Source: a virus
Lineage: Duplodnaviria; Caudoviricetes
DNA: 64,000 nt
Reading direction: 5' to 3' (one strand)
Virus record (IMG/VR): IMGVR_UViG_3300047160_009226
Location: 128,001 to 192,000 of that record
In this document: one piece after another, positions 1 through 64,000 of the stretch
How positions within the stretch are numbered: position 1 is the first letter of the stretch
How the letters are laid out: every line of letters starts with the position of its first letter
The notes under the pieces: model-generated
The model's database searches: none
Told to the model about the DNA's origin: nothing
The model's input: only the letters and a program-made list of their open reading frames with translations
Program-made: the position numbers and the translations under genes

Positions 1-680
1 AATAGTGCCACCAGTAATAGCTACGGCGTTAGAATTCTGAGCTGCCATCGATCCAAATGCAGTGCCATTATTATATGAATGAACCGTAGTGGCAAAACTA
101 TTAATAGGAGTAGTAACATCTCCAGTCATAGCGGCCGTTTCCAGTGTGCTGCCGGAAAAGACGAGTGTAGCTCCCAGCGTTATATCAGTAACATTAGCAG
201 TAATTGCTGTAGAATTGCCTACCAATGATGAAGCTGCTGATTGCCGAAATAATGTATCGGTGATGCCATTGCCTACTACAGAGATAGTACCGGTAGAACT
301 AATAGGTCCTCCGGTCAAACCCGCTCCAGTGTTGACCTGAGTGACTGCGCCAGAAGTAAAAGGTTGCCATGTATTATCTCCTCGAAGAAATGTAGTGTTA
401 GTAGCGGTACCTGATCCAAGTATAGCAGTAGGAACTATGCCTGAAGCGAGATTAGATGCATTAAGAGCAGTGATAGCTGTACCAGATCCAGCGAGGTTCG
501 TAGCCGTAAAAGTGTGTGTTGTCGCATTGTAAGAAATATTCGCATTATCTTGAGCCAGAGCCAAACTAGAATCCGCATAGAGAATAGAGTTCGCAATGCT
601 CCCAGTAATCGGTGATCCAATAGAAATAGAAGAAGCTGAACCGGCCGGTGCAGCCCAAGTATTATCTCCACGGAGGAAAG
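1..680. repeat. Long imperfect direct repeat inside the tail fibre gene, copy matching ~3460-4140
   Basis: For example 'agaattctgagctgccat(c/t)gatccaaatgcagtgccattatt' near 30 and near 3490, and 'aaaaggttgccatgtattatctcctcgaagaaatgtagtg' near 358 and near 3817. Confidence 0.9.
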
Positions 681-3600
681 TCGTAGCTCCAGGAGTTCCC
701 GATGCACCTAGAACTGGAATCGGAACAGTTCCGGAAGCTAAATTAGATGCATTAAGAGCCGTCAGTCCAGTAGCGGGACCGTAAAATCCTCCAGTGCTTG
801 TAACACCAGATAAAACAGTAGCAGCACTATTATGCCACTGTTGCAAATCGGCAGTCTGTGCTGGTGCCCCTGTGATCGCAAACGTTGTCGTCGGAGAGTC
901 CAGCGTGAACCACGGTTGTCCGGTCTTGAAGATGATTTCCTTGATCGAACAGTTCGGCCCCCCGAAACTGAGCTGGTTGTTCGCGGCGTTGGCCTGACAC
1001 CCGATCGCGATAGCGGTGGAGGTTGCCGTCGCACCGTAGCCGACCGCCAGACCGAAGACGTCTGCAGTCGCACTTATGCCGAGCGCATGGGCATACGTAT
1101 TGTTGGCTTTCGATTGATTTCCTAACGCTAAACAATACGACGTCACCGCATTGGCGTAGAAGCCAACCGCCATACCCTCTCCGGCTGCCACTGCGTTGTA
1201 CCCGACCGCCGTCCCCTGAGAATCCGCCGTTGCGGAATAACCAACCGCCACCGCATCACTGGCCGTCACGCTGGCACGTGATCCGATCACCACGGAATAA
1301 TTACATGTATCCGGGATCGACGCATAGAAGCCGATCGCCGTATTTTCACCCGTCGCATTCGCACCCGCACCAGCCGAGTACCCGATTGCGATGGACCTCG
1401 ACCCGAGCGTCTTGGCGAGCATTCCGAGCGCCACACTATACTGACCTGTCACTGTTTGACATCCGACAGAAGTCCCGTCTAAGTCCGCAGTCGCAGCTTC
1501 GCCGATTGCAACTCCATAATCACCGGTGACACTCGCCTGATCCCCCAAAGCCACACCATACGTCGTCGCATTGGCACTAATGCCAACCACCGTACTACCA
1601 CTCGACATTGCCCTCGCGCCGTACCCGACCGCCGTCCCCTGAGAATCCGCCGTCGCGGAATAACCAACCGCCACCGCCTGATTACCCGTAGCCGTCACGC
1701 CGGCACGTGATCCGATCGCCACGGAATAATAACATGTGTCCGGGATCGACGCCACGAATCCAACCGCCGTATTTTCTCCGTTCGCATTCGCACCCGCATT
1801 CGCCCTCGTACCAATGGCAACTGACTGTGGACCGACCGCTGCAGAGCCGGCCCCAAAATGCTCACTGTTGGCCCCGCCGGGTGCTGAAAATCCCGTCGCA
1901 ATCAACGTGGAGCCGTCGAACGTCAGGTTGGCGGATTGTGCCAAGTTGTTACTTGCATCAGAATAAAACACCCGGTTCGCCGTGCTCCCCGCAATCGGGC
2001 CGCCAATGATCGCAGGAGCGACCCACGTATTATCACCACGGAGAAAAGTCGTAGTTCCAGGAGTTCCTGATGTACCTAAAACAGGAATAGGAACAGTGCC
2101 TGAAGCCAAATTGGATGCATTAAGAGTGGTCAGTCCAGTACCGGGACCGTAAAATCCTCCAGAACTATTAACACCGGACAAAACAGTAGCGCTACTATTC
2201 TGCCACTGTTGCAAATCAGCTGTCTGAGTGCTAAAAGCTTTGACTACCATCTGGACTTTATTACCAGCACCCGCAATAATCGCACTATCTATTACCTTCA
2301 AGCCCCAATCGTTGGCACCACCTGGAGCACTCACTGAGGCAGCTATGTTAGTTGTTGCACCTGAAACACCGGCATATAAACCAGTATGGCCATCTCCAGG
2401 TCCAGAAACGACACTATATAATCCGTAATTAGCTGAGCCAGCGACAGGATCAATAGTAGCACGAAGCGCAAAATTCTCTGTGGTGCTACCAGCAGCATAT
2501 GCGGCTACACCGATATTGATGCCGCCAGTCGTAGTACATGAGCCCATAACAGCATAACACCATCCACCAGGAGCAGTCCCTGTAACCTGTCCTAGAACCC
2601 CTGTTCCCGATGTGGTCGCGGCCACGCTAAAATGACCGGCGGTGTAAGTATCACTGCCAGTCACAGTCAATGCATTCTGAGTCGTATTCCAAGTGAAGTT
2701 ACTACTTGCAGCAAATCCACCTGAACCATTAGAATATTGGACTTGACCAGCGGCTCCAGTTGCAATTGTCTGCCAGGTATTATCACCACGAAGGAAAGTC
2801 GTGTTATTCGCAGTACCTGATCCCAGCCTTGCTGTAGCTAAAGTACCGGAAATAATATTCGTGGCATTAGTGGTATCTGTAGTAGCCGAAGGTGCAAAAG
2901 CTACGCCGTTGGTTTTAGTTACAGTTGTGGCAATAGTACCCGATCCACTACCCGTCACGTCACCAGTGAAAGTAATGGTTTGAGGGGCCGCAGCCATCTG
3001 GACGAAAGCAATCGGACTCGTACTTATTGTAATCGGACTGGGTGTGGTTTGCATCCACATTGTACCAGCCTGAGTAGTTCCTTCCTCTACAACAGTGTAT
3101 GTTCCTTCTAGTACCTCTGATGTTTCATCATAATCGGTAGCCCTAGTCAAAACCCATGCTACACTAGCAGATCCGACGTTGGTCACGGTAAAGATGCCGT
3201 TCGCAAAAGTGCTAGTCTCATTCTTCACGAGTACACGATCATTGAGGTTGGCCGTGACCCCATCCATGACCAACGGTGCGAATGTTCCAGTATTGGTAAG
3301 AGTCGAACCAGGACCAGAGCCGACAGGAGTATAAGTGGCGGTCAGGTTAACAGTCGTAGCAAATCGACATGAAGTCCTGGCAGATAGTCCAGAGGTAGCA
3401 CTGTCTACATAACTCTTAGTAGCTACATCAGACCCTCCAACGGGAGTCGATATTCCAGTAATAGTACCGCCAGTAATGGCCACAGTGGTAGAATTCTGAG
3501 CTGCCATTGATCCAAATGCAGTGCCATTATTGTATGAATGAACTATAGTAGCGAAACTATTAGCGGATGTGGTAACATCCCCAGTCATAGCAATCGTTTC

Positions 3601-5277
3601 CAATGTACTGCCGGAAAAGGCAAAGGTAGCTCCAGTCAGTACATCAGTAACATTAGCAGTAGCTGCTGTAGGATTGCCTACCAACGATGAAGCTAGTGAT
3701 TGCCGAAACAATACGTTAGTGATGCCATTGCTTGCTACAGAAATAGTACCAGTAGAATTGATAGGGCCTCCACTAAGACCCGTTCCGGTATTGACTTGAG
3801 TAACTGTGCCAGAAGTAAAAGGTTGCCATGTATTATCTCCTCGAAGAAATGTAGTGCTATTCGCAGCACCTGTTCCCAATACTGCAGTGGGAACAGTGCC
3901 CGATCCGAGATTGGATGCATTAAGACTTGTCAGACCTGCACCTGCACCAGCTATGTTCGTAGCTATCAACGTAAAAGTGGTAGGATTATAGTAAAAATGA
4001 GCGTTGTCTTGAGCCAGTGATATACTCGAATCCACATAAAGAATGGATTTAAAAGTACCACCAGTAACTGCGGATCCAATAGAAATAGAAGAAGCTGCAC
4101 CAACAATCTGCCAAGTATTATCACCCCGGAGAAATAGGGTAGAAGAAGGTGCATTAGTTCCCAGTGCAGTAAGAGGAACAATCCCAGAAACAAGAGCCGA
4201 AGCATTGAGATTGGTAAGACCAGCACCGCTGCCCGTAGGAGTGAGATAGTCCATATTAGCAACCGCTATAGATATAACACCAGTAGTGGTCGTGCCTTTC
4301 AAAAGTCCAGTAGTCAGAGAACCAATCGCTTGAGCATTTGGTAAAGAACTGTCAGTAGTTTGAAGAATGTAGGTAGCAGTCGAAGATCCCCCACCACTAC
4401 CACCTTGACTCAAAAAGGACATCTGAATGATGTCATTATTTGCGGGAAGTGCTCCTCCACTATTCGTATAAGATACAGGAAAAGACCACCAAGTCCCATT
4501 ATTAACTGGTGAACCATTTATCACATACTTACCAAATCTAGATGCGTCGCTCTTTTCCTGAATTTCAATGCCATCGCCAATCTGAATCTTAGCGAACATG
4601 GAACTGTTATCAGTATTGTCATCAGATATGGTACTAACGTTAACTGCTGTTGCTGTAGCCCATGCGGTTGTATTAATACCGATCCGTTGACTGACAACCA
4701 TCGTTGTTGCCGTCGTCCAGTTCCAAGTTTGGAGATAAATCGCATTACCTGGCGGTGGTGCCGGAACCGTCGGATTCAACACCAGCCCCAAGGTACTCAA
4801 AGCAACCGTGACATCCCCTGACGGCTGCGGGACAGCCGGAACCCCGAAGAACCCAATGGCCGCCGTAGAACCCGTCGATTCGAGCCGGAACCCTTCCCGA
4901 TCGACGCCAGTGTAATCACTTACGCGAATAACGACGCGACCCAGACGGGTCGCGTCGTTAGCGTTAGCCCACACTCCATCAATATTGCCAATAGACCGGA
5001 CTACAGATGCAGGTTGACCGTAGAGGAGCAGAAGAGGTGATGTCTGATTGGTAGCCCCGTTAATTTGTACGGAGCCGTGAAAGATAGGATTGACTGACGG
5101 TGCGTAATCCTGATTAGGAACGGCCGTGAGATAAGTCGTTCCGTTACCTTTCACTAATCCATTGATCAGTGATTGCGCAACTTTACTACCAGTACCGACA
5201 AAGAGCATCGCTCCATCGGTCCCGCCCTGGATCGTCGATCCGATGGCAAGCCTTTTGCCGGACGATGTCATGAGCAT
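1..5277 (-). CDS. Giant repeat-built tail fibre / receptor-binding protein (3' end beyond window)
   Basis: Translated by hand: open from ATG at 5277 (MLMTSSGKRLAIG) to position 1 with no stop (1759 codons). Contains six FLRGDNTW motifs, a tail-fibre module (KSYVD...DRVLVKNETSTFANGIFTV...WVLTRATDYD, ~3050-3430) and YadA-head-like repeats (AVAVGYSATA, SIAIGYSA, SVAIGTRA, ~980-1900). Absent from the ORF track, presumably because the stop lies outside the window. Confidence 0.85.
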   Translation of the reverse strand, partial: MLMTSSGKRLAIGSTIQGGTDGAMLFVGTGSKVAQSLINGLVKGNGTTYLTAVPNQDYAPSVNPIFHGSVQINGATNQTSPLLLLYGQPASVVRSIGNIDGVWANANDATRLGRVVIRVSDYTGVDREGFRLESTGSTAAIGFFGVPAVPQPSGDVTVALSTLGLVLNPTVPAPPPGNAIYLQTWNWTTATTMVVSQRIGINTTAWATATAVNVSTISDDNTDNSSMFAKIQIGDGIEIQEKSDASRFGKYVINGSPVNNGTWWSFPVSYTNSGGALPANNDIIQMSFLSQGGSGGGSSTATYILQTTDSSLPNAQAIGSLTTGLLKGTTTTGVISIAVANMDYLTPTGSGAGLTNLNASALVSGIVPLTALGTNAPSSTLFLRGDNTWQIVGAASSISIGSAVTGGTFKSILYVDSSISLAQDNAHFYYNPTTFTLIATNIAGAGAGLTSLNASNLGSGTVPTAVLGTGAANSTTFLRGDNTWQPFTSGTVTQVNTGTGLSGGPINSTGTISVASNGITNVLFRQSLASSLVGNPTAATANVTDVLTGATFAFSGSTLETIAMTGDVTTSANSFATIVHSYNNGTAFGSMAAQNSTTVAITGGTITGISTPVGGSDVATKSYVDSATSGLSARTSCRFATTVNLTATYTPVGSGPGSTLTNTGTFAPLVMDGVTANLNDRVLVKNETSTFANGIFTVTNVGSASVAWVLTRATDYDETSEVLEGTYTVVEEGTTQAGTMWMQTTPSPITISTSPIAFVQMAAAPQTITFTGDVTGSGSGTIATTVTKTNGVAFAPSATTDTTNATNIISGTLATARLGSGTANNTTFLRGDNTWQTIATGAAGQVQYSNGSGGFAASSNFTWNTTQNALTVTGSDTYTAGHFSVAATTSGTGVLGQVTGTAPGGWCYAVMGSCTTTGGINIGVAAYAAGSTTENFALRATIDPVAGSANYGLYSVVSGPGDGHTGLYAGVSGATTNIAASVSAPGGANDWGLKVIDSAIIAGAGNKVQMVVKAFSTQTADLQQWQNSSATVLSGVNSSGGFYGPGTGLTTLNASNLASGTVPIPVLGTSGTPGTTTFLRGDNTWVAPAIIGGPIAGSTANRVFYSDASNNLAQSANLTFDGSTLIATGFSAPGGANSEHFGAGSAAVGPQSVAIGTRANAGANANGENTAVGFVASIPDTCYYSVAIGSRAGVTATGNQAVAVGYSATADSQGTAVGYGARAMSSGSTVVGISANATTYGVALGDQASVTGDYGVAIGEAATADLDGTSVGCQTVTGQYSVALGMLAKTLGSRSIAIGYSAGAGANATGENTAIGFYASIPDTCNYSVVIGSRASVTASDAVAVGYSATADSQGTAVGYNAVAAGEGMAVGFYANAVTSYCLALGNQSKANNTYAHALGISATADVFGLAVGYGATATSTAIAIGCQANAANNQLSFGGPNCSIKEIIFKTGQPWFTLDSPTTTFAITGAPAQTADLQQWHNSAATVLSGVTSTGGFYGPATGLTALNASNLASGTVPIPVLGASGTPGATTFLRGDNTWAAPAGSASSISIGSPITGSIANSILYADSSLALAQDNANISYNATTHTFTATNLAGSGTAITALNASNLASGIVPTAILGSGTATNTTFLRGDNTWQPFTSGAVTQVNTGAGLTGGPISSTGTISVVGNGITDTLFRQSAASSLVGNSTAITANVTDITLGATLVFSGSTLETAAMTGDVTTPINSFATTVHSYNNGTAFGSMAAQNSNAVAITGGTI
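655..858. repeat. ~200 bp imperfect direct repeat, partner at ~2023-2226, flanking the GC-rich YadA-like module
   Basis: Both copies contain 'cagtccagta..gggaccgtaaaatcctccag' and 'tgccactgttgcaaatc', encoding ADLQQW...GGFYGP...FLRGDNTW. Confidence 0.88.
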
Positions 5278-5292
5278 GAGAATGCTCGTCTG

Positions 5293-5745
5293 TTAGGACA
5301 GTACCTTTGCCCTCTTATAATTACCTTGAGGAGCATGCTCTGTAATCACAGCATCTTGGAGGGCTTCCAAATATTGGCTAGCTGTCATTACTCGATATCG
5401 ACTTAGAGATGATGGATTCGCCATCACTGTGCGAGCTGATGCAATCCGTGATGCTTGACGACTCGAAAGCAATGTCTCTGCTTTTTCGCCATTCGACATC
5501 CTCCAGCATCTCATATCACGATTTCGCATAGGAAACACCAGAGGCCCCCGCTCCATCAATTGGGCTTTCTTTTGGGATGTAGTTTTGATGCTATTAATAG
5601 CATCGTACAAATTAATCAAAGCAGCCTGAACAGTGCGATCCAGAGCTGAGTCATCTGGGACATCACCGACGTCCAGCAGATGAGTCAACTCCATACTCGC
5701 AGTATTCAAAGCATCAGTCGCTCTTGCCATCACACTTCGACTCAT
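5293..5745 (-). CDS. Hypothetical protein (150 aa)
   Basis: ORF track; tightly packed between neighbours; no recognisable motif. Confidence 0.7.
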   Translation of the reverse strand: MSRSVMARATDALNTASMELTHLLDVGDVPDDSALDRTVQAALINLYDAINSIKTTSQKKAQLMERGPLVFPMRNRDMRCWRMSNGEKAETLLSSRQASRIASARTVMANPSSLSRYRVMTASQYLEALQDAVITEHAPQGNYKRAKVLS

Positions 5746-5752
5746 ATTATCC

Positions 5753-6598
5753 TTATCCTCTTATCATAGAAAGCCCGAACCGAAATCCATTCCTTGAACC
5801 AAAAATCGATTCCGGATCGACTTTATACTCTCTCATCAACTTTCTAACCAACTCAAGGATTATATACCTTGATTTGGCCACGGCTCCACCAGTCCACTCA
5901 GGTGCACCACCTTCGGGCTCGAGTTGCATGGAGTTCAAAATATTAGCTATATTGTCGTCCGTGTATTTCTTTCCAGTCTCCCTCTGCTTTTTCATCAAAT
6001 CCCACATCTCCACGTATGCGGCACCATTACGATGGTCGGACAACATTTTTGGAACCGCAGCAAATGCCTTCTCTTTCTTGGGATTCTCTTCCTGGAACCT
6101 AAGCACCTCGTAAGGACTCGGCTCGGACGACTGTGGCAGAAACCACTCGCCGATATCGCCTTCCTCACCACTACCTACCCCACGATCGATTGACCAGATC
6201 TTGGGTCGGTTCAGAAACCGCTTTCGCTCGTTGAAAATATTGGCGATCTCTCGACTCAGGTTCATTTTAAAATAACCGTCGAAAGTTTGTGGTGCACTCC
6301 CTGCCGCCACCTGCTTCTGATACCGACGAATATAGTCGTAAACAGAAGGTCGAGTCTTCTTTTTCGGAATGTGTGTAAAAATGTGTTCAATGAAATCGTT
6401 AGCTCTGTCTTCAGCATCCCCAATAGGAAGACCAGTAGCCCTTGCGAGCGTACGAGCAGCGTAAGTGTAAAAGTTAAAGTCTTGCTTTCCCATCGGGAGT
6501 TCATCGAGACCAAGTTCCTCGACTATCTCGGGCATGATCTCCATATGAATCCAACGATTGAGACCTTCACCAGTCCCAGGTCCTGATCCTGCAGCCAT
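5753..6598 (-). CDS. Divergent sigma-70/ECF-like RNA polymerase sigma factor
   Basis: Region-2-like segments (DAEDRANDFIEHIF; FDGYFKMNLSREIANIFNERKR) and a C-terminal HTH-like segment (YTDDNIANILN...AVAKSRYIILELVRKLM). GGAG RBS precedes the ATG. Confidence 0.5.
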   Translation of the reverse strand: MAAGSGPGTGEGLNRWIHMEIMPEIVEELGLDELPMGKQDFNFYTYAARTLARATGLPIGDAEDRANDFIEHIFTHIPKKKTRPSVYDYIRRYQKQVAAGSAPQTFDGYFKMNLSREIANIFNERKRFLNRPKIWSIDRGVGSGEEGDIGEWFLPQSSEPSPYEVLRFQEENPKKEKAFAAVPKMLSDHRNGAAYVEMWDLMKKQRETGKKYTDDNIANILNSMQLEPEGGAPEWTGGAVAKSRYIILELVRKLMREYKVDPESIFGSRNGFRFGLSMIRG

Positions 6599-6644
6599 TG
6601 GTCCACTCCCCCCCAGATCAGTAAAGGCTTCTCTTCCTCACTTT

Positions 6645-6670
6645 ACCATACCCCACGAGTCATGAAATTT
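6645..6670 (-). promoter_or_regulatory. Putative phage promoter AAATTTC-N13-TATGGT
   Basis: Minus strand aaatttc atgactcgtgggg tatggt, in the intergenic gap upstream of 5753-6598; same spacing as the other copies. Confidence 0.65.
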
Positions 6671-6775
6671 TCCTAAAAAATCTCACAACTCGTCGAAATT
6701 CCAAACTGTCTATCGATCCGATCCCTCCATTAAACCATAAATCTCAATCGAATGCAAGCCCGATTCACCGACCAC

Positions 6776-6985
6776 TTAAGTTCCCGAATGCAGAAATGAA
6801 AACCATTTATCACTGATCCTTACTTTTACTTCTTTGTCTTTGTTCTTCATAAGATAATCAATAATTGCGTATGGTCCCAGATCTCCTTCCATCCCAGTAG
6901 TGTCATAAGTCACGCCTTGACCGGAAAGCTCTATTTTACCTCCGACATGAAATATGACTCGCTCAAGAACGATCCCTTTTTTCAT
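6776..6985 (-). CDS. Hypothetical protein (69 aa)
   Basis: ORF track; co-oriented; plausible RBS (GAGATGGG). Confidence 0.6.
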   Translation of the reverse strand: MKKGIVLERVIFHVGGKIELSGQGVTYDTTGMEGDLGPYAIIDYLMKNKDKEVKVRISDKWFSFLHSGT

Positions 6986-7009
6986 CGACCCATCTCATAG
7001 ACCCACACC

Positions 7010-7951
7010 TCACATACTACTATAATCGACGATTGGCGGCGCGAACCCAACCACCGTATTACAAACCATCATCTCCGACTGACCCGTCGACATGGCTTTA
7101 TCCGTAAACCAACCAGCTAACTCGTCTAAAGGACATGTACCCAGTTGTGTAAATCCATGCATTTCTTTAAAATGTGGATCACTTGTTTTCTCACCCCAGC
7201 GCTCCCAGGCCTGTCCAATCCAAGCTAAGTTCTGATCTTTGTCATAATCATAAAGGCTGTAACAATGACCTCCAACCACAGATCCCTTCATCCTGAAAAA
7301 GCCCTTGTCATCAGTTTTCATCATACCATTGGGAATCTTACTCCCCACTGCAAGTGGAAATCCAGCGGACATTAATTCAAGACCATGCTCAAAAGAGTCG
7401 GCGATTGCAAATTCTTCCATTAAGTGATTACTTCCTTTATCTAATACATCCTTCTTTGGCTTCGTTCCAACTTGATGGTTAGATATATCACTAGGACCAC
7501 TAGGATAATATTGTAACTCAACACAACCGCGTTTCTTTGATCCTTTAAATGCTTCGCTAGAAATGAGTCCATCTCCAGAGCCCATGTTGTAGCCACTTTC
7601 AGTGCACTGCCAACGAGCTATGTCATAAGTATAAAGTGGAGAAAGCCGAACTAAAGGTAAAGGCGTTCCGGTTGTTGCCGTCGCTCCTTCAGGTATCCGT
7701 AATCTCGTCATCATTGTTCCACACGTGTTGAACCCAACACAAAAACCGCGATCTCTCTGGCTCAAAAAACTTGCATGATAGAATCTTCGAATATCCGGGG
7801 ACTTCTGCGGACTCTGACCATGGTGAAATCGAGGTGCTAACGGAGTCGTACTAACAATCTGATCCCAAAATTTCATGTTCGCATCAACATCCCAGCCCAA
7901 CGCTCGTACTAAGCCTCCAGGTAATTCATAAAAATGATCTGATTCATCCAT
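7010..7951 (-). CDS. Papain-like cysteine peptidase (C1-like)
   Basis: Oxyanion Gln and catalytic Cys with papain spacing (QRDRGFCVGF), catalytic His (GGHCYSLYDY), and WIGQAWERWG where the NSWG..WG motif is expected. Confidence 0.8.
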   Translation of the reverse strand: MDESDHFYELPGGLVRALGWDVDANMKFWDQIVSTTPLAPRFHHGQSPQKSPDIRRFYHASFLSQRDRGFCVGFNTCGTMMTRLRIPEGATATTGTPLPLVRLSPLYTYDIARWQCTESGYNMGSGDGLISSEAFKGSKKRGCVELQYYPSGPSDISNHQVGTKPKKDVLDKGSNHLMEEFAIADSFEHGLELMSAGFPLAVGSKIPNGMMKTDDKGFFRMKGSVVGGHCYSLYDYDKDQNLAWIGQAWERWGEKTSDPHFKEMHGFTQLGTCPLDELAGWFTDKAMSTGQSEMMVCNTVVGFAPPIVDYSSM

Positions 7952-7953
7952 CT

Positions 7954-8916
7954 CTAACGAGTCCTACTTGAAGAGGCTGGTAGCTTCACCTGATGAAGTG
8001 CTTGAGATATCTCTTTCCAAGCTTGAGTGTGAGCTTCTACCGTCGATGGTAACTTTCCAGAGGCGTTAATCTTACCCAATTGAGTCTTAAGAGGTGTGAA
8101 AAAATAGTGAGAAAAATAATTATAATCACTCCCAAGTGCAGATTTATAGAGATCAGACGTCGCCTGAACAAACTTAGTGGCGTCTGTAAAGCTTGAAGAT
8201 TGTGCAATCATTTTATCGAAAGAATCATATATCAAAGGAATGCGGCTTTGCCACTTATCTTCTGTCGACATTTTATCAAGAATACTCTGAGTATATCCTT
8301 TCATGCCATAAGTATCTTCTTGCTTTGGCTCAGGAGGAGTTGGCACCGGAAGAGGAGGTTCAGGAGTTGGCCCTGGCGGTTTCGGTAGAGGCTCAGGTTT
8401 TGGCTTACTCGGCTCAGTGACATCGATATCAACAAAAGCATAAGACCTAACCGTATTTGCTTTATTGTCATCTGTAGCAAATGCAACAAGTGCAATTCGA
8501 TACTTTCCAGCTTTATCTGGTACTAGTAAACCATAAGCTAATACATGGTTTTTATGATAAAGTTTCGTAACAAATGACTTTGACCCTTCGGGGCTGAAAA
8601 CTATATCAAAATCTGGTTCAATAGAAGATACCGTGCCTGTAAAATCTAGGACTACATATGAATCAGTACTCACACTGGTCGGTGCAGTAATCTTAGCTTT
8701 TGGTTCTTTATCAACAGGTTCTAGATGGGTTATCTCTTGAGTAGTAGAAACAAGAACTTTTAAAGGTGTTGATTCTTGATCAGAAGTAGACGCCGCTTTC
8801 TTTTGACGTGAAGAAGAATCTGTCTTATCTATTTGACTATCTAAAGAGCCACATACTATATAGAGGTATGCACCAAATACAAGTCCAAAACATGTAGTAA
8901 TGGCAAGCCTTCGCAT
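7954..8916 (-). CDS. N-terminally membrane-anchored/exported protein with beta-rich domain and Pro-rich linker
   Basis: Basic then hydrophobic N-terminus (MRRLAITTCFGLVFGAYLYIVCG); PKPEPLPKPPGPTPEPP linker; stop lies 2 bp before the peptidase start. Confidence 0.7.
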   Translation of the reverse strand: MRRLAITTCFGLVFGAYLYIVCGSLDSQIDKTDSSSRQKKAASTSDQESTPLKVLVSTTQEITHLEPVDKEPKAKITAPTSVSTDSYVVLDFTGTVSSIEPDFDIVFSPEGSKSFVTKLYHKNHVLAYGLLVPDKAGKYRIALVAFATDDNKANTVRSYAFVDIDVTEPSKPKPEPLPKPPGPTPEPPLPVPTPPEPKQEDTYGMKGYTQSILDKMSTEDKWQSRIPLIYDSFDKMIAQSSSFTDATKFVQATSDLYKSALGSDYNYFSHYFFTPLKTQLGKINASGKLPSTVEAHTQAWKEISQALHQVKLPASSSRTR

Positions 8917-8936
8917 AAACTATCTCCCACTAAAAT

Positions 8937-9158
8937 TTACTCTACGATGACCCTATCAAGTGGAATTAAACCTGGCTCATTGGTCTCAGGATCAACAACA
9001 CTCACATGTTCTTGTCCTCTGCGTACAAAATTAACTTCTCTCGGATTCCCAGCGTCATCCTTAACTTTAAAAGAAAAACCTTGCTTCTTACCCCTCAGGT
9101 AAGAAAAAACTTTATCAAGTATAGCATCCTTATGAGCGTTCTCTTCAAACCGACGCAT
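8937..9158 (-). CDS. Hypothetical protein (73 aa)
   Basis: ORF track; co-oriented and tightly packed. Confidence 0.65.
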   Translation of the reverse strand: MRRFEENAHKDAILDKVFSYLRGKKQGFSFKVKDDAGNPREVNFVRRGQEHVSVVDPETNEPGLIPLDRVIVE

Positions 9159-9220
9159 AAAAAAGTTCCCAAATAGCAGTTTACATAGCTCATCGTTTCT
9201 CTCCTCTACTGACTAGCAAA

Positions 9221-10588
9221 CTAAACTCTAATTGAAATAGAACCCCTCTGCACCAGCAAAGCTTTTCTCCTAGTTCCCAATCGCTCGTAAGTTTCTCGCG
9301 TCACATATACCTTAGGCCACGGATATGCGCTAAACCTTATTTCTGCCACTTCAGTCCTCATGTCTGTTCCACAAAAACGACATTCATCCCGTTCAATCAA
9401 GTCCAACTTATGGCAACCGGGACATTTGTAAGTCTTTGCCGCTAAAATCTTGTTCTCCCTTGGAATCTTACTTGAAACCAACCAAAAAGCTCGAAACATG
9501 GATTCCAGTCTCTGTATCCGTGCTGGAATGGAAGGAGGAGCCATTCTCAATGTATGCGCAATCTCCTCGATTTGCAAACCAGCCATCAATAGAGTATAAA
9601 AATCCATCCACGTTCGCCGCTCTTTAATCATGATCGAAGGATCATAATTCGGGTTAGAGAAATCCTTCTGTGTAATAAAATCTCCTGTAAACATATCGAC
9701 ATACTGCGCATGATCCACCGGATCTTGTGTAATATAATCCACTAGTAAATAATTGGGAACCATTGGGCAAATTCCAATGTCATTAAGTTCAGGAGTTGTT
9801 ACCCTACTATTGAAACGTCCTCCTTGAAGATAGAAAACATTCATCTCTACCAATGTTGGAATTTCAATAGTTCCTGGAGGAAGAAGAGTGCATAACTTTT
9901 CAAAATCGCGACGCACAATAGTCCTGATTGGTTTCTGTAATCTCAAATATCTCTCCCAATCTTCCATAACCTCCTGCCTGATGAGATCGTCCTCAAGAAA
10001 CTCATCCTGATTGAGATCGTATAAACAGGATGCAGCTGTTCTGCCGTGTTTATCACGATCGTGTTCTCTGTCTAAAGAAAAAGCACCAGTTGTCACCTTC
10101 TTGCTTCTCCTTGACTTATATGTGTGCACATACCGTTGAATCGGCTTCAACAAAAAGTTGCGCCACGGTGAGACCAGTGGATTATATCTCTCCACCCATC
10201 TTGCCTTCACCCACTTTAGAGACATTTCCTGTACGATATCTTCAACATCATCATTCAACACTCTTGTACTGCGGACCAGTTGACATAACCAATCACGGCC
10301 ATTGCTCGATGAAAAAGCCTGCTCGAATGTTTGACCAGTGAATCCATAATTCTCAATCAACAACCGATATCTATCTCTGTAGAATTCCTCCCATGAGTCA
10401 TATGTTTTATTCAACCTCGCAAGAATGTTAATAGCTTCCTCACTGTAAAGCGAAAAACCATCTATAAAAATTTTCAAAATCTCAGCTTCCTCACCCTCCC
10501 TGGAGCATTCCCTCGCCAATAACTCAAGAATGTTCACACTCTCTGGAGTGAGGATCCACATCTGTGCTTTCTCCCGGTTGGAGTCCAT
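9221..10588 (-). CDS. Large sigma-factor-like protein with internal insertion and C-terminal zinc ribbon
   Basis: Region-2-like DDVEDIVQEMSLKW...RYNPLVSPWRNFLLKPIQRYV; region-4-like HTH LQIEEIAHTLRMAPPSIPARIQRL; CPGC...CRFC zinc ribbon. Confidence 0.6.
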   Translation of the reverse strand: MDSNREKAQMWILTPESVNILELLARECSREGEEAEILKIFIDGFSLYSEEAINILARLNKTYDSWEEFYRDRYRLLIENYGFTGQTFEQAFSSSNGRDWLCQLVRSTRVLNDDVEDIVQEMSLKWVKARWVERYNPLVSPWRNFLLKPIQRYVHTYKSRRSKKVTTGAFSLDREHDRDKHGRTAASCLYDLNQDEFLEDDLIRQEVMEDWERYLRLQKPIRTIVRRDFEKLCTLLPPGTIEIPTLVEMNVFYLQGGRFNSRVTTPELNDIGICPMVPNYLLVDYITQDPVDHAQYVDMFTGDFITQKDFSNPNYDPSIMIKERRTWMDFYTLLMAGLQIEEIAHTLRMAPPSIPARIQRLESMFRAFWLVSSKIPRENKILAAKTYKCPGCHKLDLIERDECRFCGTDMRTEVAEIRFSAYPWPKVYVTRETYERLGTRRKALLVQRGSISIRV

Positions 10589-10750
10589 TCAATCATCAGA
10601 ATAAAAACCTTCTCTCGGTTTCAACGAGAAACCAATCGTAAATGCAAAAAAGCACACAACACAATCTTGATCCTACCCATTACAGATAGTATCAGATTTA
10701 GAATACCAAGGTCTAATTCAATAAATAAGAGAAAGCCGAAGAATAACCAA

Positions 10751-12046
10751 TCACAAAACCTTGACGTTCGATATCCCTTGTACCAATCGACGTAGATGCC
10801 CCTCAGAGACCCGCTCAAGAGACCTTAAAGAATATGCACGATCGCCCATCTTGATCAATAGTGGCACCTTTACTACATTCTGTACATGCGCTGCCTGAAA
10901 GATCGCCAGGTGGAGTCTACCTGCGTCTTCTGCTGTAATCCCTGACACCAAGAGCGTTACATCGTCTCTTTTAGGCGAAGCCTTCTCTGGCTTTGGCAAA
11001 TCCTTTGTTGCTGGATCGAGATCATCAATTCCTGTCAGATTCCCCCAATTATCTCCAATCTCAATATCAACTTTCAGTGGAATATTCCATTTAGGAATGG
11101 TAGGGAGGATTTTCCCTTTAGGAGTAAGCGTCATTTCCCGGCCGATGTCCCGTAAAATTTCATACATTGCTGCGGATTCACGGATCTCAAAGTCCAATTC
11201 ATCATGAACTGTCAACATCATTTTCACGTCATCACATAACTTTTGCTTTGTGAGAAAAGAATCAACACGAGTCATGGCTATCTTCAACAGATCAGCACTC
11301 GATCCCTGAATCGGGCTGTTACATGCCGTTCTGTGACAGAATCCATGACCCATCTTCTTTCCGGCTTTCTTCCCTTTCCCCGTACCTACATTCTCATTGG
11401 CCTTGGCAATCATCGCCTTCATCTCACGTTTACGTCGAAAGAATGTCCAGACATGTCCATGTTCCTTATAATACTCTTCCTGATTCTTTGTCCATTTTTT
11501 ATAAGTCGGAACAGCACCACACCACTTCCTCCATGCAATAACTGCTTCAGCGTATGTTAGTGTTGTCAAATGCCAAAATGTATCAACACCAGAAAGATAT
11601 AGATTTCCGAAGTTGCCCATCTTAGCAATGTCTCGTTGAGCCTTATCCGGTTCGTCAGTTCGGAACATAACACGAGCCATCTCAAAATGTAAATCTCTGT
11701 CCTCCTGAAATGCTTTGACCCAGACAGGCTCACCGGACAGAAGTGCTGCCACTCGAAGCTCGATCCCAGCAAAGTCGATGCATGCCCACTTGAATCCTGG
11801 TCTAGCTATGAATGCTTCTCGAATATTGATCCCAGGGCCGATCTTGATGGTCGTCTCTTCTTTGTCACAAATAGGAAAATACAGACAACCATCACAAGAA
11901 GGACGTACACAGTAATTTGCTTTGTCACGGATATAAAAATACTTCTCCTCCGGATGCTGAAGTTTTTTCTCGGGATCAGGATAGTATGTCAAGAGCTGCT
12001 TGGGAGGCTTGACATCACCAACTTCAAGGGTTTTCTTCTCAGCCAT
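10751..12046 (-). CDS. polA: Family A DNA polymerase, C-terminal (catalytic) part of a split gene
   Basis: Motif A IDFAGIELR, motif B RDIAKMGNFGNLY, ACNSPIQGSSADLLK, motif C VHDEL; has its own RBS (AGGAGATAGGTC-ATG). Confidence 0.93.
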   Translation of the reverse strand: MAEKKTLEVGDVKPPKQLLTYYPDPEKKLQHPEEKYFYIRDKANYCVRPSCDGCLYFPICDKEETTIKIGPGINIREAFIARPGFKWACIDFAGIELRVAALLSGEPVWVKAFQEDRDLHFEMARVMFRTDEPDKAQRDIAKMGNFGNLYLSGVDTFWHLTTLTYAEAVIAWRKWCGAVPTYKKWTKNQEEYYKEHGHVWTFFRRKREMKAMIAKANENVGTGKGKKAGKKMGHGFCHRTACNSPIQGSSADLLKIAMTRVDSFLTKQKLCDDVKMMLTVHDELDFEIRESAAMYEILRDIGREMTLTPKGKILPTIPKWNIPLKVDIEIGDNWGNLTGIDDLDPATKDLPKPEKASPKRDDVTLLVSGITAEDAGRLHLAIFQAAHVQNVVKVPLLIKMGDRAYSLRSLERVSEGHLRRLVQGISNVKVL

Positions 12047-12064
12047 GACCTATCTCCTAGTTAT

Positions 12065-12238
12065 TTACACATTTTTGACCTGATATCCAGGAAGCACTGG
12101 CCCAACAAATCCAGGTGATGATGGGTCATGAAGCCAAAAATATACAATTAGATTGGGATCAAGCAATCCTAATCTAACCATCAACTCAACATCAACCTCT
12201 CTCTGGCCAAACCATTTCATCATTTCTTTTGTTGGCAT
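12065..12238 (-). CDS. Small ORF (57 aa, MPTKEMMKWFGQREV...YQVKNV) between the two polA halves
   Basis: Read by hand; below the ORF-track length cutoff; fills most of the 215 bp gap; no clear RBS. Confidence 0.45.
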   Translation of the reverse strand: MPTKEMMKWFGQREVDVELMVRLGLLDPNLIVYFWLHDPSSPGFVGPVLPGYQVKNV

Positions 12239-12261
12239 TGTTTTTCAATCATTTACTATAG

Positions 12262-13494
12262 TTATTTATTCGGGTCTTCAATCTTCACCCGCCTAACTTT
12301 AGCCGTCTTATAATCACTGGCGCTGGTAATTGCCTGCGGGTTCATTGGAGTGTACAGACTGTCGCCCTTGTCCACTCCTCCTGATGAAAATCTACCCGTA
12401 GGAGCCCCAATCGAGACGAACCGAAAAACCACCGAAGGACTGTCTTCAGTGGCAGTCAACAAAGGATCAACATAAGTTGTTATTTCCTTCACAATCGATC
12501 GATAAAAAAGAATGTCATCGACAATAGGATGCTCTTTCGCCAAAGGTGTAAGTGCTTTGGCGTTAGTCTCGTAATTCACCTGCTTCTCGTTCTGAGTTCT
12601 CTTCAATGGCACTCCCTTCTCTCTCAGAACCCGAGCCACTTCCTTGTTGGAGTCCAAGTCAAACTCTTCCTTCAAGTCGTCATAAATACCAGAAGAGACG
12701 TCATCGACCCATCGCTCCAGATCCTTATGTGCCTGCTGCAAAAATGCCCGATCAATCGTAATCCGATTCTCTGTCATTCGGCCCAACGTGCCAAGAAGTC
12801 TATGCTCCATATCGGCAATGAATCCTTGCTCTCGATCCACTTCTGGCTTACAAATATCTAAGACTGCCAATGAAAAGACTGGGTCGGCTGCCGCATATAG
12901 TGTAGCTTCTTCAGGATTCGAAAGAGAAAAGTCAATCTCCTTGGATCGCTTCCCTTTCCTAATCCCAGGAACATCATGAATGAGGTTCATCTCCTGCTTA
13001 CAAATCTCTAAGGCCGCATCCTTAAGGTTGAATTGTTTTTTATCAGAGTCGTACAGCCAACGATATACCATAGCATCGTTGAGGCTTTTTAGGGTGGTAT
13101 CACGATATACCCCCTTGTTCCGAAGAATCGTTCCCTCAAACTCCCAGTTATACACAACCACTAGTCTATGTTCAATCTCGTCCAACAACATCTGCCATAC
13201 TTGACTTGGATCCAGGTTCATTTCTGGAAAATTCATATGCTTGATCGGGACATATACCCCCTCCCTTTCTGTGAATGCCAAACAAAAACCGCACACAGAT
13301 TCCCATGTGCGGCTTAAGTCCTTCGTTTCAAAGTCGATCGAGATTCTATTAAATGCGTGCCCTCTCTGAAAGAATTCCCGAAGCTCTGACAAGGTCGTGA
13401 TCTGATACAATCTCCTCTCCGTCATCCACTCTTTCCACAAATGAGACTCCGCGAACGCTTTCTGAGTCTCTAAGGAAAAAGTATCAACTTGCAT
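12262..13494 (-). CDS. polA: Family A DNA polymerase, N-terminal part (3'-5' exonuclease plus start of polymerase domain)
   Basis: ExoI IDFET, ExoII-like YNWEFE, ExoIII YAAAD, FDLDSNKEVARVL, and TGRFSS...MNPQAI (equivalent to TGRLSS..PNLQNIP). Confidence 0.9.
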   Translation of the reverse strand: MQVDTFSLETQKAFAESHLWKEWMTERRLYQITTLSELREFFQRGHAFNRISIDFETKDLSRTWESVCGFCLAFTEREGVYVPIKHMNFPEMNLDPSQVWQMLLDEIEHRLVVVYNWEFEGTILRNKGVYRDTTLKSLNDAMVYRWLYDSDKKQFNLKDAALEICKQEMNLIHDVPGIRKGKRSKEIDFSLSNPEEATLYAAADPVFSLAVLDICKPEVDREQGFIADMEHRLLGTLGRMTENRITIDRAFLQQAHKDLERWVDDVSSGIYDDLKEEFDLDSNKEVARVLREKGVPLKRTQNEKQVNYETNAKALTPLAKEHPIVDDILFYRSIVKEITTYVDPLLTATEDSPSVVFRFVSIGAPTGRFSSGGVDKGDSLYTPMNPQAITSASDYKTAKVRRVKIEDPNK

Positions 13495-13786
13495 GAGATC
13501 CCTCGATGTATTTTTCTAAAGGACACTTCCGATCCCTGTGATAAACACATTCAATGCAATGAACCGAAGAATCTGGACAGATCGTCAAAGATAATTCAGA
13601 CACATAAAAAATAGATCTACTGTTCTCAGGATTCGAAACCAACTTGGAACCTACACCAATACCTCTCAGACGACATCTTCTCATAACAATTTGATGACAT
13701 AGCGGCCCAAGACATACATTACTAACAATCTGAGCTGTTTTAGTTGAGATCAACTTGAGACAGCGGTGACATTTGATCATAATCAA
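13484..13786 (-). CDS. Small Cys-rich protein, putative metal binding (start uncertain)
   Basis: CPDSSVHCIECVYHRDRKC plus further Cys; overlaps the upstream ORF by 47 bp, so the true start may be internal. Confidence 0.5.
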   Translation of the reverse strand: MIMIKCHRCLKLISTKTAQIVSNVCLGPLCHQIVMRRCRLRGIGVGSKLVSNPENSRSIFYVSELSLTICPDSSVHCIECVYHRDRKCPLEKYIEGSHAS

Positions 13787-14204
13787 CGTTCAACTCTCGG
13801 TCTTGTTGAGCCAAGATAATACATCCCACGGGATCAAATCGATCTCTCATTAAGAGTCTCAAAACGCTTTCCAATAAATTACCTTCAACTTTAGCTCGCA
13901 TCAGCAAATCATACTCAGGACTTATGATCTCTGGATGCTTGATATAATCTTCAATCGACTTGATCAATTCGACTCTAGTCTGATTATCTTGAGCTTTCTT
14001 CGTCTTTAAAACCAACAACAACTCCCGAAAAACGGGCTCCTTGAGCATCGCAACCATATCATTGGTCTCCTTCTTTCTACGATGTGGTAAAAATCCATTC
14101 TTAAGAAAGCCCTTCCTATGTAGTTTCTCCATCACTCTTTTAGACATACCGCCACCCTCAAAGAAAAAATCTTCCTTTTTCAATCCATTATAATTAAACA
14201 CCAA
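13740..14204 (-). CDS. Hypothetical protein (154 aa)
   Basis: ORF track; within the replication block. Confidence 0.7.
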   Translation of the reverse strand: MVFNYNGLKKEDFFFEGGGMSKRVMEKLHRKGFLKNGFLPHRRKKETNDMVAMLKEPVFRELLLVLKTKKAQDNQTRVELIKSIEDYIKHPEIISPEYDLLMRAKVEGNLLESVLRLLMRDRFDPVGCIILAQQDRELNVDYDQMSPLSQVDLN

Positions 14205-14214
14205 TCCATTAAAA

Positions 14215-14778
14215 TTAATCCTTCTTTGACAAGTTAAAATTCATTCGCTCTACAAAAGATTGGAGTGCGATTTCTCGATGCTCCTTAGGAAGAGTAGCTA
14301 TAAACACCATAAAATCGTCACATGCCTTCGCCCATTGACGATACTTATCAAACTTGGCAACCCCTCGATGATTGATTAGATGCCGCTCCAAAAACCCCCG
14401 GTAAACCCCTTCTAGAGATGGCCGATACGGCACCTGAGCCCGCCGCAACACCTCCTGAGCCCGATCCCCGTCCACCGGCCAACGAACCAGGATGGCCCCT
14501 GCAGCGGCCTCCCGATCGATGTCCCGCATGGCCGCCCAAACTTGAGTGACCGTATATTGTACTACGCAGTAAAAGCACCAAATCGTTTTATCGTCTTCGT
14601 AAATCCGGGCTGATGGCTTTGCTTCTTGTCCAAGTTTATGAACGGGACATAGAATCTGGAGTGGAACTTTCCAGATGTCATACCCAAGTTCTGTTAATAC
14701 AGCCTTCATCGAAGCAGAATGATCAGCAACAATAATCATTTCCTGAGGTGTCACATGAATCTCTCCATACCGATTCAA
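14215..14778 (-). CDS. Stand-alone CHC2 (DnaG-type) zinc-finger protein
   Basis: CPVHKLGQEAKPSARIYEDDKTIWCFYC matches the primase CHC2 zinc finger; no TOPRIM motifs follow. Confidence 0.8.
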   Translation of the reverse strand: MNRYGEIHVTPQEMIIVADHSASMKAVLTELGYDIWKVPLQILCPVHKLGQEAKPSARIYEDDKTIWCFYCVVQYTVTQVWAAMRDIDREAAAGAILVRWPVDGDRAQEVLRRAQVPYRPSLEGVYRGFLERHLINHRGVAKFDKYRQWAKACDDFMVFIATLPKEHREIALQSFVERMNFNLSKKD

Positions 14779-14993
14779 CCAGGCCGTCTGACCTTGAAAC
14801 CTTCCTCCTTCATCCTGGCCATACCCCTGTTAAGAATCTCAGTCCCTGCCGCCTTGGCCTCATCCATAGTGGAAAAACGGAAATCCGACTGGCAGATTGG
14901 AGTACCATCACCGTCGTGAATCAGTATAGCGAACTTTCCATTTTTCGCGAGAATGGTAGAACAGACCCTCATCTGAGTTTTTCCAGCACCCAT
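14775..14993 (-). CDS. Hypothetical protein (72 aa)
   Basis: ORF track; ATGA overlap with the downstream gene. Confidence 0.65.
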   Translation of the reverse strand: MGAGKTQMRVCSTILAKNGKFAILIHDGDGTPICQSDFRFSTMDEAKAAGTEILNRGMARMKEEGFKVRRPG

Positions 14994-15022
14994 TCATCAG
15001 CCCTCCCTAAATCAAGGTATCA

Positions 15023-15700
15023 TTAAGAATTCGCTTGAGGCAATCGTCTCCACATGCGAGGACTCTCATCGTTGATTCTACTACGACGTGCTAACATGGC
15101 CTGCCAAACACGACGCTCACGCTGGTCCTGTTCGTACTCGGAATATTCACGCCAAACTGTCATGCACTTATCATTATAAAGCTTGCGGAGTCCATGATCT
15201 CGGATCTGTCTGATCCGTTCCCTCGTAAGCTTAAAGATGCGGCCAACCTCCATAAGCGTGTAAGTATCTCCAGTCTCAATACCATACAAGAGTCTAAGAA
15301 TAGTTGCCTCACGTTCCTGAACGAACCTCATCGCCTCGGTAAGTTTAGCCGCAATGGCTTGTCGCTCACTCTGCTCTTCATACTCTGTAAGCCAATAGTG
15401 CTTGTCAATCACATCCTCAGACCAGAGTGGAAAAGCACCGACCACAGGATCACGATGATATGCTTTGCCATATGCTATACTGATCTGCCATAGAGCGTGT
15501 TTAGCACACCAACTAGAAAGTTTGGTACGTTTGATGTTATTCGGATCGTAGGTACGGTAAGCAAAAAGTATACCATACCAAGCCTCCTGAATCAAATCAT
15601 TGATAGAGATAGATTGATAATACGTTGAAGCCTTGGCGCGTTTAGCTGCCCAGATCGCTAAACGACGGTGCTTGATCAAGAACTCCTGTTCAGTTTCCAC
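15023..15700 (-). CDS. Sigma-70 family RNA polymerase sigma factor
   Basis: Region 2 (DLIQEAWYGILFAYRTYDP) and near-canonical region 4.2 (YTLMEVGRIFKLTRERIRQIRDHGLRKL). Confidence 0.92.
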   Translation of the reverse strand: METEQEFLIKHRRLAIWAAKRAKASTYYQSISINDLIQEAWYGILFAYRTYDPNNIKRTKLSSWCAKHALWQISIAYGKAYHRDPVVGAFPLWSEDVIDKHYWLTEYEEQSERQAIAAKLTEAMRFVQEREATILRLLYGIETGDTYTLMEVGRIFKLTRERIRQIRDHGLRKLYNDKCMTVWREYSEYEQDQRERRVWQAMLARRSRINDESPRMWRRLPQANS

Positions 15701-15715
15701 AGTAAACTTACCCTA

Positions 15716-15958
15716 TCAGACATCCTGGCTCTTGGCGACGAGAGAATCAGGCATCTCAATCCGCAGTACTTCCTTCTTCTCTGGCTCAGCAGGAAAAAGA
15801 ACTGGCTCTACTCCAAGACGCTCGTTTAGAACGACACACATGTTGAGTCGAATGCTAATCGAACCCTCTTTATTCTTCCATGCGGCTCCGACATCCATCC
15901 ATCGTTCTGTTTTCTCATCCTTGATCTTCAACCTGTAGTCTGGCTTCCGGCCCGACAT
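15716..15958 (-). CDS. Small protein with VGAAW motif (DUF736-like)
   Basis: KPDYRL...VGAAWKNKEGSISIRLN resembles DUF736-type proteins. Start placed at MSGRK (15958) to avoid overlapping dnaB. Confidence 0.55.
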   Translation of the reverse strand: MSGRKPDYRLKIKDEKTERWMDVGAAWKNKEGSISIRLNMCVVLNERLGVEPVLFPAEPEKKEVLRIEMPDSLVAKSQDV

Positions 15959-15978
15959 AATCTCTTTCTTCATTCTCA

Positions 15979-17415
15979 TCATACCACCAATAATTGTGAA
16001 AGTAGCGAATCGTCTGCCCTTGCCAATTCACCGACAAACCTGTATTCGGCTGGCATGTAAATAGAAAAGGGATCGATCAAACCAGCATCTCTCATCTTGA
16101 GATTACAGACGACGGCCTCTCTTTTCTGTCTGAGCGGCTGGTCCTGGTAAACAGTGAACAATGCATCGGCCGTCTTTTCCAATTCACTGGTATCAGCGAT
16201 GGCCTCCCTATCATATATACCCTGAGAGTCGGCCGCTTTCTTCTCCCCCACGCGATTTACTTGACAAGGCGTAATCACAGTGATCCCATAACCGTTGTCG
16301 AACTCCAGGGCTAGTTGTTTACACCGGCTAATATTCTCTGCAATACGCTCATTTCGTGAAAGACGGACTCCCTTTGGTGCTGAAAGTATATTAATGTAAT
16401 CGATCATAATCGCATCTAATGGATATTCACGATTAAAGACTTCTGCCTGTTGCTGAATATCCTCGATACTTGTGCGCCCAATTGGATTAAATACCTGAAT
16501 TGATCCATTAGCACTGTTAAGATCTGGAATCACCGTATTCAAGTAGAAGTCTGCGTCTTCCGTAGAAAGAGTGCCAAATTTAATCTGACTGTGTAAAAGT
16601 GGTTTCCTATTAAACTTGGGATCACAAGCATGAGAACAATAAAGCATTCTTAGAACTTTATCTTTACTCATTTCCAAAGAATAGAACAAGATGTTAAATC
16701 CAAGCAGTACTAGATGTCGTGCCCAGTTGATTATAAACGTACTCTTTCCATGCCCAGTCGCACCTGCCAGAATCCAAAGTTCCTTGTTATGTGCTCCTCC
16801 TGTAGCGTCATCTATCGAACTGATATTCGTCGTCATTCCATAAGAAAGTGCCGGATTTCTTGACTTTCGAATATAATCTTCAGTAAGCTCTTTCGCTCCT
16901 AGACGTAAATCCATCGGCATCTGATTCGGATTTAATTTCTGCTTAAGTTTTGTTGCTCCTGTGACAACATAATCAATGGCATCCCTAACGCCCTGCTTAA
17001 GTTCAGTATTGGCTCCTACTCTAGTTTTCACTCCCTCCTTCATAACCTGTGTCGTATCTTGGAGCAACTGAGAAAGTTCAGAGCCAACAAGGTCTCCGAT
17101 AAACCAACCAAATAAGCTCCGATAACTTGCTCCAAAAGTCTGAGTCTCTACTCCTACCTCTTTAATGTAAAGAATTAAATCTGTATTGAGGTCTACCTCG
17201 GCAAATTGAAGCAATGATGAGATAGATGGAGGTCCAGCCAGGTTTGATCTCTCATAAAACTGCTTAACCAAATCAAATGTGCTGCCCTCTACGGCCGAAA
17301 GACTCACGGATTCTATATTAGTATATCGATAATTCTCCAAGGCCTTAATTTCTTCGTCTGGAGTATTTGCGCAAAGTGATCTCAAAACCATCTTCGTCAG
17401 TGTCTTCTTATTCAT
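15979..17415 (-). CDS. dnaB: Replicative DNA helicase, DnaB-like (SF4)
   Basis: Walker A LAGATGHGKST, FYSLEM, Walker B AIMIDY, CQVNR, LEKTADALF, LKMRD. Confidence 0.93.
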   Translation of the reverse strand: MNKKTLTKMVLRSLCANTPDEEIKALENYRYTNIESVSLSAVEGSTFDLVKQFYERSNLAGPPSISSLLQFAEVDLNTDLILYIKEVGVETQTFGASYRSLFGWFIGDLVGSELSQLLQDTTQVMKEGVKTRVGANTELKQGVRDAIDYVVTGATKLKQKLNPNQMPMDLRLGAKELTEDYIRKSRNPALSYGMTTNISSIDDATGGAHNKELWILAGATGHGKSTFIINWARHLVLLGFNILFYSLEMSKDKVLRMLYCSHACDPKFNRKPLLHSQIKFGTLSTEDADFYLNTVIPDLNSANGSIQVFNPIGRTSIEDIQQQAEVFNREYPLDAIMIDYINILSAPKGVRLSRNERIAENISRCKQLALEFDNGYGITVITPCQVNRVGEKKAADSQGIYDREAIADTSELEKTADALFTVYQDQPLRQKREAVVCNLKMRDAGLIDPFSIYMPAEYRFVGELARADDSLLSQLLVV

Positions 17416-18118
17416 AGGATTTCCATCTCAACTTCTCGTCATCTCGTTTGCGCCGTCTCGCTTCCTCTGGATCACCCAAGATTGGTGACGGTGCCTCGAA
17501 CTCGCCTATTCGACCGTTTGCGGGCCTTCCAACATCGTCTGTTGTCATCGGAGTGACTACAGAAACAGGCCCGGCTGTCTCTCCTTCCTCCTCTCCTAGA
17601 AGATCCAGTATGGGAAACATCTGAAGATTCATCAAGGCATCGCCCCATTGAGCTGCCATTGCTTCAAGAGTCTTTGGAATGATCAGCCAAAAATGATTCT
17701 CCGCACGATATCTAGTGAAGAGAGTCTCAACAATTAGTTCATGCAATTTCTTATTATGAGAATCGGTATATCCAAACTGCAAGTAGAACTGCTTGAACAC
17801 AGGGAATCCATCTCGATAGTTGTCGTTGTCAAAGTAATACTGAATCAGAGTAGTGCCGCTGAATACCTTATGTGGTCTTTTATCCAATTCCAACCGTGAC
17901 CGAACAACTCTATTTGCTGTATTATAATGTGCCAGAATGATCAACTGTTTCTCTTTAAGTTTATCTCCAAAAGATGTCAGAGGTAAAGAAACCACACTAG
18001 CAAAAAACTCCATTCGATAATGATCAAGTTCCTGCTCAGTTTCAGGAGTGCGTGCGTAGACTATCTTTTCTTTTCCGTTGACCACGATTTTTTTAGGGAT
18101 GTGAGTAATCTCATCCAT
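17408..18118 (-). CDS. Hypothetical protein, possibly a degenerate DnaC/IstB-like helicase loader
   Basis: Overlaps the dnaB start; FYLQFGYTDSHNKKLHELIVETLFTRYRAENHFWLII resembles the post-Walker-B region of DnaC-like ATPases; no intact Walker A/B. Confidence 0.4.
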   Translation of the reverse strand: MDEITHIPKKIVVNGKEKIVYARTPETEQELDHYRMEFFASVVSLPLTSFGDKLKEKQLIILAHYNTANRVVRSRLELDKRPHKVFSGTTLIQYYFDNDNYRDGFPVFKQFYLQFGYTDSHNKKLHELIVETLFTRYRAENHFWLIIPKTLEAMAAQWGDALMNLQMFPILDLLGEEEGETAGPVSVVTPMTTDDVGRPANGRIGEFEAPSPILGDPEEARRRKRDDEKLRWKSYE

Positions 18119-18130
18119 ATACTTGATCTC

Positions 18131-19774
18131 CTACTGGGCGATTCGTAGCTTTCTCATCTTTCTTGCAACTTCTACTGACAAAGATCCAACAAACTCAGCC
18201 ACAGGCTCATTACTACTAAGTAATGTCTCAAACTGAAGTGTCTTCGGTCGAAGAATGCTCTCTACCAACTCATCTACAGAATTCTGCATGAGAAGATGCC
18301 AAACTCCCAAGTATCGGTGCTCCGACCCAAATCTACGGGCTCGACCCACTACCTGTACATACTGCCCAACCGTCCAAGGCATCGAGAAAAAAATAACATG
18401 CTTCGCTCTCTGTAGATTTAATGCTTCTCCTCCCGCATCCGTCATCAACATCAAATTGGATCGGCCCTCCTGAAAATCCAATCTAGCTTGATCTCGATCA
18501 GCCTGTTTCACAGATCCCGTAATCACCACCGGATTTTGATCGGCAAGCGCTGACTTCAAATGCCAAATCGAAGTCGAAAAAGGAGAGTATATAATAACAG
18601 GATCATCTTCAAGCTCATTACTAAGAAGATCTTTTAGCATGGCTAATTTAGTATTCTTTTCTTGGACAGCTTTATACTCCAATCGCTTATTTGTGTCTGT
18701 ATGAAAAACAGATGGAAAGCCATCAACTTCCAGTGGCAAGCTGATATCAATAAAGTGCTCTGGAGTTGATGCGGCAATCTGTGCATGAGCGAGTGCTGAA
18801 TTAGCAGCTATGACATCATTATCATAGTCAGCCAAAAATAAACCACGTTCTGCGTCAGCGTAGACCCTACGATGCAGTGACGACATGGTCTCCCGACGAC
18901 TCACCGTCTGTACCTCAGGACGCTCCAGATCCATCTCTGATTCTGGTGGAGAGAGATAAAGATGAGATACCCTTGCAGCAAAGTCCGGTAGATTCTTATA
19001 GCCCTCGATCGTCTTGATCGTAATGAACCGTCGTCCCCCTCCCTTTCCTGTACGCATGGGAACCTTTTTTAGTCCCTGAATCACATAGGTTCGATTAAAA
19101 AAGATCAAAGACATCGTCCCTGGATTTAACAGGTTCAAGATATGCAATGCATCATGTGCCTTATTCTTAATAAGAGTCGCCGTAAAACCGTGGATTCGTG
19201 GGACAATCTCAGAAAGCTGCTGTGTAATTTTATAAAGCTTGGACTTTGGATTCCTCACACGCTGGCACTCGTCCAAGATCACCCATGTACCCTCCTTCCA
19301 GAGATCCTGCGTCTCCAAAAAGAAGTCCCAGTCCCTCTGATACTGGCTCCAACTGAGACACAACATTGATCCCATACCAATCTTAATCCATTCCTGATAG
19401 TAACGCTCGCGTTCCCGGTTAGGAGCATCTTCGCTCGATGGTACCTCAGTGCACGGAACACCCGGTAGAAATCTGTGGCACTCGTCACACCACTGCGATA
19501 CAGCGGACTTGGTTGTTACAACCAATAACCTGGATGATCTTTGCTCACGAAAAATTCCCCAAGCATTCAGACCACAAATAGTTTTCCCAGATCCTGTCAC
19601 ATGACCTAACACGAACCGTTTCATCACCAATAGATGAGAAACAGCTACTCGCTGATACTTGCGGAGCGGAAACTCGGTATTCCAACTTGAAGGCACTGGC
19701 AGATTGGGATTATCCCTCTGATCCCGGATTTTCTGCAGGGCCTGTTGCGCATCAGAAACTACGATCATTCTCAA
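18131..19774 (-). CDS. SNF2-family (SF2) helicase
   Basis: LRKYQ Q-motif, GSGKT, ILDECQ, TATLIKN, TDAGGEALNLQRAKHVIF, QVVGRARRFG. Confidence 0.93.
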   Translation of the reverse strand: MRMIVVSDAQQALQKIRDQRDNPNLPVPSSWNTEFPLRKYQRVAVSHLLVMKRFVLGHVTGSGKTICGLNAWGIFREQRSSRLLVVTTKSAVSQWCDECHRFLPGVPCTEVPSSEDAPNRERERYYQEWIKIGMGSMLCLSWSQYQRDWDFFLETQDLWKEGTWVILDECQRVRNPKSKLYKITQQLSEIVPRIHGFTATLIKNKAHDALHILNLLNPGTMSLIFFNRTYVIQGLKKVPMRTGKGGGRRFITIKTIEGYKNLPDFAARVSHLYLSPPESEMDLERPEVQTVSRRETMSSLHRRVYADAERGLFLADYDNDVIAANSALAHAQIAASTPEHFIDISLPLEVDGFPSVFHTDTNKRLEYKAVQEKNTKLAMLKDLLSNELEDDPVIIYSPFSTSIWHLKSALADQNPVVITGSVKQADRDQARLDFQEGRSNLMLMTDAGGEALNLQRAKHVIFFSMPWTVGQYVQVVGRARRFGSEHRYLGVWHLLMQNSVDELVESILRPKTLQFETLLSSNEPVAEFVGSLSVEVARKMRKLRIAQ

Positions 19775-19789
19775 CTCTCGTAGAGAATA

Positions 19790-20296
19790 TTAACTTTGAA
19801 AAAGAGACTTCAAATCTGGAATAATACCCAATAAAGTTCGTGTGTGTTGAGGTATCATGACTTCGTGTGAATCAAAAGCAATCTTAAGTCGATCAGATGA
19901 CCTCATACCACTGAGATTCATTTCCTTGATAACCTTATCAAGCCCATTTGGAATCGGAGTATCATTCCCATGGTTGAGATAAAAGTTTGGAGTGTCAAAC
20001 TCCTGAGAAACACGACCCCTTGGAACTGAATACGGTATCTTTTTGAGAGTCATAATCTGCTCTGAAGAGAGAGACCATTCTTCGCTAAGCTTAGGAACAA
20101 TATAACGACGCCAGAACCAATCATGAACCTTATCCTCGGGATAAAGTTCTTCAGGAAAGACATCAAGATCCCAACCGTTGGAAGTAGGAACCCAATAATA
20201 AGGGCCAGTCATTGGCCGTGCCGACTCCCTTAATGCAGCAAGTCGTTGAGCCAATCGATGAGTACGAGCTACACGGATTAAAGTAGACCTGTTCAT
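19790..20296 (-). CDS. Hypothetical protein with basic RLAQRL N-terminus
   Basis: ORF track; GGAG RBS; N-terminal motif shared with 48787-49821. Confidence 0.7.
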   Translation of the reverse strand: MNRSTLIRVARTHRLAQRLAALRESARPMTGPYYWVPTSNGWDLDVFPEELYPEDKVHDWFWRRYIVPKLSEEWSLSSEQIMTLKKIPYSVPRGRVSQEFDTPNFYLNHGNDTPIPNGLDKVIKEMNLSGMRSSDRLKIAFDSHEVMIPQHTRTLLGIIPDLKSLFQS

Positions 20297-20398
20297 TTCA
20301 TCTATCTCCCTTTATTACCCATAACTGTCGTAGCCCTTGATACAATCCTTTCTCATGGAATCTCGGAGATCATATTCAGTACTCGCCATAATCAACGA

Positions 20399-20932
20399 TT
20401 ATTCGACAATCATTGATGCCATACGACTATTGTACAGTTCAAGTCCTTTCTTAACCTCGTCTACGGAGAACCTCTTGAGTTCTCCCCCTGACCCTTCCAC
20501 TATAATCGGATATGGACTCACCATCGGACCCTCCTTATGCAACCTTTCCCCGACAATCTGGTACTTCGAACCATTACGCATAATCGTGCGACCCAAATCC
20601 GATGGCGATAGACCGTACTTAGTTGCAATCTCAATGAAATTGTTCTGAATAACGGAGTTCCCTGTCGGTTTAATCACATTCGATTGCGTCACATCTCCTG
20701 ACGCATGCACTTGAGTATAAAAACCATCGGTGCTCAAGGTCTGAACCACAATCCGTGCCTTTTCAGTAACCGAATGCGTGAGACCTGTACTCGCCACAAA
20801 CAAGTCAAACCTGATCGACGTCTCCCATCGGTCCTCGTCCTCATTCAATCCACACTCTATCTCCGTAATCGTCCAACGATTTCCCGTGACACTCAAGAAT
20901 ATGTCACCCACAACAATCGACTTCACAATCAC
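20399..20932 (-). CDS. Hypothetical phage protein, paralog of 21009-21572
   Basis: Shares VGDxF, RWETS, KYGLxPxDLGR, YxIVG and PIxxxG motifs with its neighbour. Confidence 0.8.
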   Translation of the reverse strand: MIVKSIVVGDIFLSVTGNRWTITEIECGLNEDEDRWETSIRFDLFVASTGLTHSVTEKARIVVQTLSTDGFYTQVHASGDVTQSNVIKPTGNSVIQNNFIEIATKYGLSPSDLGRTIMRNGSKYQIVGERLHKEGPMVSPYPIIVEGSGGELKRFSVDEVKKGLELYNSRMASMIVE

Positions 20933-20955
20933 GCCATTCCCCCCAAGAAAAAATG

Positions 20956-20995
20956 ATTCACGCCGACCATAGAACTATACCACGTCGGCGTGAAT
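20956..20995. promoter_or_regulatory. Perfect 12 bp inverted repeat enclosing a putative -10 box (promoter 20974-20999, minus strand)
   Basis: attcacgccgac (20956-20967) / gtcggcgtgaat (20984-20995); the loop contains TGGTATAGT on the minus strand, and a T-tract follows the hairpin on the minus strand. Confidence 0.7.
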
Positions 20996-21008
20996 TTTTC
21001 CCCTGGAT

Positions 21009-21572
21009 TTACACCAAACCAGCCTTCGCTTTCTCCGCAGTGATCTTATAGACACCACCACGCCTACCCTGAATCAGAATCGGCATCTTCCAGTTACGCG
21101 GTTTAGCACCGACGATCGTATAGTTCTTGGTACGATTCTTGCCAAGACTGATTTTGCGGCCCAGATCCGTCGGAGCCAAGCCGTACTTAGCTGCGTGTTG
21201 ACGGAAGTCGGCTTCCCATTGCCTACGCTTCTGATCAACCGATGGTGTAGAAGGAAGCGGCGCTCCAGCCAGAGGTCCGGTCGTCACAACCGAAGAAGGC
21301 GTTGTTGTTATACCATCTGAGGAAGTCGCTGCCTTCCTCACGCGTACAAAACCGCCTTCTTTCAGTCTCTGTACGAAGTCACGGCCCTTACTCGAGAGCT
21401 GAAGGTTATTTCCAGACCCGTAACTCGAATTCCATGCCACAGACGTCTCCCAACGATTGTCTACCATGCTGAATTCGAACCAGATCTTGACTACCTCCAG
21501 CGTGGTTGCAGAATCAGCACTCACAAATCGATCGCCCACCTCAACCGAAAGAACTGCAAGGATGTCAGCCAT
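21009..21572 (-). CDS. Hypothetical phage protein, paralog of 20399-20932
   Basis: Same shared motifs; GGAGGTGA RBS; low-complexity Thr/Ser linker. Confidence 0.8.
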   Translation of the reverse strand: MADILAVLSVEVGDRFVSADSATTLEVVKIWFEFSMVDNRWETSVAWNSSYGSGNNLQLSSKGRDFVQRLKEGGFVRVRKAATSSDGITTTPSSVVTTGPLAGAPLPSTPSVDQKRRQWEADFRQHAAKYGLAPTDLGRKISLGKNRTKNYTIVGAKPRNWKMPILIQGRRGGVYKITAEKAKAGLV

Positions 21573-21591
21573 TGATCGTCACCTCCATGTT

Positions 21592-21617
21592 ACTATACTC
21601 GCCCATCCGTGGTTTTT
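21592..21617 (-). promoter_or_regulatory. Putative phage promoter AAAAACC-N13-TATAGT
   Basis: Minus strand aaaaacc acggatgggcgag tatagt, just upstream of the GGAGG RBS of 21009-21572. Confidence 0.6.
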
Positions 21618-21627
21618 CGCATAAATT

Positions 21628-24000
21628 CTAAAGATCGCATCCTGGACCCGTACAAGCCACTTGAGCGGAGAGTGTTGTCTCGTCTTCTTCCTCGTAGAGT
21701 AAAATTCGTGACCAGTCAATCTCCGTCGGCATGACTTTCGCACGCTGAGTATATTCCTGCTCAGTAATCGTTTGATAAGGGGCCAATGGATAAACTGCGT
21801 TATCAAATGGATAGAACGAAATTCCACCTACAATATCCCAGTTCTCATAGACCCAGTTGCCTGCCTCGATCCACTCATGATCCTTGACACTAACCGTTAT
21901 ACTTGGATTGTGCTCTGTAAAATTGACTTTCCAAGTCTTCCAGTCCTCTAATTGTTCAACGGCTGTCATATCGCCAAGAATAATGGTATTATCAGGGGCT
22001 CTACACGGAAATTCAAACACACACATTCCTGTCTTATCATAATCGAACTGCCATGGAATCTTAGCGTCTTTTAATACCTTAGCAATAGGATTGGTTTCCT
22101 CAAACCGAAGACGTCTGATGTAGAACCTTCCGTGATGCGGTTTAAATCTGGCCGGCTTATCAAAGAATACGCTCGAATCTCCGGACGGTTTTCCACAAGT
22201 AAGAGCCGCTCCAGGCTTAATTCCAATTCTCTGTGCCCAATAAACGTTAGTTTCCTGAACTTTCTTCAAAAGTCTCCGAAGGATCTCTTCTCGTCCCGAT
22301 ACTCCTGGCTTCAAAAGTTTACAATCCATATGCCCAAGAATATCTACCCCGAGTAAAGCCTCATCTTCACAATTAAATTTCCATTCAGAACTAAGATATC
22401 TAAAATTAGTCATGCTTGCCTGAATAGTGCCCCAAATCGTCGCAATCTCAACCTTCTTCTCAATTTCCTCATAAGTATCATCAACTTCAACAATCGCGAT
22501 ACTAAGGTTACAAAATTCTTTATGTCTAAGAATAATTTCACCACATGGATTTGTTCCTAGTACATGTTCACGTGCTCTCCTAACTGGCATCTGATAATTT
22601 AACCCACCACGATTAAAAATCCCACGCTCTCCTGATCCGGATTTCGCCAATGCCATCCATTCGTCCATAAAGTCCACAGAAGTCGGCTTCTCTTCATATG
22701 CCGTTGAGTTATTAGTTTGATTCCTCCAAGGATGGGTGTTAAAAAACTCTCCCTTCTTCGCATCACGCATCAATAGATCATCTTTATCAGATAAAGAAAG
22801 ACCTGATGCCCGTCTCACTCCACCCATCTGACCGATCCGATGCAACATGCATGTCATATCCAAAAGATCAATACTTCGTAAGCGCTTCTTCTGTCTCCTA
22901 AAAACCAAGTCACGGTCAAAATTCAATAAGTCACGCAATGGGAGTGGGCCACTCGCCCGTCCTCCTTTAGTTCTCAAAATAGAACCTGCTGGCCTGATCT
23001 GTGACAAATCAAAATTTACATCAGCTCCATCCATCCAATGGTGAAGGCCAAATTTCAGTGCATCACACCAAGCCTCGGTATCGTCTTCGACCGTATAATC
23101 AACAGGATCGCAATCTCTCTTGGCATGAATTCTCGGCCACTTGTCAACGGCATATTCTTCTTCAACAGAGAATCCAAAACCTACACCTTGCATTAAAAGA
23201 TAAAGATCTTCCGTCATCAATTCAGGACTGTCCATTAAACCAAATGCGCAATTATAAATTCCAGACTGACATCGTTCCAATGCCGGTCCTGCCATTTGAA
23301 TTCCACGCATGCTGCCCGTTGCCTTGTGATGCAACAAGTAGTCATGCATAATTGCCCATGTCTCTTCTGAAACAGATCCAGGTGCAATCTTAGTGATATG
23401 ACTACGATAATAATCTATTACTCGTTTGCAGGATTCAGGCCAGATCTCTCGTCTCTTGGGTGTAAAGTCACGACGAAACCGAGAGAACTTATCAAACGCC
23501 TGAACTTCCTGAAGAAGCCTATTCTTCCCGGTAAATGTATCACATCCCTTCTTAAAAAAGTCTCTCATCTCAGGTGAGATACCTTTAGATTCTTCTCTAA
23601 TACGTCTTCGCTCATCTCTATAGAGAATGTAATGCTTGGCTGCTTCAAATTGCCCAAGTGCCATTAACTGGGCTTCAACAATATCCTGAATCGCTTCTAT
23701 TCCAATTTCTGCCAGGTGGCCGTTCTCACCAAACTGAAGCGCTTTCAATCTCAGAATTGTATCCACTTGATCAGTAACAATCTCAGGAGTCATTCCTCCA
23801 ATTCTTTCTGCCACACTTTCAAAACACATTCCCACGGCTCGAAGAATCTTATTTCTATCATAAGGTACAATATGCCCCTCTCGCTTCACTACTCTCATCA
23901 GATTAGGATCAGCCAAAGTCAATAGAGCAGCGTCTGATTCACTGTGATTCTTGTTGTTTCCGTTAGTGAGCTTGTTCGTAAGAGCAGAAACCAGCGCCAT
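21628..24000 (-). CDS. nrdJ: Class II (adenosylcobalamin-dependent) ribonucleotide reductase with N-terminal ATP cone
   Basis: ATP cone VVKREG..VPYDRNKI; YNCAF; TNPCGEI; FCNLS; KPSG; HNPSITV; C-terminal ACTGPGCDL. Start moved to ATG 24000 (AGGAG RBS, avoids overlap with dcd). Confidence 0.9.
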   Translation of the reverse strand: MALVSALTNKLTNGNNKNHSESDAALLTLADPNLMRVVKREGHIVPYDRNKILRAVGMCFESVAERIGGMTPEIVTDQVDTILRLKALQFGENGHLAEIGIEAIQDIVEAQLMALGQFEAAKHYILYRDERRRIREESKGISPEMRDFFKKGCDTFTGKNRLLQEVQAFDKFSRFRRDFTPKRREIWPESCKRVIDYYRSHITKIAPGSVSEETWAIMHDYLLHHKATGSMRGIQMAGPALERCQSGIYNCAFGLMDSPELMTEDLYLLMQGVGFGFSVEEEYAVDKWPRIHAKRDCDPVDYTVEDDTEAWCDALKFGLHHWMDGADVNFDLSQIRPAGSILRTKGGRASGPLPLRDLLNFDRDLVFRRQKKRLRSIDLLDMTCMLHRIGQMGGVRRASGLSLSDKDDLLMRDAKKGEFFNTHPWRNQTNNSTAYEEKPTSVDFMDEWMALAKSGSGERGIFNRGGLNYQMPVRRAREHVLGTNPCGEIILRHKEFCNLSIAIVEVDDTYEEIEKKVEIATIWGTIQASMTNFRYLSSEWKFNCEDEALLGVDILGHMDCKLLKPGVSGREEILRRLLKKVQETNVYWAQRIGIKPGAALTCGKPSGDSSVFFDKPARFKPHHGRFYIRRLRFEETNPIAKVLKDAKIPWQFDYDKTGMCVFEFPCRAPDNTIILGDMTAVEQLEDWKTWKVNFTEHNPSITVSVKDHEWIEAGNWVYENWDIVGGISFYPFDNAVYPLAPYQTITEQEYTQRAKVMPTEIDWSRILLYEEEDETTLSAQVACTGPGCDL

Positions 24001-24004
24001 GAGA

Positions 24005-24568
24005 CTATCTCCTGGTAAACTGTCCATTGATAGATGGTTGATAGGGCACTGGGCCATCGTACCCCCTGTAAAGCCCCTTATATGGAAGGATTTCTCCTTC
24101 AGGCGTGTCATAGCTTATCTGACATATCGGCGTAAATGGAAAAATTACCACTGGAATAATTGAATAGATCTCTAATGTCCAACAACCTTCAAATCCGACG
24201 TCTCCAAAACCTGCTGTAGCGTGTATATGCAAACTCAGACGACCAGTAGAACTTCGTCCATCGAGCATAGGAATCAAATCCGGTGATATTGTATACTCAG
24301 CGGTCGATCCCAGATAGAACCATCCTGGCTTAATGAGAAACCCTTTCTCAGGAGTCATGTAAACAGAGTAATCCGGTTTGTTTATCTGACCCCAAACTAA
24401 AGGCTTTCTCCAAGGAGTAAACCAATATCGTGGTCGATAAACTAACAACCTCGGTCCAATAGACAGGTTATAACTATTCGGATTCACTCTCTCTTCATCA
24501 AAAGGTTTGATGGTTAATCGATTATCAGCGGCTCGCTTAGCGATCTCTTTTCCAGTCAATTTCGACAC
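24005..24568 (-). CDS. dcd: dCTP deaminase
   Basis: NPNSYNLSIG, DGRSSTGRLSL, TAGFGDVGFEGCWTLEI, ICQISY, Y.GLY.G. Confidence 0.92.
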   Translation of the reverse strand: MSKLTGKEIAKRAADNRLTIKPFDEERVNPNSYNLSIGPRLLVYRPRYWFTPWRKPLVWGQINKPDYSVYMTPEKGFLIKPGWFYLGSTAEYTISPDLIPMLDGRSSTGRLSLHIHATAGFGDVGFEGCWTLEIYSIIPVVIFPFTPICQISYDTPEGEILPYKGLYRGYDGPVPYQPSINGQFTRR

Positions 24569-24590
24569 AATATTCCTCCCTTTTTTAAAA

Positions 24591-26108
24591 TCACCAGTAA
24601 CTACTAATTGAGAGTGCTTCTATCAAAGATGTTGGATATCCTCCTGGAATCAAAATTGATTTTCCTACAATCGGAGGAGCGATTTGTGGAGTCAAGGACT
24701 CTGGCAAACTTCCCATCCTCCTATATTCATCAAAGTGATCTGAAGGACATTGAATCGTAAAATCTACATGAGGATTTCCAGCACAGAGAGAAACAGTAGC
24801 TGCCGCTGGATATCGATAGGTTAGAGCCGCTGTAATAAAGAAATCGGTTCCCAAAAAAGATGTCATCTTGGGTCTGCCCAGCAATACCTTATTAATCCCT
24901 CGTTCAAGAGCCAATACCGGTCTAGGATGCTTGACTATAAGATACGTATCATTTTCTTCACTAATTTTAGTAGGAACAGGTCTGTATGTTGATGTAAGTT
25001 GATCTGGATCATCTTGCTGATTTCCGACCATCAACCAGCCTTCTGTCTGCATGAGAATCCGTGAACAACGATCCAGTCCCATTAATCGTTCTAAAGCAAG
25101 AACATAAGTATCTAACGTCGATCGCTCACTCGGTCGAAGATAGAGTCCTTGTTTGACATTATAAAGTATACTTGTAAGAGTTTGTGTCGTTTTACTAAAA
25201 GGATACGTTAAATACGGAAAATTTCCAATAAACGAAGCAGGTGGCTCTGTAATCACCGGAGGTGGCAACACAAATAGTGGAGGCCCTGGAGGACCTGGAG
25301 GTGGACTTGGCGGGACATGAGGATCTTGAATCGGCGGAGGAGGAAATGGATCGTAGTTTGCTGGAAATCTAAAAAGATGGGCATCCGTAAATGGTGCAAC
25401 CCAAAATCTAGTAACGTCAATCGGCCCCAATCTCTCTGAGATCTTAGTCATTGGAGGGATGACAAGATCTAACAAATCTGAATCAACAGGACTTTCAGGT
25501 GCTTTCCCATCAAGATACCAGTTTGGAACATTCCTAACAGCTGTATATCTAGGAAATGGTTGTGGTCCTTGATATGAAGGGTCCGCCCAATACTTATAAT
25601 CAATCAAAGAAGGTAGCGGAGGTTTCACCCCTTCGAACAGGGTGGACTTACTCTGCGAAGGTGGAGAAGGAGACGGAGAAGTGGAATAATTAAACAAAGG
25701 CGGGGGTGACCATGCGTTTATCCAATAGTACAATACAAACTTCTTCTCAGTCTCAAAATACTGCAACACAGGATCAACGGCTGACTCTATCAATGTTGCT
25801 GAAAAAGGACCTGATGTAGCACTATCAGAATCTGGCATAAGTGCAACAACTGGAATTAACTTTCCAGTCGGAGCACCATTAAAGGTGGTCGTAAGAAACA
25901 ATGCCTTGATTCCAGCTCCCCAGCCAATCAACCCTAACAAATTTCCATCTGGATTATCTCTGGTGACTCTGACATACGCCTCTGGTGTAGGTGTACCTGC
26001 ACTATACAAAGTAAATGCTGGCTGAAACTCTTCGAAGTTTTCTGCGATGACAGTCATCGCCTCCCCTGTCTCTGTGACCACAGATGAAGATAATCGCATC
26101 ACAGCCAT
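24591..26108 (-). CDS. Proline-rich putative virion protein, paralog family member 1
   Basis: N-terminal domain and (S/T)R(I/V)LMxx(E/K)G motif shared with 26354-27871 and 28200-31190. Confidence 0.7.
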   Translation of the reverse strand: MAVMRLSSSVVTETGEAMTVIAENFEEFQPAFTLYSAGTPTPEAYVRVTRDNPDGNLLGLIGWGAGIKALFLTTTFNGAPTGKLIPVVALMPDSDSATSGPFSATLIESAVDPVLQYFETEKKFVLYYWINAWSPPPLFNYSTSPSPSPPSQSKSTLFEGVKPPLPSLIDYKYWADPSYQGPQPFPRYTAVRNVPNWYLDGKAPESPVDSDLLDLVIPPMTKISERLGPIDVTRFWVAPFTDAHLFRFPANYDPFPPPPIQDPHVPPSPPPGPPGPPLFVLPPPVITEPPASFIGNFPYLTYPFSKTTQTLTSILYNVKQGLYLRPSERSTLDTYVLALERLMGLDRCSRILMQTEGWLMVGNQQDDPDQLTSTYRPVPTKISEENDTYLIVKHPRPVLALERGINKVLLGRPKMTSFLGTDFFITAALTYRYPAAATVSLCAGNPHVDFTIQCPSDHFDEYRRMGSLPESLTPQIAPPIVGKSILIPGGYPTSLIEALSISSYW

Positions 26109-26151
26109 TATAATTGCCTCATGTCAACTGGTATGAACCTCTCCGTGACTC

Positions 26152-26177
26152 CTAATACCACGGCCCTCTGAGAAAAA
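26152..26177 (-). promoter_or_regulatory. Putative phage promoter variant TTTTTCT-N13-TATTAG
   Basis: Minus strand tttttct cagagggccgtgg tattag in the intergenic gap; weaker match to the consensus. Confidence 0.4.
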
Positions 26178-26353
26178 ATGCCCAAAAAAATAAGATCCAT
26201 ACCAATAAAAATAGGAATAGAGTTTCTCTATCCCTAGTACACGACATACCAACAGTCTATGGGCTACACAAACCGAAGTTTTAGACGGATTAGCGAGGAG
26301 GAAAATAAGACAGTGCTTTTTCTAACCAATCTAGATAAAATCATTTTATATTA

Positions 26354-27871
26354 TCAATAAGAAATAAAATCCAAATGAAATTGATATACATCGTAGAACT
26401 CAGCTGCAACATCACAAGGATCTGACATGACCCAATCCACGGCTGCTTCTTGAAATAAGTCCGAAGTCGCACCATCTGTCAAAAATCCATCATCGAGTAT
26501 AGCCGTCCCGATATCGGGATAATCGTTCCAAGGAAACCACACACGATCCGCATTAATAAGAGTCCGATAGTTCGTCGTAACAGGAAAGACACCAACAACT
26601 TGTGGAAAGTTCAATACTACCATTGACACTGTCGTTTCTTCTTCCTGCGTTGGCCACCACGGACCTCGAAATGTCCAATTAGTGCGGGGTAAAGAAAATG
26701 CACAGTCCAAACTAAATTTCAATTCACCATGAGAATTAAAATAAGAAGCGAGAAATTGTTTAGATATCGACTTGAAGATCGCCCCGTCCAATATCCATCC
26801 CTTCGCATACATGAGCACTCGCGTCGAATTCACCAGATTAGCGTGATCAAAATGAGCTTTCAATGCGTTGACAATGATCAAGTGATCTTCCCAATTCGTT
26901 GTCTTTAAAAACTCAACACCCACTCCAGGCAGACAAGCAGGTTCCATCTCACGGGTATATGGATTAGATTCTCCTACAGGAATAAACTCAGGGACATCTC
27001 GTATCGAAGCTTGCCTGATGTGTTCACCCGCTGCTATAATTCCACCCCGCCGTTCCCAGTCATCCCGTGCATCCGAAGGATCCGCCCCAAAGTCCGCAGG
27101 CGGTGGCCCGGGATAATCCATCAGGCCCCTCTTGATTGCGTCCTGAAGCCAACGGGCCCCCGAGGTCATAGGCATCCGTGGATCGCCATTAGCCTTACTC
27201 TCCCCCATAATGATATTAGGTACCCCCTTCACTCCCATGGGGAAATAGTCGAATTGATATCCCTCAGGAATCGGTGCAATCCAGAATGGTTTAGTTTGAT
27301 CAAAAGCTGAAGGATTTGTCTTTGGTACTAAACTTCTCAACCACGTTGGAGATTGTACATCTGGAACACTATGTGCTGCATAAAATGTATTGGGAGGAGC
27401 AGGAAGTTTTCTCGTTAACAACTCAGATGGTGGACCTGGTGGAAGAGACAGTAAAACACTTGGAGTAACTGAAGGAGGAGGTGATAATGATTCATTTGAT
27501 ATATAGTCCGGAGTCCATGCATTCCACCACCACAAACAGTGAACTGTTTTAGTAGTTTCATCAAATCCTACAGAAAGACCAATGGCATTATGAAGTGGAA
27601 AAACTTTAATAGGCCGTGCTCCATAATTTGCATCTTTATACATACAAAGAATCGGCACAGGAAACGACTGAACCTCCTTCTTGGAAAGCAAAGAATAACT
27701 GATCCGACTTCCTATAGGATAGATCTCCTCCTGTATAAGAATACTTCCAGATGATTTCGGTAAGTTCACTTTAAACGCAGGAATACTATACTGAGCTGCC
27801 TCTGTAATGACAGTCAGTGATTCTCCAGAAGGAAGTGTAACTACTGATGGTCTCCGTCCAATAACCGGCAT
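26354..27871 (-). CDS. Proline-rich putative virion protein, paralog family member 2
   Basis: SVVTLPSGESLTVITE, LWWWNAWTP, STRVLMYAKGWI. Confidence 0.7.
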   Translation of the reverse strand: MPVIGRRPSVVTLPSGESLTVITEAAQYSIPAFKVNLPKSSGSILIQEEIYPIGSRISYSLLSKKEVQSFPVPILCMYKDANYGARPIKVFPLHNAIGLSVGFDETTKTVHCLWWWNAWTPDYISNESLSPPPSVTPSVLLSLPPGPPSELLTRKLPAPPNTFYAAHSVPDVQSPTWLRSLVPKTNPSAFDQTKPFWIAPIPEGYQFDYFPMGVKGVPNIIMGESKANGDPRMPMTSGARWLQDAIKRGLMDYPGPPPADFGADPSDARDDWERRGGIIAAGEHIRQASIRDVPEFIPVGESNPYTREMEPACLPGVGVEFLKTTNWEDHLIIVNALKAHFDHANLVNSTRVLMYAKGWILDGAIFKSISKQFLASYFNSHGELKFSLDCAFSLPRTNWTFRGPWWPTQEEETTVSMVVLNFPQVVGVFPVTTNYRTLINADRVWFPWNDYPDIGTAILDDGFLTDGATSDLFQEAAVDWVMSDPCDVAAEFYDVYQFHLDFISY

Positions 27872-28101
27872 TTGTCAACAATCTCCTTCCATAATGCTCG
27901 GATCACCCTTACCACACTTTTAGGCATCCAGAACGGAGAGGTCAGTACCGTAAGAACCAACCCGATGATAAAAATCGTATACCTTGTCGTAGGCGATATT
28001 TTCTCTACCACCATCTTCATGTTCTGAATCGTCACAATCGCTGCCAGCGACATGCACACGAATACGTAAATCACCAAAATTTGCAAGATCGATCCCATCA
28101 T
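27841..28101 (-). CDS. Small membrane protein (two hydrophobic segments)
   Basis: ILQILVIYVFVCMSLAAIVTI and YTIFIIGLVLTVLTSPFW; GGAG RBS and an upstream promoter motif. Confidence 0.7.
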   Translation of the reverse strand: MMGSILQILVIYVFVCMSLAAIVTIQNMKMVVEKISPTTRYTIFIIGLVLTVLTSPFWMPKSVVRVIRALWKEIVDKCRLLDGDHQ

Positions 28102-28131
28102 TCTCTCCCGAAGTAGAAAATCTCTCTCTAT

Positions 28132-28158
28132 ACTATACCCAGCTTTCGGGAGAAATTC
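28132..28158 (-). promoter_or_regulatory. Putative phage promoter GAATTTC-N14-TATAGT
   Basis: Minus strand gaatttc tcccgaaagctggg tatagta in the intergenic gap upstream of 27841-28101. Confidence 0.65.
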
Positions 28159-28199
28159 TCCTTAAATCAAAAATTTTTTTCTCTAAGCTTATCAATGAT

Positions 28200-31190
28200 C
28201 TAGCAAGGCCATAACGGCCTGATTCTTTTTCCAATTGGAATCATTTCATCAATACTTGTCCCCGAAACAGGAGTCGTTGGAATACCAGGTAATGCTGGTG
28301 GTCCAGGATTTACCGGAACCGGATCAAATCGATCCACGATATTCCTAAAGTATGCAACTGGATTTGATCGAAGATAGTCCAAAAAGTAGAAAGACGGAGC
28401 TGATTCCTCAATTCCAAGTCCGATCACCTTAACCGGATTCGTTGTGCCTGGAGTGATAGAAGTAATAATCCCTGGATTAACATTCATCCCTCCAAGATCT
28501 GGTCGTAGCGGATAAGGTACGTTCCCTTGTAAATAGATGTTCTTTCCCTGGATAAATGTCTTGACAACCACTGGAGGATTTAAGATCAAATACGGTCTCA
28601 TAGGAACCTCTGCCTGATACGCTCCTTCAGGAATCCCCTTTTCAGCAGAAGTCGCAATTGGATCAGGCATCCCAGCCACTTGTGTAGTTCCGATCGACAA
28701 GGCCAACCCCCTGAGATCACAAGTCTGATTTACTCCTTTTGGCACTACTTCTGTCACACCAACTTGAAATAACCAGACTCCCATAAAACTACTAAAATTA
28801 TTAGTTGTTAAACCATTAATTGTCATAACTCCAGTGTTGATCTGCATCTCCAACATAATTTGATTTTTATAAGTCGGAACCATTTGATTTGGTGGATCTA
28901 TTGGATTCGGAAAAAGGAATAAATAGTTTCCTGTTTGACCTCCAGTCGCTTCAACTGTTCCCCTCCATTTAGCAATTGATTGATCAGTATTTTGAATAGA
29001 TGGCATACTTGTTCGCGTAATAGTTGCCTTAAACGTCATCGGAACCTTCCGGCTCTCTGAACAAGGTGTAGGCGGCGTACCATCAGGTGTATTATAGTAA
29101 ATATCCTCCATCACAAAAAACAGAACAGTCGCTTCTCCATGCAATCCAGAACTATCCTGAACATGAATTCGAAAAACATAAGTTCCTATTTGTGTAGGTG
29201 TTCCATAAAATAACCCATTGATATCAAATAACATTCCAGGTGGCATTCCCCCACTTCGTGATGCTGGAGGAAAATTAACATTCGGAATTAAATTTCCATA
29301 TATATCAAAAGGATAGGGAGGAGTTGGCTGACCCTCCAAAATCGGTGTACGTGCTGGATCATTAGCACTTGATCTTGTTCTTCTCAGACACCATTGATAA
29401 GGACCAGTTCCTCCGGATACCCTAAACTGATGTCCTACTTCCCCAGGTGTCGAAGCCGCAAATCCCGGTAGAGCCACCCCAAAAGGAAACAAAAGATTGG
29501 AATTTACAATCGTAACCGTATTAGGTCCTTGATATTCGCTATTCACGACTGCCGGAGTCAAATCAGATAGCCCGACTGTCAAGCCGCCAAACTGTTCCAT
29601 AACTACATCATCTACAGGTGGAGTATCTTCAATCAATACTAAATTTTGTACTTGTCCTTTAGCCATCATCAGAACTCGAGTTCCCATTCTACTAGCTTGA
29701 ACTTCTCTTTGATGATAAAGGTGTTGTGTATAAGTATTCATCGAGTCTTGAATAGCAGTGAGGTTGAGTAATCCTCCTTCCTTTTGTACTTGATCAGATG
29801 AAATCAAACCAGGATCATGTGGTAATGCCTTATAAGCATCCGTAAACTGAAATGGATCAGTGTCTTTGCCAGGTGATGCTCCATCTACAGCCAAAAGACT
29901 ATTCTTGTTCGTCCTGTTGTAAATTCCAGCCCAACCACCACCTGGATCTAACGGAGGATCTCCAACGGAATAATCGAAATCGACATTTTCTGTGGTTCGC
30001 TGAAATGCATGTGGTTCGTTGGCATCCAGCGGAAGTGTAAACGTAATAGGAGTCTGCTTATATGTATTATAAAAAGCGTCTATGTTTGATTCCTGCGAGA
30101 TGGAACATTGCAACTTCCCATCTACAGACACCACGTAAATTGATGTAAACCCATCACCAGTAGCACGACTTACTGGAATATACATCTTATCAATGTATAC
30201 ATTAAAGTTGAGTGTTACATTTTGCTCTGTATGAGAGTGCTGGAAATCTATCGTTGCAGAATAAATGATCAAAGAATTAGGTGCGTCTTTGTTAGAAGGA
30301 ACTTGTAAAGTATAAGGGTCATTTTGATCTGCACCGAAAGTCCATACAAAAGGCTGCACTTCAGACCCAATTGCCGCTGTACCTTGCATCCTCACGACAG
30401 CCTTAGGATTTCCATCCCGAAAAGGTCCGTTCGTTGGATCCTCTCCAGCGTCTGGTTGATCTGAACTAGATAAAGGAAGATTCAAGCTTTCCCTGATGCT
30501 GCCAGGTACTTCTCTTCTCGCCAAGACAATCTGCACAAATAAACTCTTCCAAGTCATTCCCTGTTCTGGCTGATTCCCATTCGGATCTACTCCCAAGTTA
30601 ACCGTCAAAGTCCCACTACGTCCAAATATCCCCGTTATCGGGAAATGATTCGGTCCAATCGGTGGTGGAAAAGTCATCACCTGATTCACAGGTTTATTAA
30701 TCGCCTGTAATGTTGTCCCATCTGGATCTTGATAAGTTTTCCAATCACCTCTCGTTAAGGCTGCAGCGGGAACCAAATGAGTCGGAACACAAGAGATCTG
30801 AATAGGTACACTATTCAATGGAGAAAAAAGATTCCACCAGAATAAAACGGTGACCTCTTTTGTTGTAGGAAAATATGTTAGATCTAACCCCTGAGCATCT
30901 CTAAGATAATGAGCTGTTTTCGGATTAGGGCCATCTCTTGCGTTGTTTTCCAGTATAAAAATCGGAGTAACCGTCGGATTAGTCTGAGCTTTATTGCCAA
31001 CCGTTTGAAAGAGCCACCCAAGCCGCTCATTACGTTGAGGAGCCTCACGACATACAATCAATCTCCCACGGCTTCTAGGATCAAGTAACCATGATTGTGC
31101 TCTGACTCTCTGCGCGCATTCAGATAGAACTGCTAATACTTCCCCACTCTCCAAAACAACCATCGCTGGGTTTCTTGCGAAAAGTGGCAT
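28200..31190 (-). CDS. Large putative virion protein with putative-Ig (He_PIG-like) domain, paralog family member 3
   Basis: AMVVLESGEVLAVLSE, LFWWNLFSP, GTRVLMMAKG; Ig-like VSGGTGPYQW...MPPGMLFD..GLFYGTPTQIGTYVFRIHVQDS. Confidence 0.72.
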   Translation of the reverse strand: MPLFARNPAMVVLESGEVLAVLSECAQRVRAQSWLLDPRSRGRLIVCREAPQRNERLGWLFQTVGNKAQTNPTVTPIFILENNARDGPNPKTAHYLRDAQGLDLTYFPTTKEVTVLFWWNLFSPLNSVPIQISCVPTHLVPAAALTRGDWKTYQDPDGTTLQAINKPVNQVMTFPPPIGPNHFPITGIFGRSGTLTVNLGVDPNGNQPEQGMTWKSLFVQIVLARREVPGSIRESLNLPLSSSDQPDAGEDPTNGPFRDGNPKAVVRMQGTAAIGSEVQPFVWTFGADQNDPYTLQVPSNKDAPNSLIIYSATIDFQHSHTEQNVTLNFNVYIDKMYIPVSRATGDGFTSIYVVSVDGKLQCSISQESNIDAFYNTYKQTPITFTLPLDANEPHAFQRTTENVDFDYSVGDPPLDPGGGWAGIYNRTNKNSLLAVDGASPGKDTDPFQFTDAYKALPHDPGLISSDQVQKEGGLLNLTAIQDSMNTYTQHLYHQREVQASRMGTRVLMMAKGQVQNLVLIEDTPPVDDVVMEQFGGLTVGLSDLTPAVVNSEYQGPNTVTIVNSNLLFPFGVALPGFAASTPGEVGHQFRVSGGTGPYQWCLRRTRSSANDPARTPILEGQPTPPYPFDIYGNLIPNVNFPPASRSGGMPPGMLFDINGLFYGTPTQIGTYVFRIHVQDSSGLHGEATVLFFVMEDIYYNTPDGTPPTPCSESRKVPMTFKATITRTSMPSIQNTDQSIAKWRGTVEATGGQTGNYLFLFPNPIDPPNQMVPTYKNQIMLEMQINTGVMTINGLTTNNFSSFMGVWLFQVGVTEVVPKGVNQTCDLRGLALSIGTTQVAGMPDPIATSAEKGIPEGAYQAEVPMRPYLILNPPVVVKTFIQGKNIYLQGNVPYPLRPDLGGMNVNPGIITSITPGTTNPVKVIGLGIEESAPSFYFLDYLRSNPVAYFRNIVDRFDPVPVNPGPPALPGIPTTPVSGTSIDEMIPIGKRIRPLWPC

Positions 31191-31194
31191 TCTT

Positions 31195-31446
31195 TTATAC
31201 CTGAAGATTATCCAACTGAATCAATTCAGCATTAATCAGTAAATCATGCCAATTACCACCCTCTTCTGATGGCCTAGTATCTGTCTCCCAATTAGCAAAG
31301 ACTCCATAGACATTAAATCCATTGAAGCAGTGGGCCTGAGCTTCCTCTTCTGTTTTCCATACAGAACCTCCCACCGGCTTTATAGGGCGCATTTGATTCT
31401 CAAAATAACCTTCATATAAAACTTTCTTGCCGACACAATAGATCAT
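31195..31446 (-). CDS. Hypothetical protein (83 aa)
   Basis: ORF track; AGGT RBS; co-oriented. Confidence 0.7.
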   Translation of the reverse strand: MIYCVGKKVLYEGYFENQMRPIKPVGGSVWKTEEEAQAHCFNGFNVYGVFANWETDTRPSEEGGNWHDLLINAELIQLDNLQV

Positions 31447-31461
31447 ACCTTCAAATCCTTT

Positions 31462-31830
31462 CTATTCAATATCAGAAATTCCCATCTCTTTCATAAACTT
31501 TCTTCCATTCTCACTAAGCTTCAATTTTTTCTTGTCGTCTTCTTCAATAGAAACTATCTTTCTTTCGATACCTTCAAGAATTACATGGAATGCTTTCCAA
31601 ACCACTTTAATTGGACCTAATGAATCAGATGACCAGTCATTGACCCACAGCGTGACTCGATAAAACCTTTGCAACGCTGTAGCATATAGAGGAATCACTT
31701 CTATCTTTGAAAACTTCTGCTTACAAGGATACTTTTTAACAATCTCATCTAGTATCTTTCGTTTACAAGCCTCCGAACACCATGCCATGTCAACCTGATT
31801 CTCAGGTAGGTCAAGTTTCGTGGTACTCAT
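31462..31830 (-). CDS. Hypothetical protein (122 aa)
   Basis: ORF track; GGGGGTGAG RBS. Confidence 0.7.
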   Translation of the reverse strand: MSTTKLDLPENQVDMAWCSEACKRKILDEIVKKYPCKQKFSKIEVIPLYATALQRFYRVTLWVNDWSSDSLGPIKVVWKAFHVILEGIERKIVSIEEDDKKKLKLSENGRKFMKEMGISDIE

Positions 31831-31882
31831 GGCTCACCCCCTATGAGTATCTAGAGAAAAAACCCTTGTTTGAACACCTCCC

Positions 31883-34800
31883 CTATTGACTCGAAAGAAT
31901 TCGAGGTCTCTTCGGATCTCGTGACTGGAGTACGTACAAAACCCTTTTAGCGGGAATATAGTTATTACCATTTGGACCGAAGTAAGCACCAGGACCAGTG
32001 GAAACAAATCTATCAGGATAGTCTGATAAAGTAGGGTCTGAATCACTGGAAAATCCGTAGATATCACTGACTCTTAGTCGCAACAGCCACCTAATAGGAT
32101 AGTTTCCTGAGAACGGTCTGAGATCCAGTGGTCCATCCTGGAGCAATTCACCTGGAGTCCCATTATCAGTATTTGGTGGGGTATTCCATCCCACAGCATG
32201 ACCTTTAAATTCCCCAGTCGCAGCTCCCGATACTTTAATCTGGTACATAATTTCCCAATAAGATACTGGAAACACAATTGTACCCACATTATGAAACGCC
32301 TCGAATGTCTCATTCACGCCTCTCCAAACATTATTGAGCAATCCACCATTGAAGTCGATCTGTTCGTTCTGTACCACGATTAACTCATCATCAATCATGA
32401 AACCGTGAAAATATTTATTCAATGGGTCCTTGAGAGCATTAATATTCTTAAGCAAAATCGTAGAATCCAGTACTCCAATTCCAGTAGCCAGTGATGCCAT
32501 ACTCGACTCTGACGGATCATCACCAGCGTTCGCTGTTCCATCTCCATCTTTATCCAACCAACCGAAAATCTCATATCGATCCAGAACAGAATCGGCTGAC
32601 TTTTGATCCACTCCACCCTTATGAGCCGTTCCCAAGATGCTCTGTATGAATGCTGGAGTACTGCCAACAGGGCGGTATGGCAAAACATCAAAATCATACC
32701 ACATACCAGAAATAGGTCCTGGATCAACTCTCGAAGATAGCCATTTGATGCGTCCATCTGGTAACTGGCTCACCAACCAGTTAACTACTTCAGGACCAGC
32801 TGCTTCAGTGACAATGAGATCAAGTGCGGCAATATAAAGATTATTCTGTGCTCCAGGACTGACTGGATCCGCCAAACTCATTTGAAACTCAATCATAATC
32901 TGACTGAGTTGATCCGCAGTCCAGAAACCATACCATGTATATGTAGTAAAGTCTTTCCACGGACCAGCTGATGGTGGTTCACTAGATCCTGTCTCTGGTC
33001 TCGGAATCAAAAAGTTATTGATCAACATTGGTCCTAAACCAGCGAGCGCTCCGGTGCACTTATCCGGAAGCAGTGGCTGGAACCAAACATCAATTCCTGG
33101 AGCTTCTTCGACAACAAACACAACTTGCCCTGGAGGCCCAATTATTGGTGGCGGTCCTGGAGGTAACACTCCCGGTGGCGGTGGCAACAAATGTGGTGGC
33201 GGTGGCGGAGGAAGAACCAGAATCGGTTGTATAACCGTAATAGAAAGATCCGCAGTTTGTACCTGATTAGCAGAATCCACTACTCCAACAGAAAATGGAT
33301 ATCTTCCTCCACTAGTGCCTACTGTAACTGGTATTCCAGAGAATACCCCGCTACCACCAGGATCGAGAGTAATGTTAGGAGGCAAGTTTCCTGCTAATAA
33401 ACCCCAATGGTAAGGTGGGGTTCCACCAACAGCCGATAATGATTCAGAATAAGGAGCGCCCAACGTCGCATTAGGGAGTTCACTTGTCAAAATCACCAGA
33501 GGAGATAGATATCCCCAGTAGATCTGTCCAGATCCTGCTCCAGTTCCGCTCATGTTGCCAGTGGCATCAGGATGGCCAGTGACACTCATGAGCACATCAC
33601 CCTTATCGGGTTTTCCAGCGGTCCCAAAATATTGGAGCTTCAAAGTAAAGGGAGCTTTTCCAACAGTGCCACCAGACTGATAAGGACCTTTTGGAATTGT
33701 TGTCGGCGGTGGAGTAGTGTCGGGGACTCCCGCAAAAGTCGCCTTCAGCCCCGTATTCAGTCCACTAATATCCGAATCAGGAATGTTAGACCACACAAGA
33801 CCCGATCGTGCAAACCCAGCCAGTTCAAGAAGATCGGCTCCTCCTTTCGCTCCCAATTCGATAGTCTGATTAATCGTATTAAAACTAACCCGACTAACAG
33901 CCACATGGTTTAAACCATCATCCGGAGGTGTTATTGGAGCATAATCCGGAGGCTCCCAAATTGTCGTCGGATCATCTGGATCTAATCCAGTCGTATATCC
34001 TGAAATCCAGATCTTCATATCATAGATAGGCGGTGATGGAGGCGGCGGTGGTAATGTAGGTGGTGGTGATGGTGTTGGTGGTACTGGCGGACCAGGTGGC
34101 GATGGTGGTGGCAGTACCGGTGGACCAGGCGGTGGTCCAGGTGCGATAATATCATGTGTTGTATTCCAATGATTCTGCCTGCCCTTTGCATCTGTAACCG
34201 TAACACCAAACAGATATACCCCTGCTTGAGTCGGGGTACCACTATAATTAAACTCTGACGAATCAGCCGGATTCGTAACGCCTATGATTCCTGGTGGAAT
34301 TCCTGCCAACTGATTACCACTCGTCGGAACAATATAAATGTACCAAATATAAGGAGGTTGTCCACCAGTCACAGTAAATGCGACGATATCACTTTGATCC
34401 TTAGGATATGGCACTCCTACCTGTCCATCAGGTAGTATTGTCGGATTACCAATAACCGTAAAAGGAGGTGATGGAGGGACAGAATAAATCGTTGGAGGAA
34501 CAAGTCTAGGATCTTGATGCAATCTCACCCGAACTGTAATGGCCGTATAGAAAGGCGAGCTAACTCCAGGAGGCGGTGGTAGAAAACCTGGCGGTGGAGG
34601 TAAAAATACTGGAGGTGGCGGACTTGGAAATACAGCTGCATTCGATGGATCAGCGAAATCATATACTACAGCAGAAGATCTCTGATCAAAAGAAAGTGGG
34701 AAAATTTCATAATCACTATTAATATCAGTATCACTATAAGCAATCTTAGGCAAAGGACTTGGACTTGTTGGACTGCCAGAAGGCCACTTTAATCCTTCCC

Positions 34801-37800
34801 ATATATCAACAATTGATCCTTGATGCGTCCCATAAGACTGGATCTCATTGACAGGAATGACCTTAATCTGATTATATGCAATAGGTACTCCTCCAGCAAT
34901 AATATCAACACCAGATACTTCTACCGTAGATTTAGTACTGCCATCGGAGTTCATCAGGATTACATTTACTGTTGCTCCTGAGATATCTGCATTATCCCAG
35001 CTTCCAGTAAAAACAGCCAAGTAATTCGTGAACGAACCTAAAGCCAAGGTGTTCATTGGCCCTTTGATCGTCATCGTACCAAGGTTCAAGTCCGCTTCAA
35101 GTCCAGCAACTCCTCCTGTAACATATCGAGCCCGTACTCGAACCGTAATATTATTCCATACTGCCTGAATTGGCGGATCTGTAAATCCAAACTCTTGCTG
35201 AGAAATATCAGTACCTGATCCAGCGGGATCAAGAATAATCGTCGCATAATTACTATCATCTGTGCAGTCGATGTCTACATTAATAGCATCCAATAAAGTA
35301 TCTGTTGAGAAACCCCAAAGTGGCGGTACAGAACTCAAAACTTGATCCGGCTCCAATCGAACAGGTACGGTTACTGGCAGTGGATTAACAATGTTACCTG
35401 ATACCAGCGCATCTATTTCTGTGACCTTAATCGCATTGAGTTGTGTTTGTCCTGCCGTCGTATAACAAGCAACTTGAACCACCAACCCTCTTATTTGCTC
35501 CGTCGTCCACTCCCCCTCCCAAGTCCAAGCGAAGTTCTGAAGAACAGTAGACAAACCATCTACCACACTAAATGTCTTTGGAGATCCAACTGGCAATCCG
35601 TCAATATAAGGCTGGAATGAAAATACAGGAGATTGAACATCATATACCTCTTGCATCCTCACCCGCAGAATCAACATTGTCCAAATTGCATCAGTAACTG
35701 GATCAGTCATACCATAGTTGACAGCGGCCATGCTCAAAAGAGGCGGTGGTCCAAATGAATACATTACATATGTTTGATCATTTGGAGACGTTATCGTCGA
35801 ATTAATGTCGGACCATGTCCCTGATATTGTCCCCAATTGACTCAAAACAGAATCAGGAACTAATGTCTCTACAACACTAGTGCCCGCAGGAGGTGGTAAC
35901 ACTGGAAGCGGAGGAGGAACTGGAATAGGTGTGACAGGAGCACCTTTAACGACTAAGATCGCCTGCGTACCCGCATATCCCACGTCACTCCCCACGCCAA
36001 GAATATCAATCGAATAGCTATCTTCTCGCGTATTTGTTGTTTGTACAGTAAGAGTCACCTTTACAGGCGCTCCAGGAGCTGGTTGCACTACAGACTGTGA
36101 AAATGCTTTCTGAATAGTGGCTCCACCAACATCATCAAAAGGTCTAATACCCGCTGAAAGTGCGACTGTCGTTGTTCCAATGGGTGCCGTTACTGTCACA
36201 GCGTATGATGCTGTACCATATGTAGGAATCTCTGCAACAACAGGAAGAACATCCACAAAGAATTCAGTCGAACCAGGTTTAGATGGCGGTGATGGTAACG
36301 GAGGTAGAGGTGCCTCTGCAATGATAAACTGGACAATGCCCGACGCCCCTGAACCAGAACTATCAGATGCTACAGCCGTAATTGAAAACCGAGCTACAGT
36401 ACCTACTGCAGCTGTTCCACTCGTCACATGAAATAAGATCTGAACCGTCTCTCCATTATTAATAGAAATCTGATCCTCTGAAAACGTTCCTGTAACACCA
36501 GGATTCAATCCTATCCACGTCACACCTGGAAAGACCGTTCCATCATATCCATTTGAAGTAATCTTAACAGCGAAATCATACCATGATAAATCCGCTGCTC
36601 CCATCGGATCAACTTCTACACTTAAAAGATCAGGGATCTGCGGAGGAGGAATAATAACCGCTGGAGGTGGCTCTACAGCTGCTTCAACTTCTACATTCGA
36701 AAGAAGAACCCAAGGTGTAGCTGCATTGGCGTCATCCACATCTTCAGCAATAAGATGTGGTTCCATCACCAAAGAAAGATCCTCAATTTCGCGTCCAGTC
36801 CAATGACCAGTCCACAACATTTCATATGTTTGCCAAGAATCGGAAAGTTCTGGAGTAAACTGGATATCGCCTATCGGCTGACCAGCTGTTAATAAACTGG
36901 CTTCAAGAGCTAATTCTGGAATAGGAATAGCTCTGACTACTACACTCAAATCCGAAAGCTCAACCTGATTTCTCCCCAACTCATCCGGATGGTCAGTCCA
37001 CATTTTGTCGGGGAACCGTGGCTCAAATCTTATGGCCAGCCGAACCAGATCTGATTGGAACCATAGACCTCTCCAAACCATTTGATGTGAAAAATTACTA
37101 GATACAAAATCAAGAGGTAATGTTGATTTCTCAACTGCTCCTCTAAGTGGAATTCCGCCTGACATTGGCCTAACAACCAATGTCATTTTAAAATCTTCTG
37201 AATTAGATGGGCTTTTAATCGCTGAAAAACTGACTCTGACCTCAGTCCATGGTCCAGGGCCATCCAACGGATCCATCTGAATAATAGCAACAGATGGCTG
37301 CCCACTGAGAGACATAACGCTGGAAATTTCTCCTCCATTCTTCAGTGTAAGCCACAAAGGAACCGGTCCCCAGAATGTTCTATGTATATCTGCAAACGGA
37401 ATTAAATTTTGAACGGGATTATCAGGTATTGGATCAGTTAAAACCCCATCAAGTTCCGGTTCTGTTTCATCATAGATTTCTCGTGGAAGTACCCAATAAT
37501 CACCAAACTTAACCGCAGGTTCAGGCCTACTTGGGAAAATCGTGATTGATGCTTGTGCAGTTGATCGATAATTGTTGCTATCTGTCACATGAACAGTAAC
37601 GACGTAATCCCCCTCTTGAGTCGGGACACCATAAATTGCTGCTAACGCTGAATCAAAGTTTAATCCAGGTGGCAGTCCATTAGTTCCATAAAGACCTGGA
37701 GTAATCGACCATATAAAAGACGGAGGAGGCGGAGATGCAAAAGGAGTTACTAATAACGTTATTCCTCTACCTCCACTACCTGATGATCCTCCACCTCCTC

Positions 37801-39274
37801 CACCTGATGATCCTCCACCTTGGCTCGCAATATCTCCACAAGCTCCAGCACTGGTCGGTGGTAAAGAAGCTGAAGTTGCATCAAAAGAAGGAGTTGGATC
37901 TGTCCCGCCTTTGAAAGATGTCTTCTTTAAAGTATCAACTAGTCCAGTAATATCTCCCACCCCAATAACGTTAACTAAATTATTCGCCATTCCATTATTA
38001 CGAATAGCTGTCTTAACGTCATCCGCTGTTGATATAAATGCACTTCTATAATCTGTTCCCAAATAAACAGTGATGTCCATATTAAGGACAACCACTCTTA
38101 ATGGAGAGTTAGGAATGACCGACGGAGGAGGAGAACTAGGAACTTGCGGTGATAGTGGTGCTGCATAAGTCAGTGAAATCGAATTACCAGTCGCTCCTAA
38201 AATATTTGATGTGTAGTTTAATTGATTATCAGTAGAAGTATCTCCAGTCGTAAGATTAGCCGACACCATGCTAGGTGGATATTGCACACCTACATAACCT
38301 GGTGTAAGCTGCATCGAACCAAGAGGCAACGATGATGATGAATCTCTTACAACCGAAATTTCTGGAAAAGTCCAATACCCATGAGCTTGAACTGGAGCAT
38401 CAACAAATAACTTAATTGATAATTGGACTTCACTGTTATCAGATCTTCTTGCATGAAACACAACATTGTATGTACCAGGTTTCAAATTTTGAGTCAAAAG
38501 CCATGCTGTTGTTCTTTGACTTTGCCCTCCAGCTTGAATCGGAAGTTGCTCCACATCAATATAAACACGAATCACACCATCAATACACACTGCAGGAGGC
38601 AATGCCGGTGGCAGTAAAATCGGTTGCGGATCCCCAGGAGGTACCACTATTGCCGGTGGTGGTAATAAAGGAGTGCCAATCGGTAGCCCACCACTGGCTG
38701 AAGGTGGTGGGCCATAAGTAATAGGTGGTAATGACGAAAGCGGTGGTAATGGCGGAAGCGGTGGTAATGGTGGAGAAAAAGTCGGAGGAGGTGGTGGAGG
38801 TGGCGGAAGTGGTGGAAGTGGTGGAGAAGGCGGTGAACCCGGAGGTAATGGTAGTGATCCCCAACCACCCGGACAACCACCACGAACAAGTACAGTATCA
38901 TTGCCCAGCTTAAAAAATAAAGATCCAGTGTTATCCCAGGGAATAATGTCCTGATCTTGTATTAGTGAAGGAGCACCCTGACCTTGACATGGAACCAATA
39001 CTCTAGTTAATCGAACATTGCTGGGAGGAAAACACTCAAGAATATAAGTAATAACACTATTCCCATAAGTCTGACACCTATCAACGAGTGTTTTTGATAT
39101 ATGCCCATTCTGATCGAATGTAGCTGGAAACCAATTGGGAAGAGATCCTCCAGAAATCTGAGAAGGATCCGATACCAGTATCCACGTCCCCTGAGGAATG
39201 CAACACGGCACTAAACCAGCCATAGGTGCAGGTGCGTTTACCAGCGCTATAGGTGACTTCGAAGTAGACGGCAA
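31883..39274 (-). CDS. Giant proline-rich putative virion protein (2463 aa) with He_PIG-like Ig domains and repeated beta-sandwich-like domains
   Basis: Three putative-Ig modules (GLPPGLNFD...GVPTQEGDY; VTGGQPPYIW; AVGGTPPYHW), repeated DP..W...VRVR and W.G.W motifs, many poly-Pro tracts; TTG start. Confidence 0.8.
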   Translation of the reverse strand: MPSTSKSPIALVNAPAPMAGLVPCCIPQGTWILVSDPSQISGGSLPNWFPATFDQNGHISKTLVDRCQTYGNSVITYILECFPPSNVRLTRVLVPCQGQGAPSLIQDQDIIPWDNTGSLFFKLGNDTVLVRGGCPGGWGSLPLPPGSPPSPPLPPLPPPPPPPPTFSPPLPPLPPLPPLSSLPPITYGPPPSASGGLPIGTPLLPPPAIVVPPGDPQPILLPPALPPAVCIDGVIRVYIDVEQLPIQAGGQSQRTTAWLLTQNLKPGTYNVVFHARRSDNSEVQLSIKLFVDAPVQAHGYWTFPEISVVRDSSSSLPLGSMQLTPGYVGVQYPPSMVSANLTTGDTSTDNQLNYTSNILGATGNSISLTYAAPLSPQVPSSPPPSVIPNSPLRVVVLNMDITVYLGTDYRSAFISTADDVKTAIRNNGMANNLVNVIGVGDITGLVDTLKKTSFKGGTDPTPSFDATSASLPPTSAGACGDIASQGGGSSGGGGGGSSGSGGRGITLLVTPFASPPPPSFIWSITPGLYGTNGLPPGLNFDSALAAIYGVPTQEGDYVVTVHVTDSNNYRSTAQASITIFPSRPEPAVKFGDYWVLPREIYDETEPELDGVLTDPIPDNPVQNLIPFADIHRTFWGPVPLWLTLKNGGEISSVMSLSGQPSVAIIQMDPLDGPGPWTEVRVSFSAIKSPSNSEDFKMTLVVRPMSGGIPLRGAVEKSTLPLDFVSSNFSHQMVWRGLWFQSDLVRLAIRFEPRFPDKMWTDHPDELGRNQVELSDLSVVVRAIPIPELALEASLLTAGQPIGDIQFTPELSDSWQTYEMLWTGHWTGREIEDLSLVMEPHLIAEDVDDANAATPWVLLSNVEVEAAVEPPPAVIIPPPQIPDLLSVEVDPMGAADLSWYDFAVKITSNGYDGTVFPGVTWIGLNPGVTGTFSEDQISINNGETVQILFHVTSGTAAVGTVARFSITAVASDSSGSGASGIVQFIIAEAPLPPLPSPPSKPGSTEFFVDVLPVVAEIPTYGTASYAVTVTAPIGTTTVALSAGIRPFDDVGGATIQKAFSQSVVQPAPGAPVKVTLTVQTTNTREDSYSIDILGVGSDVGYAGTQAILVVKGAPVTPIPVPPPLPVLPPPAGTSVVETLVPDSVLSQLGTISGTWSDINSTITSPNDQTYVMYSFGPPPLLSMAAVNYGMTDPVTDAIWTMLILRVRMQEVYDVQSPVFSFQPYIDGLPVGSPKTFSVVDGLSTVLQNFAWTWEGEWTTEQIRGLVVQVACYTTAGQTQLNAIKVTEIDALVSGNIVNPLPVTVPVRLEPDQVLSSVPPLWGFSTDTLLDAINVDIDCTDDSNYATIILDPAGSGTDISQQEFGFTDPPIQAVWNNITVRVRARYVTGGVAGLEADLNLGTMTIKGPMNTLALGSFTNYLAVFTGSWDNADISGATVNVILMNSDGSTKSTVEVSGVDIIAGGVPIAYNQIKVIPVNEIQSYGTHQGSIVDIWEGLKWPSGSPTSPSPLPKIAYSDTDINSDYEIFPLSFDQRSSAVVYDFADPSNAAVFPSPPPPVFLPPPPGFLPPPPGVSSPFYTAITVRVRLHQDPRLVPPTIYSVPPSPPFTVIGNPTILPDGQVGVPYPKDQSDIVAFTVTGGQPPYIWYIYIVPTSGNQLAGIPPGIIGVTNPADSSEFNYSGTPTQAGVYLFGVTVTDAKGRQNHWNTTHDIIAPGPPPGPPVLPPPSPPGPPVPPTPSPPPTLPPPPPSPPIYDMKIWISGYTTGLDPDDPTTIWEPPDYAPITPPDDGLNHVAVSRVSFNTINQTIELGAKGGADLLELAGFARSGLVWSNIPDSDISGLNTGLKATFAGVPDTTPPPTTIPKGPYQSGGTVGKAPFTLKLQYFGTAGKPDKGDVLMSVTGHPDATGNMSGTGAGSGQIYWGYLSPLVILTSELPNATLGAPYSESLSAVGGTPPYHWGLLAGNLPPNITLDPGGSGVFSGIPVTVGTSGGRYPFSVGVVDSANQVQTADLSITVIQPILVLPPPPPPHLLPPPPGVLPPGPPPIIGPPGQVVFVVEEAPGIDVWFQPLLPDKCTGALAGLGPMLINNFLIPRPETGSSEPPSAGPWKDFTTYTWYGFWTADQLSQIMIEFQMSLADPVSPGAQNNLYIAALDLIVTEAAGPEVVNWLVSQLPDGRIKWLSSRVDPGPISGMWYDFDVLPYRPVGSTPAFIQSILGTAHKGGVDQKSADSVLDRYEIFGWLDKDGDGTANAGDDPSESSMASLATGIGVLDSTILLKNINALKDPLNKYFHGFMIDDELIVVQNEQIDFNGGLLNNVWRGVNETFEAFHNVGTIVFPVSYWEIMYQIKVSGAATGEFKGHAVGWNTPPNTDNGTPGELLQDGPLDLRPFSGNYPIRWLLRLRVSDIYGFSSDSDPTLSDYPDRFVSTGPGAYFGPNGNNYIPAKRVLYVLQSRDPKRPRILSSQ

Positions 39275-39284
39275 GAGATACCCC

Positions 39285-41747
39285 TTACACGATGATCACA
39301 TTGATCAGTTTCGTAGCATACATCCGTGTTTGTAGCCCTGTTTCTTTTGTTGCCGCAAAGATCAAGGTTTGCTGTTCTGCCGGCCCTAACACAATTCCAT
39401 CTGATTTTAATACTCCATTCTGCGTAAATCTCATCCCATGATTAGCAAGAAATGATGGATCATTGACTGTCCATGTCACATTACCTTCTGCCCCTCCTGC
39501 CGTCGTGAACTGCTGATTAAACGATGTTCCATGTGTTACATTAATAGTCGATGGTGTAGTAATCTGATAATACTCAGGGATCGCCGCATTAGGATTACAA
39601 TTCACTATAACATGAGATTCTATCTCACCGCTTTCTGTAAAGGCCAACACTTTAACATCCGATCTACTAGCCACTGAGGCTGAAACCGTCAATGCCAATA
39701 AAGCCACCTCAGTAGTATTAGATCTGACATTGATATTTGGTCTCTCCGGAACTGCTATCACTTGATTTGATTGATCAAGATCAGTCACAGTGACCAACAA
39801 AAATACCATCTGATCTAAATAAGTTTTATTAGTAAGATAAACCTCGCATGTCAAATCATAAAGATATCCAGTTTGCAAATCCCAATTTGGTGGTGCAATT
39901 GCAACTTGAAATGGACCGGGTGGACTCTTATATGGTAATTGAGAATAAAACTTGACTTCAGGATCCCCCGTTACATACAGTTGTACCAAATCAGTGATCT
40001 CAGCAGATCGATACTGAGTTGGACCAGGTTTAATCAATACTCCAATCTCAAGATCTCCTGAAAACAAACCAGACTGTCTATCCGCTTGAACATGTAATTC
40101 CGTAGGAAACACACTAAGCTCAAACGGTACCAAAGGTAATAATGTTCCATCTATTGCTAATGGAGGACCTGTATATGGAGGTGATATTGGAGTCGTTCCT
40201 CCGCCATCTCCGCCACCTCCACCACCTCCACCACCTCCGCCACCTCCACCACCTCCACCACCTCCGCCATCCGGAGGTGGAGATACAGTCGGTGGTGGAG
40301 ATACAGTCGGTGGTGGAGATACAGTCGGTGGTGGAGATACTGTTGGTGGAGATGCCACCACTAAAGTAGCATTCAATTCAACGGGACCACAAGGCTGATT
40401 TTGATCTCCATTCCAAGTAATCGTACCAATTGGTATATTCGACTGAGTACCTACAGTTGATCCAGGAGTAAAAGTAAAACCTACGTTATAAACTAATCGA
40501 TTTGCTGTAGGACTTGGTCCTGAAGTCAATGTTATGCCAGAAACAGGAGGCGATGCCAGTGTCCAAGTCGGAGTACCGGTTAAACCAGAAATAGCGAAAT
40601 CCCATGTAATATTAAGAGTTACAGGAGATCCACTCTGTAGAGCACTAAACAAAAGAGGTGGAGTTGGATTTACCGTAACTGTACACTGACCAGGTGCAGG
40701 AGGCTGCGGACCTAAAACAGTAGAAGAAGTACAAGGAAATTTTGCTAAATCAAGCTGTTGCGGACCAGTTAATGCAACAGGGGATGTGCTAAGCCAAACA
40801 TCTGTCTGAAGAATAGCAATTTGACACAATCCAACGGCATTTATTACCGATGATTGAAAAGTTGCATGAGTAAAATCCAAAGCATTGCCACTAGTATCTC
40901 TTTCACCAGTAGACCACGGAAAATCATATTTTACATTGCTTCCAGTATCTGGAATCTGACCGCTTGTATTTGACCACGATATACTTATTTTATTTCCAGT
41001 CGGACCTGTTACCTCCACCTGTCCCCACGCTCCCAACTGAGAATAAGAGGCTGGACCTGACATTGTCCCAGTATCTTTAGGAGGTGTCGTAGGAGTGCGT
41101 GCATAAGTAACAATCACATCAAACGAACCAACTATACCAGGACTACCAGAAAGCAGGAAATAAACACCATTACTATGATATGTTACATTACAAGGGTACT
41201 CACTAATATCTGCTGCACCTCCACTCATCGTAAAATTTGTTATTTGTTGAACTGTAATAGGATCCGTTGGACTATACCGTTGGGCTTCCAAACAGTAAAT
41301 ATCAAGCGGCAATTGTACTGATCCATCGCAACTCTTACCAGTAGTAGGATTACTAGCAGTATAATTAACAGTAATAGTAGTCGAATGAGTCCCAACTGGA
41401 AGATTACCAACACTCGGTGGTGGAAGAATACCACTGATAGTAATATTATAACTATCAAGCCAATTATTATTAGATAACTGAGTGAGGTCAATAACATGAC
41501 CCTGAGATTGTTGATTCCCATATAAATTATACCATTTGCCAGCCACACGCGCCCATGTAGCATTACTTGGTAAGGAGTAAGACCAGTAGATTTGAGTATA
41601 ACCATCATGCAAAGCTTGAATACTAATCCTAACTTGTACAGTCAGATCCCGCTCACAACCTGCCAACACGAGATACGGAGACACTGCCCCAGAGTAGGTA
41701 GTCTCTGCCAACGTAGGAGTCAAATATTGAGTTGCACAAACTGCCAT
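39285..41747 (-). CDS. Putative virion structural protein (820 aa) with TVSPPP repeats and poly-Gly linker
   Basis: Thr/Ser/Pro-rich, beta-strand-like composition; sits in the structural operon. Confidence 0.75.
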   Translation of the reverse strand: MAVCATQYLTPTLAETTYSGAVSPYLVLAGCERDLTVQVRISIQALHDGYTQIYWSYSLPSNATWARVAGKWYNLYGNQQSQGHVIDLTQLSNNNWLDSYNITISGILPPPSVGNLPVGTHSTTITVNYTASNPTTGKSCDGSVQLPLDIYCLEAQRYSPTDPITVQQITNFTMSGGAADISEYPCNVTYHSNGVYFLLSGSPGIVGSFDVIVTYARTPTTPPKDTGTMSGPASYSQLGAWGQVEVTGPTGNKISISWSNTSGQIPDTGSNVKYDFPWSTGERDTSGNALDFTHATFQSSVINAVGLCQIAILQTDVWLSTSPVALTGPQQLDLAKFPCTSSTVLGPQPPAPGQCTVTVNPTPPLLFSALQSGSPVTLNITWDFAISGLTGTPTWTLASPPVSGITLTSGPSPTANRLVYNVGFTFTPGSTVGTQSNIPIGTITWNGDQNQPCGPVELNATLVVASPPTVSPPPTVSPPPTVSPPPTVSPPPDGGGGGGGGGGGGGGGGGGGGDGGGTTPISPPYTGPPLAIDGTLLPLVPFELSVFPTELHVQADRQSGLFSGDLEIGVLIKPGPTQYRSAEITDLVQLYVTGDPEVKFYSQLPYKSPPGPFQVAIAPPNWDLQTGYLYDLTCEVYLTNKTYLDQMVFLLVTVTDLDQSNQVIAVPERPNINVRSNTTEVALLALTVSASVASRSDVKVLAFTESGEIESHVIVNCNPNAAIPEYYQITTPSTINVTHGTSFNQQFTTAGGAEGNVTWTVNDPSFLANHGMRFTQNGVLKSDGIVLGPAEQQTLIFAATKETGLQTRMYATKLINVIIV
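40198..40352. repeat. Poly-Gly trinucleotide tract plus ~4 copies of an 18 bp tandem repeat (ggtggagatacagtcggt)
   Basis: Directly visible: ccacctccaccacctccgcc tract 40198-40269, then 18-mers to ~40352 encoding PPTVSP. Confidence 0.95.
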
Positions 41748-41754
41748 ACAACCC

Positions 41755-44700
41755 TCACAAACCGATGTAATACCACGGAACAGAAATCTGATGCACTCCC
41801 GCTGAATAAATTAAACTGACGATAATTCCTCCATCTTCAGGATCTACAGGGAAAGAATCAATCTGATCTCCAATCCATCCATAAATAAAGAAAGTAATCG
41901 AATTTTTGCCACTACCAACACCAGCAATTGGCTGAGAAGAACTATATGAATTACCAGCCAAGTCAGAGATTCTGAGATTAACACTTCCATCTGCGATAAA
42001 ATTAACAGTCGATAAAGTCGCATCTGGATTCGTAACCATAACTTGAGCTACAAGCTTCCCCTGAGGTGCAGCACAATCTCCAAGGGAACCACAAGAAAAG
42101 ATCTCTGGTGTCGATTCCACCACAGTCATAATTGTATCGGGTGGTGAAGGTGGTGACGGTGTTGGCGAAGGTGCAGGAGTTATCAAAACATCTTGGAACG
42201 TCAATCTCACAGAGAGTGCACATAGAGCAACTTCAACCGGATCCTGGATCTCCCCATTGCCACCCAAAGAATTAGCAATGACCGCGACCTTCAACCGATT
42301 AATTTGATCTGTAGTCAATCCTGGATCATAGTTCCAAGTGATGAAGTATAATGCCTGATCTGATGTCAAAGGAGAAGTCCATTGCTCTTGTCCAAAATTT
42401 GTAGATACTAAAAGATTAGCGTTTACTGAACTCCAAGTAATCAGTCTTGCTTGAATGATCGCTTCTACCGTAATCCACTCTCTGACATAGCCAGACATTA
42501 CAATAGGGAGGCCCGTAGGCGCTGCCATCTCCAATAATAACTGGTTATTTGTGCGAGGATCTGCTATGACATCATTATCTGAAGCTAGAGTTGGATCAGT
42601 TACTAACATAATCCACGCAGGAATAGGAGTCCATGCCGTTACCGAAATATCAGCCATGGGGATAACATCTACTTGATTAAGCTTGATTAATGGCTGAGAA
42701 ATAGGTTGCGATATTCCAGGGCACCAAGGAGAAATAATCGCATCCATTGCACAAATATCAATAAACGGTATGTCATCATCAAGCAATAAGGCTTCAGAAG
42801 AAAGTCGTATTCTCAAATCTTTAATATTATTAGCTGACCAAAATCCATTCCATATTAAGTCATATTCAAGCCAATTTAAAGTGAGATTGTCTGTATGTTG
42901 GATCAAAGATTCCATTAAGTCCATATTACCTTGAAGACTAACTCCGACCCGACATTCACTTGTCAACTGAAGAGTAGAGCCAATAGTTTGTGTAACCTGA
43001 ATAAAAAATGGCGGAATATCTTGAGAATACTGAATAATATTGAGTCCAGTAACTACATACGGTCCTGTAATCATCAATGCAGCACTGATCGCAGTGCTTC
43101 CAACAGGGGTAGGTAATCCTCCTTTATTCAAAGCAATTTTGTAATAAATGACCGTACTCTGAAACGCTGCTAGGTCAAATACAACTGCTCCATAATAATT
43201 AATTCCGTCTGTACTTACAGAGACTGCAAAATTATCTGAATCTTGCCCAGAGAAAAAGAATTCTGCATGAATATCTATATTCGTTTGTAAAACACCTGCC
43301 CCACTAATTTCCGTAGATGAAACTCGATAGGCCATAAGCTGATTATTACATTCAGCAAAAGGATTCCAGCGAACTTGATAGTTTGGTACTCCAATAGCCA
43401 CTTCATCTGATGTCGGAGCAAACGTAATAATATTAGCTTGAACTCCCGAAAGACTGTTATCAGTCGTACCGGGAGCATTTGATCTGGCTTTAGCAATCAA
43501 CCTAACCTTAATCTGATTGTATCCGGCATCCCAGTGAATCGGACTTGGTGTTAATGCTATCTGTCCAGGAGCCCCTGGCGGAACATTCACCGGAGCCGTA
43601 ATAAAACACACATTCGCAGGAAGAGGAAAAGCTACTGGAGCAGTCAGTTCGACCTCTAATGGTGGAACCTGCCATATACCAGAGAAATCTGTTGCTCGTG
43701 GAGTTAACTGCTGCGGTGGAGGGCAAGGATATACAGCTGGCTCTTTAGTTGCCGGAATTGGCAACGGTGGTGCTGGTGTCTCCGGTTGAGGTGGCCTCGA
43801 TCTTGCAGCCCGAAACCTTAACTGAAGAGCATCCCAAGGTCCCTCCGTAATCGGATTGGTAAACCCAACTTCTAACCTTGGTCTGATTGTACCTGTATAA
43901 TTTCCTGTGGCTTCGTCAAATGTATCTATAGTTGCTGGGCCATAAAGAGGGACAGCAGCATCTACAGGATTATCTGGATTCAAAGGATCATTTAATTGCA
44001 TGAAAGCAGGTCGCGGCTGCCAGAGCCTGACCAAAATATCTCGGTTAGGGCGAAGAATCTCCGATCCAGGAGGAAGTGGCGGTAAAAATACTGGTGGCGG
44101 TGGTGGGAGCGGAGGTAACGGTGTCTCAATCTCGATAAATGGAGGAAGAGTTCCAGGAACATCCGGCGGCTGAATTGGTTCAGTCAGTGGTGGAGAAGGT
44201 GGTGGCGGTAAAAGAGCGGGAGCAATACTGCAGTATGCAATCGTCAGATGATTAATTCGAACGTCACCGGCATCAAGAGTCGCTACTATAACTACTACCC
44301 TGAGCTTTGTGATGCTCGGTAAGTTTGGTAATCCCACAAAAATACCTGAAATAAAATTTGTTGTATATCCGCTACTTAAAGTCACTGAAGAGGAATATTG
44401 ATTATTCCAAAGATTATCAGCTAAATCAAAATACTGAAGTACAATCTTCAAACCAGCGGTTGTAGCATTATTATATCTCGTGGAGATGATAATCTGAGCG
44501 TCACTAGGATTTGTAATAGATGGATATGAAGGAAGTGGAAACTCTACCCCCAATTGACTATTAACTGTCGTCGATCCAACATATTCTTCTTCCAGTGGGA
44601 CAAATGGATCTTCTAACTCTTCAAGCCCACCATACCATCCAAATGAATCTGGTGAGAATCTATATGGCTCCAGAACAAGGGGAGATCCTTGACTGCATAT

Positions 44701-44805
44701 AAGACCTCCAGTAAAAGGAGGAGGTGAAGGGGATGATGATGCTGCAATGCTCACATACGGAGGCATTCGTGCCAGAAAGCTCAATTTCTTAGGAAGTCCA
44801 GTCAT
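41755..44805 (-). CDS. Proline-rich putative virion protein (1016 aa) sharing repeat domains with 31883-39274
   Basis: VGFTNPITEGPWDALQLRFR, YDLIWNGFWSANNIKDLRI, PGLTTDQINRLKV. Confidence 0.75.
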   Translation of the reverse strand: MTGLPKKLSFLARMPPYVSIAASSSPSPPPFTGGLICSQGSPLVLEPYRFSPDSFGWYGGLEELEDPFVPLEEEYVGSTTVNSQLGVEFPLPSYPSITNPSDAQIIISTRYNNATTAGLKIVLQYFDLADNLWNNQYSSSVTLSSGYTTNFISGIFVGLPNLPSITKLRVVVIVATLDAGDVRINHLTIAYCSIAPALLPPPPSPPLTEPIQPPDVPGTLPPFIEIETPLPPLPPPPPVFLPPLPPGSEILRPNRDILVRLWQPRPAFMQLNDPLNPDNPVDAAVPLYGPATIDTFDEATGNYTGTIRPRLEVGFTNPITEGPWDALQLRFRAARSRPPQPETPAPPLPIPATKEPAVYPCPPPQQLTPRATDFSGIWQVPPLEVELTAPVAFPLPANVCFITAPVNVPPGAPGQIALTPSPIHWDAGYNQIKVRLIAKARSNAPGTTDNSLSGVQANIITFAPTSDEVAIGVPNYQVRWNPFAECNNQLMAYRVSSTEISGAGVLQTNIDIHAEFFFSGQDSDNFAVSVSTDGINYYGAVVFDLAAFQSTVIYYKIALNKGGLPTPVGSTAISAALMITGPYVVTGLNIIQYSQDIPPFFIQVTQTIGSTLQLTSECRVGVSLQGNMDLMESLIQHTDNLTLNWLEYDLIWNGFWSANNIKDLRIRLSSEALLLDDDIPFIDICAMDAIISPWCPGISQPISQPLIKLNQVDVIPMADISVTAWTPIPAWIMLVTDPTLASDNDVIADPRTNNQLLLEMAAPTGLPIVMSGYVREWITVEAIIQARLITWSSVNANLLVSTNFGQEQWTSPLTSDQALYFITWNYDPGLTTDQINRLKVAVIANSLGGNGEIQDPVEVALCALSVRLTFQDVLITPAPSPTPSPPSPPDTIMTVVESTPEIFSCGSLGDCAAPQGKLVAQVMVTNPDATLSTVNFIADGSVNLRISDLAGNSYSSSQPIAGVGSGKNSITFFIYGWIGDQIDSFPVDPEDGGIIVSLIYSAGVHQISVPWYYIGL

Positions 44806-44967
44806 TCAAACCTCATATAACAATTCCAACCTGTCTCAATTTCTCAAAAATCATCTCTCACTAAATTGTATCCAAGTGTGCTTTCGACCCTCCTACCATA
44901 CGCCATAACTGAATAGTACGATATCCACAATGCAAAATTAACAACAATTCATTTATAACTCAACCCT

Positions 44968-45783
44968 TCAATAATTCGTAATCAACACAACCTCAATCTC
45001 ATTGTCTTCTTTCGATCTCACTAACTCAGTCACATCAAATTTATATAACAACAAACGCATAAACGCTGTATTGTTATCAGTGACAGCCCATCTTATCCCA
45101 CGCTTATCCAGATCTATGCATACTGTAGTTAATCTTGAGTAATCCTTCTGAGTAAATTCAAAAGTATCTTTCTCATTTCTGTGGTAGCCAAAAACTCGTT
45201 TCTCCGGGCATGGAGGATCAAAATAAATGAAGTCATTTTCTTTTGCTGATTCTACGGTCTCTTCAAAATCTCCATACTCCAATTTGACTCCCTTTAAAGC
45301 TTTAGATACTGCCTTGAGATTTTCCTCTGTATAAACCGATTGTATCTTTCCAAAACTGACGTTAAACTCTCCACGTCTATTCGTTCGAAAGATTTCTCCA
45401 AACGAAAGTTTGTTCAGGAAAATAAAATGAGCGGCCCTGTAATTCACATCGATGTGATCAGGGATGATTTTCCTAACTCGATTGTAAACTTCACGACAGG
45501 GAGTCAAACTTTCCAAAATCTTGACGACTCCCTGATAGTCATCCTTGATCGCCAAGTACATATCCATGAGCCAGCAATTCTTATCCCCAAGAACTGCGGG
45601 GTAATGCTGACTCTTAAGGAACACACTTGCCGAACCAACTAAAGGTTCATAGTATGTTCCAAAGTCCAGGGGAAATCTCTCTTGAACCTTCTGGGCAATC
45701 TCATACCGATTATCTGGCCAAGATATGACCGGATGAGGTTGAACTTTCAGGGATTCCATTTTATTGGTTGGAAGGGTCTTCAA
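44968..45783 (-). CDS. Dam-like (D12 class) DNA adenine methyltransferase with degenerate motifs
   Basis: YYEPLVGSASVFL, LGDKN, FIFLNKLSFGEIFRTNRRGEFNVSFG, but DPPC replaces DPPY and WPDNR replaces W.GGK. An alternative start is ATG 45759. Confidence 0.85.
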   Translation of the reverse strand: MKTLPTNKMESLKVQPHPVISWPDNRYEIAQKVQERFPLDFGTYYEPLVGSASVFLKSQHYPAVLGDKNCWLMDMYLAIKDDYQGVVKILESLTPCREVYNRVRKIIPDHIDVNYRAAHFIFLNKLSFGEIFRTNRRGEFNVSFGKIQSVYTEENLKAVSKALKGVKLEYGDFEETVESAKENDFIYFDPPCPEKRVFGYHRNEKDTFEFTQKDYSRLTTVCIDLDKRGIRWAVTDNNTAFMRLLLYKFDVTELVRSKEDNEIEVVLITNY

Positions 45784-46555
45784 CCCAGGTTTTGTTGTGT
45801 ATAATACTCCATATACTCGGTTCAGTTAACCCATATTCCAATGCCAAGTCTTTTTGAGTGTAGTTCCCGGTGGCATACTTCACTCGTATCTCTCTAGCCT
45901 GTTCCAACTTCAACTTCGCATTTCCATTGTTTTCCCCCTTCTTTCCTTTACCTCGAATAACTTTACCTACATTATTATATCGATTAGGAGGACTTTCAAC
46001 CCATGCCCGGTTATTTAAAATCCTCGATATTGTATTTCTAGAAAGACTATAATCAAAAGCTAACTCTTCCTGATCATACCCCCCAGTATCATATTTCGCT
46101 CGAATCTCTCTGGCCTGTTCCCAGTTTGATTTCGCATTATAATGGGTTTCTGCCCTAGGAATCGTCCCATGCGTTATTCTATCAATATTATTACCTCTAC
46201 ATGTGTCATACCGTAAATTCCACCAATAATTATTTGCGGGATTGCCATCATTATGACAAACTTCCATCCCTGCCGGGCAAGGTTCTGAAACCGCTTCTAG
46301 AACCAACCGATGAACCTTGTTCGTGTATATAACTCCATTAAAACTGAGGTGAATAAAGAAATATCCGTCCTTATCTCGTCCTGGATTTAGTCTCGTCCAA
46401 TTATTGGACACAATCCAATTCCACCCTATCTTTTGATATCGACTCCAAATGGACCCGTCATCCCCAACAAGATAAACACTATCAAAGTTTGGAATCACAA
46501 AATACCGAACCACCGCCGCATCTGAACCAACATTCTCACTCCAAAATTCGTACAT
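45761..46555 (-). CDS. HNH homing endonuclease (NUMOD4-like N-terminus, two C-terminal HTH repeats)
   Basis: YLVGDDGSIWS, KVHRLV, CHNDGNPANN..NL; duplicated NAKxxxEQAREIRxKY...LAxxYxL module. Confidence 0.92.
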   Translation of the reverse strand: MYEFWSENVGSDAAVVRYFVIPNFDSVYLVGDDGSIWSRYQKIGWNWIVSNNWTRLNPGRDKDGYFFIHLSFNGVIYTNKVHRLVLEAVSEPCPAGMEVCHNDGNPANNYWWNLRYDTCRGNNIDRITHGTIPRAETHYNAKSNWEQAREIRAKYDTGGYDQEELAFDYSLSRNTISRILNNRAWVESPPNRYNNVGKVIRGKGKKGENNGNAKLKLEQAREIRVKYATGNYTQKDLALEYGLTEPSIWSIIHNKTWVEDPSNQ

Positions 46556-46593
46556 GCTAACCCCTTTTCAAAATTGATCCTATCTCTAAACTT

Positions 46594-46619
46594 AATATAC
46601 CCCCAACCATCGAAAAATT
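46594..46619 (-). promoter_or_regulatory. Putative phage promoter AATTTTT-N13-TATATT
   Basis: Minus strand aattttt cgatggttggggg tatatt in the gap upstream of the HNH gene. Confidence 0.55.
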
Positions 46620-46661
46620 ATTCCTCAAAATGAGCCTACCTTCTATTATAACACCCCTTCC

Positions 46662-48308
46662 TCAACCAAATACGAACGAGCCGATGTCCTCCAGTCCGTA
46701 CTGGCCATTAAACTCTGATACTGCAATAGAATAGAGATGTCTCAAGAAAATCCCATCCCCATGCTGGGGTTCGTACTTGACCTTCGTAGGACGTCCATCC
46801 GATTGAAGTTGTAAATCCCCAGGTAGCCCCCCAGAATCGAGCGGTACCCACATAGGGTCTGGAGCCGGGTCCGGAACCAAGATCGCCCCTGGAAGTGCGT
46901 AGGGATCAGGAGGTGGTGACGGTGGCAATGGAGGAGCTGGTGGTTGATGTTCATACCACCAGCCTGTCACACTAACTTTGGATTCTTTCACTACAGGAGG
47001 AGAAGGCGGGGGAGAAGGCGGGGAAGAAAGCACGGTAAAACTTTCCGCTGCTGCTATTGTGATCTTAAAGTGCAAATGAAGTCCCAATTCTTCTGGCCAG
47101 ACTTCGAACACTATTGGACTAAGCGCCGGTGTAGTAAGACCAACAATTCCATCAACCTGGTTTGAAAGAGACTCAATTAATTCTAGGAGTTCATTAAGTG
47201 CTCCTATAAGAGAATCAGATGCTCCCAGATATATCGGATTATCTGGATCTGTAAGATAAATCCCTCCTCTGATATCACAGAGTCGAAGTTCTCCAGTGCT
47301 CTGAATATCACAGTGAGGTGGTGGCGGAGGCCCCGGAGGAGATCCCGGAGGAGGTGGAAGTAATACCGGTGGATTGATAATAAGTTGCGGGACTTCTAAG
47401 GAATCCGATAAAACTAGACTGGTTTGATAAAGAGTGGGTCCATGAGGATCATGATTATTATTAATGTGAGTTAATAGTTCTGTGAGTATTTCATTCAAAG
47501 CCCCGATAATACTAACTGCAACTCCCTGATAAGAGGTATTTGCTGCATCTGAAAATGCAAAACCTTGTGGAATATACTGATCGGCAAATCTGAGATCCCC
47601 TGAAGAAGCAATCTCTGGTTGTGGAGATACATTCTCAATAGTAAAACAGGGCAGAGTAGCATCAGGATTCAATTGCTTGATTAAAGTCGTACTACCCTGA
47701 TCCAATAGTACTGTTAGACTATCCAAGATCGTCAAGACGCTTTGCGTCATACTTGGACCAAATGGATTATAATTATTATTCAATAACTGAAAAAGATTAA
47801 ATGCTGTTGGCTTTCCAGGAGGAGATACATCAAGCATTGGTTGTGTTGGCGTGGGAACTGCATCTGCCCCAGTTGTATCAACTGTAGCCAGAAAAAGATA
47901 ATCCAGACCTGAGATGGGAGAGTCACTAGCTACTATATTAACGTTAGTCGAATCTGTATATGTGTTTTCAGTCGCTTGGACATAAAGATAATAAAAGGAA
48001 TTAGGTGCCAAATCCTCCCATACAATCGGATCGTAGACTTCCACTAAACAGTTATTTGCGATTCCTTGAACCGATGGATTCCCTTCCATGCCAGTCAAAG
48101 TCACGTCGACTGTGCCCAAAGCAGGATCAGAAATATTCGCAACAAACGCACCATTCTGATATACACGAGTGCCACCCGCTCCAAGTATTCCAGCCCTAAT
48201 CTGGTTGTCGATAATGAGAGCGGCTATCTCCTCTTCGGAGCCAGCCATAATCTCATTATCGGAAATATACGGAATGCCGTAGTGAGGAGTGATCTTAATG
48301 TATGCCAT
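46662..48308 (-). CDS. Putative tail/baseplate structural protein with internal duplication
   Basis: TPHYGIPY N-terminus; two copies of NxxxPxGP...L.DSL...STG(D/E)LR...S(I/L)IGALNE; SPPP tracts. Confidence 0.6.
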   Translation of the reverse strand: MAYIKITPHYGIPYISDNEIMAGSEEEIAALIIDNQIRAGILGAGGTRVYQNGAFVANISDPALGTVDVTLTGMEGNPSVQGIANNCLVEVYDPIVWEDLAPNSFYYLYVQATENTYTDSTNVNIVASDSPISGLDYLFLATVDTTGADAVPTPTQPMLDVSPPGKPTAFNLFQLLNNNYNPFGPSMTQSVLTILDSLTVLLDQGSTTLIKQLNPDATLPCFTIENVSPQPEIASSGDLRFADQYIPQGFAFSDAANTSYQGVAVSIIGALNEILTELLTHINNNHDPHGPTLYQTSLVLSDSLEVPQLIINPPVLLPPPPGSPPGPPPPPHCDIQSTGELRLCDIRGGIYLTDPDNPIYLGASDSLIGALNELLELIESLSNQVDGIVGLTTPALSPIVFEVWPEELGLHLHFKITIAAAESFTVLSSPPSPPPSPPVVKESKVSVTGWWYEHQPPAPPLPPSPPPDPYALPGAILVPDPAPDPMWVPLDSGGLPGDLQLQSDGRPTKVKYEPQHGDGIFLRHLYSIAVSEFNGQYGLEDIGSFVFG

Positions 48309-48558
48309 CTAATAGCCCCCACTCTTCTGGATAGTCAAAATCGTCATCATCAGACCACAGTTCAGGATTATCTGAAATATTAATACGTGGGTCTGTGGCT
48401 TGATGCCTAGGTTTCAGTCGTTGTACGTCAGGGTGTGGCATCCCTGCTACCACCATCACCCCACAATATGGGCAGTGGTACATGCCAATTGGTTCACCTG
48501 AGAATTCCATGGGATCATGAAGACAGTGATATGGCATTTTTTGACTAACTCCACTCAT
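48295..48558 (-). CDS. Small hypothetical protein with CPYC motif
   Basis: YHCPYCG; start placed at ATG 48558 (ATGA overlap with the upstream stop). Confidence 0.6.
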   Translation of the reverse strand: MSGVSQKMPYHCLHDPMEFSGEPIGMYHCPYCGVMVVAGMPHPDVQRLKPRHQATDPRINISDNPELWSDDDDFDYPEEWGLLDGIH

Positions 48559-48794
48559 CCGCAAACGTCTGGTCCACCACACTTACTTTTTCCACAAATA
48601 ATGAGGTTTAAACCAGTGGGATGGACTAACTGAATATTGACGAAATTTCTTGACGACGCAGTTATCAATGCTCCCATACTGCCGTCGTAAAATCCACTCA
48701 TAGGAATGACTTGCCCCTTAAGAAGTAAGTCAGTCACACGATTATAAATATCCTCTCGTCTCTTTCTCCCTGTTCCGTGAATGGTACTAGGCAT
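48555..48794 (-). CDS. Hypothetical protein (79 aa, MPSTIHG...)
   Basis: AAGGAG RBS upstream of ATG 48794; overlaps the stop of the upstream gene. Confidence 0.5.
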   Translation of the reverse strand: MPSTIHGTGRKRREDIYNRVTDLLLKGQVIPMSGFYDGSMGALITASSRNFVNIQLVHPTGLNLIICGKSKCGGPDVCG

Positions 48795-49821
48795 GAACAA
48801 GCTTCTCCTTAAAGTATTTCCGATACTCCTGCCAATATTTAGGAACAGACCGAATAGCTGGCTCACCTTTAGGCCAAGGTCTGTCTATAGCATACACGGA
48901 GTAAAGAAAGGCAGCCCGTGGATCAGTAGCTATGTAATCTTCTGCCTGAGGTAAGGCCCCTCCACCAATCCCAATATAACGTGATAATCGCTCAGTGGAA
49001 ACTAATCTATTGTCAATAAGGTGCTGAAAAAACACAGGATACTTATGGGGATGTATACGCAAATGATAAATGCAGTAATCAAATATCTTGTCTTCTTTTT
49101 CAGATGGATAAGCTTTATCGGCCCAAAACTGAAGGATCCCTGATTTTAATAAAAGCATCAAAGTCTCGTCACTCAATTTAACCATTTCGTTACTAACATC
49201 TTTAATTTCACTGCCCCTGTAGTCCGCCAGGAAAAGTCTCTCTTTTCCTTTAAATGCAAGAAACAAACGACCTCTCTGAAGATAGCTCTTGGCCGTGTTT
49301 TCAGATCTAGTGCACCATGCAGTCCCTTGCGAATAACTGCATACTGCTTCCACAGCTGTTTCTGGATCAACTCCTTCACCACCAATCTGTAGTATTTTAT
49401 AAGGCCCATTATTATAAATGACCTTGACTGTCTCTTTGGCTTTCTTAGTTTCTTGTGCCTTGGATTTCAAATCCTCGTCTTTATGTGTAATCCAACTATC
49501 ATAAAGTTCATCCAAAGTTAACTTATTAATATCAGCAGGTAATCCTACATGCTCAAGCAATGCCGGTGACTTAGATACTTTTTGAAAAAATGCTAATGCT
49601 TGTCTAACACGTCCAAACCATTCATCAGCGGAGTTGCCGCCAGGATCAACAACATTTCTGATGATCCATCCCAGATACTTCCCCCCCGTCGGATCGGCTT
49701 TTGCAAGTCTCCGAAGCTCTTCTTCTGATATCTTATGGTTTTTAGCGTAGAACTGAATACGTTCTTCTAGTCCTGCTATTCGCAAAAGACGATGTGCCAA
49801 TCTAAGTGTTCTGGAAATCAT
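48787..49821 (-). CDS. Conserved-looking phage hypothetical protein (ADPT..KY..W and GTAWCT motifs)
   Basis: ADPTGGKYLGWI, GTAWCTR, C-terminal IATDP..AF.YS...PWPKGEPAI; basic RLAHRL N-terminus. Confidence 0.75.
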   Translation of the reverse strand: MISRTLRLAHRLLRIAGLEERIQFYAKNHKISEEELRRLAKADPTGGKYLGWIIRNVVDPGGNSADEWFGRVRQALAFFQKVSKSPALLEHVGLPADINKLTLDELYDSWITHKDEDLKSKAQETKKAKETVKVIYNNGPYKILQIGGEGVDPETAVEAVCSYSQGTAWCTRSENTAKSYLQRGRLFLAFKGKERLFLADYRGSEIKDVSNEMVKLSDETLMLLLKSGILQFWADKAYPSEKEDKIFDYCIYHLRIHPHKYPVFFQHLIDNRLVSTERLSRYIGIGGGALPQAEDYIATDPRAAFLYSVYAIDRPWPKGEPAIRSVPKYWQEYRKYFKEKLVHA

Positions 49822-49823
49822 GT

Positions 49824-52793
49824 TTATTCAATCGAAGTGACGGGTGCCAAAGAGACTGATACTGAAGGTTGTACATCAGGAATGAAGAGTTCCACTCCTA
49901 GATCAGTGCTCCACGTCTTTCTCTGCAAGTCTATCTGATGTGAAATAGAAGTAACAAGCCACTTGCTATTAACTGTATCCAATAACTCAATCCTAGCATT
50001 CCCGGGAATCTTACATCGTGCTGCTGAACGTGGTCTTGATTGTCCCTTAGAAATCTGAACTGCTAATCGTTGTATTTCATTAACATCTTTAACTATTTGA
50101 GGAATTGCATATACTGCCATCTTTGCCCAAGCAAATGTTGGATAAGTATCCAGATTCACAGTCATCATAACTGCTTGAGTTGGTGTAGTTGTAAAATTAG
50201 TAGCTAGAGGTTTTCCGATTTGTGGATATGCTACCAATGCAGAAATTATAATCTGATTTCTAACCCACGTATGATCTGGTTCATCCGAAAAAGTTTCAAG
50301 TGCAGAGTCAGGTAAGATCCAATTATTTCCAGTTGATTTCTGTACATCTATATAAATGCAAGTACCGAATCTATCAAAGTAATATAAAGTTCCTGCATAT
50401 TTAGCAATTGTATCCATTGCCTCAGAAACTGGTGTCCCCCTCGGAAAGTCTATAACCGGATTATTGATATTATAAGAAGAAATAAGCTTAAACGGTGTTG
50501 CCAAGCTTGTGTTAATAGGAAATCCACCATAAACCGCCATATAACGCATGGCATCACGATGATCATATCCATCGAAAAATGGTACATTGATTAATCCTAT
50601 CCCACCTTCAGAATTAATCTTGCTCTCTCGTCCTTTAAGAGGCATCTGAACCAGATTTTCTCCTGGATTATCTACTTCAGCATTGCCATAAGCAATTCCT
50701 GTGAAGATAATTCCAGGTATGGTGTTCGCTCCACCTATCACCTGAATCTGAATTGCTCCCACTTCCTGATATGGTCGTGGATCAACTGTTTGTGTCACAG
50801 GATCAAAACGATCCCATTCAATAGTCCCACTGGCACCATCCAGTGCTCTTTGAACATTGACCGATCGAATACGAGGTATTGAAATCGCAGCACTTGATAA
50901 GACTCCATCTTGATTCATAGGGGCATGTGTGACGAAGTCCTCGTCTATGATGACATTATCCACAATTATAGCACCCCAAACTTGTATAGGAACTCGCACA
51001 TCTGGGGTAATACTCTTAAACTCCATGGAGAAGCACGCAAACGGAGCTTGCCTATCCTTGACGATAGTACAGAGATGTGTCCGAAAATCTACAAAATTTC
51101 CACTCTGAAATCCAAATACCGGCATAGTGATTGCTTTAGACTTTGTCTCAACATAAAATACATTCTGATTAATAGGTTTTTCCTTAATTTTAGATTTCTT
51201 TCTCTTAGGTGGGAACAATGGCGGCGGTGGTGGTGGAGAGCCAGGTGGTGCAACAGGAACATACTCTGATGTTGTTAAATCCTGAGGACTAGCTGCTCCT
51301 GGATAAATAAAGTGATATCTTGAGAACTGAGGAAAATATATCGGTACAAATTTTAATGCTCCACCACAATGAGAGTAGAATACGCTTAATCGATTCCCCA
51401 TTGAAAATGTAGATGGTTGTCCAGTACCAGTATTCGATCTTGAAAGTAAACTTGTGCCTGTCTTCGAGTTGACAATCCTAACTCCAGGGGTCTTATATCT
51501 CTTGCCTTTACGCATGACAACAGTTTTAGGAATGTAATTAGGATCTCGGACATCATAGTCGCTCTGCAGAGGAGGATTAATTATGTTAGTAATTTCTGTA
51601 TTAATATTCAAATCTTCATCAATCGGAACAAAGCTAACAGTGTTACCCCAGTCAGAAGATTGAGGATTGCCATAAGAGATCAGTATCCCATTCCAAACTG
51701 GAATGAAAGTCAAAATATAAACTTTATCCCCATATCCATGAGTTAGCACATTAGCCACCGTCGGCTTTATATTAATCTTCTGAGGAGGATCCTTCCTCCG
51801 TATTGATACATGAAGCTCTTCTTGCCCTTCAAACAATTCTACTACTACAGTGTCAAAACCAAAAGTAATCTTAATTGACCATGCTGCAGCTTGAGATCTA
51901 TTATCGTTAGTTCCTTTCTTTATTCCAAAAATTAGCGAAAAAGCATTTAATGAATCTCCATTTTCAATTCCAGCATCTTTTTCCCGTTCAACAGGGTATA
52001 AATAAACATGATTCATTATCTCCTCATCACATGGCTGAACTTGAACATCAACAGCCCCATCCGTCCTCGGTGTAAGTTTCTCTTTCTGCTCGTCTTTGTG
52101 TTTCATCTGCCACCAATACGTCGTATTCTCTGGATCAGTCGTGTTACCGTCATTTAAAACTCCATTGCGATGTCTCCTAGCTTGAGGAGAGAAATAAGGA
52201 GTACTGATACATGAATTAATAGCATCGATATATACGGCTGAAGGAGTGTCCTTGAATGCCTTATACATAGACTTCATAAAAGGATCCCACTTATCTTTAT
52301 AACGTTTATAATTCGGACTCCCTGTATTAGGAACAACTCCTATTAGATCTCTAGGTGTATACTTAATTTCATCAAAAGGAAGATTCGCAGGTAAATCTGG
52401 GATAGGATTTTTAGAAGAACGAGGAGGAGGTGGTAGTAGAAGTGAAGGTGGAGGTGGCAGACTAGAAGATAGAAGTAGAGGTGGAGGTGGAGGTAACGGA
52501 CTAGAAGATAGAGGTGGAGGTGGTGGTAAGAATATAGTTCCAGGATCAGCATAATTCTTAATTAAAAAATGCGTTGGTGGCTTCGGCTTCGTCGTTAAAA
52601 CAATCAAGTCCTTAGTCTGATCTTTTCCAATAGGTTGCGTTCTCCTAGAATAAATATCCAAAATTGTAAAAATATTCGCCGGTACTGCGTCTATTGATGG
52701 AAGTTCTCCAGGAGGTGGTTGGGACGGACTCCCCACCTGCACCTGAATATTAGGTGCTACCTTCTCCAAACCCTCATCAGCATATGATGGCAT
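49824..52793 (-). CDS. Putative baseplate hub / central tail protein
   Basis: Directly follows the tape measure (TAATG overlap). C-terminal SEAMDTIAKYAGTLYYFDRFG and CKIPGNARIELLD...WLVTSISHQI resemble hub-type folds. Confidence 0.65.
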   Translation of the reverse strand: MPSYADEGLEKVAPNIQVQVGSPSQPPPGELPSIDAVPANIFTILDIYSRRTQPIGKDQTKDLIVLTTKPKPPTHFLIKNYADPGTIFLPPPPPLSSSPLPPPPPLLLSSSLPPPPSLLLPPPPRSSKNPIPDLPANLPFDEIKYTPRDLIGVVPNTGSPNYKRYKDKWDPFMKSMYKAFKDTPSAVYIDAINSCISTPYFSPQARRHRNGVLNDGNTTDPENTTYWWQMKHKDEQKEKLTPRTDGAVDVQVQPCDEEIMNHVYLYPVEREKDAGIENGDSLNAFSLIFGIKKGTNDNRSQAAAWSIKITFGFDTVVVELFEGQEELHVSIRRKDPPQKINIKPTVANVLTHGYGDKVYILTFIPVWNGILISYGNPQSSDWGNTVSFVPIDEDLNINTEITNIINPPLQSDYDVRDPNYIPKTVVMRKGKRYKTPGVRIVNSKTGTSLLSRSNTGTGQPSTFSMGNRLSVFYSHCGGALKFVPIYFPQFSRYHFIYPGAASPQDLTTSEYVPVAPPGSPPPPPPLFPPKRKKSKIKEKPINQNVFYVETKSKAITMPVFGFQSGNFVDFRTHLCTIVKDRQAPFACFSMEFKSITPDVRVPIQVWGAIIVDNVIIDEDFVTHAPMNQDGVLSSAAISIPRIRSVNVQRALDGASGTIEWDRFDPVTQTVDPRPYQEVGAIQIQVIGGANTIPGIIFTGIAYGNAEVDNPGENLVQMPLKGRESKINSEGGIGLINVPFFDGYDHRDAMRYMAVYGGFPINTSLATPFKLISSYNINNPVIDFPRGTPVSEAMDTIAKYAGTLYYFDRFGTCIYIDVQKSTGNNWILPDSALETFSDEPDHTWVRNQIIISALVAYPQIGKPLATNFTTTPTQAVMMTVNLDTYPTFAWAKMAVYAIPQIVKDVNEIQRLAVQISKGQSRPRSAARCKIPGNARIELLDTVNSKWLVTSISHQIDLQRKTWSTDLGVELFIPDVQPSVSVSLAPVTSIE

Positions 52794-55700
52794 TATGCAA
52801 AAAATCCTGGTTTTTGTGCGCGATTACTTACCAATATCGACTTATCTTCTACCTCTCCTTTAAACATTGCAGTGTCACTTTTAACAACTATTTCAATATT
52901 TCCACTGACATCAATCGCTCCAGCAGCTTTTGCAGCGGCCCTTGCTGCTTCTGGTGGCATTCCAGCAGCAAGGGCCGCCGCTTCCACAGGATTGACCCCA
53001 GGACGCCCCCCTGGACCAATCCCAATCGCCCCTCCCCCCACTCCAATTCCACCACCCCCGATAGCTCCCCTGATATTCCCTCCCATTGCCATTCGTGTTT
53101 CCATCATCGTCTTGGGTGCTCCCTGCCACATTTGCCCGAACGGATCTTTTACAACTTCACCAAAAATCCTAGGGCTAAAGTTAGGCAAGGCTTTGGTTCC
53201 ACCACCCATTCCGAAACTTGCTGCGATAGCTTTATCCAAGAAATCACGCTGCTTGCCCATGATGGCTTCTCTTAAAGCAGCGTCCTTCTGAACTACTGCA
53301 AGCTGTTTCTCCATTAACGGTGCACCAGTTAATCCAGCTGCTTTAGCTTGTGCAAATGCCTCTTGTGCGGCTTTCAAATCCACTCGTGATGCTTCAATAA
53401 TCTTCGACTGATATCCCATCTGTACCCGCCAGGATTGTCCTGTCCTAGCTGCCGTATCTCTCATGACCTCCAGCATACTCTTCTGAATTCCAGCCTGTTT
53501 CATCGTCTCTTCAGCTTCAGCTGTTGCAGCATGGACACGTGCTTGAACAGTAGCCTGAGCGACCTCATATTCTTTTTGTCTTAGTGCAAAAATCTTATCC
53601 TGAATTACTAGTACATCTGCTTCTCTGCCACCAGCTCTGGCTTCTGCCAGTCTTTGATTCAAATCATCAAGATCTTTCGCAAAATTCTCCATGAATTTAG
53701 CCTGCATCTGCTCAGCGGCTCGTCCTTGCTCTCGTGCTGTTTCGCCAATTTCTCCTGGTGTAGCCCCACGTTCACGAAGGAAAGACTCTCTAGCCCTTGC
53801 CAAACCTTGCTCTAGTTTACCTCTTCGATAGACTTCCGTCCTTTCATATGCTGTTATTTGAGCTTCCATGGCCGCGATATCAGCAGTACGCTTTTCAACT
53901 TGAAGCGCGTTCTCTCTTAATTTAAGATTTCGTTCTAACTGCTGTCCTTTCACTTCCAGATCTCGAGCCTCATTTATTAAATTTTGTCTTTCCTTATCTC
54001 TTAGTCCTTTTGTCTGAAGTGCTATGGCGATGTCCCTCTTTCTCGCTTCCAGTGTGTTCCTTGCCTCCTGTGCCTCTTCATTAAAGTTTTTAATCTGTTC
54101 CGCATAGGTCCGTGTAATCTCCTGTTGATACTCAGCGACATCCTCCCTTCTTCCTGTAATCGCTCCCGTTGCCTCATAACGAGCCTGAGCCCCCTGACGT
54201 TCCAATCCAAGCTGCCCCTGACGAGTTTCCATTCGTCCCATAATGTCTTCAACCTGACCTCCAACATTCAATTCCTTAAGTTGATTCTGCATGTTCTGAC
54301 TTTGTCGATTAATTGCATTCTGAAAAATAGCCCCAGTCTTTTGCAATTGATCATCTGTAGCTCCTCTATCTGCCATTTCCTTAAGTGTTTTGTCTCTCTG
54401 CATCTCAAGTCTGCTGATTTCATCAGTTGTTCCTTGAGTAATCTTACCAATACTAGCTGTAATATTTTCTCCGATTTTTTTCTGACCCTCTGCAAAACCA
54501 GCTCGATCAATTTCTCCCTTTCCAATTTCCATTCCTCGCCTAGCAGTTGCTGCCTCAATCGCTTCTGGCATCGTCTTTAAAGTAGCGTTCAAATTATTCA
54601 TATATTTATCAGAAGTCTGTATCGACGTGGTCATTTCTCTCGTCACGTCTCGCAGAGTGCGCTGTTCAGTCTGCTGATCCTTAGTAGCATCAGTATTCCC
54701 CATAATCCAACCACTTAAACTTTTCATTCCTGTTACAATATCACTACCATACTCTTTTGCGACGCCAGCAGCGCCTCCAACCGCGCCTCCAATCGCCGTT
54801 CCTGCACCAGGAAGAACCAATGATCCGATAAAAGCACCCGTACCCGCCGCTCCTGCAATTCTCCCTCCTTTTCCAGTATGTTTCAGAGCAATATCAGCCG
54901 TTGATCCTTTCGTTGTATATCCTCTCAGGGCCTCAGCCCCCATAGCAACACCTTCTCCAATAAGTCCAATTCCTAAAGGGCTCTTAGCAAAACGACCAAC
55001 CTTCCCCACAGCCCCCGCAAATCGACCTGCTCTCGCAACAGCGCCCGTGGTAGTTGCAACAGTACCAGCCTCGGCTGCACCTATACCGGCTTCGGCTGCA
55101 CCTAGACCGGCAGCTTGAGCCCCAGCCTTGGCCGCACCACCAGCAGCTTGAGCCCCAGCCTTGGCTCCTAAAAAGCTTGATAGACTCGACCAACCTGACT
55201 TCCCTGCTTCTGCAATTTTCTGAACATTACTAGCGATATCTAAAACTGGTGCAAGAAGTTGCGCACCTTCAGGTCCAATACCTTTATTAATCAATTCTCC
55301 CATTGCATGCTGAAAATCATCATATGTCTTTGCTACCGCAGCACCAGTTGTCTCAAACTTTGCTGCCTCTGCCCCTGCCTTTGGTTCTTCTCCTGGTACG
55401 CGACCAACAAGAGCCTCTTGTTGTTCCGGAGTTTGTGCTGTCCGTAATGCTTCGAGAATTGCCCCAAAATCTGCCTTCTCAGCTGTCACACCCTGAAATG
55501 TCTGACGAGTCATCGGAGTTGCAATAATCTGCTTAGCTGCCTCAATACCTCCTATCTGACCATAAATTGCTTGAAGCTGCTTCCCCATCGCTTCAAGTTG
55601 CTTGGTAGTAGCACCGAGTTTAAGACCTTCGGCCCATGTCTTGCCGAAGTCTTCAGCGGCTTTTCTGGTGAGATTTAGACTAGTGCGAAGTGATTCGAAT

Positions 55701-56161
55701 TCGCGGCGGGCTTGAGCGGATTGACCACCGAACTTCCCTGTTGCGTCAATCGCACGTTGAGTTGAAAGATTGTACTCGTAATACCTTTCAGATATACCCT
55801 TAATTGTCTCAGCATAAGATCTAGCACTATTAAGAGTGCTCCTAATCTTCATGCTATACTTATCGAATTGATCAAGCTCTTTAGCTCTCTCTTCGATAAG
55901 CGGGCGAAGTGCCTTAAGAGTGTCTCCATATGTCTTAGCTAGCTTTTTTTCTTCGTCCTCAAGATCACCGGTCGCTTCCCCGGCCTTCTTCTTTGCTGCA
56001 ATCTCTTTCTCAATGAGTTTTAGTTCTTGCTCCTGTATCTTTGCCTTTCTCTCAAGTGCATCAGTATACTCATCAAGATCCTTTTTTCCCATGCCACCTG
56101 CGCCACCACCGGCACCACCGGCACCTGCTCCACCACCAAGACCTCCAGGAGTGGCAGGCAT
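52793..56161 (-). CDS. Tail tape measure protein (1122 aa)
   Basis: Long Ala/Gln/Glu/Lys-rich helical composition, Gly/Ala-rich central hydrophobic stretch, located after chaperone-like genes and before the hub-like gene. Confidence 0.85.
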   Translation of the reverse strand: MPATPGGLGGGAGAGGAGGGAGGMGKKDLDEYTDALERKAKIQEQELKLIEKEIAAKKKAGEATGDLEDEEKKLAKTYGDTLKALRPLIEERAKELDQFDKYSMKIRSTLNSARSYAETIKGISERYYEYNLSTQRAIDATGKFGGQSAQARREFESLRTSLNLTRKAAEDFGKTWAEGLKLGATTKQLEAMGKQLQAIYGQIGGIEAAKQIIATPMTRQTFQGVTAEKADFGAILEALRTAQTPEQQEALVGRVPGEEPKAGAEAAKFETTGAAVAKTYDDFQHAMGELINKGIGPEGAQLLAPVLDIASNVQKIAEAGKSGWSSLSSFLGAKAGAQAAGGAAKAGAQAAGLGAAEAGIGAAEAGTVATTTGAVARAGRFAGAVGKVGRFAKSPLGIGLIGEGVAMGAEALRGYTTKGSTADIALKHTGKGGRIAGAAGTGAFIGSLVLPGAGTAIGGAVGGAAGVAKEYGSDIVTGMKSLSGWIMGNTDATKDQQTEQRTLRDVTREMTTSIQTSDKYMNNLNATLKTMPEAIEAATARRGMEIGKGEIDRAGFAEGQKKIGENITASIGKITQGTTDEISRLEMQRDKTLKEMADRGATDDQLQKTGAIFQNAINRQSQNMQNQLKELNVGGQVEDIMGRMETRQGQLGLERQGAQARYEATGAITGRREDVAEYQQEITRTYAEQIKNFNEEAQEARNTLEARKRDIAIALQTKGLRDKERQNLINEARDLEVKGQQLERNLKLRENALQVEKRTADIAAMEAQITAYERTEVYRRGKLEQGLARARESFLRERGATPGEIGETAREQGRAAEQMQAKFMENFAKDLDDLNQRLAEARAGGREADVLVIQDKIFALRQKEYEVAQATVQARVHAATAEAEETMKQAGIQKSMLEVMRDTAARTGQSWRVQMGYQSKIIEASRVDLKAAQEAFAQAKAAGLTGAPLMEKQLAVVQKDAALREAIMGKQRDFLDKAIAASFGMGGGTKALPNFSPRIFGEVVKDPFGQMWQGAPKTMMETRMAMGGNIRGAIGGGGIGVGGGAIGIGPGGRPGVNPVEAAALAAGMPPEAARAAAKAAGAIDVSGNIEIVVKSDTAMFKGEVEDKSILVSNRAQKPGFFA

Positions 56162-56174
56162 GTTTCACTCCCTT

Positions 56175-56627
56175 CTAAGTAAAGAGACAAGCCTCTGATC
56201 TGTACTTGTCGTATAGTAGATCAAAAATCCCGGATTGCAGGGACTTTACTTTATCCAAGGATTTCTGAGTCAGTGCTTGACTCTCATCCCGTTCTAACTC
56301 AATCTCGATCCCGTCAATAGACAGTCCTCTCAAATGATTAGCCACTACACAATCAGACACGATAAGATCATCTACAACCAACGTACCAGTCGTAGGATTG
56401 AATCTAGCAGACTTCCGTCGATAAGATTCCATGTTGGCACGAGAAGGGATTGACCATTGTGAAACCAACTGAGACTCCGTCAATCCTGTCTCCAAAAGCT
56501 CAGGTATTGGAAACTTAGAAACACTGCTGATCCTGCTTTCCTTCTGATCCACATACAAATAGATCGTAATCTCTAAAGGTGCTGAATCCTCAGTTACCCA
56601 GATCAAACTTTCCACATTACTCGACAA
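56175..56627 (-). CDS. Putative tail assembly chaperone (family member E)
   Basis: Paralog of 56640-57170 (WSIPS..MESYR..SARFN); own GGAG RBS with TTG start; immediately upstream of the tape measure. Confidence 0.6.
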   Translation of the reverse strand: MSSNVESLIWVTEDSAPLEITIYLYVDQKESRISSVSKFPIPELLETGLTESQLVSQWSIPSRANMESYRRKSARFNPTTGTLVVDDLIVSDCVVANHLRGLSIDGIEIELERDESQALTQKSLDKVKSLQSGIFDLLYDKYRSEACLFT

Positions 56628-56639
56628 GATATGATCTCC

Positions 56640-57170
56640 CTAAATAATGAGTGCCGCTTCTTCGATAAACTTGGAAAGCATCATGTCCATCACCGTCGAA
56701 TGCAGCTTATTGATGTGTGCCATGGCTTCCGCCGTCAAAGTCCCTCTTCGATCCCTCGTGAGATCGATGACGTGAGCCGAATCCCCAGAACCCATCTTCA
56801 TCTCCAGGAGATGATTCTGGACGATCAGTTCTTCCATCCGGGCCTTATGTACCAGTACAGCCCGTGCTTCTCGATTGAACCTCGATGACTGCTCCCTGTA
56901 CCTATCGAGTTGCGTCTTAGAGGGTACAGACCACCTCGTCTCGATCGGGAACTCACGCATCTCTAGAGCACGCAAGTCCTCCGACGGCTCAAAAAGAACT
57001 GTGCGTAGTCGCCCTGTAGTCGGACTTTGATACACGTAGATCGTGCTTAGTACTTCATCCTTTCCTTCAGAAATCCACAAAAGATCCGGAGGGACTCCGT
57101 TGTCTTCAACACGAGAAGATTCAGTCAACTCCTCAGCACTCTCAACAGGCGGGCTTTCTTCGTCTGGCAT
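56640..57170 (-). CDS. Putative tail assembly chaperone (family member D)
   Basis: WSVPS..LDRYR..SSRFN...GTLTAEAMAHINKL. Confidence 0.6.
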   Translation of the reverse strand: MPDEESPPVESAEELTESSRVEDNGVPPDLLWISEGKDEVLSTIYVYQSPTTGRLRTVLFEPSEDLRALEMREFPIETRWSVPSKTQLDRYREQSSRFNREARAVLVHKARMEELIVQNHLLEMKMGSGDSAHVIDLTRDRRGTLTAEAMAHINKLHSTVMDMMLSKFIEEAALII

Positions 57171-57173
57171 GGT

Positions 57174-57986
57174 TTACACTCCCCTTTCTCGCTCTCTCCT
57201 ACGAAGTTGTGCTTCAATCATTCTCCGGTGAGTCTCCTCACTCACTTTTTTACCTTTCCTAGCTTCACTAAGTTTTTTCTTGTGTTCCTCACTAAGTGGC
57301 TTACCACGACGCGATTCACGAAGTTTCTTTTTATGCTCCTCACTAAGTTTCTTGTTAAGACCCGCCTCTCTTAATTTTTGTTTGTGCTCTTCACTAAGCT
57401 TTTTGCCACGTTGTGACTCACTCATTCTTCTAAGGGTTTCCTCACCATAAACTCTACTACGATTCGATTCACTTATCTTCCTTCGTGCTTCATCCGTATG
57501 CTTCATTCCACGGTGAGCTTCACTAAGCTTTTTCCTGTGCTCCTCACTTAGAAGTTTACCACGCTTAGCCTCACTCAGCTTCCGTCGTATTTCTTCCGGA
57601 TAACGTCTTCCAGCAAGTAATGAATTAAAGCCAAATCGCGGATCAGCAGCTTGATATCTAACAATATGTTCGTCCTCAAGAACTCCCAACAAACTTAAAT
57701 CACATACATATCCCATCACCTCAAACACAAACGCTTCTTCTCCACACTCATTCCACACCCTCTGAAGTCTGTAATTCTTATGCTTATTTAAGTTCAATGC
57801 ACTTCGATGTTGACTCCAACGACTACTAAAATTAATGGTGCTTCCAACATAAACCCGATTATCGATAAGACATCGAATCCAATAAATCCCTGACTCTATT
57901 CTCTGATCACCGATGATCCAAATAGGCAACTCCTCCGAGATCTGCGAAAGATCTGGAGGAGTGTCCGCCCGATGTTCTTCAGTCAT
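57174..57986 (-). CDS. GIY-YIG homing endonuclease with NUMOD3 repeats
   Basis: SGIYWIRCLIDNRVYVGST..RW..H; about seven (L)SEEHxKKLSE(A/S)-type repeats. Confidence 0.95.
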   Translation of the reverse strand: MTEEHRADTPPDLSQISEELPIWIIGDQRIESGIYWIRCLIDNRVYVGSTINFSSRWSQHRSALNLNKHKNYRLQRVWNECGEEAFVFEVMGYVCDLSLLGVLEDEHIVRYQAADPRFGFNSLLAGRRYPEEIRRKLSEAKRGKLLSEEHRKKLSEAHRGMKHTDEARRKISESNRSRVYGEETLRRMSESQRGKKLSEEHKQKLREAGLNKKLSEEHKKKLRESRRGKPLSEEHKKKLSEARKGKKVSEETHRRMIEAQLRRRERERGV

Positions 57987-58003
57987 GGAAAACCTTTGTT
58001 TTG

Positions 58004-58324
58004 CTAATCCCCTCTGCCGAACACCACCTTAAGAACTCCAACTACAAGCAGCACGAAAAACAGGATCGTATGACCAGAAAATCCTGTCCAGTTCTGAAAC
58101 CAAACCAACGGCAGACCTACTGTCAACACTACCAAAAGCAAACCACCACTGCCATAGTCAGTGATAGGCAGACTTCCGTTTTGTTTCCAAGCCTTCTGAG
58201 GATCATAAAACGGACTGTGCGGATTTCTCAGATTAAATGGCGAATCCGAATTGCGGGGATTCAGCAGATCGTCATCCTGTCTCATCGATCTCTCTTTCTT
58301 GGTTAAAACTTGGTTCGGGCTCAT
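58004..58324 (-). CDS. Small membrane protein
   Basis: Two C-terminal hydrophobic segments; N-terminal NPxNxxSPF repeat; has its own promoter motif. Confidence 0.65.
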   Translation of the reverse strand: MSPNQVLTKKERSMRQDDDLLNPRNSDSPFNLRNPHSPFYDPQKAWKQNGSLPITDYGSGGLLLVVLTVGLPLVWFQNWTGFSGHTILFFVLLVVGVLKVVFGRGD

Positions 58325-58340
58325 CGGAGCCCTCTCTAGT

Positions 58341-58366
58341 ACTATACCCCACTCGTCCCGAAATTT
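58341..58366 (-). promoter_or_regulatory. Putative phage promoter AAATTTC-N13-TATAGT
   Basis: Minus strand gag aaatttc gggacgagtgggg tatagta. Confidence 0.75.
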
Positions 58367-58368
58367 CT

Positions 58369-58608
58369 CTATTTTTCCCGTTCCAAAGTATCGGCCAACT
58401 CACCGTGAATACGATTCACGCCACGGTAATCAAAAATGGCCGGTACACCACCCGGCGCTATGTGTACCGCTACCCCATCACGGGTAACTAATGCTCTCGG
58501 AGAATCGACCTCCAACAACCGCCCGCTCACCAACTCAATAGCAAAAGGCTGAAACGGTTGTCGCTGCATAAAAGCATCAACGGCATTCTCAAAATTCTCT
58601 CGCTCCAC
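58369..58608 (-). CDS. Small protein of an uncharacterised family (PFxPFxIxLxSG), possible Sm/Hfq-like fold
   Basis: FENAVDAFMQRQPFQPFAIELVSGRLLEVDSPRAL; GTG start at 58608 after GGGGAGGGG; visibly GC-richer than the flanks. Confidence 0.75.
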   Translation of the reverse strand: MERENFENAVDAFMQRQPFQPFAIELVSGRLLEVDSPRALVTRDGVAVHIAPGGVPAIFDYRGVNRIHGELADTLEREK

Positions 58609-58672
58609 AACAATTCCCCTCCCCCTCAACTCAAGGATTTCTCCATTTTAGAAGTAACGAACCCTCTATGGT

Positions 58673-58698
58673 ACTATACTCTACTCATCCCGAAATTT
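58673..58698 (-). promoter_or_regulatory. Putative phage promoter AAATTTC-N13-TATAGT
   Basis: Minus strand gag aaatttc gggatgagtagag tatagta. Confidence 0.75.
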
Positions 58699-58701
58699 CT
58701 C

Positions 58702-58935
58702 CTACTCTGGCAAAGATTCATGTTTGCATTCGACGGCATCAATAGAACTCAACCTCATCAAGTTGATCCCTTTGCCAGGAATAGCCATGATCAGTAAATT
58801 GGGATAAGAATTTGTAACGAATATCTCAGATCCTTCTGTAATCTGATAAACTTTATTTGCTTTAGTTCTAATGGAATACGGGCGAGTCAAGTCTCCCTCA
58901 AGAATCAGGGTCTTAAAATCAGTAATAGTAGACAC
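58702..58935 (-). CDS. Small protein, probable distant homolog of 58369-58608
   Basis: RPYSIRTKANKVYQI...LMRLSSIDAVE has the same helix plus beta-strand pattern; GTG start with GGGGAG RBS. Confidence 0.65.
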   Translation of the reverse strand: MSTITDFKTLILEGDLTRPYSIRTKANKVYQITEGSEIFVTNSYPNLLIMAIPGKGINLMRLSSIDAVECKHESLPE

Positions 58936-59217
58936 TCAAAAATTCTCCCCGAAAACAGAATGAGACACTCCCTCTAATACTATACTCGACTCAAGCCGGA
59001 ATTTCTCTACTTTTTCCAAAAAAGAAACCCCTTCCAATCCATGGAAGGGGTCCTTGATCTCTCGATCTATTACCAACCATCCATCATCAGTCAGGATCCA
59101 GCACCAATCCCCGTCCTCCTGATATACCACTTCTCCTGGCCCAAAGTGCATATACTGCGTGAATGCGATCATTAGACTGTGAATCTGTGATTCCATATGA
59201 AGGGAGCATAACGTCAT
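58936..59217 (-). CDS. Hypothetical protein (93 aa; start uncertain, competes with overlapping ORF 59087-59314)
   Basis: ORF track; its stop abuts the start of 58702-58935. Confidence 0.45.
   Translation of the reverse strand: MTLCSLHMESQIHSLMIAFTQYMHFGPGEVVYQEDGDWCWILTDDGWLVIDREIKDPFHGLEGVSFLEKVEKFRLESSIVLEGVSHSVFGENF
58979..59004 (-). promoter_or_regulatory. Putative phage promoter AAATTCC-N13-TATAGT inside the 3' end of the upstream ORF
   Basis: Minus strand gag aaattcc ggcttgagtcgag tatagta. Confidence 0.7.
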
Positions 59218-59319
59218 TATACGGATCTAAAATTTCTGGAGCGCCCACCAGATATGGAGGTTTAAAATTCGGATCACAAACTTCAGGATCAAGCTGATTG
59301 ATGATAATCAACATTGGAC

Positions 59320-60201
59320 TTAACTATATCCTGCGTCAGGTACCCCATTTAAGAATATATTAACATACTCTACATAGGCATTTGCTTGATTTGCTACCGC
59401 TGCATTACTAGAAGAAACTTCATAAGTCACCGGAGAATTGCGATCACCATACGTAATGTTTTCAGAGGTCACAACCATCTCAGCATAGTTCACATACCCA
59501 AACCCAATCTTGATCAATGTATAGTAAGATAAGGCAACCGCTGTTGTTAACTGAAGAGTAAATTCCGAGTCAAGTGCCCGATAGTAGGCCGGTAGCATGT
59601 TCGGATTATTAAACCAATATGGTTGTAAGTTGACATTATGGCTCAGACTCCAGGACAATACAAGATCATTTCCAGTCGTCCAGGATGCTACCGGCGTGCT
59701 AACACCTACCGTAGTTATGGGAACCGATGAGTTCACCGCGTCAATCGTCGACTTACCCTCTAGAGTGAACGTAAGTCCAGCATTCTGATTTCCGTTCACC
59801 GAGAACTGGTTCCAAGGTAGGCTGTTCCCGTTCGGATTGTCAAGGAAATAGTTGGCGTTTCCCTGGGAAATGAGCAACTGGCGGAAGTTCACCCCCCGAG
59901 CCGATCCCTTTAAAAGCTCCAAAAGCCCCAAAGTCGCGGCAGTAATCTCACCCCCCACCGACCAGGTAACCTCCCTCGTTCCAGCCGTGTGAATCGCCTT
60001 CTGCTTGGGACCGACTCCAGGAGTAAGTGCGTACTTCGTGTAATTCGGACTTCCGGTGTCATTAAATGATGCGTCAGTAGAGAGTAATGTCTCCATTCCA
60101 CACATAGGATGAATCATCTGCACCAGTCGCCGAAAACCGGCTACTTGTCTTGGATATATGACCGGAGCAACAACTACATTAGGATCAAACGTTTGAGGCA
60201 T
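59320..60201 (-). CDS. Tail tube-like protein (paralog 1)
   Basis: Beta-strand pattern with two tube-like halves (AGTREVTWSVGGEI; SWSLSHNVNLQP...ALDSEFTLQL); location in the tail block. Confidence 0.65.
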   Translation of the reverse strand: MPQTFDPNVVVAPVIYPRQVAGFRRLVQMIHPMCGMETLLSTDASFNDTGSPNYTKYALTPGVGPKQKAIHTAGTREVTWSVGGEITAATLGLLELLKGSARGVNFRQLLISQGNANYFLDNPNGNSLPWNQFSVNGNQNAGLTFTLEGKSTIDAVNSSVPITTVGVSTPVASWTTGNDLVLSWSLSHNVNLQPYWFNNPNMLPAYYRALDSEFTLQLTTAVALSYYTLIKIGFGYVNYAEMVVTSENITYGDRNSPVTYEVSSSNAAVANQANAYVEYVNIFLNGVPDAGYS

Positions 60202-60210
60202 CTATTTTAG

Positions 60211-60834
60211 TTATCTCCTCATCACCTGTGGTTTGATTCCCGTCATCTCTTGGACATGCTTACGAACCGATTGCTCCTTGAGATTTAAAGACATCGCCTC
60301 GTTATAACAATCCATGACCTTCCGGATGACAGCATAAGTTTTAATCGGGATATCCCCGATAGTAGGCCATGCGGGAACACCAAGTCGCTCATGGATATTC
60401 ATCGCTGTGATCACTTCTTCCAGAAGAGGATGAGGATCCCGGACCGAACCCCCATCTTGCCTCCATAACTCCATGCATTCCCTCCCAATCTGATATAAGT
60501 CTCGCCTCGATAATGTACTCGTCTTCAAAAACTGTCTTACCAAGTTCGTTGGAATCATTGCGGGGGCAAATTCCATAATATCTTTGAACGAATCGTCGGA
60601 TAAAAGATTTTCTGAGAACGTCAAGGGTCTTGAGGTCAGGGATGTTTCCGTTAGGAAGATTCGCCATAACTTTTTCTCTTGGGTAAAGAGGTTCTGTTTT
60701 GAACTGCCGAGCCTCTTCCATAAAGATACTGTAGGAAACCTCCATCTCGCAAAATAACGTATAAATCCGAGTTTATCTTTTTCTGACGTGCTCCAAATGC
60801 CCTTCTCTGACCTTGCCCAAACTTCTGTGATCAC
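60211..60834 (-). CDS. Putative tail assembly chaperone (family member C) with C-terminal extension
   Basis: Start moved from 60990 to GTG 60834 (GGAG RBS, GTGA overlap with the upstream stop); WRFP and LLSDDSFKDI motifs; C-terminal IGDIPIKTY segment. Confidence 0.6.
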   Translation of the reverse strand: MITEVWARSEKGIWSTSEKDKLGFIRYFARWRFPTVSLWKRLGSSKQNLFTQEKKLWRIFLTETSLTSRPLTFSENLLSDDSFKDIMEFAPAMIPTNLVRQFLKTSTLSRRDLYQIGRECMELWRQDGGSVRDPHPLLEEVITAMNIHERLGVPAWPTIGDIPIKTYAVIRKVMDCYNEAMSLNLKEQSVRKHVQEMTGIKPQVMRR

Positions 60835-61046
60835 GGTACTCCCAGGTACTCCCATAACCTGTTCATGATCGACTTCCTCACCAGCGTGGGAATCCCCTTG
60901 AAATCCTCCCAGGACTCCACCATGAGCTGATTGTTGGAGTGCTGTAATCTCTTGCAGAAATTGTGCAACTTCCGGTGAGGGGGATTCCATACTCCCATTT
61001 CTCCAATTTCAAGCACAAAGATCGAATTCCTCTCTACAATCATCAC
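60831..61046 (-). CDS. Short partial duplicate of the C-terminal half of 61043-61483 (family member B)
   Basis: FCKRLQHSNNQLMVESWEDFKGIPTLVRKSIMNRLWEYLGVP versus FCKRVSKYNKMLTDESWEDFKRLPPLVRKAIINKLWRSLGGP; coupled by stop/start overlaps at both ends. Confidence 0.7.
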   Translation of the reverse strand: MMIVERNSIFVLEIGEMGVWNPPHRKLHNFCKRLQHSNNQLMVESWEDFKGIPTLVRKSIMNRLWEYLGVP

Positions 61047-61483
61047 GGTCCACCTAAAGATCTCCACAATTTATTAATGATCGCCTTCCTAACCAGCGGT
61101 GGAAGTCGCTTAAAATCCTCCCAGGATTCGTCCGTTAGCATTTTATTGTATTTGCTCACTCTTTTACAGAAACCTTTTAATCGTAGATGAAGATTCCAGC
61201 GGATCAAACATCTTTTAATTCGCCACTCGGAGATCACGTCATTATCTACATAGTGAATCCCCCGAACCTCGTCATAGGTAGTTGCATTCTTCTTGGCGTC
61301 AAGTTCCTCGCTGTACTCAGGATATTCAAATTCGATCGTAAAACCCAGGGTCGATAATTCTTTCCGGGCGACTGGACGCAGTGTCTTATTCGCCATGATG
61401 CGTAAATAGAGCTTAGTCCGGAATCGTTTGCGCTCGACTTCCGGTTTACCATTAGTTTGAGCAGAGAAGTCTTTCCTAATCAT
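61043..61483 (-). CDS. Putative tail assembly chaperone (family member A)
   Basis: Follows the tube-like gene; FEYP and MLTDESWEDFKRLPPLV motifs. Confidence 0.65.
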   Translation of the reverse strand: MIRKDFSAQTNGKPEVERKRFRTKLYLRIMANKTLRPVARKELSTLGFTIEFEYPEYSEELDAKKNATTYDEVRGIHYVDNDVISEWRIKRCLIRWNLHLRLKGFCKRVSKYNKMLTDESWEDFKRLPPLVRKAIINKLWRSLGGP

Positions 61484-61532
61484 AATTAACTCTCAACCTC
61501 TTGAGTAACATACATCTTACTTTTTCATCTTT

Positions 61533-62420
61533 CTAATTAGAACGAGGAAGTGATCCTTGTGCGAAATAGGATGCTTCCCATTTTATCGTTTCGTTCGGAC
61601 CGGCTATTCCAGTAAATTGTCTCTGTGGATCTCGTATCAGATTATCAATAGTGATGGTATCAAGAGGTCCCATACCAGGAGCGACACCAATCTGAAGCTG
61701 TAAAGTTCCTATATCTTTTGGCCTGTTATTGCGTGCTGCAAGCCAGGCAATCGTAAAAGTGATATCAAGATCGCCGGCTGAAATCAATGCAGGGTTAGGT
61801 GGCTGTGTGTACCCCGCTAGAAAATGTTGGTATTGCCATTGATTATTAAAAGTCAAAGACCAATTCATCGGAATCGCATTAGATGTAATTACTGTAAAAT
61901 TAGGAATAGTCTGCCATCCAGCTATGGGCCGATAATTATCACTCATCGGAAATAGCGGAGGTACCGGTTGTCTCTGTAATACTTGTGGTGAAGCCACTTC
62001 CTTCCATACCCACGCTGTCATGTTAATGTTTAAACTGACTAGTGATTCTGGAGAACCCGCTATCGTCAACTCATCGACATACCCTGTTCCACTGTAACCT
62101 TCCCCAACCGCAGGATAAATCTCAAATGAAACCTCTGGAACCATATCCATAAGATTCAAGGTTCTCCATTCGTAAGTCAAAGCCTTAACCAAGGACATTG
62201 TAGCAGGACAGATAAATGTGGCAAAACTTACAGGTAAAGACCTCCTATTCTTAACTGCTAATGGACCTACTGCTAATGCAGGGTTATTGTGATAAGCGCC
62301 CCCCGCTTTAATCACATTTTCACTTTCTGAAGCACTCCCTGGAAGAAGAGGAATAGGTATGCCATTCACAATGGCATAGCCGGAATACCCTAACCCATCG
62401 AAAATATCGGTAGCTGGCAT
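61533..62420 (-). CDS. Tail tube-like protein (paralog 2)
   Basis: Similar length (295 vs 293 aa) and motifs to 59320-60201 (NWSLTFNNQWQ...AGDLDITFTI). Confidence 0.65.
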   Translation of the reverse strand: MPATDIFDGLGYSGYAIVNGIPIPLLPGSASESENVIKAGGAYHNNPALAVGPLAVKNRRSLPVSFATFICPATMSLVKALTYEWRTLNLMDMVPEVSFEIYPAVGEGYSGTGYVDELTIAGSPESLVSLNINMTAWVWKEVASPQVLQRQPVPPLFPMSDNYRPIAGWQTIPNFTVITSNAIPMNWSLTFNNQWQYQHFLAGYTQPPNPALISAGDLDITFTIAWLAARNNRPKDIGTLQLQIGVAPGMGPLDTITIDNLIRDPQRQFTGIAGPNETIKWEASYFAQGSLPRSN

Positions 62421-62429
62421 GATTTACAC

Positions 62430-63224
62430 TCAAGCAGTCCGTGATTTCACCCATAATATCTCTGTTCTACGGCTTTTAGCCCCCTTGAGGGGACTGCTAA
62501 AAGCTGCGATGTCGATCTCTACACGATCCCACCCAGAAAGTTCTTTATCGTACATATGATGTGCATATCCACTCAAGATAACACTTCCCTTCAGGTCTTT
62601 AATTAATCTGAGCAATCGGAGATGATCGAACGATAATAACTCATTGGTATACATATTATGAGCCACTCGCGTTGACCTATAATAAGGAGGATCAAGGTAG
62701 AAAAATGTTTCAGTAGAATCATACTCAAGAATGACGTCGAGAGCAGATTTCGAAACTATTCTCACCCCCTTTAATCTCCGTGCTACAATAGGAATATTAT
62801 AGGGCAGGGTTTCCCAAGATTCCCCTTTCTCATCTGTTTTCACCCAACTCCCACATCCAGAAAACGACATGCGGTGACGAATCAACAAATTCACTGCCCG
62901 TGTCAATTCATCACCTTGACCAATCGCAGATCGGGCAGCTAAAAAAGTTTCCTTCTCCCATTTCGTCTGCCGAATCCTCTCCATTAACTTTTCCGGTGTC
63001 TCAACTAGCACATGATAAAAATTAATGACCTCCTTATTAATATCACACGCAATTTCAATGTCTGATCTGAACTTATTTAGCAGGACACTCAGACCTCCAG
63101 CAAATCCTTCCACGTATGTGGTATGAGGCGGGGACATCTGAAGAATACGTCGACAAATTATGGTCTTTCCCCCGTAATAATTTAAAATGGGGCTAACTTT
63201 TTGAGCTACATAATTCTCAATCAC
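62430..63224 (-). CDS. Dam-like (D12 class) DNA adenine methyltransferase
   Basis: YYGGK, YVEGFAGGLSV, DIN, LDPPY, VILSGY. Confidence 0.95.
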   Translation of the reverse strand: MIENYVAQKVSPILNYYGGKTIICRRILQMSPPHTTYVEGFAGGLSVLLNKFRSDIEIACDINKEVINFYHVLVETPEKLMERIRQTKWEKETFLAARSAIGQGDELTRAVNLLIRHRMSFSGCGSWVKTDEKGESWETLPYNIPIVARRLKGVRIVSKSALDVILEYDSTETFFYLDPPYYRSTRVAHNMYTNELLSFDHLRLLRLIKDLKGSVILSGYAHHMYDKELSGWDRVEIDIAAFSSPLKGAKSRRTEILWVKSRTA

Positions 63225-63329
63225 TTTCCAATCCCTCCAATAAAATTATACCTAAGTAAACAATACATTATCACACTGACATAGAAAACATCCGCAGTCA
63301 TCCACTTGACTAAGCCCCAGGTCAACCCC

Positions 63330-64000
63330 CTAAAACCACCTAGACTTCACCCACACCACCTCGACTCTTTGTGACTTGACCTTATCCGTAGAAGAATTAA
63401 TCGACGTCTCAAAAGAATATTTTTCCCAACCATCAAGCTCTTTATTATAAACTGGATTGTCATACCCACTGATAATGACATTACCTTGACACCTGAGAAT
63501 TCTTTTAAGTAAAAAAAGATGTTGAAAAGCTGTCATCTCATATTCATACGCGTTAGAAGATTGCCTGGTTGAAGGATAATAAGGAGGATCTAAATAAAAA
63601 CTAGTGTTTGGTCCGTCATACCGATCAATTAAATTCAGAGCTGGCTCATTGTAAAACTCCACCCCCTGGAGTCTATAAGCCGTAAACTTGAGATCCTCGT
63701 CAAGATAGCCCCAACCGCTCTTTTTACTCTGCTCACTGATCTTACCAGAGATCTTTGAAAAATAATCGCCCATTCCAGAGGACGACATGCGATGCTTGAT
63801 CAAAAAATTAAGAGCCCTGTCTACGGGATCTGTAGATATCCCCGCAGCCAAGGCTCTCTTGAAGACTTCTTCTCTATATGGGATATCTTTCAGACGATCT
63901 AAGATAACAGAAGAGTAATCCCTAACTGTTTCATAGAGGTGAATAAGTTCGGTGTTGAGATCACCGACTATCTCAGTTCCATACTTACACTTGTTGAGCA
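63330..64000 (-). CDS. Dam-like DNA adenine methyltransferase (5' end beyond window)
   Basis: Frame is open from the window edge (LNKCKYGTEIVGDLNTELIHLY...); LDPPYY, VIISGY; paralog of 62430-63224. Confidence 0.92.
   Translation of the reverse strand, partial: LNKCKYGTEIVGDLNTELIHLYETVRDYSSVILDRLKDIPYREEVFKRALAAGISTDPVDRALNFLIKHRMSSSGMGDYFSKISGKISEQSKKSGWGYLDEDLKFTAYRLQGVEFYNEPALNLIDRYDGPNTSFYLDPPYYPSTRQSSNAYEYEMTAFQHLFLLKRILRCQGNVIISGYDNPVYNKELDGWEKYSFETSINSSTDKVKSQRVEVVWVKSRWF

Follow-up and report, generated by a model that had tools for sequence, protein, structure and literature searches.

The locus considered here raises the question of whether a relationship exists between the short C-terminal tail of a phage family A DNA polymerase (PolA) and the C-terminal domain (CTD) of the bacterial replicase DnaE (Pol III alpha) and, if so, what such a domain would do on a polymerase of another family. 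The CTD of DnaE is its tau-binding domain, which is poorly conserved in sequence, is present in DnaE1 and DnaE3 and is absent from DnaE2 (Timinskas et al., PMC3919608). Binding of this domain to tau has been established by mutagenesis, genetic screens and crystallography, and the domain has hitherto been treated as a feature of DnaE1 and DnaE3 only (PMC3919608).

The original prediction, which was made by eye from the translated sequence, held that the PolA tail follows the pattern of the E. coli DnaE C-terminus and could link the enzyme with a clamp loader or a helicase. The E. coli sequence used for this comparison was essentially correct when set against the actual sequence. The window, that is, the whole 64,000-nucleotide stretch of DNA that was analysed, covers bases 128001-192000 of a virus record 200,689 bp long, which is estimated to be 91% complete.

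Organization of the Split Polymerase

The family A polymerase is encoded by two ORFs that occupy positions 10751-13494 of the window and are broken at the boundary between thumb and fingers. All of the genes in the PolA region lie on the minus strand. The parts of the locus, with the basis on which each was assigned, are as follows (window coordinates).

10751-12046, minus strand: PolA C-half, ORF P0001, 431 aa (PF00476 match)
10754..10975, minus strand: CTD of the C-half, residues 358-431 (AF2, Foldseek, VIA-align, hhalign chain, conservation)
10976..11035, minus strand: linker between core and CTD, residues 338-357 (model confidence, alignment)
11036..12046, minus strand: core of the C-half, residues 1-337, comprising an N-terminal leader of ~70 residues and then fingers and palm with motifs A/B/C (PF00476, invariant residues)
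11867..11911, minus strand: Cys4 element C46, C51, C54, C60 (CxxxxCxxCxxxxxC) in the leader, ahead of motif A (conservation)
12065..12238, minus strand: 57-aa ORF inside the 215-bp gap that separates the PolA halves (ORF list)
12262..13494, minus strand: PolA N-half, P0002, 410 aa (PF01612, E 7.7e-07; PF00476 positions 3-123, E 1.2e-16)

Positions 10751-10975 comprise the stop codon and residues 358-431, and the 70-residue peptide quoted in the original prediction is present there as residues 362-431 of P0001. In Pfam searches, residues 72-335 of the C-half correspond to positions 138-380 of PF00476 (E 6.7e-49), and the N-half contains a 3′-5′ exonuclease domain together with the first part of the polymerase domain. 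Motifs A, B and C and the catalytic acidic residues that define membership of family A are all present; D91 (motif A), R138 and K142 (motif B) and H281-D282-E283 (motif C) are invariant in an alignment of 24 relatives. The 57-aa ORF between the halves has no match in Pfam or PHROG.

Within the leader of the C-half, C46, C51 and C60 are invariant among the 24 relatives, and C54 is kept in at least 90% of them. The Cys4 region of the full-length model is of moderate confidence and contains two short strands at residues 37-46. To judge from its sequence, this element is probably zinc-binding (a putative zinc ribbon), and it may serve as an interface with the PolA N-half.

Conservation and Predicted Fold of the CTD

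A search of 5.8 billion proteins yielded about 35 relatives of the C-half from metagenomes, with 30-85% identity, nearly all of which align across 89-100% of its length; the commonest form among the relatives found is a split C-half of about 400-440 aa. The CTD is kept in all of the 24 relatives that were aligned, down to 33% identity, and it is therefore a real domain rather than a chance tail. P395 and L418 are invariant in these sequences, and A385 and G427 are nearly so. The last ~95 residues of P0001 have no match in Pfam, in PHROGs or, by phmmer, among PDB sequences.

When the CTD was modeled separately with AF2, with the tail as the first row of an alignment taken from the full-length relatives, a model with a pLDDT of 80.9 was obtained in which the elements follow the order beta-alpha-beta-beta-alpha-beta (in the numbering of this model, strand 19-23, helix 28-42, strands 50-56 and 59-62, helix 71-78 and strand 84-86). 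The AF2 model of full-length P0001 has the same fold at residues 363-430. Residues 351-360 have a pLDDT below 50 in the full-length model, as do the equivalent residues in the CTD-only model, which points to a flexible tether between the core and the CTD. The linker begins with a conserved IDDLDP stretch and continues with a segment rich in Pro, Lys and Glu, and both its length and its sequence vary among the relatives.

Structural Similarity to the CTD of Pol III Alpha

The known alpha CTD (PF20914) spans residues ~1082-1160 of the E. coli protein in 5FKU and 5FKV and residues ~1106-1197 of the Taq protein in 2HPI, 3E0D and 4IQJ. In a Foldseek search of 350,542 PDB chains with the predicted CTD, ranks 1-5 were all occupied by Taq Pol III alpha (2hpi, 3e0d_A, 4iqj_B, 4iqj_C and 4iqj_A), the best match having an E value of 0.02, a probability of 1.00, a TM score of 0.58 and an rmsd of 2.4 A over 75 columns; at rank 6, the probability was 0.16. 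VIA-align, a search that is independent of Foldseek and covered the full set of 48,161 representative chains, gave Z ≥ 5 for two chains only, both of which are again Pol III alpha: Taq 2hpi_A, with 78 residues aligned in the range of chain residues 1106-1197 and a Z of 7.3, which is middling on VIA-align's own scale for a small alpha/beta domain, and E. coli 5fku_A, with a Z of 5.5 and an aligned range that ends at residue 1152. Third place was taken by KaiB (Z 3.9), and the scores of generic folds (ferredoxin-like, HMA and 4-OT) lay at 2-3.5. The structural match is carried by both Pol III alpha representatives, which stand apart from every other fold. In the BFVD viral structure library the CTD is without a match (best E 0.15).

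A small domain of this kind might instead be a generic ferredoxin-like alpha/beta domain that came to resemble the DnaE CTD by convergence and has some other role, such as binding DNA, contacting an unrelated phage protein or stabilizing the polymerase. The beta-alpha-beta-beta-alpha-beta arrangement is very common, and the best Z is middling, as such convergence would allow; however, the ferredoxin-like, HMA, KaiB and 4-OT folds reach Z values of 2-4 against 7.3 and 5.5 for Pol III alpha, and in both enzymes the domain comes last in the chain of a replicative polymerase. The sequence comparisons described below bear on the same alternative.

Sequence Relationship of PolA Tails and DnaE CTDs

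Direct comparisons of sequence were negative or marginal, as convergence would also allow. BLASTP produced no alignment between the CTD and that of E. coli DnaE, an HMM of the CTD family gave zero matches to E. coli DnaE (HMMER), and PF20914, a narrow model that passes its cut-off in 1 of 14 control genomes, matched neither the 24 family members nor anything in the whole phage genome. A DnaE CTD profile was built from the C-termini of 27 bacteria representing many phyla. Direct alignment of the P0001 family with this profile by hhalign was weak (P 0.043, 64 columns), with 2 of 200 column shuffles attaining the observed score. This alignment pairs P0001 residues 361-427 with E. coli residues 1082-1151, in a register that places P395 at the Pro of G-x-x-P-V, K/R-V-S-E at R-V-S-P-S and G427 at L-I-G and that agrees with the one perceived in the original prediction.

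Intermediate sequences were obtained by using the family profile to search 1.84 billion cluster representatives, which recovered many further PolAs with C-terminal tails. These tails are connected with one another in iterative searches: jackhmmer seeded with the P0001 tail converges at 47 tails with zero background false positives, the P0120 tail collects the entire P0001 family as well as unsplit PolAs, and the P0141 tail collects P0120, P0121, P0116 and P0117. An HMM of the DnaE CTD was run against a database of 19,344 sequences (115 PolA tails, 27 DnaE tails and 19,201 background ORFs), in which the six best non-DnaE matches, and 12 of the best 18, were PolA tails. With the tails alone as the database, the top PolA tail was P0141 (E 6.6e-6).

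The relationship was then followed by hhalign through a chain of profiles in which the sequence sets are strictly non-overlapping at each step. The P0001 family aligns with the P0120 group (89% probability, P 2e-6, 63 columns), the P0120 group with the P0141 group (96.7% probability, P 3.7e-10), and the P0141 group with the CTDs of the 27 bacterial DnaE proteins (93.5% probability, P 2.3e-7, 58 columns). The score of the last step is 39.1, whereas the column-shuffle null has a mean of 8.1, an sd of 1.4 and a maximum of 12.7. A single register is retained throughout the chain and in the direct alignment.

Taken with the structure match, these transitive profiles indicate that the PolA-tail superfamily is homologous to the DnaE CTD and that the P0001 family is one of the more diverged branches of the superfamily. 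Convergence is judged quite improbable, because every step of the non-overlapping chain is significant in one register and the DnaE-CTD HMM ranks PolA tails above the 19,201 background ORFs. The original prediction had named the lack of both profile and structural similarity to the DnaE CTD as the outcome that would speak against it; both similarities were found, the former mainly by way of the intermediates.

Occurrence on Split and Unsplit Polymerases

Domains of the superfamily are found on split C-halves, namely the P0001 family, P0120 and similar proteins, and also on unsplit PolAs of 700-940 aa that combine the exonuclease and polymerase domains (P0198, P0131, P0154 and P0124). This distribution bears on the possibility that the tail assembles the split polymerase by docking on the N-half or on the product of the 57-aa ORF. 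Such a role would suit an enzyme that is split and whose C-half carries extra terminal elements (the Cys4 leader and the CTD); however, the same domain superfamily is attached to the four unsplit PolAs, and a disordered linker parts the CTD from the core. Since the CTD is carried by split and unsplit PolAs alike, its purpose is not to bring the halves of the split enzyme together, and this highly improbable role was rejected.

Among the metagenomic C-halves, P0106, P0107, P0109 and P0141 are unusually long (720-1208 aa) and have inteins within the polymerase domain, as seen from LAGLIDADG matches in P0106, P0107 and P0109 and from intein-splicing matches in P0106, P0109 and P0141.

In total, roughly 60 PolAs with this tail were recovered from metagenomes. 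Outside these metagenomic sequences the domain was not encountered in the collections searched. The PolA matches in a search of IMG/VR have 21-29% identity (41% across a short fragment) and are all without the tail, and close relatives were likewise absent when IMG/VR was scanned with P0154 and P0198. In GTDB, searched with one genome per species, the best match has 34% identity and covers the polymerase core only, with no CTD. No significant match to the CTD was found in 50,697 phage records, tblastn included, and a scan of JGI metagenomes gave a single close relative (L081). Because the CTD is missing from IMG/VR, the GTDB species genomes, the 50,697 phage records and BFVD, it appears, from these searches, to be confined to uncultured phages that are known from metagenomes alone.

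Replisome Genes and Candidate Partners of the CTD

The phage genome encodes several other proteins that may belong to the same replisome, which are listed here with the coordinates of the virus record (genome) or of the window.

Genome 42466-43698, minus strand: DnaX-like AAA+ protein, 410 aa (PF13177, E 7.8e-31, and a DnaX lid domain)
Genome 104248-105123, minus strand: delta′-like protein, 291 aa (PF13177, E 8.3e-16)
Within genome 103253-105123, minus strand: candidate delta-like protein, a 330-aa ORF that adjoins the delta′-like gene (position)
Window 15979..17415, minus strand: DnaB-type replicative helicase, 478 aa (PF03796, E 9.1e-26)

The 330-aa ORF beside the delta′-like gene matched nothing in Pfam or PHROG. 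No DnaE was detected with PF07733 in the record, which is estimated to be 91% complete. A beta clamp was sought in the whole genome with PF00712, PF02767, PF02768 and TIGR00663, all of which were negative, and with PHROGs on ten neighboring ORFs of fitting size, none of which matched; either the phage clamp has diverged greatly or the host provides one.

The phage DnaX is gamma-sized and has a tail of only ~50 residues past domain III. No tau domain V was detected in it, either by PF12170 or by comparison of the tail profile with tau C-termini (P 0.48). The tail contains the sequence RRAGITKAQ...LTEExLVDLF, which is conserved in 16 relatives of the lineage, and LTEE..LVDL is retained at 57% overall identity. 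The LVDLF of this tail is loosely reminiscent of short linear motifs that bind a clamp or a polymerase.

The reading that is considered rather likely is that the domain homologous to the DnaE CTD docks PolA onto the phage's own clamp-loader/helicase hub, with PolA replacing DnaE. The last ~75 residues would then be a separate small domain, attached by a flexible linker and homologous to the tau-binding CTD of DnaE1 and DnaE3. By analogy with the bacterial arrangement, this domain would serve as a protein-protein docking module that tethers PolA to the hub, which would consist of the DnaX-like protein (410 aa), the delta′-like protein (291 aa) and the candidate delta-like protein (330 aa) together with the phage DnaB. 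A family A polymerase would thus stand in for DnaE within a Pol III-style replisome. The docking reading fits the presence of the phage DnaX-like, delta′-like and DnaB genes and the undetected DnaE; the comparison covers one genome in which the CTD and clamp-loader genes are seen together. We infer that the CTD docks, and the candidate partners are the phage DnaX complex (perhaps by way of its conserved C-terminal peptide), the host tau and DnaB.

As tau domain V could not be detected in the phage DnaX, the classical pairing of the alpha CTD with tau domain V is not simply transferable to this system. One alternative, judged rather unlikely, is that the tail is a true homologue of the DnaE CTD whose partner is the tau of the host; it would connect PolA to the clamp loader and replisome of the host, or it would titrate tau and so help to shut down host replication. 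Bacterial hosts with DnaE1 have tau, whereas tau domain V went undetected in the phage DnaX, and the PolA CTDs that are nearest to bacterial DnaE CTDs match them with 93.5% probability, as would be seen for a module that a bacterial partner still recognizes. On the other hand, the DnaX-like, delta′-like and DnaB genes of the phage suggest a self-contained machine, and the CTD of the P0001 family is strongly diverged from bacterial CTDs, as its direct P of 0.043 indicates.

Docking onto the phage's own hub, the preferred reading, can also be given a more specific form, which is put forward tentatively. A clade of uncultured large phages may have rebuilt a Pol III-style replisome around PolA by capturing the docking domain of DnaE, and the CTD may bind the C-terminal peptide RRAGITKAQ...LTEExLVDLF of the phage DnaX in place of tau domain V, which would constitute a new minimal coupling of polymerase and clamp loader.

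Comparison with Known Systems

The PolA CTD and the CTD of Pol III alpha have in common the beta-alpha-beta-beta-alpha-beta fold, the extreme C-terminal position on a replicative polymerase and the sequence pattern of a hydrophobic strand, a helix, a (G)-x-x-P-V/L strand and R/K-V-S...L..L...G..V. They differ in that the phage domain escapes detection by PF20914, that it has no preceding OB domain and follows the palm directly, after motif C, on a disordered linker of ~20 residues, and that no cognate tau domain V was detected in the phage. A further difference lies in the polymerase that bears the domain, which belongs to family A in the phage and to family C in Pol III alpha. DNA polymerases of families A and C are not homologous. 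A PolA with an alpha CTD would demonstrate that unrelated polymerases can swap replisome docking modules.

Combinations of PolA with bacterial-type accessory proteins are known from other phages. Microcystis phage Ma-LMM01 and Ralstonia phage RSL1 encode PolA together with homologues of beta and gamma (Kazlauskas and Venclovas, 2011, PMC3201878), although the make-up of the working replicase in phages of this type was left unclear (PMC3201878). The present phage is similar to them in being a large phage with a family A polymerase and bacterial-type clamp-loader subunits. It differs in that a beta homologue was undetected with the Pfam and TIGR00663 models used, and in that the account of those phages does not describe PolA as physically connected to the clamp loader (PMC3201878). 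The CTD would offer a concrete, testable physical link for the question of how a replicase is assembled from PolA and clamp-loader subunits.

Accessory modules have also been described on other phage PolAs, namely the thioredoxin-binding loop of T7 gp5 and the UDG-like domain of PolAs of the SPO1/T5 type (PMC3201878). Like these, the CTD is an add-on that plausibly adapts a repair-type PolA to replication. It is unlike them in that the folds are unrelated and the positions are different, the T7 loop being internal to the thumb and the UDG-like domain being N-terminal or internal, and in that both of those modules work via a processivity factor and not via a clamp-loader tether.

The open-access literature that was searched contained no report of a PolA bearing a CTD of the DnaE type, and a survey of jumbo phages is silent on a fusion of PolA with the DnaE CTD (PMC7824862). 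What is new is the occurrence of a known domain in another polymerase family and another replisome context. As the CTD is small and separable, its partner should be findable by pull-down, and the domain could serve as a marker of hybrid replisomes in metagenomes.

Genes Flanking the Polymerase

The replication block is flanked by sigma-70-like genes at 9221-10588 and 15023-15700 of the window, both on the minus strand. The former, a 455-aa ORF immediately downstream of PolA, has a weak match to sigma region 2 (E 0.079), and the latter, an ORF of 225 aa, matches Sigma70_r4 (E 3e-10). A SNF2/DEAD-type helicase of 547 aa (18131-19774, minus strand; Helicase_C, E 4.2e-19) is encoded in the same replication block as DnaB, two genes upstream of it.

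Follow-up and report, generated by a model that had tools for sequence, protein, structure and literature searches.

A phage-borne gene from a Planctomycetota-centred protein family with a predicted Sm-type barrel fold

An uncultured soil phage carries a short gene (gene A) whose product belongs to a new, uncurated protein family within a known fold class, the Sm-type small beta-barrels. Our preferred reading, which we consider reasonably probable, is that gene A is an accessory gene of host origin that is expressed from its own phage promoter, and that its barrel-shaped product binds a macromolecule; the adjacent gene B would be a separate ORFan. A preliminary description of the locus had proposed that both genes encode proteins with an Sm/Hfq-like pattern. 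For gene A structure prediction supports this proposal at the level of the fold; for gene B it is not supported.

Gene calls and putative promoters

The source of the sequence is a large, very divergent soil phage with a genome of roughly 200 kb (virus record of 200,689 bp, completeness estimate 91%). The window referred to throughout is the stretch of 64,000 nucleotides from base 128,001 to base 192,000 of this record, and every sizeable ORF in it lies on the minus strand. Contigs from four soil metagenome runs contain short fragments identical to the stretch; informative joints were not found on these contigs. The features under discussion are listed by their positions in the window:

57174 to 57986, minus strand: GIY-YIG / NUMOD3 homing endonuclease, adjoining the cassette array on its downstream side
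58004 to 58324, minus strand: third cassette ORF, a basic protein of 106 aa with two hydrophobic segments in its C-terminal half
58340 to 58369, minus strand: putative promoter-motif copy P3, starting at the last base of the stop codon of gene A and 16 nt upstream of the 106-aa membrane ORF
58369 to 58608, minus strand: gene A, 79 aa from a GTG start, supported by ORF, homologues, AlphaFold model, fold matches and codon score
58672 to 58701, minus strand: putative promoter-motif copy P2, GAGAAA-N17-TATAGT with the extended element GTATAGTA, directly after the stop codon of gene B
58702 to 58935, minus strand: gene B, 77 aa from a GTG start, an ORFan with a low-confidence all-beta prediction
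58978 to 59007, minus strand: putative promoter-motif copy P1, 43 nt upstream of the start of gene B and within the 3' part of ORF 58936-59217
59016 to 59053, minus strand: hairpin resembling an intrinsic terminator (12-bp stem with 6 GC pairs, and a T-run), a short distance upstream of P1

The coordinates and sequences of the two ORFs had been given correctly in the preliminary description, to which we add that both are read from the minus strand. Mechanical ORF calling extends gene A to 86 aa from a TTG (58629). Since in the homologues (alignment A1) the first residue corresponds to GTG 58608, the 79-aa form that had been used from the outset is correct, and the 86-aa form was rejected. This GTG is preceded at 7 nt by its own Shine-Dalgarno site, GGGGGAGGGG, and the encoded protein contains PFAIELVSGRLL...IFDYRGVNRI. 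Gene B starts at GTG 58935, with a Shine-Dalgarno sequence (GGGGAG) 9 nt before it, and contains RPYSIRTKANKVY...LMRLSSIDAV. To judge coding potential we used a codon-usage score trained on the 70 long ORFs of the phage, for which in-frame pieces of 80 codons average 0.35 (5th percentile 0.15) and off-frame pieces average -0.65. Genes A and B score 0.295 and 0.209, each the best value among the six frames, so that both look coding; their GC contents are 50.8% and 38.5%. With this score and a family profile that matches 822 clusters, gene A is certainly a real gene. Gene B is probably one as well, on the strength of its codon score, its own promoter copy and its Shine-Dalgarno sequence. The 93-aa ORF at 58936-59217, just upstream of gene B, is doubtful, because it scores -0.09 and has both the terminator-like hairpin and a promoter copy within it.

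A 30-nt sequence of the form GAGAAATTYCGG...GTATAGTA occurs three times (59007-58978, 58701-58672 and 58369-58340), where no copy is expected by chance. This repeat is a putative phage promoter motif. The -10 element of P2 ends 64 nt upstream of GTG 58608 and 43 nt before the rejected TTG 58629. Across the genome, the composite pattern [AGT]RGAAW-N16-18-TATAGT is found 20 times on the coding strand and not once on the other; shuffled sequences contain 1.4 on average and 4 at most. Every copy is located 3-60 nt upstream of an ORF start, with an A-tract further upstream. We had also considered the repeat as the ends of paralogous genes or as homing sites, and dropped both ideas because 17 other promoter-like sites in the genome match. 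Most copies (14 of the 20) fall between 74 and 100 kb of the genome, in the replication region with its many small ORFs, where PHROG matches include a DNA helicase, a Dda-like helicase, an ATPase, HNH endonucleases and a 2OG-Fe(II) oxygenase.

We read gene B, gene A and the small membrane protein as three separately promoted accessory cassettes beside a homing endonuclease. The terminator-like hairpin would shield these cassettes from the upstream transcription unit. They may be co-expressed with the replication genes, a timing that is suggested solely by the positions of the other motif copies. The endonuclease is identified by Pfam GIY-YIG (8e-9), NUMOD3 (2.3e-15) and phrog_314 (1.1e-35), and a DNA methyltransferase is encoded at 62430-63224. 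No family match was obtained for the 106-aa protein in Pfam, PHROGs or PADLOC, nor for the large neighbouring genes in PHROGs, and a search of IMG/VR with a neighbouring protein of 293 aa found no related phages or cassettes.

Relatives of gene A

An exhaustive profile search of 1.84 billion representative sequences returned 822 clusters (50% identity) at E<=1e-3 and 335 at E<=1e-10, most of the 822 matches being 70-115 aa long. A word-indexed search with gene A itself found only five relatives, at 49-73% identity; the closest of these, 73% identical, is encoded on another metagenomic contig. Gene A matches the family profile (alignment A2, PFxPFxhxL..G...E[VI]D) over its full length, with an E value of 6.3e-43 across profile positions 1-75. 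Like gene A, nearly all relatives are single-domain proteins. About 11 of the best 150 profile matches align in two or three stretches, and the three of them that we examined clearly contain two or three domains in tandem, which hints at domains working side by side. One family member, present in two independent assemblies, is fused to an M35 aspzincin peptidase domain. Neither gene A nor 80 of its relatives match a family in Pfam, NCBIfam or PADLOC; gene A also lacks a significant match in PHROGs and a match among the defence families of PADLOC. The family is large, uncharacterised, absent from the curated libraries and centred on Planctomycetota.

In species-representative genomes we found 46 loci with a relative of gene A. 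Forty of these belong to Planctomycetota (Thermoguttaceae, Tepidisphaerales, Phycisphaerales, Gemmatales, Pirellulales, Isosphaerales and Planctomycetales) and two to Verrucomicrobiota; the other four are metagenome-assembled genomes assigned, by label only, to Alcaligenaceae or Chloroflexia. Five carrier genomes hold 4-17 matches each, comprising 2-6 strong copies and a distant branch that is marked by an 'HPE' motif and forms tandem arrays in some cases. In an even sample of 121 Planctomycetota genomes, however, the family occurs in only 6 (E<=1e-5). It is concentrated in Planctomycetota, yet patchy within the phylum. The statement in the preliminary description that this type of sequence abounds in Planctomycetota therefore holds in kind (40 of 46 loci), though not as a phylum-wide trait (6 of 121 genomes).

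No conserved neighbour or operon partner was found across the 46 bacterial loci. The surrounding genes are unrelated housekeeping genes, including T2SS-F, PSCyt2/PSD1, peptidase M16 and LeuA as well as response regulator, RpoC and FtsX-like genes. Among phages, a relative of gene A was absent from 50,697 deposited genomes, and the search of IMG/VR with the family, like that of metagenome contigs with P0002, found no related phages or cassettes. Phylogenetic analysis pairs the phage sequence with its 73%-identical metagenomic relative (SH-aLRT 95) on a long stem, and places this pair within a polytomy of Planctomycetota sequences in which the classes are intermixed. Since this set is unresolved and the classes mixed, the host clue is valid at the level of the phylum only. 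Gene A was apparently acquired from Planctomycetota, and its ancestry is apparently of the host type.

The best-conserved residues of the family are P18, F19, F22, G29, D35, G45 and A47, and R16, R31, E33, R43, D60 and H61 are common. Gene A retains P18, F19, F22, G29, D35, R43, G45, A47 and D60, and deviates from the consensus at R31 (L), H36 (S), H61 (Y) and E62 (R). Because these changes alter better-conserved polar positions, the function of the phage copy may differ from that of the host proteins. The family is acidic (median pI 5.3, median net charge -3.3). The N-terminus of gene A is an amphipathic helix, ERENFENAVDAF, with no hydrophobic leader and no Cys. Its product is a soluble, cytoplasmic, acidic, single-domain protein.

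Predicted folds of genes A and B

AlphaFold2, run with an alignment of 80 sequences, produced a model of gene A with a pLDDT of 93.8 and a pTM of 0.81. The chain starts with a helix (residues 3-14), continues through strands 22-26, 31-34, 40-43, 46-51 and 55-60, and ends with a 3-10 turn, a strand at 64-68 and a short C-terminal helix. Gene A is thus confidently predicted to be an Sm-type small beta-barrel, in which an N-terminal helix precedes a bent five-stranded barrel. The Sm variant of this fold is described as beta1, bent beta2, beta3, beta4, a 3-10 turn and beta5 together with an N-terminal helix (bioRxiv 10.1101/140376). As assigned by DSSP, the elements of the model follow the order that characterises the Sm-like/SH3-like class of small beta-barrels. 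The fold is therefore not one foreign to this class, and the best homologues, overwhelmingly from Planctomycetota, do not lie outside the PVC group; either outcome would have spoken against the original suggestion for gene A.

Structure searches agree with this assignment. In a Foldseek search of the PDB the best match was 2rb6, a YgdI/YgdR-like protein (E 0.012; 49 columns at an rmsd of 1.8 A). Hfq chains came next by the dozen (E 0.014-0.04; TM by target 0.55-0.66), and Hfq makes up most of this list. Among Swiss-Prot models Hfq occupies each of the 22 top rows, which together with the confident model upholds the description of gene A as Sm/Hfq-like. VIA-align placed designed small barrels at the top (Z 8.1 and 7.2), although in the band of Z 6-8 perhaps only a common arrangement is shared. 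Next to these it listed Hfq (Z 6.0-6.2, rmsd 2.4-2.6 A over 60-62 residues), SspB (Z 6.1 and 5.7, with 69-72 residues aligned) and the WYL domains of DriD and PafBC (Z 5.6-5.7), whose 20% identity over 66 residues is the highest value of the list; BrxR, CapW, Rof/YaeO (Z 4.6) and Lsm proteins (around 4) also appear. Because all named families score within the range of a common arrangement, the fold is supported, whereas homology to Hfq is not established. The highest-ranking matches in AlphaFold DB clusters and in the ESM Atlas consist of uncharacterised proteins with TM scores of 0.7-0.85. Planctomycetota is the commonest phylum among those in the Atlas, where three clusters of this phylum reach a TM of 0.85. 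DUF903 is the first named family in the shape search of the Atlas, and a search of BFVD gave uncharacterised small phage proteins only (E>=0.004). A prediction of four copies of gene A with the family alignment, carried out without controls, gave ipSAE values of 0.02 and 0.05 relative to a mark of 0.42, which count neither for nor against oligomers.

Gene B had been described as having the same layout. This claim did not survive comparison with gene A and its family. BLASTP of gene B against gene A gives an E value of 3.9, and hhalign assigns a probability of 0.6% to a match with the family, over the very segment that had been aligned by eye. Against the profiles of alignment A2 and of the HPE branch gene B scores -1.0 and 0.8 bits, and for the two family profiles 82 and 34 of 1000 shuffled versions of its own sequence do as well. 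The single-sequence model (pLDDT 57.9) is all-beta and lacks an N-terminal helix. The positions of five of its six longer strands approximate those of strands in gene A. With this model Foldseek found nothing below E 0.35 in its search, VIA-align reached at best a Z of 6.0 for Ig-like domains (sandwiches), which is within noise, and a shape search of the Atlas yielded FecR, NusG_II and other such families at a TM of about 0.5. No homologues of gene B were found among proteins of near or greater length, in IMG/VR or among deposited phages. A feature score of 0.85 to PVC clusters in the Atlas is only a lead. Gene B is a separate ORFan that is not demonstrably related to gene A, and an 'Sm pair' is not supported.

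Possible functions and relation to known systems

In our preferred reading, the phage would express gene A from its own copy of the GAGAAA-N17-TATAGT motif. As this motif elsewhere marks the region of replication and small genes, gene A would be a non-structural and probably an early or middle protein. By analogy to other stand-alone barrels of the Sm fold, it probably binds a macromolecule through the barrel surface. The best single guess for this partner is single-stranded RNA, as suggested by the usual partners of the fold and by the tandem-domain relatives; a host protein would come second, in line with the precedents of SspB and Rof, the acidic charge and the peptidase fusion. Archaeal Sm proteins are likewise acidic, so that the acidity of the family would be only weak evidence against RNA binding. 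Since the host has several paralogues, the phage copy may substitute for them or compete with them.

The second of these guesses can be developed into a different explanation, in which gene A encodes an adaptor or inhibitor that binds proteins in the manner of SspB or Rof and docks as a monomer or dimer on a host protease, a termination factor or a defence protein. We regard this as unlikely. SspB equals Hfq in structural score, Rof/YaeO is also listed, an acidic surface fits protein binding better than RNA binding, and the M35 fusion recurs in two assemblies. Small early phage proteins are commonly inhibitors. However, neither SspB nor Rof is related to gene A in sequence, the fold scores fall in the noise-prone band, and no conserved partner gene accompanies the family in bacteria. 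SspB is defined by a ClpX-binding tail, which gene A does not have.

That gene A is a true but highly diverged Hfq/Sm protein, forming hexameric or heptameric RNA-chaperone rings, and that the phage copy reprogrammes or poisons host riboregulation, appears distinctly unlikely. Hfq is the commonest fold match and has the identical order of one helix and five strands; superposition of model residues 4-71 on Hfq 6-66 (Z 6.0, rmsd 2.4 A) covers the same span as the alignment made by eye in the preliminary description. That alignment has no support in sequence statistics. Gene A does not match the Pfam model of Hfq (PF17209) at E<=1, none of 80 family members does so at E<=0.1, and a search of the PDB with the 80-sequence family profile yields no Hfq chain at E<=10 and no link to Lsm either. 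In the turn that precedes the last strand, the Sm2 signature of Hfq, [YF]KHAI, which forms the proximal RNA site, is replaced by FDYRGV in gene A and by FDHESV in the family consensus. We dropped a residue-level equivalence between His61 of the family and His57 of Hfq because the register cannot be fixed without coordinates. Gene A is not recognisable as Hfq or Lsm by sequence or by signature motif.

Other observations on this diverged-Hfq explanation point in both directions. The family consensus is basic at the junction of helix and strand 1 (R16, R/K17, R20), which is where the arginine rim of Hfq is located, but the phage copy lacks most of these arginines (QRQPFQ). Tandem two- and three-domain members would suit a ring-forming protein. 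In the sample of 121 Planctomycetota genomes, for which control genomes were positive as expected, Hfq reached the cut-off in a single genome (27.8 bits, cut-off 27), and the Pfam models of Hfq and LSM found nothing in the five carrier genomes. With canonical Hfq nearly absent, a niche may be open for an Sm lineage. On the other hand, a family present in 6 of 121 genomes cannot be the general RNA chaperone of the phylum, and its 2-6 strong and many distant copies per genome are at odds with the usually single-copy hfq. The near absence of canonical Hfq also makes interference with a host Hfq unlikely, which bears on the original suggestion that phage-borne oligomers may be RNA binders or disturb RNA chaperones or defence of the host. 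A bolder version would make the PFxPF family a cryptic, far-diverged Sm/Hfq lineage of ring-forming RNA chaperones in those large-genome Planctomycetota that possess it, from which the phage captured a copy, changed it at the polar positions R31, H36, H61 and E62, and expresses it early as a dominant-negative subunit or as a private chaperone. Either role would amount to a takeover of host riboregulation by the phage. This version we consider quite improbable.

We give just as little credence to the explanation that the cassettes are functionless passengers, either recently captured host DNA or cargo moved along with the homing endonuclease. The GIY-YIG endonuclease does adjoin the cassettes, gene B is an ORFan and the GC content is uneven between the two genes. 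These observations are outweighed by the fact that gene A retains most of the near-invariant or best-conserved residues of its family, combines a confident fold with phage-like codon usage, a Shine-Dalgarno site and a putative promoter, and has a 73%-identical relative on another contig. It is very improbable that gene A is a stand-alone WYL-like sensor barrel for single-stranded nucleic acid or a nucleotide ligand. The WYL domains of DriD and PafBC do show the highest identity of the list, and BrxR and CapW are present there. However, gene A does not match the Pfam model of WYL (PF13280), WYL domains usually occur in fusion with HTH and WCX, an architecture that is absent from the single-domain gene A and from nearly all its relatives, and a defence-island context is missing. 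Finally, that genes A and B are minor tail or assembly proteins can hardly be right, since nothing but their position between large genes favours it, whereas each has a copy of the replication-region promoter motif behind a terminator-like hairpin, the relatives of gene A are found on chromosomes next to housekeeping genes, the same stretch encodes a DNA methyltransferase and a homing endonuclease, and the absence of PHROG matches for the neighbours leaves a tail assignment unconfirmed.

The preferred reading of gene A as a host-derived accessory gene assigns a fold to a sizeable protein family (822 clusters at 50% identity) that lies outside every curated library. The phylum of this family is one in which post-transcriptional regulators are poorly known and in which canonical Hfq was essentially not found in the sampled genomes. 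The family also provides a checkable host clue, restricted to the phylum Planctomycetota, for this large and highly divergent phage from soil, whose non-canonical promoter motif appears to drive small accessory cassettes among large genes. Should the family bind RNA as rings, it would be an Sm lineage new to bacteria and provide a novel type of phage takeover gene; otherwise it would be one further small barrel.

Among known systems, Hfq (PF17209) resembles gene A in size class and in the order of its elements, an N-terminal helix and five bent strands, the last of which follows a 3-10 turn. It differs in that hfq is usually single-copy, whereas the family of gene A is multi-copy, patchy and acidic. 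YgdI/YgdR-like lipoproteins (DUF903, PF06004; 2rb6, 3fif, 2k57, 2rd1) are the top Foldseek fold match, and 2rb6 is also the only sub-threshold sequence match of the family profile in the PDB (E 0.21). These proteins are exported lipoproteins without an N-terminal helix. In gene A, by contrast, the chain opens with the helix, and a signal peptide and lipobox are both absent; neither gene A nor the 80 relatives match the Pfam model of DUF903. SspB, Rof/YaeO and WYL barrels reach structural scores comparable to that of Hfq (Z 6.1, 4.6 and 5.7) with no relation in sequence. They are stand-alone or modular Sm folds that bind peptides, proteins or single-stranded DNA or RNA, and gene A lacks the tail of SspB and the HTH and WCX partners of WYL. 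As a genetic arrangement, the locus is reminiscent of phage 'morons' and early-gene cassettes, in which a promoter and a small accessory gene sit among larger genes of the phage. The shared traits are separate promoters, a terminator-like hairpin ahead of the array, small cargo related to host genes, and GC content that varies. Here, as far as sequence alone can tell, three such cassettes stand in tandem, carry the promoter motif of the replication region and lie outside any prophage.

Promoter-like motif and the reading frame upstream of gene B

The motif that precedes each gene of the cassette array consists of an A-tract, GAGAAA, a 17-nt spacer and G-TATAGT-A, a non-canonical but promoter-like arrangement. 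Every one of the 20 copies in the phage genome is in coding-strand orientation; 14 fall in the region of replication genes and small genes. By itself, GTATAGTA has 18 coding-strand occurrences genome-wide, against two on the opposite strand.

Window 58340-59007, 28160 and 21002; genome 74519-100027 and 198153; coding strand: GAGAAA/TATAGT motif sites
Window 58936-59217, (-): 93-aa ORF upstream of B, with an ambiguous codon score (-0.09)

The TGA of this ORF directly abuts the GTG of B, and its 3' third holds a strong terminator-like hairpin (59053-59016) together with the promoter copy P1. The ORF may not be a genuine gene.

Neighboring phage genes

Window 57174-57986, (-): homing endonuclease, GIY-YIG with five NUMOD3 repeats
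Window 62430-63224: DNA methyltransferase

The homing endonuclease gene lies immediately downstream of the cassette array; several further HNH and homing endonucleases are encoded at genome 76-82 kb (L048). No PHROG family matches any of the large proteins presumed to be structural (window 48787-56161 and 59320-62420), including one of 1122 aa rich in Ala, Gly and Glu, which places this phage very far from those described.

Bacterial Sm-like proteins and relatives of gene A

Among 121 sampled Planctomycetota genomes (G001, G006-G125), a single one attained the cut-off of the Pfam Hfq model, by a narrow margin; a search of five genomes for LSM gave no match. Planctomycete chromosomes encode distant, HPE-type relatives of the gene A family (PFxPFxIxLxDG...HPE...DLLLV), either as two-domain proteins or as sets of two or three small genes arrayed in tandem.

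L054 (G004:C5:1914300-1917300), L055 and L056: HPE-type relatives, planctomycete chromosomes
L074, 4001-4690: P0113, N-terminal fusion of a family domain to an M35 aspzincin metallopeptidase domain

The fusion gene has ankyrin, WD40 and DnaJ-like genes as neighbors. The M35 domain of P0113 carries an HELTH motif, and this fusion was seen in two independent assemblies.
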